Assembly: GCA_000708835.1 (NCBI GenBank)
Contig: DF237073.1
Location: 86,752 to 150,751, forward strand
Source: Klebsormidium nitens
Taxonomy: Eukaryota; Plantae; Klebsormidiophyceae
Length of the DNA stretch: 64,000 nt
Direction of reading: 5' to 3'
Positions within the stretch are counted from its first letter, which is position 1, and the number at the start of each line of letters is the position of its first letter. Made by a program: the position numbers and the translations under genes. This document shows positions 1 to 64,000 of this stretch, one piece after another. The notes below the pieces were generated by a model that saw nothing but the letters and a program-made list of their open reading frames with translations, was not told the DNA's origin and searched no databases.

Positions 1-255
1 CGCGTCCGTCACCAGGCCCCTTCGGCGTAAAGGAAGTGTGCACACCACTCTGGTAGTCGCTGTTTTCGGTGTTACGTACCCGTTCCCGCAATCACAGCGG
101 CGCTGCTCCTGCTACCTGTCAGTCGCGGCAAAGCTCTTTCTTCGACGCCCTCTTCAGGCTGCCGGAGCGGACCTTTTTCTTTTCAAATTTCAGCCGCCGC
201 TGAGCTTTCGACACTGCAGCCCTCGACTCCCACTCTAGTTCTTTCATCCCTCCAG

Positions 256-1068
256 GTACGCCCACTTCCTTGCCGACCTGCCCGCCGTCCACCTGGCCAT
301 CTTCTTCCATGACGTCATCTACGACCCGCGGTGCGCGCGCAAGGGCGGCAACGAGGCCGACAGCGCGGCGCTCTTCCTGGAGTTCGCGCGCGAGGCGGGC
401 CTTGCTCAGGAGTTGGTCGACAAAGTGGAGGACTTTATCCTAGCTACCGCGAGTCACCTGGCGGGCGACGCCGCCGGGGACAAGGCCTGGTTCCTGGACT
501 TTGACCTGGCGGTGCTGGGAGCGGAGGAGGGGGCGTACATAAGATACGCGGACAACATTTGGAAGGTGAGAGTCATTTCAGCCCTCCCCATTGTGCGAGT
601 ATGAGTCTGAATGTTGTCGTATGGGGGCGGAGGACTACGCTTAATAGAACGTTCACGCTTCGTTTATGGAATAAAGCGTCCAAGATCGTTCAAGTGCTTC
701 GGTCAGAAGGCTTACTGAAGAAGTCGAATGAAGTCGACGCCTTTTGGCAGAGTCGTACTTGCAATCCACTGAGTTTCCCACAAGACTTCACATCTGGACG
801 TTGTGAGGTTTGCTGATACTCACCGCTCTGGCCGAAAGTGGCGGTGAACAGAAGCCTGAAGGATTTAAGTGGGGCGCTTTTGCAGGAGTACCGGCATGTC
901 CCGGAGGAGCAGTACAGACAAGGGCGGACGGCAGTGTTGCGGTCGTTTCTAGACAGCGGCAATCTTTTCAGGACGGATGCATTGAAAGAGGCTTTGCAGA
1001 ATCAAGCAGAGCGGAATATCACTGCAGAGATCGTGGGTCTAAGGACTACTAACGTCAACTTGACGTGA
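256..1068 (+). CDS. Predicted metal-dependent HD-superfamily phosphohydrolase (COG4339-like), 5'-partial
   Basis: Exons 256-565 and 886-1068 (GT-AG, phase 0). Translation contains HLAIFFHDVIYDP..NEADSAALF, FLDFDLAVLGA..Y..YA..I and EYRHVP...YRQGR..VLRSFL, the motif series of this family. Upstream exon(s) not identified. Confidence 0.85.
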
Positions 1069-2242
1069 GCTGCACTTCGAGTTCCATACAGAGACAAATT
1101 AGCATTTTTCTAATGATGGCTACTTTTCGTAGACCCAAGCTGAAGCTGCCCTGTCGTCAGCAACCCAAAGGAGTACGCATCAGGACTGGCGCACTCTAAT
1201 TATTGTATACGCTTGCCATCCTTGTGCAAGGGCGCTCTCTTCGTCTTGGTTGCTTGAGGTCAATCAATGCAGATGTTCGGGATCAAAAGGCTAGCGTGCT
1301 CCAAGTCAGAAGCATCTTAGCACATCAAAGTATTACGCGTAGCGTTGTTCAGCTCATCGATGAAAATGCGCCGCCCGACCGACAGCACACTATGCTACCC
1401 TGACAACATCTTGGACGTCCAAATGGGCTGGTCAGTCAGACACCTAAACGATCACAATGGTGATGGGCCTGTGCGCATGGATATCCGATGAACGTTACGC
1501 TCTGGAAACCATCGGGACCGTGCAATTGATCGACATCATGGCCTGTAGATTGATGGGCTTGTGGCGGATGCAGATTGGATCCGAGTCATGCGTGTACTAT
1601 GATGCAAAGAGAAAGCTGCAACCGCGCGGTCACTGCCGTTGGTTTTCATAATCAAGCAAGAACAGACTATCTAATTGCATGCGTCGCTTCCAGAGGCCGC
1701 TTATATATGCTCAGTGCGCATGCATAGGCTCTCTTCTGCTACATAATGCGATCCTTTGCATGAGCTGGCAACTGACAACACGAATTCTGCTTCCTGCAAA
1801 GACAACAGAACCTAATCAGCACAAATTGTGGCCGGTACAACGAAGCAAAGCACTTCACATGGAACACGTTGTTTTGGTGACAGGATGATCCCGAATATTC
1901 GAGAAAGCACGTCGAAACTCTTTGATACATTGGTATTGGCGTCTCTGTTTGTAGAGACTGTTCCTTTCTCAGTGCCACGTCAGAATAATGAGATGCAATC
2001 AGAAAGCTTGAAAGGCAAGGCTTCGTATGGGAGGCTCAACCTCTATAGAGGGAAGCGATCAAGTAGTAAGCTGCCAAAGAAGGAATATAAGATCGACCGT
2101 CACCAGAGACGGAAATCAGCTCCGACCAAAAGGCTTTTGATTGGGCTCCCGTTGAATGAGACGTCAACTTCAGCTTTTCAAAGATCATGAAAGACCTTGA
2201 ATGATTCAACAGGACAGGTTACCTGCGTCCAGGGATGCCGTT

Positions 2243-3938
2243 TCAGTGGCATAGCTCTCTGTGGCTTTCTCTCCATGCCCGCCTCTGACAATCTGCAAGT
2301 GAAAATCAAAGTTCGAATGCATCGTTTGCTCTTTTCAGGTGCTATTTCGGTGCAGACGGAGGGGTTTCATTTGTTCGACCTTAGGCGGCACAAGCAGAGA
2401 GTCTTAGTATAGTCGTGATTGATCATGGACGTGAGAATTTCGGACTTCGAATTGTTTACAGATTCAAGTTTGTCTCAAATCAATGGCAGATGGTTAAAAC
2501 TCGATTCAAATAACTTCTTCGATTAGCGTTGCATCCAACAGTCCCAAGTGATCTGAGACCAGCACCGATCACATGCTTACTCGAGCGCTTGCAGAGAATC
2601 TTGAAAGCGTTGCATGAGTTGACGCATTGTGCCAACCCTCTCACCTTTGCTGCAGTAGACGGCGATCCTGCACTTTGAACAAACCTGGAACGTTCCCCCT
2701 TCCGACTCAACGTTGCGACAACTCGCTTCAGAGCACTTTCGACTTTCCAGTCGTGGCCTCAGCAACAAGTTTGAGCACCATGGGTGCCCCTTGGCAGCCT
2801 CTGATGTGTCTCTCAGCCCTGCGGTCTGCTTCTTCTTCGGCTCCTCGACGTACTTGAAGCCGCAGACATCCTCGGACAGCGCTGAGAACATCCTGCGCAG
2901 CTGGACCGCCCTGCGTACTGCAGCCTCGTCAGCTTTGAAGAGGCTGTATATCACGTCCACCGCGGGCGCTTCCGGGTCGTACTCAAACTCTTTCACCTGC
3001 TTCAAGCATCGGAGCACCATGAAGAAGGCTTGACAGCGGATCCACTCTTCTATTTCTCGACCACAGGTAGCCAATGCGAGGAGGGTTGACCAGATGGAAG
3101 GGTATTCTGAGAGAAATTTGTGATCCGGGTCTATGTCAAAGGTCAGAAATAGGATCCTGGCTGCGAGCACTATCTGCTTCTTAGTCTTGGAGTCAGCCAT
3201 GGCGTGCTCCACAAGCTCGTAAAGACTAGTGCTTCTCAAAGCACTCAAATCCGCTCTCGTAGTCTGCACGGCGTTGCTGATGATCAAGAGGGAAGTAAAG
3301 GATGCCTCAATTTCTGCTATTTCAACCTCGTCTCTGATACTGAGAGCAAATTGCAGCACCTCCTTCAGGAATTTAGTATCTTCTGCGAGTCTACCAAGGC
3401 AGCCCTGGGACCAGGGGACGAATGCTCCAAATAATCTCAGCACTGCCATCCTCGTATCCTTCTTGAATCCTGGGGAGCGATGCCCTAAACCGGCTGGATT
3501 TGCAAAAAACAGAGCTCTGAAAACGGTCTCTATGTCTGGAAACTCCCTGAGAATGAAGGCCACGCAGCGGGCATCCCGGGCGAGGAAAGCTAAGCAGTCA
3601 GCATAGATTTTGGCTTTGTTGATCGTGTTCTTTTTCTTTGTTGTGGAGCTGAAAGAAATGTCTTTCTCAGGTGCAGTACATGCCCACTTCCCTGCAGCTA
3701 CTTCTCTCATGCCCAAAGCGATTTCCTTTATAATTCCGTGTTCCAGCGAGTAGGCGACGCGGTTCTTCAAAGCGTGATCGTCGTTCCGGCAGAATAGGAG
3801 GCATTCTCTGAGGCGGTTGATCGCAATCGCCCTTTTATTTGCATCAACGGAAGTTGCTGATTTGAGTATGTCGTTTAACAAGCCGCAGGAGTCCGGCTCC
3901 ATGATTCCTGCGCTTTCCAGGATCCTGGCAAAACGCAT
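2243..3938 (-). CDS. MYND-type zinc finger protein with long helical N-terminal region (~447 aa)
   Basis: Exons 3938-2645 and 2292-2243. The splice (AAAG|GTGAGA ... TTGCAG|AT) completes the finger CSEASC...CSKCRIAVYCSKDCQRRAWRESHRELCH*. The start could be 3938 or ATG 3902. Confidence 0.85.
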
Positions 3939-5398
3939 CTCGCTGGCCTTTTACTTCCTTTGACGATGGTTTTGCTGATGAAGCCATCTTTGACGTCACC
4001 ACCAGGACATGGCTTCTAAGTTGGCTTCCCATTCTGCTTTTGCAACGTCCTTCCGATTTCTGCCGCTCTTCACAAGCCACTTCAAGCTTCCTCCTACAGA
4101 TCTCGCTCTCACTTTTCCTTCACTGCATCGCTTTCACGGGCTTTCGCTGCAGACGCAAGCCTTCTCTACTGCAGACGCAAGCCTTCTTCAAATATGCTTT
4201 TGCAAGTCTAAAGCGAAGCAGCCGTGACGTGAGTAGCTTGTGATGAAACAGAAAATTGCGTTTCGGGCAAGAGTCGAGGATGTTTTTTGATCAGGACTCG
4301 GGTTCCTTGCAGCTGTCAAATCAGAGGGTACCGTTTTGAACAAGAGTCTTAGCTAAGCTTTTTCGGTACCAATACCCACCAATACCTTAACAAATACGCT
4401 TCAGGCACAGTAGTTCCCGCGTACGCGCTTACGTCCCCCTCTATGTGTTGCAACTTCCGATCCGTACAGGCCTAGGTGGCTGATTGACAGGTGTTCCTAT
4501 CCATGATCGACCGTCGGGAAGTTTGAACTTGCTCTGCCTCCGCGCTTCGTCAAGGCATGCACGAGGATGGAGATTTCGAAGCCGCATGAGAGCGAAACTG
4601 CTCAGGCCTGATTGAACGAAGCTGGGCTATGTAGTTAGTTTATGACCGGTTTGAAAAGTCGCTGTCAATGTCGTGTTTGATAGCAACAGGGGACCCATAA
4701 GTCCTTATAAATCTGACCGAGCTAACACGTGCTCTCTCACACCATCTGTCGTATAGCCGTCTCTTGCTTTTGCAAAGGGCACGGGCCACTACAGCAGATA
4801 ACATCTGCCTTATGATGATCGATGTTCAAGCGCTGCAGCTCAAAGTGCTGCGGGCCTCAGTACCTATGACGGAGTCTTTGAAGGTACATGCATAACATGG
4901 CTAGATATCCAATCGACCTCTTGCGTTGCATAAGTAAATATATGCAAGAGGTTGGGATGAGCTCGCCTTATCTGCCAGAACACGATAAAGATGAGTCTCA
5001 TTCAAGTCCGACTAAACCTTCGTTTATTGAATCGCACAAGCGATGCATCTACACATTAGCTGAGCTCTTCAACGTCCGCCTCTCGAGTACCGGCTCACAC
5101 ATCACCTAGCTCAATAATTGCGAAGGCTAGGTCGGCTTGAACCCCATACGATGCACATGTTTTGAGCTATAACTGAGGACATCTTTGTCTTGGCTGATTG
5201 ACGATGACGATGCAATGAACAACTGCAGGCCTGAGGCGTGCTTCAGCCTCAGCAAGTACTGGTATGCTGAACATCCAAAGAGAAGGCCTGTAGCTCGAGC
5301 TCATCAAACACACGGATCAACATTTAGTGCCGTGCGGACGGAATCTATGCAGAACGTGCATGTCAGTAGGAGGGGATTAAAAACTATGCAGTCCTCCT

Positions 5399-7959
5399 TT
5401 AGTCCATTTTGTCAATCTCGGCCATCCGCTCGATAATTGCCTGCATTGAAAAGGGACTCGTCTCAAATCGCCAAAGCAGACGTCAGAAAGAGAGGTTTGA
5501 TCCAAACAAATGCATATCCCTGAAAGGAGCAGAGCTGAACCTCAAAAAACCATGGCCTAAAAACCACTCAAGGCTGCAGGACAATCTACGGAGGACAGCT
5601 GACTGTGAGCCGCTCAACCTGGACATACTTACACATTGACATAGGTATGACAATTCAGCAGATGGGAGCGCCGCTCTCCAAATTGGGAGACCTAAGGCTA
5701 CAAGATCGATACAACAAAAGGGATCAAGGGTGACTGTCACCTTTTTACTTGTTTCTTGCAGCTCGCCCGCCAGAACAAATTCGTCCAGAATCAAATACAC
5801 CTGCAATCGGACAGCAGTCGAGCTTCACAGATCAACTGAGATCGCATCAGCAAGGAGGCAATCCTCATCGCTCAGCGTGAACTCGTTCACCGTTCATTCG
5901 AGACCAACAGAACAACATCTGGAAAATGTTTGTTAAGGCATCGCCAAAGAAATTTGAATACGAGACCCCCCTGGTCTTGTCATCCTCAATGGCCAATATA
6001 CCACCAGAGTACACGATTCGACGTTTGTTGGTCGTCTACGTCACCCTCGCAGCGGACCGCGTGCATTCGCTGTTGGCTTTCGTACCGCGCCCCAACCGAA
6101 AGCATGGCAGATTTTGTGGATAAAGTTGCACGACCTAGAGGGGTCGAGCTTCGTGGTCTCTTTTCCAAGCTGTTCCAGCCTTCATTTCTGCCTCCGTGTA
6201 TGCCTTTTCAGCAGCCACAAGCAGTTTAAAAAGCACGTATTAAGTAGAGCACTCATTAACCTTCTCGCCTGTTGGCTTCCCTCCAATAAACTTTTGTCGT
6301 AAAGCAGTGGACTGTGTGGACCATGCTCGAAGGCAAAGGCCTTCCAGCTTCAGCTTCTCAAGTTCAAGATACGCGAGAAGAACCTTTTCAAGGGCTAAGG
6401 ATCACGAGAGACATCCCAATCAAACGTCCGAATGAGGCAAGGACCAAAAAAGTACAAGAGCTGCAATGCTTTGGTGTACCTTGTGGAAGTTGAAGACAAG
6501 GTCCAGCTCGCAGACGTTGCTGAAGAAGTGGTCCAGAATCTCGACAAACAGATGTATGCTCTCCAGATACGCCAGCTCGTTGTCCGTCACGTCCACGCAC
6601 ATTGAGAAGAACAGGCCCGCATACCGCCGGTAGATCACCTTGTGCGTCCGAAACTGCGTGATGTAGTGCGAAACTCTGTGACAGCACTCAATGCGACGAC
6701 ACAAAACCAAGGACCAACGTGGTCCCCTTCTGCCCTAAGTTGTGAAGAGGGGATGGATGGCCCCTCCACAAGGACTATGGGGTCCTGAACTACAGACTGG
6801 AAACAGCACCAATAGATGATCTCAAGGACTAACACAATGGCAAAGAAATCCAGAAGCTCGTGGTGCCTCTCGCTCTAGTATTTTCCCAGCCAGGATCAGC
6901 GACCATGAAAGAAACCAGGCAAAGGCAACTCCACCATCATCCCCAGAGCATGGGGGGGTGCCAAATGGAAACTGCTAAAGGAAGTCAACCTCAAAACACA
7001 ACCCAAATTCATGTAGGAGGACGCCTTGCACCAGAAGAAGACAATGACATTGGCCGCCCATGCAGTGCCCCAGGACAGTCCTGGAGAGAACAGATTTGAA
7101 ACAGTGTACTTCTGATAATGAAAGATGCTCAGCTAGGGCCGTGCAAGTAAGTGCCCCCTGAAAAAATCTTGACGACTTATGCTCTCCTTCTCAAGAACCT
7201 GCCACTCACCACCATCATAACAAACAACCAGCTGGTGCTGACGCATAAGTTCCCAATGCTTGATCAAAAACAAGGGATAAGGAGACTTGCCTCCAGAAAG
7301 TTGGTGTGCTTTGGGTCCCTGTTTACAACCAGCCTATGAACCTGCAGGTAAACAGAGAATCTCTCAACCTCCATGCCCTTAGCTGCTTCGAAAAGATCAC
7401 CGGAAGATAACCCACTCTTAAATTCAACAGCCATCAACAATTCCTTGTGTGGCGTGCTTGTCAGAGCCCTGGTTCGCGTACAAAGCTTTTGAAGTTCCTG
7501 CAGCGATCGCCCACACTGAATTCCTCATACTTTGCCTTTTGGTTCTGGAGAAGCAGACTTCTTGAAGGCTCGATTCACAAACTGCTTGGCTCCATTGTGA
7601 CAGGAAGCACTTACTTCTTTTTTACAGACAGTGACAGTTGCTGCAAGACACTGACCTCAAACTCCAGCTTGTGCTTCTCCTCGGTCTCCAGGGGCACATA
7701 GTATTTTGCCAGCCTGGTCTTACCCTGGCGGTTCTGAAGTAAAAGGAACCGAATCTGGAAAAAGAACACCGAGTCAACAATCACAGTGCCTCCCTACTTT
7801 CACTTTAGCCCTGGGAAACAATCACATGGCATTTGTTTTGTAATTTAGATGCGTTCAAAGCAAACAAGCAATCAAGATATACAATGAGGGCAATCGTGCA
7901 ATTGATCTGGCAAAGTATTGCAAGAAGGAGGGAGCCATGAAAGGGTCAATCCGCACCAT
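5399..7959 (-). CDS. AP2S: AP-2 adaptor complex sigma subunit (142 aa)
   Basis: Exons: ATG 7959-7957 (tentative), 7754-7656, 7341-7291, 6653-6480, 5800-5741, 5440-5399. Protein is [20 protein letters not shown]...[16 protein letters not shown]...[45 protein letters not shown], very close to plant AP2S. Intron 7290-6654 has a GC donor. Confidence 0.96.
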
Positions 7960-8881
7960 TCTGGCTGCTTCAGCTGCCCCCAAACTCTTTGTTCACCTGC
8001 TATTAGGGTTTGCAACGGCCTCTGTGCTTCTGTAACGGCCTTTGTGCTGCTCTGATGGGGGCCCACACTTTTGCAGACCTACTGATGAGATGGATGGGAG
8101 CCCTCAAATAGCCTGCAGCTCCCTACCGACCCTTGATTGGAGTCCGCCTGTTTTGATCCTTCCCCTGCTGCTGCTCTCGCACTTCTGATCCAGCATATCA
8201 TCCTGCATGAGCTATTACTAAGACTTGTGTGTGTGTGTTAGGACGCTGTGCAAGCGCTGTGCGCGCTGGCTGCGCGCACCTTATTAACAACAAGTTCTCG
8301 CATGAGATATACGGTAGGCAGACTTTGGTAGGATTTATCTAGAAGTCTAGTATGAATTAAAGTATGGTTGAGCTATCGGTTTAATACATGGTTATTCGTG
8401 ACAAAGAGACACCGGTGACCGGAGTACGCGAACCTCCGGTTCCCAACGGTTGGTAATACTGGTAGGTACCTATATGTAAGGATATTAAGTTACTGTCAGT
8501 AACGGCCGGGTCAGTACACCGGGCAACCTTATGATCTACCGAGTCCTAGAATTAAGGTGTTGTTAACTTGCATCAGGATACTTGTAAGTTGTAACCATAC
8601 TAGAATCGTATACTTGAAATAATATATTGCGACAGACCGTGCAAGTTTTTGGACGCCACGCTCACAGTCAGGCTGGCGCTGCAGTGGGCTGCACTGCATT
8701 TGGCGGGAGGGGTGCATCATGCCAATGGCGGATCTTCTCAGACCTGTGTGACGTTGTTGAGCACGGTGATTAGCTTCGAGCTGGCATTGGGTTTTTGCTT
8801 CCTCGAATGCTGAACTGCGCATGGTTGACAAGCAGGTGTACGCGTATCTTATAGGTTGTGTGTGGGAAGCTTCTAGGCACA

Positions 8882-11800
8882 ATGGGGGCTGGCAGAAAGA
8901 CGCAGACCACAACATATGATTCAGCAAATCGCCAAGGGGGCCGGGGCCCTCCTCCGCAGTACAAGAAGCTGGACAAAGATGAGCTGGGAGGGGTCATCTT
9001 TGGGGCGACGAAGGACACCATCAATGAGTGCCTGACAAAAAACATCTTCGGTGAGTTGAACTCTCAGCTTCTAAGGTATTGTCAAGTGTAGCTCTCTCTT
9101 ATGTTTATAGATGGTGAACAGTGGCGTAGTCTGGAAAGGACAGAGGCTTCTAGGCCTGCATCTGTTGCATACGAATGCGCAAGTTTGCTTACAAAAAGGT
9201 GGTGGAGAGGCCAATCAAGTTCGTGTGTCCTTCCATCTGTGTGTTATCTAGGTTCACACCAGACAGAAAATGTTTTGTTGCTTGGGATATTGCAAATCAA
9301 CGGCAGTTGCCTTGGCAATGGTTGAAAGGCATTCTCTTGTTGCACGAAGAAACCCCTGAGTTTTCGATTGACGGAAGTTTTCACCTGCTTCAGTTCTCAA
9401 TTCACCATTTTGACAAGAAAGGGTCCCATAGACAATGGGCTTCCGGGTACTGCACGACCAACGCTTTCTTGAGCTCATTGCTGCTCGGAAACGCCTAGGT
9501 GTTGAGCAGGATTGCCTGCTTGCTTCATAGGAGTTGGATTGTGTGACCAATTGTGAGTTGCTGGTTGCTTGTGCCGCTGGACAAAGCTGAACTTTTAACA
9601 TACCCAATGTCAATAAACCTTTTCAAAGTTGTACAAGCTTCACAATGGGTCGCAAGGTTCTTTGGCAGTCAAGATCAAGGGCTGCTGCATTGAGATACAA
9701 CCCAATTTGCACATGTGTCATGTTATGTGGCTCTTATGCCTTCTGGCGGTGAACAATCTGCTCGTTCAGTGCTGACAAAAATAACCTGATTTGAAGATTG
9801 CTTGATGTAAACCATTTCGAGATTTGTTGGATGTATGTAATACATGCTTGATGTATCAATGGCCGAGGAAATTTGAAGCCCTTGACTGTATTCCAAGCTT
9901 TGGCAGAGCTCCCATGGTCCAGAGGACTTCGGAAGCACGCACCAAGCAGATCTGCAGCGTCAATGTTCGTTCTGTGAGCTCCTCATCTGTACTGGCCTGT
10001 ACTTTCCTCATCATTTCTCACATTTTGTGCCTTTCCCCAGTCTTTTAATCCTTTCCCCATCTTAACAGATTCTTGACCACCTCAGACGCTCTTCTTCTCT
10101 ATCCAGGGCTGCCGTACAACCACATCAGCTATGTCCAGAACATTGTTCCCGGCATGCCCCTCTTCCTCTTCAATTATTCTGACCGCAAGCTGCACGGCAT
10201 CTTTGAGGCCACCTCTGAGGGGGAGCTGCACATCGACCCCAACGCCTGGAGCCGGGATGGCAAGACCGAGACGAGCTATCCTGCGCAGGCGAAGATCTTG
10301 TTCAAACACTGTCTTCTACGAGCTTATTTGACTCCACTTGAGAAATTATTGTTTAGGGCGCCAGGCATGCCAAGGAACTTTGTGTTGACACTTATAATAC
10401 TGGACCGCTTTCCTACTTGCAAGGAGCGAGCTATTGCATGTCGGAAAGTTCATGTTGGTGCCATGAGCAAGTTGATGGATTCAGGATGTCGAAGGTTGAG
10501 TCTCGAGTACCTTAAAAGCGACTTTGTGCTTCTGAAAGTCGAACAATTGAGGATAAGTCGGCACTCGAGCGGTGGGTCCCTCCTCTGCGATCCTCCTGCT
10601 TGCCTGGGGCCTGGGATCCATCATTGGCCCGGTCGTGGGCGGATGTTTGCCCGCCCGCGCGACACGTGGAACCTGGGGGACACGTGTCCTCCTCTCCTCC
10701 GTCGATGCCCATACCTGCTCCCGTGCACATTAGGCAGCGCGGTCTCCTTGTTCGCCAGCACTGACCCTAGCGAATCGGTCTAACTTTGGTTTCACTCCCA
10801 AAGAGCCAAAAGGCCAGCCCACATCTCACTAAAAGACTGATTCTTGAGTCAGGACGACAAAGTAAATCTGCCTCGCAGAAGAAGTTCGCCTTCAACAGAC
10901 AAGGCCCTACTAATTGGGGTCTTAACGAGTTGGGCAAAAGCAAGGGGCGCTTTGTGGTGAATCCCCTGATGATGGTTAAGACTTGTCTCCGGACCAACAC
11001 CTTCTTGTGCCTCCCACTAGAGTTCGTTGCTTTCCATCACTCTTTGTCAGATGCCTACCAAGGTCTTCCCTAATGGTCAAACTGAGTCTACCTTTACGCC
11101 GTGTCTTTCTCCATCAGCGGCGCAATTACACAAAGCAGCAAGCCTGACCAGACACACTGGCCCCACACTCAAGGGCACACAGGAAGTAATGGAACACCCC
11201 ATGTCCTTTGGGCAATCTCTAAGAATCTCTCAATCGTTCAACTTTATCCTTCCAATAGGTGCGCGTGAGGTACCGGGAGAAGTCTCAGCCGCTGCATGAG
11301 GCCGTCTTTGGCCCCGTCATCGAGGAGAACTACTACAGCAACGTGCACTTCATGTTCGAGCTCACGCAGGACCAGGCCGCCACCCTCTGCTCCCTCTTCA
11401 CCGCGCGCAACCCCTCCCGCCCCGCCACCGCGCCCGTCCCCCAGGTTCGGCTAGTTCTTCTCGTCGCTGCTAACGCCATGATTCCCCTAATCTGTTCTCC
11501 ACTTTGGCTCGAGTGTTCTGTCTCGCCTGTGCTTCCGATCTTGAATCGGCTAATATTCGATCTCTCGCGTTTGCCAGGTCTGCAGCGTGGAATCCTGCTT
11601 CATGTGAAAGGTTCCCTCTTGAGTCTCATGGTGTTAAGCAACTTTGACGGCGTCTCGTGGACAATCACAAGCAGCAGGAGGCCGAGGTCTTACCGGTTTT
11701 TCTCCTGTCCTCCGCCTGCAGCAAACCGTTGCCTCCGGCCACGCCGCCGCCTGGGCCGGCGCTTCCGGCCAGGGCGACAGCGCCTGGGGAACCGGGCCCC

Positions 11801-14800
11801 CCGCGAACGCCTGGGGCGCAGCGCCCCCGCCCAGCCGACCTGACACAGCATCGTCATCCAAGCCCCCCCTGCCGGCGTGGCAAAGCGGGCCGGCGGGGCC
11901 GTCGAGCAACGGGGGGAGCAGCGCATCAACGTCGAGCGGGCTGCCAGCCGACGGGGGCGCTGCAGCGGAAGCGGAACGGCGGCGGCAGCAGAGCGAGCGG
12001 GACCGGGAGGCGGCGCGGGTGAGGGAGGAGGAGGCGCGGGCGGCGGCGGAACGGCAGGCGCGGGCGGAGGCGAAGATGCGGGCGGCAGCGGCGGAGGAAG
12101 AAGGTGAGGGGGGAGTGTGCGGTGGCATCTGCTACCGTTCAGCGGAAGAGTACTAGCGAATCTCGTTGTTGACAGGATCAATTTCACGGATCCTGAGGCT
12201 GAGATGTACCATTCAAACATTCACAAAGGAGGTAGTTTCAGTTCACTGCTGTGAACGGGGTTATTGTGTTCCTACTGGACTTCTACCTTGCTGCAGCAAA
12301 TATGAGTCCGATAAGCAGGCGCTCGTGCTCTGCGTGGAAAACAGACCGAATACCTGCTTTGCAGGTCTTCTTTGCTCGTGCATCTGTTCTGAAGAGTCGG
12401 CAACGGGGATGCTGGATTGCAATTTCGTAGTTGGAGAAACGACATGCAGAATGAGACAGGACCTTTTTTCAAAGGCGTCATCTGCGATCAAAACCTGGAC
12501 CTGTTGGGTCCTCGCGTTTTCATGTTGTCCTTTTCAAGCCGTTCGGTGAAAGTCCGCCAATCCTCTCGAAACGACGGTGCCTGAGCGGCGAGCTATTATC
12601 GATTCGTGCTTGTGCCGATTGTAGAAAACATTTGATTACCCATCTTTATTTGTCGATTTTTACAGAGCGTCGGAGGCTGGAGGAGGCCGCGGTCGAGCGG
12701 CGCCGGGCCGAGGAGCGCGCGGAGCGGGAGCGCCAGGTCCTGGAGAAGCTCAAGAAGGTCAGTGTGAACGGGCCCTCGGCGAACGGCGCCTCCGAGCCGA
12801 GCTCTTCGAGCGGTGTGAACGGACCGAAGAGCGCGGAATGGGAGCGCGAGGCGAATGCGCGCGCGGAAACGGAGCAGGCACAGCTGAAGGAGGAGCGCAT
12901 GCGGCTGTTCGACGGGAGCCGGCCGCTCGAGGTGGCGGTCAAGGAGACGGTGCAGAAGAACCTGGAGCTGTGCGCGGCGGCCATCAGTCATGTGAGTAAT
13001 GGCGGAGGGGTTGGTAGATTGAATCTCCCGTTGACTTTCTACTTGTTTCGAGTGCGCTTAGGAAGAGACGAGAGGTCTTTGTGGGGCCGGTTATAGTCCT
13101 TCTTGTAGTCGTAGCATTCAGGCTACGAGTGAACGTGCTGACCGGATGACTGCTGTGTGGGAGTCCGGTTCTGCTGATCAGTACCCTCAGGGCGTCGTAG
13201 AGCCTTCATAAAAGGTGTATCGATTTGTGGAGATTCTTTGACTTGTTTAGAATAAGAACAGGTTGATCAAAGCCGCTGCCCTGTTCTCAACAGCATACCG
13301 TATCACCACTTTCTTAAAAATTGTATCCGATGATTCTCTGAGTGAACCTGGTACTGTGGTGCAGATGCGGCAGGAGGCGCTGAAGAGCAAGAAGCTGGCG
13401 GAGGAGATGACGTCAGGTGACGCGCAGATGCAAGAGCTGAAGGAGGTCCGAGCGGAGAACCAGCGGTTGGCGCGGTCGCAGGTAAGCCACCTGGGGTGCG
13501 GTTTACCTTAAGACTCGGATCGGAGCTTCGGAAGGATGCGAAACCTGCGAATCTGTGGGTTGGGCGTTCCATGACCGCTTCAATTTGATTGATCTGACTA
13601 AACTTCGCGGCTGTTCGAAGGCGGCGATGAGCACTGATCTTAACTGGTCTTCTTGCCTGACCAGTCCTCTTTGTTCGTTGACCAGCTCATCACCGTCGAG
13701 GTCATCCTTGGAAACGGACAGTCGAAAGTCTCTGTTCTGACATGCGCACCTCGCACCGCCGCGAGAACTCACATCCTTATCCGCTTCTCCGCCTGGCGCA
13801 GACGGTCATGCAGCGGCGAATGGACGAGCTCCAGGCGCAGATGGACACCCTGCGGCAGAGCGTCGTGGACCTCCTCTCCGGCGGCCACGTGGCAGGCAGC
13901 CCCGCGCCGTCCCCCGTGCGCCCGCGCCCGCAGGAGGTGTATCTCATGGGCGGTTTCAACGGCACGGAGTGGTTGGGTTCGGTGGACCGTTACCGGCCGT
14001 CCCGGGACGAGTGGGAGGTGGTCGCGCCGATGTCCGCGAAGCGCTCGTACGCGGCGTCGGCGGTGCTCGACGGGATGGTGTACGTGTTCGGAGGCGGGGA
14101 GGGCCAGCTGTGGTACGACACGGGTGAGGGTCGGAGGACTTCTTTTGGGCCTTGTTGCGAAGTGCAGCATATGGAATAGGGGGTTTCTTGCTTTTGTTTC
14201 GGCAAAGCGGAAAGAGAGTACCGTCGTCTGGCGAAGTGAGATGCGTATACTCAGAATGAAAGTACGATCCCGAAGGGAAGCTGAGATTGTTCCAAAAATC
14301 GAAGTTGCTGCGCCGCTTCAAGGACCCCATTCACTGTCTCTACGTCAAGCAGACCCCAAACTTTCCATCTCAAAATTAACGGTTTTGAGATACACGTTAC
14401 TTTTTGAGAGCACCTCTCATCGCCCAGTGTTTCGTGTGAGCCTGCAAACTCCGCTACAATTGCAGCGATTCATACCCTCTCTGGCACCGTTCAAGCTGGT
14501 AATCTTTCTCTTCAAACCCACCAAGACCCGGTTACCAGATTCGCGGATCTTAATGTGCTGCTCCACTGCAGTTGAACGGTACGACCGTGCCAGCAACTCG
14601 TGGGCGACCCTCTCGAAGATGAAGATCAAGCGGGGCAGCCTTGGGGGCGCCGCCGTGCAGGGCAAGATCTACGCTGTCGGGGGGGGCAACGGTGTCAACA
14701 ACTTTGCTGACGTGGAAATGTACGACCCCGGCGCTGACAAGTGGCTCTCCGCGCCCCCCATGCTCGACAAGGTGCGTGACCAGCGGTCGCTTTTGCGTTT

Positions 14801-17279
14801 CCGAAGAGTGCTGGTTGCGAAGAGGAGAACGTGGGCTCGGAAGCCCTCCCCCTTGCTCAGCGCCCCTTCGATTCACGGTCGACAGTTTCTATTCGACCCA
14901 CTGTTCTGGGAAAGGAGAACGTGGGCTTTTGAAAAGCCTCCCACTGTTCTCAGTGCCCGTTCAATCGGGAGCTGAGCTTGGGGAATCGTTGCAGGCGTGT
15001 AGATGCCGTGGACGGTAGCTACTACTGGTTCCATAAGACCGAGTCTTTCCTCCCCGGCTTTTTCAAGTTACTCTTCTACTGCATCCGCCTCGAGGGTGAC
15101 ATCTGGAGAGCACGAAGAGCTACCCTTTTGCCGGATGTTCGTGAACATGAACGGACAGTCTGCCTTATAATCTCTACCATTTTGCGTGTGTCGCATTGCA
15201 TATCCAAGTGACGTGGTTGCACGGTCTGCTTGCAGCGCTTCTGTGTGGCGGCCGCGGAGATGCACAACTCGCTGTACGCGCTCGGAGGCTTCGACGGGCA
15301 GCAATACCTCCCGTAAGGCGCCTGCAGCTTGTGCTCGTAAATCCGATTGTACAATCTTAGCGCCTCGTTTCTGTCAGTTTCGTGGCCGCCTTAGCTGTCT
15401 CCCGCGTGCCGAGTCCTGCGCCGCAGCCATTGTTCTACTTGAGTAATTCCGAACAGTTTTGGCCGTTGTCTGTGTGAGACACTTTCTAGGCTAGCTGCGT
15501 AGGAAAGACCTCCTTAGTACTAAGCTTGATCATTTTTGACGCGCTGTGTTACGCTGGCTACTTGATTGCTTCGCATGTTCGGTTGTATTAATCTTCGTTC
15601 ACAACCCTCCACCCTCGAGCGGCTATATTCCTGAGACGTCGAGTATTTTAATGTTTCTCGTGTAAGCACGTCTTTCAACGTTTACTATCCTCTTCGCAGG
15701 ACCATGGAGCGGTTCGATCCTCGCGAGGGCTACTGGGTGCGCGCTCCGTCCATGTCGACCAAGCGGGGGAGCCTGTCCGCTGCAGTGTACAACAACAGCC
15801 TGTAAGCTGCGCGCTCCCTCTTTCTGCTGCAATTGCGAGGTTTCCACGAACTGACGCCTGACAAACTTTCCGGGTGCTGGTGCTCCTGGTGGTCCTCTCT
15901 CTGCTCTTTTCTGGAGCAGAATTGGTTCAAGTTTCGTTGTTGCGTTTCGTCATGCGATCGCCAGAAGTGATCACTTAGTGTGGACTTTTGAGCGGTTCAC
16001 TCAGCGGATCTGGTTGCTGTCTTCGACAGGTTCGCCTTGGGAGGCTTCGACGGGAACGTGTTCTTGAATACTGTGGAGACGTACGAGCCGCGCATGAACA
16101 AGTGGAAGCTGGTGAGTGGCCAAGGGTATATTGTCTTTACAACGTCGAGGGAGACGACTCAGATCAGATTAGTTCTTTCGATGCACTGGCGGTAGGCAGC
16201 CGAAGCTTTGACAGCCCTCTTGATTACATGGTGTGTCCTCTTCGTTCAACATCAATCTGTCCCCGGGACTAGCTTCCCGCTTCATCGTCCGTCTCTTTTC
16301 TGTTTGCTTTTTAAAGAGGATCCGTTCGCTTTCTCATTGATTCAAAAGAGTGCCCAGCGGTTTCATGTCGCGAAACTGGATGCTTACGGACTTGACGACT
16401 CGACTTCTGGGTCCACTTCTTCCAATTGACTGTTACGATAATATTGGCTGATGCTGAGAGGCGATTGGCTGATCCTAAAGCAGACGTCCGGGAAGCAGCT
16501 CCTGTACTCGTGTGGGTAGTCATAGACGGAAGGAGGGGAGACTGCTTGACAACAGAACTTCGTGTCGGAGGGAGGGTGGATCTTTGAGGAGCTTCCATCT
16601 TCGACCTAGTGGTTCCTTGTAAGGTATTTCAATAACCGTTAAGGAAATCGCAGCGAATCTATAGGAACTTCTTTAAACCGTTCGAGTCTTGGCACTAGGC
16701 TGGCCCACTCACTTGTTGCAAGAACTGGAGGCTTCCGACCGGTGCTGACACCAGTCGCCACTCCTTTTCGCTCCTTCAGGTCCCTCCTATGCACACGCAG
16801 CGTGCCTACGGCGCGTCGATGGTCGTCGACAACGCGCTCTACTTCATCGGCGGCCTCGACGGAGCACTGCACGTGGATTCGGTAAGCGCTCGCCGCTAAT
16901 TACGTTCCACATGCTTCTCCGGGTACACATCCTCACCAACGGTCTTTTGGTCGGTTCTTTCGACTTGCTGGTGTGGACTACAAACCAAATTTTTGTTCTG
17001 CCGTTTGTGCCACAGAAGCTTTGTTCCTGTCTGCGTGCCGCCTGGCGCCGCTCTTTGCTGTCACTCACTCTTTACGCCGTTTTCCGAGATTTTTCGGAAG
17101 CCGTTTGATTCATTTTCAAGGCGGATAACCATTTGTGGCGATGCACTGCTTGCATTTGATCAATTTGTCCGTTCTTCTTGCCACAGGTGGAGCGGTATAC
17201 GCCCGAGGCGGGGTGGCAAGTTGTGAAGACGCGGAGCAACTCCAGCAAACGAAGCTTCCTGGCCGTCGCCGTCTTGTAG
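8882..17279 (+). CDS. DCD-domain / coiled-coil / Kelch-repeat protein (~779 aa)
   Basis: 13 phase-consistent exons: 8882-9050, 10107-10288, 11259-11444, 11722-12103, 12666-12991, 13365-13481, 13802-14123, 14572-14771, 15236-15312, 15700-15801, 16030-16111, 16780-16881, 17187-17279. N-terminus MGAGRKTQT; DCD motif LGGVIFG..GLP..H..YV..I.PGMPLFLFNYSDRKLHGIFEA; C-terminal Kelch repeats (GG..G, VERYD, W....PM). Confidence 0.93.
10587..10760 (+). pseudogene. Frameshifted MFS transporter (ZIF/ZIFL-like) fragment inside DCD-Kelch intron 2
   Basis: One frame reads AILLLAWGLGSIIGPVVGG. After an apparent 1-nt deletion near 10641 the next frame reads MFARP...PLLRRCPYLLPCTLGSAVSLFA. This resembles the ZIFL/DHA1 segment AWGxGxIIGPxxGGxLAxP...FPYLLPC (recalled). 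Confidence 0.65.
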
Positions 17280-18551
17280 ACCGTTGCTAGAGCTCTCTGA
17301 TACATGTTCGAACGCGCTGTTCGGGAATGGTGTATGAGTCCAAAGATACGAAGAATATCTCTTGTAACTCGTCCACGTAGGTAGGGTGTTTCTGGAACAG
17401 AGCTGCTTTGCGCTAAAGTGGCACCGCCTTGTTGAACCCGAAACTCCACCTGGTGTTTGTGCGTGTAGATGCCGGATGTTGAATGCACGAGAATGATCAT
17501 TGTGTCTGTGTGGCAGCTCGATGGACTGCCTTGATTCCAGTGGCTCGCGATTTCCTCCTGATGTACCTCACTTTCGGCTCGTCCTGCGAAGCTGCGCCTT
17601 ATTGCAGACATGAGGTGGATTGCAGTGCCAGCTTCACTTGTCGACTGCCTTAAATTTGGATGAGGGCGCCGCCGCTTAGAAGCGTTACATCTGTCGAATG
17701 ATTGTGTTCGAGATGAACGCCGCATCTATTTATCCTGTGCATTTGACCGCACGGTCCTGATTCACTTCGATCAAGCTAGAAGCTATATGCGAGCTCTCCG
17801 AAACGAGTTTCGTCATGGACAAGGTGCATGTCGGCAAGCTTTTCAAGCGTTTGCACCACCATTATATTCATGCAAACCTAAAATCCTGCAGCGATCATGC
17901 ACAATGTTGATTCGATATTGCATGCAGATAAAAAGCTGTTCTAACAGCTATACCCCGACCAGCACGTTGCAATATCATGCTGTTGCAATGCGATATGAGC
18001 GGGACCACCTGCGATAAAGTACTCATCGAATACATATACACCTGGGCAAATATCTGGTCAGGCTCTGCGTACACCTTGTGATATAGCAACCCAGCTCCTC
18101 ATGCCTGGCGATCTACGTTCGCGAAGGCCGGGATGATTCAGTGCGTTGATGGCCTTTCGTTCTTCGAAGCACACACAGGCGCACTTGATGATTACGCCCT
18201 GATCAACAGGCGCGCAGCACTTTGAGTATTGACGTTCCGGTGATTGACATCGCTTACGGATGTGGGTCGCGCCTGTGAGACTATACGACGACTCACAGAC
18301 TTCGACTCTAGACATTACTGGGCACCTCCGCTAGGTAGCCCGCTACCGCTGAATGCTGAATTCAGCTAAAGTCTCGCTCCTGGTGACATAAAGAAGGTTC
18401 GACCGCGGGGCCAGAGATCGTTTTGCTCCACATGCTTGTTGCTGCTCACAGCGGAACCCTAGAGAAAACAGCAGCGCACTTGCTCTTCTCAGCCCTGAAC
18501 ACGTACCGGTTGTTATTCTTGTCGCTCTCAACGCAGAAGGGGCGCCAAAGC

Positions 18552-20323
18552 ATGGGGTCCTCAGATGTAGCGCCCGCGGAAGGAGAAGCCAGCATGCCGA
18601 AGGACTTGTCGCTGGCAATCTCCGTGCAGCAGAATCTCAAGCTGTGTGCCGCAGCAGTTGGTCAGGTGCGCGTACAGCTCTCTGAGGCGCGAAGCACAGG
18701 ATGATACAAAGAGGAACCTTTTGCAGCGGAGCTGGGTCTCCGTAGCTTGCCTCTCTGTTCCCTTACACCTTTCAATGGATCTCAGGCACGGTCGCAGATT
18801 GAAGACCGTTGTGCGCATGAGAGCTGAAAAGATCAACCGCGTTGTCCTTTTGAAACTCAGATTGGATTTGGCTCTCACCTCTGTTCAAAATGCAGATGTC
18901 TCTGTCCTATTTTAGCGCTTTGATACTGGTGTTAAAAGAATCTGCGAGGGACAGAAGATGGACTTGTATCATTTCTGAAACAGGATCATGCTTGACATGA
19001 GACTTGTGTTCTAAGGAATTCTGACCAGAGCATCCTCGTGCATGCCACATCTTACAAAGGAGGAGTTGTCCAAGCGTGCCAAATGCATAATCAGCGGCAG
19101 TAAAAGCAAACGGATCTGGGGCACTATTGCCTGGAACGACATAAAACTGACTCTGTATATGAAGAGAAGTTGCTTCTTGGAACCAGGCTGAATCGCAATC
19201 TTGAATGGTGTGCGCCTAATTGGTTGAAGGGCATACTCTTCAACCCTAATCAAGAGTTCTCCTAGCAGACCTCGTTCCTTGTATAAACCACGTTACTGCT
19301 TTCAACCACGCTCAATCACTTGGAAATCTCAACGAAGGTGTGCGCTTAATGACAGGGCTCAGTCTTGACAAGGGCTTCGTCCTGCGCATCTTTTGCAGAT
19401 GCGGCAGGAGGCGATCGCGCACCGCAAGCTGGCGGACGGGATGCCCTCGCGAGCGCACGAGCTGCGCGAGGCTCAGGCGGAAAACGAGCGGCTTAAGAGG
19501 ATACATGTGAGAACACAGTTCTGAGTGCCCTTCAGAAGCCCAGACTATCTTGACTCAGAAACTGAGTCCAGGATGGACGTGGGCGCTTTTCCCGATCCGG
19601 GAAGCCACTCAAAAGAGACGATGAACCAGAGTCACCGTAGTGCTTGCCGAGAAGCGTTGAGCAGGTTCGGCACTTCTTCATGATTTGTGGGCTCGAACCA
19701 TGAATCATCTCATCTTTTGAGGAAACCGTCGGAACAGCTCAATCTCTGACAGCGCGTCATTCGGAACTTTGAGACCTCAGATTTACGACAGTTACAGCAC
19801 TTGGAGACCTCAGATTTACGAAGTTACAGCGATTGAGTGGCAATGCTCAAGAAATCGCTCGTGAGGCGCATGAAGAACACGATGATCGTAGCTTGACCGA
19901 GCAGAGCAAGCACCTCTCTTCATTGTCGCTGACGTTGAATCCATGTCGCAGAGATCCCAACGGCTACATTTAACGCCTGACCTGCTGTCTCCTATATTGA
20001 CAGCCTTTTCCAGAAGTTCGCCCTGAAGCTCGTCTCTGCTGGTAGAACTCGCGTACGAGTTGCTCTCCAGACGTTTGCGCTGCGCACACTGGCTCTCCAA
20101 CAGGACGGTAGCAGTATGGTTCGATTCTGACCTGACAACCGAAACAGAATATTCTGCTCTGATTGTGCAGTAAGGTCGTCCGTCGTCTTGACAACCCGTT
20201 GTCTTCTTGCAGGACGCGACGCGTTGCCGGTTGCAGACGATGCAGGAGGAGATGGAGGAGCTTCAGCAGTTGACTCGGCTCCTGATCGCCTCGCGAACTG
20301 GCCAGGCGGGAGCAGAGTACTAG
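18552..20323 (+). CDS. Small coiled-coil protein (~110 aa) paralogous to the coiled-coil exons of the adjacent DCD-Kelch gene
   Basis: Exons 18552-18665, 19399-19506 and 20213-20323, all phase 0 with canonical GT-AG. Exon 1 ends VQQNLKLCAAAVGQ (DCD-Kelch: VQKNLELCAAAISH). Exon 2 shares 19 of 36 residues with DCD-Kelch exon 13365-13481. An acceptor at 18536 may add an upstream exon. Confidence 0.8.
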
Positions 20324-20868
20324 AGGACTGTTGAAATTAGCAGTCCAAGGAGCCTCATCCTTTATCCTTTGGGCCTGTACGTGCTCTTTGAAACGACAGC
20401 CATCTCACTCGATCAACCGTAAGTGGTCGGACGCAGGTGCTCTAAGGTCATGATCGTTGCACTCAACCGGACCGCGTATAATCAAAGCTGGACGCAAGCT
20501 AACAGATGCGGACCACGCCATGCGTAATATATATACGCAACAACCGCGGGTTGTTTAAGCATTTTGATCCGGATTTGTGGATATACGAGCCAGTGTGGCA
20601 TATGCGCGAGGACGCCACGGCATCATTTGTCCATACCCCATAGCCTACGCGCAAGTTCCCATTCCGATTCCACAAGATATTTTTCGTGCATGAGCGGCAT
20701 GCATAAGGATATTTCCAAAGGTGCGAGCGAATACTAAGAGCAAGCATTTGACAAGCAAAGTGCGTGGGCAGTCGCAAATTTGCGTGCAGTCGCTTGCATC
20801 CTAGTCATTCACGGACCAGACCAGTTTTAAGCAAAAAGTCAACTCTCTACTTGCGCGTTCACAGACAA

Positions 20869-23194
20869 TCAGAGTTCCCTGGTGTCTAGCTGTTCTTGCG
20901 TTCTCAGATCTTCCGGACAGACTGTATCCCAGGGGTACGGAAAACTCAGGGTCGCCGCGTCATGAGGGGTGTCCCACGTATCGTAGATGTACCTGCAAAC
21001 AAGGAAAAAAAGGTGACGTCAGGCTGGCCTGCTTTTGCAGAAGGCACGAACGTAGTTCGGTCCCATACTAACGTGAACATTCTTCAAACGAGCGCTGCAC
21101 TACAGCCCTGTGCAGATTCGCAGCCGAAGGCCCCTTTCTGCTGTCCAACTCGGCAATCGTTCGGGCGACCGTGCTCCATGCATAGGCTTTCAAGCGCCTA
21201 GTCGACGGCGCGAAGCCAAGAGAACACAGTTTTATGCAAGCACTTCAACCACTGAAGATTCTGAAGCACTCACACTCTGATGGGCGGCTTGGATATGATG
21301 ACAAGCACCGTCAAAGCCTCAGTCGGATGCAGATTCCGCACCTGCAGAACATGAGTTGAATTAGCCTTGGCCAGATCATGAATAATTTCGGGGAATCTGG
21401 AATTTTCAGTCAACTCATGTGCAACCTGGCTTCATACATTGTCCAAAACTCCTGAGAAGTGAAACAGACAGAAATAAGCGTCGCTTTCAACGGTTCTCGT
21501 GTCACTGGAGTGGTTTGCTTTTGATGGTTCAAAGCGATTCACAATAGCAATCGCCATACCTTTGGGGATGGAGTTGCTGGAGTTTCGATGATGGAAAGAC
21601 TTCTAAACGGTTGGGAACAAGCGGGGTGGCTTGACACGAGCTTCGCTAGGTGGATTGAAAACCAGCGGTTCTTCAGCGTTTCTTAGATGCAGTTTCTTAA
21701 CAGAAGAAGCTCGAACAATCGGTTGTCCCAATTCAGGCTTTGCAGACTCGGCATTCCGTGGACGATACCAACGGAGTCGCTGCACTTGTGGTGCCCAGCA
21801 ACCAAAAGCTCACCGTCTCCCTCCGAAAACCAGAAACCTGAGCAACTTTTCGAGTGGACGCCTTCCCTCTGATCGGAAGCAAAGCACGGGATCCGCAATA
21901 AAAGCGCGAGGAGCCCACATATAAGCTCTGGTACCCACCTGATGAACCGCATTGAGGGGGATCCGAAAGGTACTGTTGGCGGCCGCCCGGCTCCCAACCC
22001 GCGGCCCCGGCCTACCGCTCTCCTTTTCCCCGTCTACCTCCGCACGAAGGTACGCGGCTTCGCCTGCCTGGACGATAAAGACTTCCTCGCAGTCGTGGCG
22101 ATGGATGGGCGTTCCCGACCCGGGTGCAAAAGTTTGCAGCCAGACTTCCAACTGCGCCGAGGGGTGAACATCTTAGGTTAAGGCCATAGAATGGTTGACG
22201 CCATGGGTTTGAGGGCGGAGTAGTGTCGCCATGGGTCTGAAGGTGATCGTTAGAGCACCCATGCTAGCGTTAATTTATAGTCAGCCGTCCGCCCATCCCT
22301 GACAATACCCTCTAGACGCTTATCCAGGAAAAGTCTGGGGGGCAAAGATAATGAATGGTCTGACCGGAACAAACGCAGTATTCTGCAAGCTGCCCTAAGG
22401 TAAGACTTTGTGCCCGCACAATCTGGAGCAGGTTTGCGTCAGCTCTGGACTCGTGTTGGAAAACAATTTTAAATACGGAAAGCCACTAAGTCCCGGATTG
22501 CATGTAGATTTCTCAGCTTGGCTGTCCATCTCTTGGCCTGGCTGGTCCATTTCCTGCTATTAAAACTTCTCGTTTCATGTACCTGTCGATCGGCAGGGCT
22601 AGACCCAAAACAACCATAATAGTGAGGCACACCTCTTTCATGCTGTGATGCTTCGCCCCCCATATCGTCATGTGCGAGAGGCCGGGCCGCCCGTAGTTGT
22701 GCTGAGGCATCTCCCCCAACTTCTGAACGTGGGGCGCTGTAAAGAAGGGGTACAGTGAGAGACTCGATCAGATGTTTCAACTGGGACTTGACGGTCAACT
22801 CCAGCATGGGGGAAAGTACATAGCGGGGAGAAAGAAATGCTTTGCAGTGCTGTATACAATGTTCTGATGAATAGTAGTATGAGGCGGGGCGCGTAAAAAT
22901 GAAGCCTCATAGAAAAAGGTTTGAAACCTAGCAAAGCAATGCTAGGAAAAGCGCAAACCGGATGAAAACTTCGCAGAGGCTCGTTTTGTCCAAAATGGTG
23001 ACACCAAGAGGGCATAAACCGATTTGAAGCGTCCGTGGCAACCTCATACCACTTGCAAATCACTCACTTGCCCCTGCATCAGCGCACTCCTCCCAAGCAT
23101 GGCTGTAAGACGACGCAGCCAAAAGCCAGGCTAGCAGCGCACATCTCCTGCTCCAATGTAACCCAATGCTACCGTGCCCTGCTGAAATTGGCAT
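20869..23194 (-). CDS. ABP1: Auxin-binding protein 1 homolog (cupin, ~211 aa)
   Basis: Five exons: 23194-23068, 22736-22633, 22151-21939, 21341-21274, 20992-20869. Signal-peptide-like ALLAWLLAASSYSHA; MPQHNYGRPGLSH; EVWLQTFAPGSGTPIHRHDCEEVF (box A); NSTF.IP.N.VHQV (box B); IISKPP; FPYPWDTVC; C-terminus DTREL*. Confidence 0.93.
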
Positions 23195-23406
23195 CTTCCA
23201 GGCCCAATGTACTACTTTTCAGTGATTCGGAGCTCTCGCAACCCTTGATTACCCCGCTCTACTTGCAGCATTATGGCGAACTAAAGTCCCCGCGGGTTGG
23301 CAATGCGCTGTGGACACTGCCCTTGCGACTTGAACTTTGAAAAATCTATCGGCGCTTCCTATGCCTCCCTATGCTGCTACCATGAGTGTCACAAATGGTC
23401 GTAGCG

Positions 23407-24438
23407 CTACTCTTCTTTGATAACCCGTTCGACCGCCGACTGCCGGAGCTTTGCCTGCTGCTGCTCGTACTTGTGCTTTTCCCACAGGAGGGACCCCATG
23501 ATGACCACGAATAAAGTGGTGCCGACGGCAGCAACCTGCAAACAAAGCTTAGAAACGCTGGAGTAATCAGATTGTGCATTAATCTCAAGTTTTTCCGTCT
23601 CCAAAATCTGAGGTCCGATTAATGTAGAAGTAGGTAAGTTCAACTGAAAGTGGTGCCAAATACGAGATAGCAACTGAGGAACATAATGAGGACGATGAAG
23701 CACTCGAGCACTTCCGCCACATGTCCAATCACAACAAGTATCCAAACAGCGCAGGAGTATTGCAAGTTGGGTACACATAGGGGATTGCTCATTCCTCTAC
23801 AACCAACAGTAGTGCAGTCCTCTGGCGAAATGAGTAGATTTGGCGCAGGGCTCTGAGGGAAATGTGAAAAGCTGCGACCAAATAGGAGACCCATATGAAA
23901 ATTCTGGAAGCAGTCAATGCCGCACCATCATGTTTGGCTTCATATGGAGCTCCGGGTTCATCATTTTGAAGATGGGAGAGTTGCGCCGCCCCTGCGGATC
24001 ATCTCTTGGGTTCCACATCGTTGCTTGCCCCTTTTCCGAAGCTATAACGTGCTCTAAGCTTTATTTATCTTATCTCAAGAAAGACGGATCACCAAGTCCT
24101 GAAAAATGAAAGAAGTAATCACAATACAGTCAATCCATGTGCTTGCAGGCGCAATGCCCAGAAACCACCCTGGCTTATGCAATCGGTTTCTACAAAATCG
24201 GCATTGGGCATGGCGAACAGGGAGAGGAGAGAGAAAGGGAAAGAAGAGTCTGAAGCCGAGAAGTAAACTTGACTGTACAATACGCACTTTTAGCTTAACA
24301 GTACTAGGTAATACATATAGTAATATAATAATATAATATGTAATATAGTAATACATTACTATTACCGTACGAGACCCTATACCGGCTCACCTTAATTTCT
24401 GAGCGCTTATGTGCAATGCTGGGGCAAATATGGACCAT
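23407..24438 (-). CDS. Small single-pass membrane protein, SMIM8/DUF4500-like (~80 aa)
   Basis: Exons 24438-24391 (start tentative), 23991-23926, 23535-23407. Sequence IFKMMNPELHMKPNMMVAAVGTTLFVVIMGSLLW resembles SMIM8 FRxxNPELFIKPN followed by a TM helix (recalled). Confidence 0.65.
24310..24365. repeat. AT-rich low-complexity tract (TAATA-like units)
   Basis: Sequence ...atagtaatataataatataatatgtaatatagtaatacattactattac, within an intron of the SMIM8-like gene. Confidence 0.7.
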
Positions 24439-25611
24439 TTCAGAAGCGGTTTTCTGCACATATCCTGTCTTACTGAACCCCATCGAAGGCAGCAGTCGCA
24501 TTTTGATTTGGATCCGAGGAGGTCCTTGCAGCCCTGAAAACCTTCGATTTTGGCCAAAAAGAGCAAGAAAACTTGATGGATCGGCGATCGGCGTAGACTG
24601 GAACAGGATAACAAATAAACCAATCCACTTCTAGCTCGGCCCGATCCACTTCTGGACCCAATTCGGTTCTGGGGCTCGTACTGTAAGCTAAAAGTGCGTA
24701 TTCGACCGTGCCAGCTTGGTAATGCTCCCTGCACTTTCCCGCGAAAACCTGACAGCTTGACACCATTAGCGTCTGACGTGGGGCCGCGTGGCAGCACGCA
24801 GGAGCTTTTGAAGCACGTGGTCCACATGGTCAATTGCTTCAGCCAATCATATTCCTCCCGGGTGAATCTTCCGGACAGAGGTGTGACGTCTTCCGACCTG
24901 GCATGACGACGGCACGGCGGCAGCCATGGCGGGGGCCTCTTTTGAAGAGTGACGCGTCCAGGAATGTCCTGACAGTGAAAGACTTTCTTCCAAGTTCCAA
25001 GCTTCCAAGCTTTCGTCTTAGAAGCTTGCGCGTCACTGAATCATATCAATTGGCCGGTATGCGGCATTGTAACGAAAGTTCTCAACAGTGCTGCATTTGA
25101 GAAGAAGATGACCTATGCATCCAGCACCGTTGGTTACACACTACTCAGAGTAGTGTAATTGCAGCCATTCATGTTTCCAAGGCAATTCCAGAGAGATTAT
25201 ATTAGTCGTTGATTGTTGCCTTTGATGTCATTCAAGCTCGCATTCCTCGCCGGTCCAGCTTTGAAAAGCAGCGCCAGAGCAGCCTCGACAGTGAGCGCAA
25301 ATTGGAGGTCACTTCCATCTCTTTACGCTAGGTGCCGCGCATTGTCGCAGCACTCGCTCATCAACCCTGCCATTCTGTGCATGGCCCTTGAAGTTACTCA
25401 CTTCTACAGCGTACATTCTTCTGAACTGTTCAACTGCAACAGGCCTTCTCTGTTGATCCAAAGCCAATTCGACCCGCTCTTCCGTTGCTCAGCTCAACCC
25501 AGGATTGGACACAGACCAATCTCCACAGAGACAAGGCTTGCAAACAGATCACATCAGGTGCTGTCCAAGCCTCCAACAAGTGGACGACCCTTTACAGCAA
25601 GTGCTGATAAC

Positions 25612-28600
25612 ATGGGTGCCTCCCAAGATGCCGCCCTTGCTCCCAGTTCTGGCGTGAAAGACGCAGTGGCAAAGCTGCGGGAATTCATCGGGACAAACGA
25701 GAAGACGGACCCAGGTGTGCTTTCAGCAAAAATGTGAATTGCGTGCTCAATCACAGTTCATCCATCTTTTGGCTTTTATATACTCGAAGTGCCTCCGTAC
25801 ACGCACTAAAGTTGGTTGCTTGATAAACGTTAGACAAAGGCATGGCTCTGTTTGTATGAGCAAGCCCATTGGGGCTAAAACAGCCTGTGAAGCGCTTGTA
25901 AGGCAGATTCTGGCAGCATTGATATGAAGGGATTCAAGGACTAGCAGTTGCATAGCCAAATGAGCCCCCACACAAGCTTGTGTGCTGTTTGTCAACAAAA
26001 GCTTCTCAATGCAACCATCGCTTGGAGTAAATGCTTCGCGCCTCTCCGTGACCCGTACTCTAATCCAGGCCACCAAGCACCTTCCAGTTTCCTTGACATT
26101 TTCTTCCCCCTTTCCTTTCCTGGTTTCCTCTCTTCTTTGCTTCTGCAGGCGCCCATGGCGCCAGCTGGGTGACAGCGTCCGCAGCCGTTGGCTCCATTCT
26201 AGTTCTTCTCTTGGCTGCCCGCTTGGCAGGCCTGGCCGGTCGAAACTTGACCCCAGCCCCTGGTACAGATACAAGAACTTTGTACCAGTGATAAGGTCTT
26301 ACAGCGTCGAGGCACTCGAGAGGCCAGATTGAGCTAGTTTGGGGGTTAGGGTGGTCTGAGATGCGGAGCATGTCATGATGTTTGTTGAGGTTCAAGTGTC
26401 CGTTTACGAGGAGATTCTGCTTTGTCGATTGTGCTAAAGGGTATGGCTATCTGGTGCAGGGAGCGGGTGGGAGAAATCGTGGCAGGCGGGGACAACGCCC
26501 TGGGACATGGGTGATGTCACGCCCGTGCTGGCGCAGATGATCGCCAAGGGAGAGGTGCCCACCGGGCGCGCGCTTGTACCAGGCTGCGGTTCGGTGAGTC
26601 GCTTGCTTTGTCTTGTCGATTTGAGAATGGTCTTTTGTTCTTTCGCTTTGGCATGGTTGGGCAATGTCGAATGGGCTTTCATTTGTTCCACTTATGGGGA
26701 TTGGGCGAGGGCAAGGGTGGCGTGAACTTGGGAATGGGAAGCTTAGAACGATCGTCAAGTTTGGAGGAACCAGCTGGAAATCTGGTTATGTATGATATGA
26801 AACTTGATTGCAAGCTTGTTCCTGATGCTGTAGATCCAGGACAAGGCTTTCATATGTCAGTAGGTATAAATAAGCCCGACAGACATCACCGTTGGTCCCT
26901 GCCGATGGTTCCATTGTTGACAGTTCCGCTTCGAAATCTCTATCCCTCAATCGCCTTCGGTTAAAACGTGTGAGGTTGTTGAAGTCCACCGGGCAGCCAC
27001 CCGACTGTTGTTTTTGCATTTGATATCTGTGTAGATGTGCTGGGTCATGTAGGGGGATCCCCCCGTATCAGGTCCTTTTAGAACGATGAAAATTTTCCCA
27101 TCACAATCTGCATATCCTGGCGCTTGCTGGGCCAGAACGTCATCTGGTGAAAGCGAATGGCCAAAGCCTAAATAGTTCTCGACGAGGATGTAGTCACCAC
27201 TGAGCTTTGCTTGCTCTCCCAAAACCGCAGGGCTACGACGTTCTGGCGCTAGCGAGCCCCGAGCGTCACGTGGTCGGTCTCGACATCTCCCGCACTGCGA
27301 ATGAGAAAGCAAAGCGGCACCAAGAGGCCCAGCAGGTTCCTGCATCGCAGGCAGAGTTTGTTGTTGCGGACTTCTTCACGTGGGAGCCGGAAGCGCCATT
27401 TGACGTCATCTTCGATTACACGTGAGGGAAAGCATTCTCTGAAACGTCTGGCTGGGTCGAGCATCGTTTGTTTTTCGCTTCTGAAGAATGACCCTAGATT
27501 CTTTCGCTTGAGTCGCGGTGTGCAGAGTTTGTGACACCGGATTCGACGTTGAGGTTTAGATTGTCAATCGTATCTCCTTGGGCACGCACGTTTACCAACC
27601 AGCAGATTATTTCATCCCGGTAGTGGTGGAGCCCGATCTCGATAACATTGCTTGAATCGATACGTTGACGTGAGTACTTTTGGAAGTCACCTCATCATGC
27701 CTTTCGGATGCCGTCTTTGCCTTTCGATCCACAGGCCACGCGTTCGATGTTCAAAGTCACCGCATTGATGTTCGCCCTTAATTCCATCTCCCTATTGATT
27801 GAGGATACCATCATCTATTCGCCGCCCTTCCTACTTGCGGCCCTTCTTAAAACCCCGCCCGAAAGTCCTCCCGAACGATTCCGCAAACGTCCCCCTTCCC
27901 CGTGCTTTCGAACCGTCCAGGACTCTATATCTCTGATAGATTTCCTCATCTGTTGCCCGAGTCTGAACCCCCTCCTCTGTTTATGTCACAGCTTCTTTTG
28001 CGCCTTGGAGCCTGACCTCCGCCAGGCCTGGGCGCAACGCATGGCGCAGCTCCTCGCGCCGGCGGGTCAGCTAATTACGCTCGTCTTTCCGGTGAGTCTG
28101 CTGACGCTGAAAGTCCTCAATTAACAAAAGTGTAGCATTTGCGTACAAAGCCATGCACGGGGACGGCTGTGGTTGGGGTGGGCCTGGGGTTGGTTCAGTC
28201 ACTGCAAACTTGTTACATTCTTATCTACACGGGAGGGTTTAGTGTAAGCTCGCTCTTTCGCCGCAACGATACCTATCTCAAGATCCTGAACAACCTCCCG
28301 TCTTTCAGTCCCCTCTGAGTGCTGAGTGCTGATGGAAGACAGACACTATGCATCCGCTGGCGAATCTCGCTAATTTGCCCCTGCTTCTCTTTTCGTCATG
28401 TGCTGCTGCCGATATTTGTGTGCTGCTCTGCTCTGCTCCAACATATCAGTGGTGCTGCCTCAGTTGAACCTTATCTCTCTGATGACGATCTGCAAAGACT
28501 TTTACTTGTGAGTGTTTTGGACCGCAAACAACGTCGGTTTACAAGTACGACAGAATCGGCTAGACCCGGCTAGAACCGGCCTGCCTTGCCTCGGCCTAAT

Positions 28601-29477
28601 TTTTGACTCTTTGCTGCAGATTGACGACCACTCAGGAGGGCCCCCCTTCGCTGTTAACATGGATATGTAAGCCGCAAGCCGCACTTCACGCAAGCGTTCT
28701 GAACCGCAGTTTGATTGGTCCGTTCCTCTTCCGCACATTGCCTGGCAAGATCGGGGAAACTCAAAAGGCAGGGACGATTGCAAGTCTCCTCAAGCAAGAC
28801 GAAAAAAGGAGTCCATCGTTCTCTCGTCAAGGCGTACGTGTGACTTTACCATCGGCGGTCCTCCCAAACCTTCTCGAGCCCTGCGAGATGTGACGAGACT
28901 TTATTGTTTGGCTGCTTTTTCCGCAAATCCTGCACTGGATTGTTTTCACTGGATTGTTTTCACTAGGTTTTGGTTGTCCTGCAGTTATAAGAAAATGCTG
29001 GTGCCCGCTGGCTTCGTGTTGACCCGCGAAGAGGAGGTGACAAACAGCGTACGAGGGAGACAGGTGAGACGAAAGCAAATTCAACTTTCAATCCAGGCCG
29101 TTCGACGACTGTGATGCAACTTAAGGACGGCCCAGATGCGGCCAGGCTCTGAACCTAGAACGAACACGGATCAGGCGGCCCGGGTACGTAGGAGCCGCTT
29201 GTCGTCGCGAGCTCGAGACATCAACCGTTTGTCGTTCTAGTTGCTCATGCGTCCGTTGCTCCAGAAGCATACCACGTGATGGATAACTTCTGAGGAACAC
29301 GTGCTGACCACTTCTGCAAACAGCGCCGCCTGCGTTGCTGTTCCTAGGTTGGAAACAGATAATGAATGGTTAAAGCTCCGGGAGAGGAATGATGTTTACG
29401 AAGATTCCCGTGCTGATCTTTTGCAGGGCAAGGAGCGTCTGGCCATCTGGGAGAAGAAGGCGTCAGGCAAGATGTGA
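25612..29477 (+). CDS. HOL: SAM-dependent thiol/halide methyltransferase (HOL / TPMT family, ~234 aa core)
   Basis: Exons 25612-25714, 26460-26593, 27231-27421, 27992-28091, 28620-28666, 28985-29063, 29427-29477. Motifs GWEKSW..G.TPWD.G, GRALVPGCGSGYDV, VVGLDIS, DFFTW, FDVIFDYTFFCALEP, GGPPF, GKERLAIW. An in-frame upstream extension from ATG 25225 is possible. Confidence 0.94.
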
Positions 29478-30359
29478 TTTTCAGTGACCAAGGTCTGCAA
29501 GGTCTCTTCTTAAGTACATTGATAAAAGTAGGATATCAACGTAGAACTCCTGCAAGTCATGAGCGCATGGACGTTTTGCAAGGCAGAAAGTAGGTTATCA
29601 TCTCACGTTGCTGATAGGATCTTGAGGACGGAGGCGTTGCTCATCAACCGTTGCTAGGTATACTTGGCAGACTTTCTTGTGGGGTATAATCACACATAAC
29701 AACTTGTCAACTTGAAGTCGTGCAACACACTGCCGTTGACGCGCCATCTTGGTCCAATTCACTGAGTATATACAGTAATCGAATTCACCGCAGCATACAA
29801 TATTTGTACGATCGACCCACCAGCATGACTGATTGAGATTTGCTGGCAGCAGACGTATGCACTGCTATGTGCTTCCGTGTGCCTGCATGTGGCTCAGTGG
29901 CCTTCTGAAGCTAGCGCGTGTACAGTTCACACTTTTGAAGTGACATGGTATTATATAGAAGCAATTTAATACGTTCAGTGGACGTGCAAATGGCCCAACA
30001 CACCTGATCGACTACACATGCATGCATACAGCTGTCAACCCGCTGACATGATACGCTTGCATGTGCCACCTACTGTAGGAAGTGGTAATCAGCTTATATA
30101 TGGAGTTGCATGGGCCGAGTCCAATCCACTGCCGATTGCAAAGTCGGCCACACTGCATGGAGTCGCAGCGCCAAACCCCTTGCAACAGATTCTCCATGAA
30201 GCACAGCTCAATTCAAGTTTTGAAGCACACCTTCTTGGATAAACCTGATTCACGAAACCACTTGCTGACGCAATCACCATCATCAGCAGGGTCACTTGTA
30301 TTCAATATCAATGATCACATCCAAAGTCCGCCCAAGAGCCCGTCCTTCCGAAACTTCTT

Positions 30360-32762
30360 CTATGACAACTTAACCTGAACGTCGACCCCTGCCGGCAGGT
30401 TTAACTGCATGAGCGCGTCAACGGCCTGTGCGGTCGGGTTGATCAGCTCTATAAGCCGTCTGTGCGTCCGCAGCTCAAACTGCTCCCGTGCATCCTTGTT
30501 GACGTGAGGTGACGTCAACACCGTCCACCGCCGACGCCGCGTTGGCAACCGGATGGGTCCCGCGGCCTTGGTCTCGGTGCTCTTAGCGGCCTCCATGATC
30601 TGGTTGGTTGCCTCCTCAATACGGGGCACCCAGTACGAGCGCAGCTTGATCTTAATCTTCTGCTCGTTCTTCCGGGGCTGGCGGGGCCGCTTCCCGTCCG
30701 TCTCCTGAAATCAGAATACGTTGCTCAATGACAGGTTTGGGGTAAGATTTACGAAGAGGAAGCGGCAAACCACTGACCGAGACAGCGACAAGAAACGGAT
30801 AAGCACCACCATTGCTCGATGTTTTGCTGGCGAACAGTGTCCAGGATGATGATCAGGGACGTTCTTTACAGTCGTCCAAAGACAACACACACCAGATTCC
30901 GCAAGGATCTGCCAATATGGCAGTGATGTTGTGCTTCAAAGCTGGCATCACAAACAAAAGTGTGTCTCGTTCCCCCTTCCCACGGCATTGCCTTGATCCA
31001 CACCAATCAAGCTTGAATACGACAGGCCTACGAAGCAAGCCACTCACCGGGAACATCGTGGGGATCTCGCCAACCCACTCCTCGTCCCCTGCCAACTCGT
31101 CCGCAACCGACCTCACTGCGTCCTCATCCTCGGCAACTTCTGCAACGGCCCGCACTGGGCCGGCGACCCGAGGCAACTGCCGCCGAGAGGGGAGCTTTGC
31201 TGCGCTCCTCAGGACATTTGCGGTGCAAGAAGGCCTCACCAACTGCAGACAAGGTTGGATTGGGCTCGTTCTTCTGGGGGTATTCTGGTGAGGTGCGTTG
31301 CAGAAGCTGTTAGTGCAATGAAAGTGCAAAGAAGAGCCTTCAGAGTGGTGACATTTATGCGTACGGTTCGGCAAAGAAGAGCCTTCAGGGTGGTGAAGTT
31401 TATGCGTACGGTTCGGATGCTTTAGGCAGCCCCGTGCCTCTGCTTACCCTCTACACTAGTTGCTTGAATCAATGTGTTGCTTGTATGTCAGGCACCCTAC
31501 GATGATTTTAATCTGGTGCTTCTTCATCGAGTTTGCAAGAACAAAAAGTAAACAAAACTTGAGGCCTAATACCTCCTCAGAAGGATATGATACTCTGCAC
31601 AGAGTCCCCATCAAATGTGCACAATCCAGATGCAAAAATTGGAGAAAATCCCTTCACTTCAGGGACAACTTTTGTCACTCAACAGCTTATTGCAGATGGT
31701 GTTGAATAACACGCTCTGCAAGCTGCTAAGTCCAGCACACCACTTCCTATCGGGGCTTCTCATGCTTGTGGAACGTCCTCTCAGACAAATGCCTCGGTTG
31801 ACATCTGCGCCACCGGCCTTGCGACCAGTGGCTGGCCCCAAACCACCATCAGGATCCCAGCACAGAGCAGAACGCTCGATGCCAGGGCTGACCGCAGCCG
31901 GAGCCAGCTTTAGCTCAGTCTCGTCATCGTGGTCATCATTGAGGGTTTCCATGACCTTGTCTTAACGACCTTTCTTCAGAAGCATTGTCTCAAATCGGCG
32001 GAGTCTTCATGAGAGCAAAAGAAAATCAACGTACAGCAATGCTCATGCACTTGGTCAAAGGATGCTCTTGCCCAATGGGGCCTGCATTTTCCAAGCTCAA
32101 GTGCTGGATACGTCCCTCGTAAAACCCAAGAAAGTGCTCAAATACCATCGGTGATGGTAAGATTATCCGTACATCTCATTCGCATCCAGATTTTGCAGCG
32201 CTTCCACCCCTTGAGCAATCTCTGATGAGCATTGTGACAGCTGAACACGCAGCAAGTACAAATTAACACCCCGTTGCAGATATAGTTCACACCATTACCA
32301 AAAGGTTCTCTGCAGGTTCCTTATCAGCCCTTGACGTTGCTTGAACTCTTGCTAGAGGAGGTCATCCTTACCGTAGATGGCCAAAGGTAGCCAACCGTAT
32401 GCATCAGGAATTTAGAATGCGGGGCTTCACGAGCTTACACGCTCGTGAGCACTGAAAATGTGTCACACGCTTGTCACACGCTTGTCACACGCTCAAGATA
32501 ATGCCCGTGTCTATCACAATAAGGACGATCGGAAAAGTCTTGCAGTGACAGCCATTGTACACGGCGCGACAAACCCGTCTTTTCCTGCTTTCCTTTGGCA
32601 ACCCTAAATGCCAAAAGAGCAGAAGATGCAGACACTCCTCACCTGGCGAGGGACAAAGCTTGAAGCTGGGCCCTTCTGCCCACTCTGGCAAGGCCTTGTG
32701 TCCATAGTCCTCACCGAGCAGCGGACAGCCTGCACGGCCCCAGCGCATGCCGTTGAAGCCAT
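30360..32762 (-). CDS. RPS10: Plastid 30S ribosomal protein S10 precursor (uS10c, ~195 aa)
   Basis: Exons 32762-32715 (MASTACAGAVQAVRCS), 31242-31048, 30704-30360. Core KIKIKLRSYWVP...GPIRLPT...SPHVNKDAREQFELRTH.RLI...MQLNLPAGVDVQVKL; N-terminus is transit-peptide-like. Confidence 0.92.
31327..31416. repeat. Two-copy 45-bp tandem duplication (intronic)
   Basis: caaagaagagccttcag[a/g]gtggtga[ca/ag]tttatgcgtacggttcgg at 31327-31371 and 31372-31416. Confidence 0.9.
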
Positions 32763-33523
32763 TTTTCAAGAGCTATCCTACTCGCTTGTTTGCCAGGTGC
32801 AAAACTTCGTACAATCTGTCCCTCAGGATCTTTTACACCATTCGAAGCCACTCGCCCATCCCAGTATTACCAAACGCTAGGTCACGCTGGCAATCGCCCC
32901 AATGCGCCCTCCTCGCGCCCTGCACAATTGCAGCCACCTTCTCTGCGTAGAGTCGGTAGACTTGAACTAGCTGCAAGACTTCAAGTTCTAGCAGCCTTCG
33001 CCCCATTGTGCAACTAGGCCGAGGCAGCAAAATTGTAATGCGCACGTAAAGTAATGCGCTTTATGATCATATTATGTAGTCCTAATGCTGTATCCACCGT
33101 CCGCTTGATATCATGGACGGCTCTATGACAGCCACTTGTCAACGTCAACTTAGCAATAGCAGCCGTTGATTCAACCTACATCGCCATCGGAGTGTCGATG
33201 TGCAAAGCATGTAGGTAGCGCCACTCTCTGAACAGAGGAGTTGCCACTTGTGCTCGCTTCGATTCTGAGACTGAAGACCTTTCTGAATCTTCTGAATCTG
33301 AGAAACTCTCACAATTGGACCAGCAAAGGGGAGCTCTCATTGTTGCCCATCTAGCTAGGGCCCGGGGAGGTCATACTAATAGGGAGCATGTCCTAACTTG
33401 GCGTGCCTTGAATCCAGAATGCTTCCGTGTAAGGGTTGTTTCATCGTAATGCAAGGTTTCTAGGGACCCAAGCATTCTCCACCAGCTTTTCACCAGAATC
33501 AATTCCGGTTGCAAGGTGAGACT

Positions 33524-42912
<9,389 letters not shown>

Positions 42913-43835
42913 GGTGTTGAAGTTTGTGGGCAGAAGGTGGTTTAGCAAACCCGGTTCGAAGCAATAGTCCGAGAGAGGCACGGTCGAGCAGGCCGGCTTG
43001 GCTGCCCTTCAAGGTGCCCGTAGGAGAAGAAGGTAGTATCTGGTGTCGATGGGTTTACGGTACAAGGTTCCCTTGCTTGCTATAGCTAAAGCTTGTACTA
43101 TGCGCGCGCATAGAGAGCTCCAGTCTCTGACTTCCAATAAAACGTAACAGTCATTTCGGAGGTCTGTGCGAACCTTCCATGTACAATTAGCAAAGGATTG
43201 TTCAATAAGCTCGTTTTGAGTTGTTCACTGCATGCAGCCTGTGAATTCTGAAAGGAGACGAACTACCTGCTTGTCGGATTCAATTTGTTCACGCTGTTTT
43301 CGCATCGGGCTGCGAGGATTTTGCGCTAGCTGACTTCTTGTCTTCTCTTTAACTCTAACATAAAAGCATTGGCGGCCGCGCATGTGTGCGCATATTGGCT
43401 CGAAGAGGGTAGGTAGCTCGAGTTTTGCGCATGTGACCACGATTCGGTATAATTATTCACAAAACCTTATGCACATTCATATCACTTTCAAGTCGCGCAT
43501 TGTATACGGCCTTGTTGCTATAGCGCGCAGTTGCACTCGTTTCTGAGTCTTCGTTCGCAGACTCGCAGATACATATAAGATTAAGCACACGTCTTAGTAC
43601 GTATATCTAGTACCTCGTCGAAGTCGAGCGCTTCTGGAGATATCATTGTGATTATTATATGAGAACGTGACGGTGGTATCTACCTACAGAATTTATACCT
43701 CCCGCAACAACCGTTGTGAGCTAGAAATCTTAGAACCCACATTCGCCGCGACCATAAAGGCTCGGCGTCGGAGCACGGTCAACCGGAATCCCCATTGTGA
43801 GTGATTCATCTGGCATGTGCGAACATTTTCAAAGT

Positions 43836-45887
43836 CTACCCATTCACGCATTCGAGCACCTCGTATCGCAAGATTTTGATACCATCTTTAGGACCTCTCT
43901 CATACATCGCCGCAAAGAATGGCGCGCCGGTTCCTCGATTGGCTTTGTCAATATCAAAAAGGAATATAGCCTGCAGAAAATCAAAGGCACTCGCATCAGT
44001 TTGATAAGCTCCTTTAGCATGCGACTCCGAAGGCGTGTCAGAACTGCTTAGGGAGCGAAGCCGACTGAAGACTTGTTACTGGTTGGTATCTCAAGAGCGA
44101 GAGCCTGCCGGTGGCCCATGTCCACGTGGCGGTCCCATCGCGGCCGGGGCCACGTGGGCCACAAAGGCCACGCCTCTGATGCATGTGCTGGTGGTACGAC
44201 CTCGGCAAGGCCGCAGCCTGCAAAGGCTTCGGATCATCAATCGGCTGCGGTCGGAGTGCAGCAAACTCATTGAGAGAACGTTTGTGCATCTTTCACCTAT
44301 GGTCCATCTCCGCAGCGTCTGTTCTAGGCCGAGCCTGGTTTCGAAACGGAGCCTGACAAAGAGGAAGGGGGGGATGAGCGAGAAACTTGAGATAAGAAAC
44401 GCCCGGCATTCAAATCTGTCAAGGAGCCTTGAAGGCTGGTGTGTAAATGTTGGTTCGAGCGCAGGATGATATGGCCAGAAAGAACGAATGAGAGGAAAAG
44501 CGACTATCTTTGAAGTCGAAAGCGGTTCTGAGCCCTACGTACGCAGCACACGAATTGGAAATGTGTGGACGTGGAAAAGTGAACTGTACTGCTCCGCAAT
44601 TCTTAGAAGCTAGACTTACTATTCTTCGAGCAGGAGAAAAGCCTGAGCATCGAAGCTACGGCTGTATAAGGTTCAGAAGAGAAGAACCTCAAAACCGGAG
44701 AACTGTAGATCGGACAAACGATGCCCACCAAACCAGGTCTTAAAGCCGCCAAGCGGTATTGTTCACCTTTGTCGTGGCTTATAGTCTGAGAAGCTCGTAC
44801 ATCCTGACGAAGGATAATGGTATGGGGGAGCTCGTCAACGAACGCACCTGCCTTCATATGCTTCAAAATGCGTGGCTCCGTCTCTGCAAACTTGTCAGTA
44901 TCGATGCATCTTACTGGGCAGTCAGATAGTTGTCAACATATGCTTTCGCGAGAGTGAGATCAACCACAAAGGAAAGACCCAGAACCTGTCGCCTCCTCAA
45001 AGCCCATCTTAAATTCCGGGTGCCGAGAACATCAAATGGCTTTGAACGACCTTCTCAGCGGTATGTCAGGTTAAGATTGCTGCACACAGCAGTGCTTCCC
45101 TACCAATTTCTTCAAGGCTAGCAGATCTCAGCGCGGCCGCGAAAAAACGCCAAGACTGCAAAGTTGCACCGCTGCTGAACGGGAACGCACGTGGGCATCC
45201 TTTGCCGTTCAAGTTCGACTGCCACTGGTGTGTCAAATCCGGTGCGCTCAGACACGCTAAAGCTGGAAGGGCGGAGGGCCGAAGCTGAGATGTATTCTGG
45301 ACCGGGTGTGAGGGACGTCGCGGGGAGGCGCGCGGCGGCCGCGAGGAGCCCCTTGGCATCAACTCGCAGTACTGCTACCACACCTTGTTCGTCGAGCTAC
45401 CGAGATGCATACAAGTGGAGAGATGGAGTGAGAAGCGCCGGCGGTCCGGACCCAATTGAAGTTGTAGGCCTCTTCGAATTCACCAGCAACAATCCCCGCC
45501 CAGGAGATAAATTTTTTGATCTTGGCTCATGCGATGAACGTGCCGGCCAAGTGACACATATTACCATGCAGCTCCGATGAAGTTAAATAGCCGACGTATA
45601 TGAGATGAAGCTTTTGCCACACCTTCCGAAAAGGGCACACTATATTTCTGTCGCGAGGCTTTGAGCGAGGCAGGAAGCCCACATCATGCGTTGGCTTCCT
45701 TTAAGAGACGGTAGAAGAAAGAGGAAGAAGTGGAAGCGAGAGCTCCACGTTACATCCGGTACTCCTCGTCGGGGAATGGCGCGAGGTACCCGGTTGGACG
45801 GCCCCCCAACGCCGCGGCCGCCTTCAAGCTTGGTGATGCACCGTTGACCGGTCGTCCAGACTCACTTCCTTCGTTGTGGTTATCCAT
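43836..45887 (-). CDS. Multi-exon orphan protein of unknown function
   Basis: Five phase-consistent GT-AG exons: 45887-45754, 45647-45623, 45396-45191, 44883-44848, 44661-44620 (...FPDEEYRINIVCPFRKLDEQGVVAVLRVD...DGATHFEAYEGSRSFDAQAFLLLEE). A terminal-looking exon lies at 43970-43836 (AIFLFDIDK...YEVLECVNG*). The exons between them are unresolved. Confidence 0.55.
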
Positions 45888-46282
45888 TTCAACACGTGTT
45901 TCAAATTCCCCGACCGATCTCACAGTTTCATCATTGCATGTCAAAGTGGAGAAGCGGACAGAACTCTGCCCCGAGGCGCTTTTGCGACCCGGGATTTCAC
46001 GCCGGGGAGCAGGACTGCTTTTCTAGGCGCGCGCGCAAGCGCCAGGCCCTTTTCATAGCGCCTGATGATCCCCGGGAGCGCCATGCAACCTGCTCTGCGC
46101 CCCGTCCGTCTGCACCAGGGTATACTTATCAGAACCGCAGATGTCACATGTTGTCACACGTAGTCACAAATAGGCACAGTACAGACCTGATAATACGACG
46201 ACTTCAGTTATGTGAAGGCAGTGATTATTTGGTCGTACCTTGCCGGCCCCTGCATCCAGCAAGTCGGTGTGACTGTACGGCA

Positions 46283-46480
46283 CAGGGGTTCCAGCGGGGC
46301 GCCAAACGGGGCGCAGAGCGCCCCCGGGCAGCTTCTGGCAGCCCGGGGCGCGGAGCGCCCCGGCCCGGAGGGCCGCCCACGCCCGGGCCACGCGCGCTTA
46401 CTGCGTGGGCGCCCCAGGGTCCCGGCTGGGAGCCCCGGGGCGCCAAAGTTCTTCCGGGCAAAATCCTGCTAGAACCCCTG
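46283..46480. mobile_element. hAT-type non-autonomous MITE (198 bp)
   Basis: TIRs CAGGGGTTCCAGC (46283-46295) and GCTAGAACCCCTG (46468-46480) match at 12 of 13 positions. A perfect 8-bp TSD GTACGGCA lies at 46275-46282 and 46481-46488. An 8-bp TSD with a CAG-starting TIR is typical of hAT. The interior is very GC-rich. Confidence 0.88.
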
Positions 46481-47668
46481 GTACGGCAGTTCTCACACGC
46501 GCTGTCAGAGACCAAGCCGACCCATGCACCGTACCGTACGGTGCCTTCATCTGAGTGTCACGAGGAGTACTGGGCGCAGTCACAATGATTGACTGATCGA
46601 CTGTAGACGTCTAGACTGCCTGTTGCTCGCGCGTGACCGAGTCACGTGATCAGCATCCCAGGGAAGCTTGAATTGTCAGATTGCGGGTCAGAAAATCAAA
46701 AGATGTGCAAGAGTGTGTACGGATGCAGATCAAGAGGAAGTGGGTCGCTTGACACATCACGAGGCCCATCCTGGGTTTGTGCCAAGTTAAGGATCAGGTC
46801 GCGATGAAATTATTTTTTGAGGATGATATCGTGACTCAGGAGTTACATTTCCGCACCACAGCCTCGACTTGAGTCGCAGCCGCGCCTTGGCCAGGCAGCA
46901 GATTGAGAAGGGGCACTCTCGACGAGCAGAATTTCTTACAAGCGGTAAGCTCTTACCATACTTTCAGCTCTCGTGCTTTCTCGAGTCTCATGCGCTCCTC
47001 TTCAAACCTATCCATCTGGAAGCCTTGGAAGGCTCACTTACTTGGTCGTTCACTTGCTGTGGGTATGAAGGGATACCCGTAAGATGTATCTTTCCTTCCA
47101 TCTTGGTTGAGAATTCTTGTTGATCATCGTTGCTAGTCAACCATTTGGGTCGAAGATGGACTTCGAGCGCTCAAATGCAACCAGAGGACCAAAGATCAAG
47201 CGGCTTGATGACAGCGAGGAACACCCGTTGCTTGACATTCCATTTGAAACAAGGGGTGGCCTTCCACGGGCATGCACGAAGCTCTCTGGCTTTCATCTTT
47301 AGAAGATGCGAAGGGATGTTTTCACTTGGAGACCCACTTTTGAGAGCTTCTTCGGAAGGGGTACGATTGAATCAATTTGGATGCCCACTAAAGCCAATTG
47401 AATGGGAAGTTGCTTTCAGTAAATGGCATGCACAAAGCCCGTGGGTTTCCTTCTCCAAATGAACCGAAGGAGTTTGCAACCTTAGAGTTACCTATTTCTC
47501 TGAAATTGCAGCACCACTAAAATCATGGGCGTTCAGGGACTTGAACTCAAGATTCTAGGAAAATGCTACGTCGAATATCCGCGGTGATGGCGAAGCGTTT
47601 GCTTGTGGGGCCAATTCTGTCCGTTAGCCAAAAGCGTATTGCCTTCATCGTGCAGTTGATGTGCTAGC

Positions 47669-50600
47669 CAGTGATTGGGGATCCCAAACATTCGAAGCTA
47701 GCCTGGTGGAAAGTAGAGGGATCCCCAAGAGAACCGGGACGGCAGTGACAACCTCCGACCCTGCAACCGACTCACACGGCGAGACAACAAAACTTACATG
47801 GCACCGGCTACATTCAAAGAGGAACAACCGGTTGCGCGAGACTCAAAAAGATAGAGCGCGTTTCGAAACTACCTATCCGATGCCGCAACAGGTATGGGTG
47901 GCTGAATACACTGTCGAAGCGACTGGTTGAAAGTCCGAAGTGCGCGTAATCAATCATGATTCTTGATGCAAACAAGCCCGGCTGCCCTCAGACAACTCTC
48001 CTAGGAATCTCTTCCTGAGAGCTGGTTCACGCTCTGAAGCATGCAAATACCCCCCTTTTTGGCTTTTTAAAGCCTCTGAACGGCAACTCTGATCCTAAGG
48101 TTTACGCCTTACAGTTGAGTGTTTTTGAAGGTCAACTGCACGCGAGCTTCAAGTTTCGTTCCTTTTGGTTTGTCTGCAATATCCCCAGTCACCAGTTTCA
48201 CTTCCGCTGAAATGTTCCGCGGACCCTCTCGCAACCTCGAAGCAGTCGAGACGGATGCTTTGGCTGTTTATTTGCCAGGATCTGGTGTTCTCCTCAGTCT
48301 GAAAGCTGTGGTATACCGTTTCCAAATACTGACAGGGCCTATGAGGTCATGGCTCAAGCAAAGGAACTAGCTTCGCGTGAATGGAACTCTGCAGGCCATT
48401 CGTTTGGCGGACTTTGAATCTATTTCTGACCGCGAGGGCTTCGGTTCAATATCTGTCAATCTCGACGGAAGAGAACATTTCGATACTCAACAGTAGATCT
48501 CCTCAAAGTTCAAGTAATCAGATTGCAGATGCAAGTGAACCTTGAATCGCCCACTGAAGTCATAACTCTGCCTTTGATACAGGTTCCCTTTCTGGTCCTC
48601 GAGGAGCGTGAAAGCGAGCAGGCGGAACGCACCGCGCTGTCCCGCAAAGAGCGCATGTTGAGGGAGAGAGTGCAAAGCCTCAAACGTGACCTGACGACCG
48701 AGACAGCTGCTGCGCAGCCCATGAGCGGCACAACCCACGTGAAGTCTGCATCTTGTCGGTTCCTTTAGTGCAGGATCAAAAAACGGATGGTTTCCGGTCT
48801 TAAGGTCTTCGAATCCTGTGAAGGCCTGTAATGACAAGAGTGTCCGGGCTGCAACAACCTGGCATAGCTGACCCAAAAAATGCTTTCATGGATTCAATCG
48901 CAGCCTGTGCGCGTTGACTTCAGCTAGTTTATCTGATCATCGATTTTCAAGCGACCTTTTAAATCTCAAAGAAGGAATCGACATCGGCATGATCAAGATG
49001 AGCAGAAGAAAGATAGACAAAGTAGCTCTTTGTCAAGAGCTTTAGTTGAGCTGAATCCTAATCTTATGTAGTTCCCTTTCGAAGGCTTACGCCACACACA
49101 TGTCATAACCATCAGAGCTTCGTCATCGACTTCTGCAATCATTGCTCTATAAAACGCATCTCTGAAGTGAGAGGCCAATTACTGAGCAACGGTGCCATTT
49201 AACCGGTTGATAAGCGGTACGATTCTGGTAATCTTGCAGGCGACCAACCAGGAGGACATTGAGGCGCGCGGGCCGCCGCTGCTGCCACTTAAACTGGACG
49301 AGCTTCTGACACTGTATCCGATAGTGAAAGTTCCTCCGGGTTCACTTTCAGCCGGAACAAACAGGTAAGCGCAAAAAAGGATTGAACTTGCGAAAGAACT
49401 TCCTACTTTAGTGCCCAGCAAAACGCAGATGTTAGTCCTACAATTTAATAGAGAAGGCTCATCTATCTCGCAAGTTGCCCGCTGGTCGCTTCTCGCGTCA
49501 ACACCTCAAACCTTTCGCTAAGCGCAATTATCTATACTTGTCGCACGAAGTGAGTATTGAAGCTACGGATCCATGAACAAAACAAACTGGACTGATAAAT
49601 GTCTGCACGTCCGCAATTAAAGCGATTTATATGCTTCAATGCTTCTGTGTCTCCCGCCCAATCTGAATGCATCAAATATTTGAGGACTTCAGACATGATA
49701 GGTACTGCCCACCAGATTTTATTTGCACTCTGCAGGTTGGAAACCTCAAGCGGGGAACCGGAGACGGTACCAATCTAGATGATAGGCTTTCTTCTTCTTC
49801 TCCCCGCTCACACAGCTCCGGAACAGCAGCAAAAACGGTTGAAGCATGGTTGAGGCGGGGAAAGGACCACGAAACACGGGCGCAAGACTGCCACATGGCA
49901 GGGTCGCCGCCGCAAGCCTCTGCTGAATCGGCTTCTCAGCTCAGCGGGGCCCACCTTGGATTGGCGACATCGGCTGACCACGAGATAGGCGTTAACGCTG
50001 GTCTGAACAGGCGCGAGGACCCCAGTAAAAACGACTCACCTGGGGACGGAGGAAGCCAAGCGCAGGAGGAGACGTCGCTGCAAACCTGGAGCCAGACGGC
50101 ACTCGATTTGTGCCCGACAGATGGATTTCGAAGAGCGGTCGGGGGAGAGCCAAAGCGCAGTAAGGCGCACATCGGAGACGCCTCTACCGCGGAGTCGCAA
50201 AGCGCCGACCAACCGCTTCCATCCGACCAGAAAGGCGGCTTGCAGGCGACCATGTGCTCTAAGCACTGGGGTTTGGCGTCGCCGGGCGCTGTCGAGCAAG
50301 TTAAGCAAGTCAGCGCGGGTGGGCAGAGTTACGCGAGAGCGCTCGCGCCCAAAAGCGACGCCGAGCGGCCGCGCGGGGCACACAAGCAGCGCGCGCTGAT
50401 GACGTAGGAGAGAAGCAGAAGTACATGGGGAGCGCGCACTTTAGTGAGGTGCCGCGCAGGCAGCGCAGTAGAATACGCAAGACGAAGACTGATGAGAGCG
50501 CCCGGTTGATAGGAACCTGGCTGGAGAACAGCGCCCCGGGCGGTGGGCCGCGGTTAAGGGGGGAACTGACGGGGGGTAGTGCGACTAGAGGTGTCGATGA

Positions 50601-51045
50601 GGAGACTGGGGGCCAGAGTGCCCGGCATGCGCTGAGGAACCGGGGGAAGAGACCGCGCAGAGAAGGGGCGCAGTCTGCGCTTGAAGGGACTGCCAGTAGC
50701 CCTATAGCGGTGTCGTCCGACGATGACGTTCCGGACAGGAAGCGGCATGCAAAGGGCGAGTCATCAGTCCCTCCGGTACCAACTTCGCGCGGAACCGGGA
50801 AAACATTACCGGGCGACAATTTGGGGATTCCGTCGCCCAAAGAAGGGCTGCAGGACTCGGTGCTGGCCTGCAGCGTGGAGCCGTTCGGCGAGAGCGGGGG
50901 TTCCGCTGGGCGAGATGGAGGGCGGAGCGGAACGGGCTGGAAGATGGAGTCGGACGGAAGCGGCATGGGCGGAAGGTTTTCGAAGGGCAAGTTACCCTTT
51001 GATGCGGATGCTCTGCTAGACGGCACCCTGGATGGGATTGTTTGA
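47669..51045 (+). CDS. Putative low-complexity orphan protein; model incomplete, possibly degenerate
   Basis: Phase-0-linked exons ending at 47891, 48583-48738 and 49240-49364, then long open frames 49667-50407 and 50305-51045 in different frames that I could not join with canonical splice sites. No recognisable domain. Confidence 0.4.
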
Positions 51046-54000
51046 AAACATCTGGCCAGCCACTGTTTGACAGCGAGCACCCATTCGCTAGGAAGCCTCG
51101 ACGTGGCATCACCCGGCCGCAAAAGAATGATTTGCCGTTAGCTGAGGTTTTGATGTTCTAGGATCTGTAGGCTTCTGGTGTGAAGCTTGTAGGTCATTCT
51201 AGCATGTGCAATAGCGAATTCGATGATTGGAGTCTAGCTCGTCGATTGGCAGCTATCAGAAACGGTGCAGAGGCGACGACAGGGTGGGTCGAGCTTTTTG
51301 GGTCACAAGAATCCTTCGAGATCAGAGTTTTTTGACTGTCTAGCTGGGCTGATGTTAGTTGAACTCAATGTATAAACCGTGATACGCAGCCACAACTCGG
51401 ATATTTTGACCGACGGATTTGAGCTCCGCAAAAAAGTGACCGTGATTGCACTGTAGCAACCTGAGTAGTGGTGAACATGGTCATAGTACCATGATAGAGA
51501 TCATTTAGAGACGGCAGTCGACTGCGATCTCGTTACATAACGTCAAAAAGATTACATCTGCACCCATTTGAAATCAGCACGTTCAACGCAATTCCTAAGG
51601 CTGTAATTGCGCTTAGGAACGGCACTTCGTTCAGCAAGGCTGGGTGGTTTTCAGGTGCGATTGACCTGTGGGGAAGGTTTAGATTGGGCAAAGACGCCCT
51701 TGAACCCGCCATGGACTGAGAGAATGAGCCGTGTAATTGGAAAGCAGAGTTTTTCTCCTGCGAGGAAACTTGTTGCCAAACGGCTGCCAAAACATGATTG
51801 TCCTGTTCTTAAGAAGCACTTCATCCTTTTTAGAAAAGTATGAATCCAAGACGACAGCATATTCCGTTGAGAACACCTGAAATTAGGTTAAATCATGCAT
51901 TTCAGTCGAGCGCACGCAGATTAGATGCCTTTATGTGCGCAATCACACACATATATGCAAGCTGCGTTGTATCAATTTTGCACATAAGAAATCTTCCAAT
52001 GGGATTGAAAAATTGTTCTTTCATTTTTCAGCCTCCGGCGTGAAACGAGCCATATGCTGCTGACGTGTCAAAGCACATAGGCATTTGTAGGCCAGGGCTT
52101 AGCATGATGGAGACCGCTAGGAGCTCCAGATTGGAACGATTCGTAGCTTGTCTATCGACCGACCGCCACTCAGGTACTACAGTCTTTCTCTCGCTCCCGT
52201 CCAACCGTCTCGTCTTCAGCCGGATCGTTCGCATGCATAGAATGAGTGTCAGCTTTTCTGAGGTCTCTGCTGACGTCTTCGCTCGTAAGTCAACAACGCC
52301 TTGACAAGTGCGAACGGCAGGTTGCGTCACTCTTCCTTCATAGAGCTGAGGGTACTAACCCAACCTGTTTTCCCAGAGCATCAGGTTCTCCTAGGGACGG
52401 GCACATTGTCAGAACGAGGTGAAGTGGACTGTCTAGCCAAACTGGCCGGCCCAGGGCTTTTTCTGCCCATTGGAACAGAAGCAACTGCTCGGGAAGTCCC
52501 CACCGGTCGCTTTTGTCTGCGACATCTCAAAGCTTGAGGGCCGACGTCAGCCCGGTGCACACCACCTAGTAGACGGGGCTCCCCATCCAGTGAAGGAACA
52601 TGGAACAACCAGTCTGGTTCGACTCGCTTCCGCCCAACAGAAAGCCAGCGCACCCATGCAATCCACTCCCTTTCAAACTCTGAAAGTCTGATGCGCGAGG
52701 TGCTGAAGCCCCCGTTCATACGCATGCATTCGAAGTCGACGGTTGCACTGCCTGTTGATGAAGCAGTGTACAGTCACCATGAATAGGGTACGCGCGCGCT
52801 GGAGCTTTTCCTCCCGTCGAGATCTCGGACTGGGCCTAGCAAGGGAGCCAGCTGAAGTATACAATGTTCGTTGCATCCTTCGGAATGGTGGACGAGCCAT
52901 CACGGACGCTTTGGCTGTCCTGTTTTGCGCTGGTAAAATCTAAGGTGAGGTTCTTTCCAGTGTTACGTGACGTCCTTCCATCAGTCCTCAGATCTGGCTT
53001 CAGCCGTGGTTGCTTTGCACGAAACACTCCTCGAAGGTGGCAGCATCCGTTGAAGGGTCACTTTGACTTGCCCCGGCTTGGAAAGTTCAAGGGGTTCTCG
53101 GAGCACTCCACTGAAAAGGTTGGCAAAGGCTCTCACTTTGAGAGTTAGACTCGACCTTCCTACGGGAGTTCATTACTCGAATGCATGGCGCTCGTGTTCC
53201 GAGTGCGGATGCTTCGATGGCGGTATACAAGGATACGTACAATTCAGCCATGATATCAATGTTGATGCCGGGCATTTCAAAGAGTTCTCCCTATTATTGT
53301 TTCTCTAGGACTTTTTGATACAGAGCATACTTCATCCGGTCTGCAGCCTCCATACCTGACACGACTCGAAGGTCCCGTGACCCCTTCTTCTGGAACCGGC
53401 TGGTGTTCCTGTTAACTTTGTTGTCTTTTCTAGCCCAGCCGATACCAGTCTGCCCATTTTGGACATGATTCTTTTCAATGAGTTTTTAAATCCTCTTTCT
53501 TCACATATCGTTCAAAATGATTGCAGAGGGAGGATCCTTAGCCGAATGGCGAGCTCGATAAGCTGCACATCAAAGTCGAGCTTACAATCTTTGCCCGGTC
53601 CATGAGAATCTCAACGGGCATCAAACCAACTTGCTTTACCTCGACACATTTTCTTTTCGGAAGCACTGGCAGAGCATGGGAGGTGCCTTTCACCACACCG
53701 TTTGCAGACTCTCTGAAGGTTCGTCATTACGTATCGAACCTTGAAATGGGTCTCGCTTTCGGGACCCAAATCCTTGACCAATTTTGCAAGGCCCTTGACG
53801 TACTCAAGCGGTGGAACAAGGCCTCATTGTCGCATGAAGTTCGGGGTATCTCTTGCTGCAAAGCAATACGAATTGCCGCTTTATGTTCTGTAAATTATGT
53901 TCTGTCCTTCAAGGGCTCAGAGCTGGGCGGGAACGAGGGAACCAGTGGACCGTTCAAATTTGAGCACAAGAGGGATCCCGCGCTGGAAGATTGAAAATCT

Positions 54001-55657
54001 CGGTGGTCAAACGGGCAGCCCAAACTCTCGCGCGTAGGGATACGTACGAGGCCGCGTCCGCCCTTTGTAGCGGTGGATCTGGGGGAGGGGACAGGGTTTT
54101 GGGCGACCCAAGTGAGGGATGCAAACATGGAAACCGACGCCAAGGTGAAGATCAAAGGTTCTGAGAGTCTTGCTTCTGAGCTTCCGGCTCCCATTGCCAA
54201 TGATCCATGTTCATCTGGTTCAGCCCAGTATTCAAATGGCTGCAGGAGATTTTGCAGTCTACAGAAATAACTGCACAGATGTCCCACGCTTCATAGTTGC
54301 CATTGAATGGTGATTCAAACCTCTGATATCTGCGAAATAGCTTGGAAAGTGCGCCAACGTGCTGCAGGTGTTCCCTACACTAAAATTTCTCGCTCGATCT
54401 GTTCGAAAGAACACCAGAAAATCTTATTCGCCAAATGATCTCCGATGTAACACTGGAATTGTTTGCAAGAACCTGTTCTGCGCCTTGAACAGAGCGCGCG
54501 GCCGGACAGCTCGCGCGACGCGCGCGGGCGCGAGGAGCTGGGCCGTACATTGAAGGTTTTGCAGGAGCGAGCGCGGCAGCTGGGGTTCATTGTGGTGATC
54601 CGGAGATGCGGAATTGAGGATTCCGGCCGCGAGCGGAACAGAGCGGAACGGGCGGAAGCGAAACCCGTCATCAGAAACGAGCTATGTCAGAATGGACAGC
54701 CCAAGGTAAGATGAAGGTGGCAGTGAGCGCTTTGAGCCTGCTTCCACAAATATTGGTATTGAGAAAGCATGCTGGCTTGGTAGCACCGGCCCAAACTCAT
54801 TTTCTTGGCAAGTGTTTTCAGCAAGACAAGGCTTCGTGGAAAGTTGCTGCTCCCTTTAAGCTGCCCGTCAAAAACGTCACGATGCTTGGAGCATTAATGG
54901 GGATTGTTTTTTAGAAACGTATCCACTGATATTACCGCAGTGCCTACCACCGTATGGATACGGAGCACACAGTGAAGTTGACTGGCAGATTTGCTCACCA
55001 CCCACGAACTTAAGCTTTATCGCTCCGCAAAATGCTGTTCTAGGGATCCCAAGTCAAACCTAAAGCTGACAGAAAGGGACGTGTCCCAACACGAAGCAGC
55101 TCGTCCCGTTTGAGACGGACAATTATTGCAGCGTTCACGCAGTCTGCAATGCATTGGGTCCGTCCAGGTGTCGACGAATCACACCTGACTTAAAGCCATT
55201 CGCCCCACATCACAGACTCCGTGGAAAACATTATATGGTCCCCACGTTGAGCTTACCGATCAGATTTTTTCACTCGTGGTCTTTCAATTCGACCGAAGGT
55301 CGCGCGGCTTGTACTGAAATTGTTGCAGTCGCCGCCAAGATTTGCTGGTGACGCTTCGAACCCGTGAAATAGCAGATTGTACTTCAGGCTTTTCAGGCTC
55401 GGCCAAACCTTTCCACGTCATCCTGCAACATCTCAATCTGATTGAGATCAGCACTTGTGCTCAGGTCTTCCGAAGGGCCCTAACCGTCGTATCTAGTAGC
55501 GCAAAGTCGTACGAGGTCTGCTACCAATCAATTATATAGCAAGCCTTTTTACTGACTCCGTACAGACACCATTTCTGCGCCCCACTACGAGCGCGGGGCC
55601 GAAGGAGCGCGCGCGCGAGGCGCTATTCCGGGCCCTGACGGTGCTGCGCGAAAAATT

Positions 55658-58600
55658 ATGGCGGGCAGGGTGCACCTTGGAGATTCAGGAGATTATGACG
55701 GGCGATTCCGTCCGCTGCAGCGAGCGGACGGATCGGGGGCCGACGGAAAGCGGAATGGTCGTTGGAGACGAGCGGTGCCAGAATCGAGAGCCCCAGGTGA
55801 GCCAAGTAATTGTTCGGGCCAAGCCTTTTGGAACGTGATCTGTCCTAACGGGCCTAGATTATCCCATCATTCTACGTCCCTGCTTTGCATATTGAAAGCT
55901 TGCAAAAGCAACAGGCTCACGAAAAGGAGATTACATCCAGCTGTGGCCAGTTGATTGTTCCCAATCAATCATTAGCAATGATGCTTCTGCTCCGACAGTT
56001 CGATCTCGCGTACTCAAAGATCGATGTCACTTAATTGAAGAGCAACTGTGGGACTACCGCAGTTGTCAGTCTTCAATAATGGTTGAATCTCGAGGAATTT
56101 TTCCCATGCACTTATCTCGACAAACTTTACTGCTTTGACAACCCTTGGAAGGAGTCTGAGATTCGGAGACATTCGTTCTCGACGGCAGATTCGTAACTCT
56201 AGAACGGCGTCAGGATTCTTACGTGGCTCCTTTTCGCAAGATTATGAAGCTTCCATGTTTCTTAAATCATATCCATCACTAGTAGAATCGCCTTCTCCCT
56301 GTAGACAGCTGTGTTAGTTTCCCTGCGAGTCCTCCCAACCTTCTGCAGAACTCCACATGGAAGCCCGCTTTAATCAAACGGATTCCACCCCTAAAGTCAA
56401 TCGTCTGAATGTCGTATCTGTTCTCTCTCGATCACGCGGTAAACCATTCTCCTGGCAGGGTGGTGGTCTCGAACGGAGGGCCGAACTAGATCGCGAAGGC
56501 CGGAACAACGCAGACAATTGGGGCCAAGTGAAACCCCAAGAAGAGGGGCCGCCCTGCAAAAAAATTCATGGGGCGCAGGCGCAGTCGAGGGCCGAGCAGA
56601 GCGTGACCCCAGGAAGCACGGGCAAAGGACGGCAAAGGACAGAACTCCCCCAGATCCGAATGCAGAGGGTTATCGGGGACCGCTCGAGGATGTTAGGCAT
56701 CCGGGATACCGCCCGGGGGAGGTCCCCGGGAACGGCCTAGGGCTGATAGAACCTGAACCACAAGATACGTTCGAGATTGCAGGCGGATTCCACGGTGAGT
56801 GTCAATATCCGAGAAGAACCCTTTTTAGCCACAAGTCAGTGGGGAAGTTTGGGGCAGGTAGCGGCTGACGCTCCTTTAAACACAATGATTTTTCCTGTCA
56901 CCAAAATAAAAACTCGAGCAGCTTGCCTCACCGGACGGTTTCTCGAAAAGGCAGAGCTCACAATATTCCAGATTTCAGCGTCTTCTGGGCGCATTTTCGG
57001 GATCAAGAAAACGCTCGGGCTCTGCATATTTCCAAAGCAGAGCGGCCATTTCGTCTTCGGAAGTGTACAACGGGGAAGATGCCTCCGTGCTAGATTTTGC
57101 ACACGTCACCTTTTCCCATTTGCAGGTCGCGACCCGGTCACCATCAGTCTGAGGCCCAACCTCAGTTCCCCGGGGGAAGGCTTAGAGAACCTGGTCAACA
57201 CGTGCTACCTGAGTACTGTGGTACAGTGCCTCATGTATGCCCTCCAAAACCTGCTGTGGGGCGGCCACCACTCCCGGATCTGTGAGCAACGACCCCCATT
57301 CTCGTTGTTGCGATTGCGAAGAGAAGAAGCAAACCTTCTGCGGTTCTCGAGTTCTGGCATATCTTTCTTGTCGCATGCACTTGAAACATCCTTACGGCAA
57401 TCTACGTTGCAATAGGTCAACCAGCAGAAATGACAGGTATAGAATCTTTTCCTTGAAAAATCTGTAGTCGACTCGTTCCCAACCATCACCTGCTACAAGC
57501 TGCGACTCTTCCGTTCATGCAGGCCGGATTCCGGTCGCACAGTTCTGCCTGCCGTGCTCCCTGGAGCGTTTGCTCAAGGCCTGCTTCAGCGGGCCCGGCA
57601 TGAACGCTCGCGAGTGGAGGGCCGTGGTCGACAACAAGCGGCGTATCCTCCATCGCACGCAAACCAAAATTTATTCTGCCCTCATGCCAAGCAGTTGTCT
57701 CAAGCAGCATAAGTTTCATCTCCCAACCTTTTCTTGTACACAAAGCCAGTGTGTCGCTTTTTTATGATTCTTCGTCAACTTTGGCCACCTGGCATGACTC
57801 CGCTTGCGCCCATGGCGGCATTCGAGCCGTTCAATAAAAGGTATTTTTCCATTGCGACGCACTCAGACAGTTTCGAGCACTCTGTGGGCTCTTGTCTGGG
57901 TATTGTGAACCAAATCCTTGACTGGCAACACTTCCAGGGTTCGTGCCAGAATTCGGGCCGGACAGTCAGCAGGATGCGCACGAGGCTCTGCTCAAGATTC
58001 TGCAGAATCTGAAGGAGACGTGCCTGCTGACGACGTGAGACAGGAGCTAAGGCTTCAAATCGGCGGAACTTCTAAGAAGTTTCAAATCATGTTTGCAGTA
58101 GCTGAGGCTCTGTTTGGCTGGCCTTCTCGCTATTACCATATTTATGCAAAGGAACGAGACTGGACTGGTCGCTATTCTAATGGCTGGACATTAATGGCAA
58201 TCAGGTTCTCCATCAGCTGTATGCGTTCGCTGTCATTTCTTCGTTCACTCTATCAAGTGACCCAAATGACTCGGACATACGTTGATGCAGCTCACCATGC
58301 CTTGGCTCTGCCGGGCGTGACAACGAGAGCGAGGAGCAGTCCGTCATCTCGGCCACCTTTGGAGGCACCTCACAGACGCAGGTGACTGATTCACTCTGAA
58401 CTTCCTGTCCTGGAATTTTGAGGGTGTCAAAAAAGAGAAGGTCATCGAGGATGGAGCACGAGAAAGGTGATCATAACGAGGACGGTCAACGTTTTTGGGT
58501 CCTGTTCCTTTCAGATCTTTTAAAGTTGGTGTCAGAATCGATATTGGCTTTTTGAACAAGCCACAGGGGTACGAGATGTAGCTGCGAAGCTACTGAACTG

Positions 58601-61600
58601 CCGCGAACTCTTTTCGATCTATTCTGACCCGCTTCTGTGTGCACCTCAATCTTTCGTGTTTGAAGACGGTGGTCAAAGCTCCAAAAAGGTGCTATATTTT
58701 GTCAGATGAGACGGCGATACCAATCACAACAAAGAGATTCGCTCACGATACCGCTCGGGAACTGAAGCCTGGCGTGAATCCAGATACTGTGTGCTGATTC
58801 AAAGTCATCCTTTCTTCTTGCTTTCACGAAATTGTGCAACCCTGTAGAGACCCCGCTATCCTGCGTCCCCGAGAGAGTCGTAACCGGGCGTGAATAATTA
58901 CATGATGCCTAGTAATTCATCTTAAGCCCTCATTTAAAGTTGCGTACATAAGGGGTTGCCTCTATATACATCTTCCTCTCCGTATGCACCTATGTCTACT
59001 GTATAAGTATGTATATATAAGCGGATACGTACCCGTCTTTCCTTGGATCTACCCCAAGAAAACGCCTTCATCATTCTCATTCTCCTCCTTATTCATAAAA
59101 ANNNNNNNNNNNNNNNNNNNNNNNNNNNNNNNNNNNNNNNNNNNNNNNNNNNNNNNNNNNNNNNNNNNNNNNNNNNNNNNNNNNNNNNNNNNNNNNNNNN
59201 NNNNNNNNNNNNNNNNNNNNNNNNNNNNNNNNNNNNNNNNNNNNNNNNNNNNNNNNNNNNNNNNNNNNNNNNNNNNNNNNNNNNNNNNNNNNNNNNNNNN
59301 NNNNNNNNNNNNNNNNNNNNNNNNNNNNNNNNNNNNNNNNNNNNNNNNNNNNNNNNNNNNNNNNNNNNNNNNNNNNNNNNNNNNNNNNNNNNNNNNNNNN
59401 NNNNNNNNNNNNNNNNNNNNNNNNNNNNNNNNNNNNNNNNNNNNNNNNNNNNNNNNNNNNNNNNNNNNNNNNNNNNNNNNNNNNNNNNNNNNNNNNNNNN
59501 NNNNNNNNNNNNNNNNNNNNNNNNNNNNNNNNNNNNNNNNNNNNNNNNNNNNNNNNNNNNNNNNNNNNNNNNNNNNNNNNNNNNNNNNNNNNNNNNNNNN
59601 NNNNNNNNNNNNNNNNNNNNNNNNNNNNNNNNNNNNNNNNNNNNNNNNNNNNNNNNNNNNNNNNNNAAGAACCGTTATCTAGCAAAGACAGAAGTTCAAA
59701 TGATGAAAGCGAGAATGAACCCAAAATGAGGAATTTTCTTTTCAAGTCCTTGAAATTAACTTAGTATGCAGGTATGTCTCCTCATTCGCACTCTCTTCAT
59801 ACTATTCGGTGAAAAGAATGAAGCATTTGATGAAAAACGTGAGAGTTTTCACGATGAATGCCTCACGATTCATCAAGAGAAGGATGAAGTGAGGAGCCTG
59901 AGAATGAGGCCCAATCTTGTAATTTCTCACTCCCCGTTACTGCTTCGTGGCGTCCCCTCGGAAACGTTCAGGCGCGACTGACCGGCTAACACTACCAGCC
60001 CCCACTGAATGCATCTTCTCGCAGCTGAGGTGTTTGACCTGCGGAAAGCGGACACTCAACGAACCGGAGCCGTTCGTGGACCTGAGCCTTGGAGTCAGCG
60101 GCCCCTCTCTCGAGTCTGCTTTGGAGGGGCATATGGTGGCGGAAACGCTATGTGGAGAGGACAAGGTGTTCTGCGATGGAGAGTACTGCGAACGGAAGCG
60201 CCCGACCATGATCCAGACACTCATTCGGGAGCCGCCAAGAATGTTGATTGCCCACGTGAAGGTGGGTCCTTGGAACCTTTCAATTTCGCCCGTGCTGCCC
60301 TCTCTGGCCTTACTTTGTTACCATAACAAGAAATTAGGATCCATAGTTCCAACTGCCTTTGTAGGCCCCGGATTCCAAGGCCGTGCGTTCCACTTCTTGT
60401 ACCATATGCGTTTGGGCGTTGAGAAAGTGCTTGACGAATCTGATAAACAGCTTCTTTTTTCCTGCATCTTTGAATCGCGTTGCTTCCGCTTCCGCCAGGA
60501 AAGATTCTACTAATGATTTCGGAGAACCGATGTGTTGAAACCTTTGACCTTTGACTTCACTCATATTGATCAGAATTCCGCTTCGAACAGTCGCTGTTCT
60601 TTTTACGTCATTCAAGTCGCTGATATCGAAAGAGCCTGTTTTCCGTTCACGAATCCAGATCGCGGTTTCCAATCCTATGTAAGCTTGGTCGAAGATGCAA
60701 TAAACAGCCTCGAAGAGCTTCCATTCGTTTCCCTGCAGCGTTTCAAGGAGAACGGCGCAAAGGACGCAGCTCACGTGGGTTTCAGCCAAACCCTTTCCGC
60801 CGCTGACTACCTGGTCCCCGCCAGCCGCGCCTCGCGGCCACGCTACAAGCTGGAGGGCGTCGTCGTGCATGAAGGAGAGTCCCCCAACGCCGGCCACTAC
60901 ATCGCTTACGTGCTCATCGGAGGCAGCTGGTACCTGTTCGATGACGCAAGCGTGACGAGAGCAGAGTGGGCGGAGGTCGCTGCGGCGCAGGGGTACATCT
61001 TCTTCTACAGACGCACTCACCCTGACAGCAGTCTGCAAGTTTATCCGTCCCGGGGACGCGCGCGCGACGCGCGCGACGGGCGGGCGCGACCCGCGCCGCG
61101 AGACGATGCGCGACTCCCGAGTGCGCTCTCGGAGGCGCGGAAAACGCGCGCGTGTACTGAGACTGCCCTAGCGGATGCGCGCGAGGCGCAAGCGCGCGCA
61201 AAGGAGGAAGGCGGTCGGTACGCACCGGAGGCAGAATCAACGGAGCCCTCCTTGGGAAACGAGCCCCCAGGCCAAGGCGCAGCCTTTGCGAAGGTGGGTG
61301 TCGATCCGTTGCCTAGCTTTCCAGGCCTCTTGAATTCGTCACTCAAGGAGAGTCTTCGGTGGAGGTATAATCTTGGCCAGAGGCAAGGGTACGTACGATG
61401 TTCAGGACCAATCTGAGAAGCTTGTCGTCAAGTTCACGCCTTTGATGTAGAAGCGGCCGCTTCCGCAGAGAAATGTCGCCAGACTTGGTTCCAATCGAGC
61501 CGGCTTTGAGGCGCAGCTAATGACCTTCAGCGAGAACAAGGATAAGAACGGGCTGTTTGCCGCCATTTTAAATTCACGAGCGTCTCTGAGAGCCTCCTAT

Positions 61601-62906
61601 TTTTTCGTGGAACCTGCAGGCTGGCGTACTTGATGCGACGATTGAAACTGGTGCCCAGAAGGAAGACAACAATCGAGAGCACACGTCTCCATCCTCGGGG
61701 ACAGCTTCGACAGCCATCGAAGCCCGGCCAGACAAGCGCAAGCCCCCCGAGAACGCGAAGGACTGCCACGTGGTAGGCTGTAAGTCGCACACCGACTGCT
61801 CGGCTGATGCAGACAAACCGCATGGGCAGGCTGTGGGGTCCCCGGGCAGAACGGCAGATTTGGCCAGGGAAGGAACGTGGCTGAAGGCCGAGATGAGTTG
61901 CGAAGTTCACCGGGAGGAGGTCGAAAGAGCCGAGGAGCGGGAAAAAAGCTTCCTTGTGACCGGGGAGGAAACTTTGAAAGAGTGCCCGGATGATGGATCT
62001 CCCGGACCGAGGGAACCACGACCGGTCGGGGGAAAGCGACCACCCCTTGAGACGGCAATGAAGGACGATTTCACTGAAGAGCGGCCAGGTGACATCCTGG
62101 AATCTCCTCCCGAGACGGACCGGTGCAGGAGGTGGGCTCAAGGATGGCGGTGTCCGCTTCCGCGGGCTTTCGGCTATAGTGTGTGCCAGAAGCATCTCGA
62201 TATGGAGAGGCGGAAGCAAGCAGACAAGCGCGCGCGCAACGAGATCGCCCGGCGCGAGCGCGCGCGCGCGGAGCGTTCGTTTGCGGCGCGCGCTCAAGGA
62301 GAGGGTGAGCGCGGTGCGGGAGGTTCCGAGGTGATAAGCAGCGGTCGAGCGGAAGCGCGGAAGCCGGAAGCGGAAGGGGCTCAAGTAGCGGAACCGGCTG
62401 GGCAAGGAAGCGTCCCGGGTGGTGATCCTCTAGATAACGTTGACAGCAAGGCCTCCTTTGAGAGCCCGTCTGAGAAGAGCGTATACCCTCTGAGAAACAG
62501 GAAACGGAAGGCGCGGACGGACGAGAAGATGCAGCTTGCGGTAGGAGGAACCGCCGGAGATCCGATCGTCATAGCCTCGGACGAGGAAACACCGGTCGCC
62601 AAACGCCCCCGCAGTCCCGCCTTCGAAGGAGTTTCTTGCAGTTCCCCCATGGTAGAAGCGTCCCGGGCAGAAGCCGGAAGCAAAGAGCCATCGTATAGCA
62701 CCAGTTTGTGGTTCCCGCCGCCCGGGGAAAGTACGGAAGGGCCGGCAGGAGGATTTGCTCTGCCGGGGTCAAAAGAGTCTGAGCGACCGGGTCGAGTCGG
62801 AGAGGCACGTGCCGCTAGGAGTGGACATTCTGAATATGACTGGAGCGATAAGGAAAAGTCTGACGTGTGCGGTTTGCCGACGTGCGGTTTGGCGACATGC
62901 GGTTGA
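55658..62906 (+). CDS. Ubiquitin-specific protease (peptidase C19) with long C-terminal tail containing a WRC-like finger
   Basis: Exons: 55658-55796 and 56459-56794 (tentative), 57126-57281 (Cys box GLENLVNTCYLSTVVQCL), 57523-~57642, ~57932-58034 (QQDAHE), 58291-58381, 60025-60261 (CLTC, LSL), 60739-61293 (His box VVVHEG...GHY...WYLFDD), 61620-62906. The 3' end is uncertain. Confidence 0.88.
58880..59940. mobile_element. Putative AT-rich TIR element in a USP intron, spanning the assembly gap
   Basis: 58880-58906 GTAACCGGGCGTGAATAATTACATGAT matches the reverse complement of 59914-59940 (GTAACGGGGAGTGAGAAATTACAAGAT) at 22 of 27 positions. The interior is AT-rich. No TSD seen. Confidence 0.5.
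59102..59666. other. Assembly gap (565 N)
   Basis: Run of N. Confidence 1.
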
Positions 62907-64000
62907 ATGCAAGCGGAAGGGCCGGACTGCTTACGGGGGAGGAACGACCAAGGACGAGGATGCGTGTATAAAGGGTAATTCTAGAAGGGAGCACCTGGGA
63001 CGCATTAGGGAGCTCACGGTAGTGGCTTGCAGGAGAGAGTCAAAGTTGCAATGATTGGTGCAAGTAGTGTTTCTCGGCAGGAGTCCCCTGTATAGTCGAG
63101 CAGAAGGTTTGAACTCAAAGCCCCCTCCAGTCTCCTTTGCTCCAGGCGTGTAGAATATTGGTCGTCACTTGGCTCATCTAGTTGGTTTGGTATTCGTATT
63201 TGATGAGGGGTTTCAACTGAGCGGCTTTTTAACTGAGCGGCAAGTCTGATCATGGAGAGAAGCCCGAACGAAACCAGATCGCCGCGGATGTCTAGATGGC
63301 GCGGGACGTCAGGAGCAGGAATTGTGCGGTCTACAAATATGTAGCCGTCTTCATCACGACGTCGTACGTACTAGTTGAGAATGAAGGCTTCTTCAGGCTC
63401 TTTCGGCACTCACATGCTGAGTCCAAACGGGGAGTCAACTCGCTCGCTCGAAATCACAACGGTCTCAAGCTTTCTTTGCTTGATCGTGTGCACGCTAAGG
63501 CGGATGGAGCCAATATCGTGGAAGATCTGGACTTCCTTACAAGTGAGCGAATGAAAGCTTCGCATTTGTATATTCTCAATTCTTTGGTATTAAAACCACG
63601 TGCTATATGAGTAAGGGACACTTGTGCATTTGCTGAGAGCTACTGACAGGGCAGGCAAGTTTTGGCTAAGTTGCGGCCAAGCTCCGCAATTGGAGCATGT
63701 TGTGCCCACTATTATTGACATTCCCTATTCTCGCGGCTTGAGAAAATGATAGAGTCATATGAATTTGAATGAATGAGTCTGCCACGAGTCATTGTGAGTT
63801 CCATCGTCGTCGATTGGACACAGCAAGCTACGAGCCACTTGTATCATTGTTGACCGAGTCTTATAATCCTGGCATGCTTCACACATGCCGGATATGTCAA
63901 CTCGCTTGCTTTGACGCGTACACATGGCTGAATGATGAAGCTTCTATGAAAATGTGCAAGCGAGGCCTGACCTCTCTTTCTTCTCTGAACGGTGAGCGGA

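Follow-up and report, generated by a model that had tools for sequence, protein, structure and literature searches.

MicroProteins of the LITTLE ZIPPER (ZPR) type, of the Id/HLH type and miP1a/b are among the closest described systems and have been defined previously (PMC9638782, PMC4807768). The DCD-Kelch proteins constitute subgroup IV of the DCD proteins of Tenhaken et al. 2005, with At5g01660 in Arabidopsis (PMC1182354), and the DCD-Kelch protein of rice is OsKEAP1 (PMC7716215, PMC8001349). According to the legend of Fig. 1 in PMC7716215, the feature diagram of OsKEAP1 also contains coiled-coil boxes drawn by SMART. Judging by PMC1182354 and by that legend, the DCD-coiled coil-Kelch architecture is general in plants.

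We analyzed a window of 64,000 nt of DNA from Klebsormidium nitens NIES-2285 (GCA_000708835.1, scaffold DF237073.1), by which we mean the whole stretch under study. It contains a three-exon mini-gene located downstream of a DCD-Kelch gene, which we call the parent, and related to the linker exons of this gene. We are highly confident that the mini-gene is a real and complete three-exon protein-coding gene of K. nitens which remains under selection. Its product is a well-supported candidate for a truncated-paralogue mini-protein, the kind of protein being known and the setting being unusual.

Like ZPR, Id/HLH and miP1a/b, the mini-protein is small (12 kDa), consists of a single module and goes back to the duplication of a larger multi-domain protein, followed by loss of domains. 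Of the parent it retains a helical module predicted to be of the interaction type, and none of the other domains. Three features of microProteins were observed, namely a small single-domain product, sequence relationship to a larger multi-domain protein encoded in the same genome and the loss of the parent domains. Unlike in the known cases, the mini-protein is not homologous to any of the ZPR, HLH or B-box proteins; Pfam gave no HALZ or bZIP match, and there is no homology to the HD-ZIPIII leucine zipper. The presumed target also differs from that of the ZPR type, as it would be an adaptor-like DCD-Kelch protein and not a transcription factor. Further, the host is a streptophyte alga and the mini-gene stands in tandem with its parent.

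The mini-gene shares intron positions with DCD-Kelch genes, but its product contains neither DCD nor Kelch and is a fragment-derived paralogue outside that architecture. With truncated tandem pseudogenes it has its origin in common, the incomplete copying of a gene in tandem, here of a few internal exons. However, such relics decay; in three lineages the mini-gene shows a low dN/dS and has retained its open reading frame and splice sites, besides gaining a start and a stop of its own. In the literature we found no paper on the mini-gene or on a microProtein of DCD-Kelch proteins.

Structure of the mini-gene

The parent gene is located on the plus strand (8882..17279) and encodes a DCD-Kelch protein of 779 aa; it corresponds to a gene call on DF237073.1 with the Dev_Cell_Death and Kelch families. 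In the parent exons Pfam recognized PF10539 (6e-21 and 1e-9) and Kelch_1 (2e-14). The distance between the parent stop (17279) and the ATG of the mini-gene (18552) is 1272 nt, and both genes are on the plus strand, which agrees with the 1.3 kb and the common orientation given in the preliminary description of this locus.

All features of the mini-gene are on the plus strand. The 5' UTR covers at least 18393..18551, as a contig of RNA run X3 is unspliced over 18393-18602 and an X1 contig begins at 18456. The coding part of exon 1 (18552..18665) encodes 38 aa and is followed by intron 1 (18666..19398, 733 nt), exon 2 (19399..19506, 36 aa), which is the best conserved part, intron 2 (19507..20212, 706 nt) and the coding part of exon 3 (20213..20323), which encodes 36 aa and the stop TAG at 20321-20323. 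The 3' UTR covers at least 20324..20449, where an X4 contig is unspliced from 20213 to 20449. Spliced contigs and reading of the splice sites both place the introns at these positions. All exons are in phase 0 and bordered by GT..AG, and translation gives 38 + 36 + 36 = 110 aa. Three intact phase-0 exons encoding 110 aa had been described before; the translations, the splice borders and the stop codon agree with that description.

The mini-protein has a calculated mass of 12.1 kDa and a pI of 5.9; it is a single-domain protein below the limit of ~20 kDa for microProteins. No Pfam family was assigned to it. Using blastn of the mini-gene locus against the rest of the window, we detected no flanking repeats or traces of transposons, and a search of 17280-20800 with Rfam gave no sign of a known small RNA in the transcript. 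A 33-bp unit is tandemly duplicated within intron 2 (19766-19830).

Homology to the linker exons of the DCD-Kelch gene

We compared the mini-gene with three plus-strand exons of the parent linker: exon a (12666..12991), exon b (13365..13481, 39 aa) and exon c (13802..14123). The last ~27-39 codons of exon a are the source of mini exon 1, exon b that of mini exon 2, and the first ~32 codons of exon c, which encode the end of the linker helix, that of mini exon 3. The remainder of exon c encodes the first Kelch repeat. The comparison also included two further Klebsormidium-like lineages. One is represented by L001, the Logan assembly of SRR23617307, which carries the mini-gene, and by L003 from the same sample, which carries the parent; the other is represented by L004, a JGI metagenome contig carrying both genes.

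VQQNLKLCAAAVGQ and VQKNLELCAAAISH, the matching peptides of mini exon 1 and exon a, are identical at 9 of 14 positions, and exon 2 is identical to exon b at 19 of 36 positions; both counts reproduce those reported earlier. In the alignment the two mini-gene introns sit at the positions of the parent introns, and the order of exons is kept. The mini-gene exons had been said to mirror the end of DCD-Kelch exon 12666-12991, exon 13365-13481 and the start of the exon beginning at 13802, and the matching peptides, their order and both intron positions bear this out.

When all open peptides of the parent region were compared with the rest of the window by tblastn, exon 2 was found with E = 4e-8 and the tail of exon 1 with E = 3e-3. 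In 5000 composition-preserving shuffles, the scores observed with exon 1 (z = 9.4) and exon 2 (z = 13.8) were never reached. The match of exon 3 was weak by itself (z = 2.6, score reached in 114 of 5000 shuffles), but in the six sequences (three mini-proteins and three parents) it aligns gap-free, starting at the intron boundary. High alignment scores were limited to the cognate pairs of mini and parent exons. The overall identity of the mini-protein to the parent is ~30%, and 30 of 99 columns are invariant in the six sequences, including core L/M positions and the Asn of AENxRL at a heptad 'a' position. The non-core motifs VQxNLxxCAAA, MRQEA and AENxRL are common to mini-proteins and parents in 6/6 sequences.

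On the level of DNA, blastn matched solely the first 50 nt of exon 2 (78%). The introns of the mini-gene and of the parent could not be aligned by blastn, and those of the parent linker are 373 and 320 nt long versus 733 and 706 nt in the mini-gene. For intron 1, blastn gave no alignment to the orthologues either. This is what had been noted before, that is, introns without evident similarity next to intact frames and splice sites. Neither DCD (PF10539) nor a Kelch repeat was found in the mini-protein by Pfam, and tblastn of the parent-region peptides against the rest of the window revealed no DCD or Kelch remnant around the mini-gene, its 3' flank included; the reported lack of both domains was confirmed.

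In L004 the homology to exon a reaches the extreme N-terminus of the mini-protein. Therefore the whole mini-protein derives from the parent. Since the DCD-coiled coil-Kelch architecture is plant-wide, we take the parent for the older form and infer that the mini-gene was derived from it, not the reverse. The sequence comparison shows that the mini-gene originated in an old, partial tandem duplication that took in the linker exons (the end of a, the whole of b and the start of c) of the upstream DCD-Kelch gene.

Transcription and limits of the gene

We used RNA contigs from one study comprising four runs (X1-X4), presumed to be RNA runs. Contigs identical to the window skip introns, therefore they derive from RNA. 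The junction 18665/19399 was present in X2 and the junction 19506/20213 in X2 and X4, so both splice junctions predicted in the preliminary description were observed in contigs of this study. One of the two contigs across intron 1, from X1, uses a donor 5 nt upstream (GT at 18661..18662), joining the exon end at 18660 to 19399. The computed product of this donor is shifted in frame, has 68 aa and ends at a stop at 19494-19496. The alternative donor is missing in L004 (gggcag/GTACAT), while the productive donor is kept in all three lineages. Few contigs cover the mini-gene. Contig depth was 3-4 for the mini-gene versus 150-390 for neighbouring genes, although depth is a poor measure here.

Unspliced contig cover passes through the stop codon of the mini-gene (20213-20449). 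In the four-run study there were no contigs between 17368 and 18287. The convergent neighbour on the minus strand (20764-22153) is a cupin gene of the Auxin_BP family (PF02041), whose 3' end, near 20764, is ~300 nt away from where the mini-gene transcript, as far as known, ends. It is spliced in contigs at 20990/21272 and 21338/21936, and both its synteny and the TPMT gene downstream of it are kept in L001. As no contig was found in 17368-18287 and the convergent gene ends near 20764, there is neither room nor evidence for further exons of the mini-gene. Additional exons making a full-length protein had been considered as a possible objection; none were found, the stop codon being inside an unspliced contig and the orthologue having stops upstream.

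Orthologues, selection and age

The orthologue contigs were reached via exon-level ORF calls from word searches, and exon-joined models of the orthologues and of the parent linkers were compared in local scripts only. In 3/3 Klebsormidium-like lineages the mini-gene has the same start, keeps both phase-0 introns in place and ends with a stop codon within exon 3. The mini-proteins have 110, 114 and 114 aa, which gives a conserved product of 110-114 aa, and the ATG of exon 1 is kept in L001 and L004. In L004 the mini-gene is located 1.5 kb downstream of its own DCD-Kelch gene, so even the most distant of the available lineages retains the tandem.

Between K. nitens and L001, blastn aligned the exons and the 5' region only, and not the introns. 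Exon 2 shows 89% nucleotide identity in this comparison. There is one coding indel, of 12 nt, which is in frame and located in exon 3; the stop codon is kept, and similarity falls off beyond it. The dN/dS of the mini-gene was 0.09-0.15 at a dS of 0.42-0.66 (Nd = 14.5 on 251 sites, Sd = 27.5 on 79 sites, P = 6e-9 under neutrality), so the ratio near 1 that had been named as evidence against the gene was not observed. Comparisons with the L004 mini-gene gave P = 4e-4 and P = 2e-5 under neutrality. These comparisons show that purifying selection has maintained the mini-gene in at least three Klebsormidium-like lineages.

The homologous segment of the parent is more constrained, and the mini-protein evolves ~2-3 times faster. 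Between K. nitens and the lineage of the L001 sample, dN was 0.04-0.06 for the mini-gene and 0.004 for the parent segment, and the tree branches of the L004 lineage were 0.34 for the mini-protein versus 0.15 for the parent. In the maximum-likelihood tree the three mini-proteins and the three parents formed reciprocal clades with 100/100 support, separated by a long branch. Therefore the duplication long predates the split of these lineages. The proposal of an old partial duplication kept by selection gains support from the spliced RNA, from orthologues with identical exon structure in two further lineages, from the dN/dS values (0.09-0.15) and from the reciprocal clades.

A phmmer search with the mini-protein over 1.84 billion representatives returned only the mini-protein itself and one orthologue fragment; the parent was not recovered at E <= 0.001. 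Word searches gave nothing beyond these two sequences, and metagenome scans with the alignment of exons 2/b and with that of exon a gave no matches. Since not even the parent is recovered at the scale of the database, little can be concluded from the lack of matches in other taxa; gene calling on genomic contigs rarely picks up pieces as small as an exon.

Predicted helix and possible action on the DCD-Kelch protein

AlphaFold2 run without an alignment predicted a disordered N-terminus followed by one helix spanning residues 17-108 (92 residues, mean pLDDT 86). Heptad positions a/d carry 61% of the hydrophobic weight in the second segment of the mini-protein, versus 29% expected; the first segment is less canonical (46%). 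The heptad register is identical in the mini-proteins and the parents, and the invariant Asn of AENxRL occupies an 'a' position in both. Leucine zippers with a buried Asn at 'a' tend to form parallel, in-register dimers. The retained module is thus predicted to be a heptad coiled-coil helix and is a candidate protein-protein interaction module. In the first segment 10 of 16 invariant residues, within VQxNLxxCAAA and MRQEA, lie off the a/d core, which may point to a common surface contacted by a third partner or to higher-order packing.

By a crude count of g-e' charge pairs, homodimers and heterodimers are free of repulsive pairs, and in attractive pairs the heterodimers equal or surpass the parent homodimers. 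Homodimers of the mini-protein have as many attractive pairs as heterodimers, or more, in two of three species. Prediction of a complex between the mini-protein and parent exon b alone (39 aa, run without controls) gave an ipSAE of 0.00 in two runs, a value that speaks neither for nor against binding. In the ESM Atlas we found only generic coiled-coil or zipper look-alikes with chance-prone scores.

We propose that the free helix of the mini-protein would form an in-register pair with its homologue in the DCD-Kelch protein, or alternatively that the mini-protein would occupy a partner which recognizes the invariant surface motif VQxNLxxCAAA..MRQEA. By either route the valency of DCD-Kelch or its partner binding would be altered, which would make the mini-protein a microProtein-like modulator of its parent. 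We tentatively give this reading, in which the mini-protein acts by pairing with the DCD-Kelch helix or by occupying its partner, a probability of about 0.4. The dominant-negative, heterodimerising regulator put forward in the preliminary description is compatible with the modelled features: mini-protein and parent have the heptad register, the a/d core and a buried Asn in common. Several observations count against a modulator. The identity of ~30% and the 2-3 times faster evolution also fit a diverged, independent function, and the 10/16 off-core invariant residues of the first segment suit a shared third partner as well as pairing. The contig depth of 3-4, poor as it is as a measure, gives no sign of mini-gene abundance, and a frame-breaking donor is used in one of the two contigs across intron 1.

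The main rival is an independent small coiled-coil protein, which we also consider quite possible. According to this explanation the helix came to self-associate or to bind partners of its own and ceased to act on DCD-Kelch, its link with the parent being only historical and the shared residues reflecting general needs of helix packing. The long branch between the two clades, the faster evolution of the mini-proteins and the mini homodimers, which equal or exceed the heterodimers in attractive g-e' pairs in 2/3 species, would all fit it, as would the phmmer result, in which the parent was missing at E <= 0.001 among 1.84 billion representatives, and the generic zipper-like helices of the Atlas. 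However, VQxNLxxCAAA, MRQEA and AENxRL are invariant non-core motifs shared with the parent in 6/6 sequences, and the tandem arrangement persists in L004, the most distant lineage available; both speak against independence.

We keep the modulator as our first reading, in the form of a credible candidate for a small protein tuning its DCD-Kelch neighbour. Should the mini-protein indeed act on the parent, an early-diverging streptophyte would provide a case of a microProtein beyond the transcription factors with which such proteins are usually associated. The broadest version of this idea, a microProtein aimed at a non-transcription-factor target (the plant-wide, 'KEAP1-like' DCD-Kelch) and linked to this target since before the Klebsormidium-like lineages split, seems to us rather unlikely. 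In that version, regulation by truncated paralogues would operate in streptophyte algae, and the invariant VQxNLxxCAAA..MRQEA..AENxRL helix would be the site of DCD-Kelch assembly or partner binding. Preservation of a stand-alone linker copy under selection argues that the linker functions as a module by itself, and the mini-protein could serve as a simple reagent for probing what the DCD-Kelch linker binds.

Start codon and the public gene model

In GenBank the mini-gene is represented by the hypothetical protein KFL_001240220 of 150 aa, which has the same three exons. Its start is an in-frame ATG at 18432, inside the 5' UTR of the mini-gene as we define it, and it has 40 extra N-terminal residues. 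If this 150-aa protein were the true product, the hydrophobic extension would target or anchor the helix, and there would be no free soluble microProtein. An RNA contig does reach 18393, upstream of this ATG, the frame is open from 18387, after a TGA at 18384, and 18432 is the first AUG of the known transcript, as annotated in the database record. However, the ATG at 18432 is missing in L001, where stops and indels of lengths not divisible by three interrupt the upstream frame, and L004 has a stop upstream and no in-frame ATG ahead of the conserved start. The Kozak context is weak at 18432 (ctccacATGc) and good at 18552 (caaagcATGg).

Since the 40-residue extension is not conserved and the context at 18432 is weak, the 110-aa model represents the conserved product and is the better model. 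We consider it improbable that the 150-aa protein is the true product; this form may be at most an isoform specific to K. nitens. The public gene model is corrected accordingly from 150 aa to the conserved 110 aa.

A decaying relic of a partial duplication, transcribed by chance and without protein function, is largely refuted and very improbable: the low contig depth, the use of a frame-breaking alternative donor, the lack of a Pfam domain and the database name of hypothetical protein would agree with it, but three lineages retain an intact open reading frame, start and stop together with the splice sites and phases, while the introns cannot be aligned between K. nitens and L001 by blastn, dN/dS is far below 1 (P = 6e-9), the coding indel is in frame, and the productive donor is conserved in 3/3 lineages with the alternative one missing in L004.

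Other observations on the window and the DCD-Kelch gene

Low G+C at 58-60 kb of the window was considered as an AT-rich island and rejected. In the 2-kb profile G+C dips to 0.33 at 59000-59750, and the value of 0.000 at 59250-59499 corresponds to an assembly gap of N.

An intron inside the DCD domain of the parent has an apparent GC donor at 10288-10290 in K. nitens (cag/GCgaag), and L004 has GT there. An ENA contig of 717 nt (P0006) contains a 119-aa ORF in which the parent motif MRLFDGSRPLEAAVKETVQKNLELCAAA is fused directly to an inositol-monophosphatase-like sequence (PF00459); this ORF is most likely a chimeric short-read assembly.

In the region of the last parent exon (17161-17297) all four RNA runs also hold contigs that are ~93% alike (8 differences in 112 nt) with a depth of 214-393. 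These contigs diverge to a similar degree in the intron preceding the last exon and in the 3' UTR following it. A second expressed DCD-Kelch copy must exist, be it a paralogue, an allele or the gene of a second strain in the culture.
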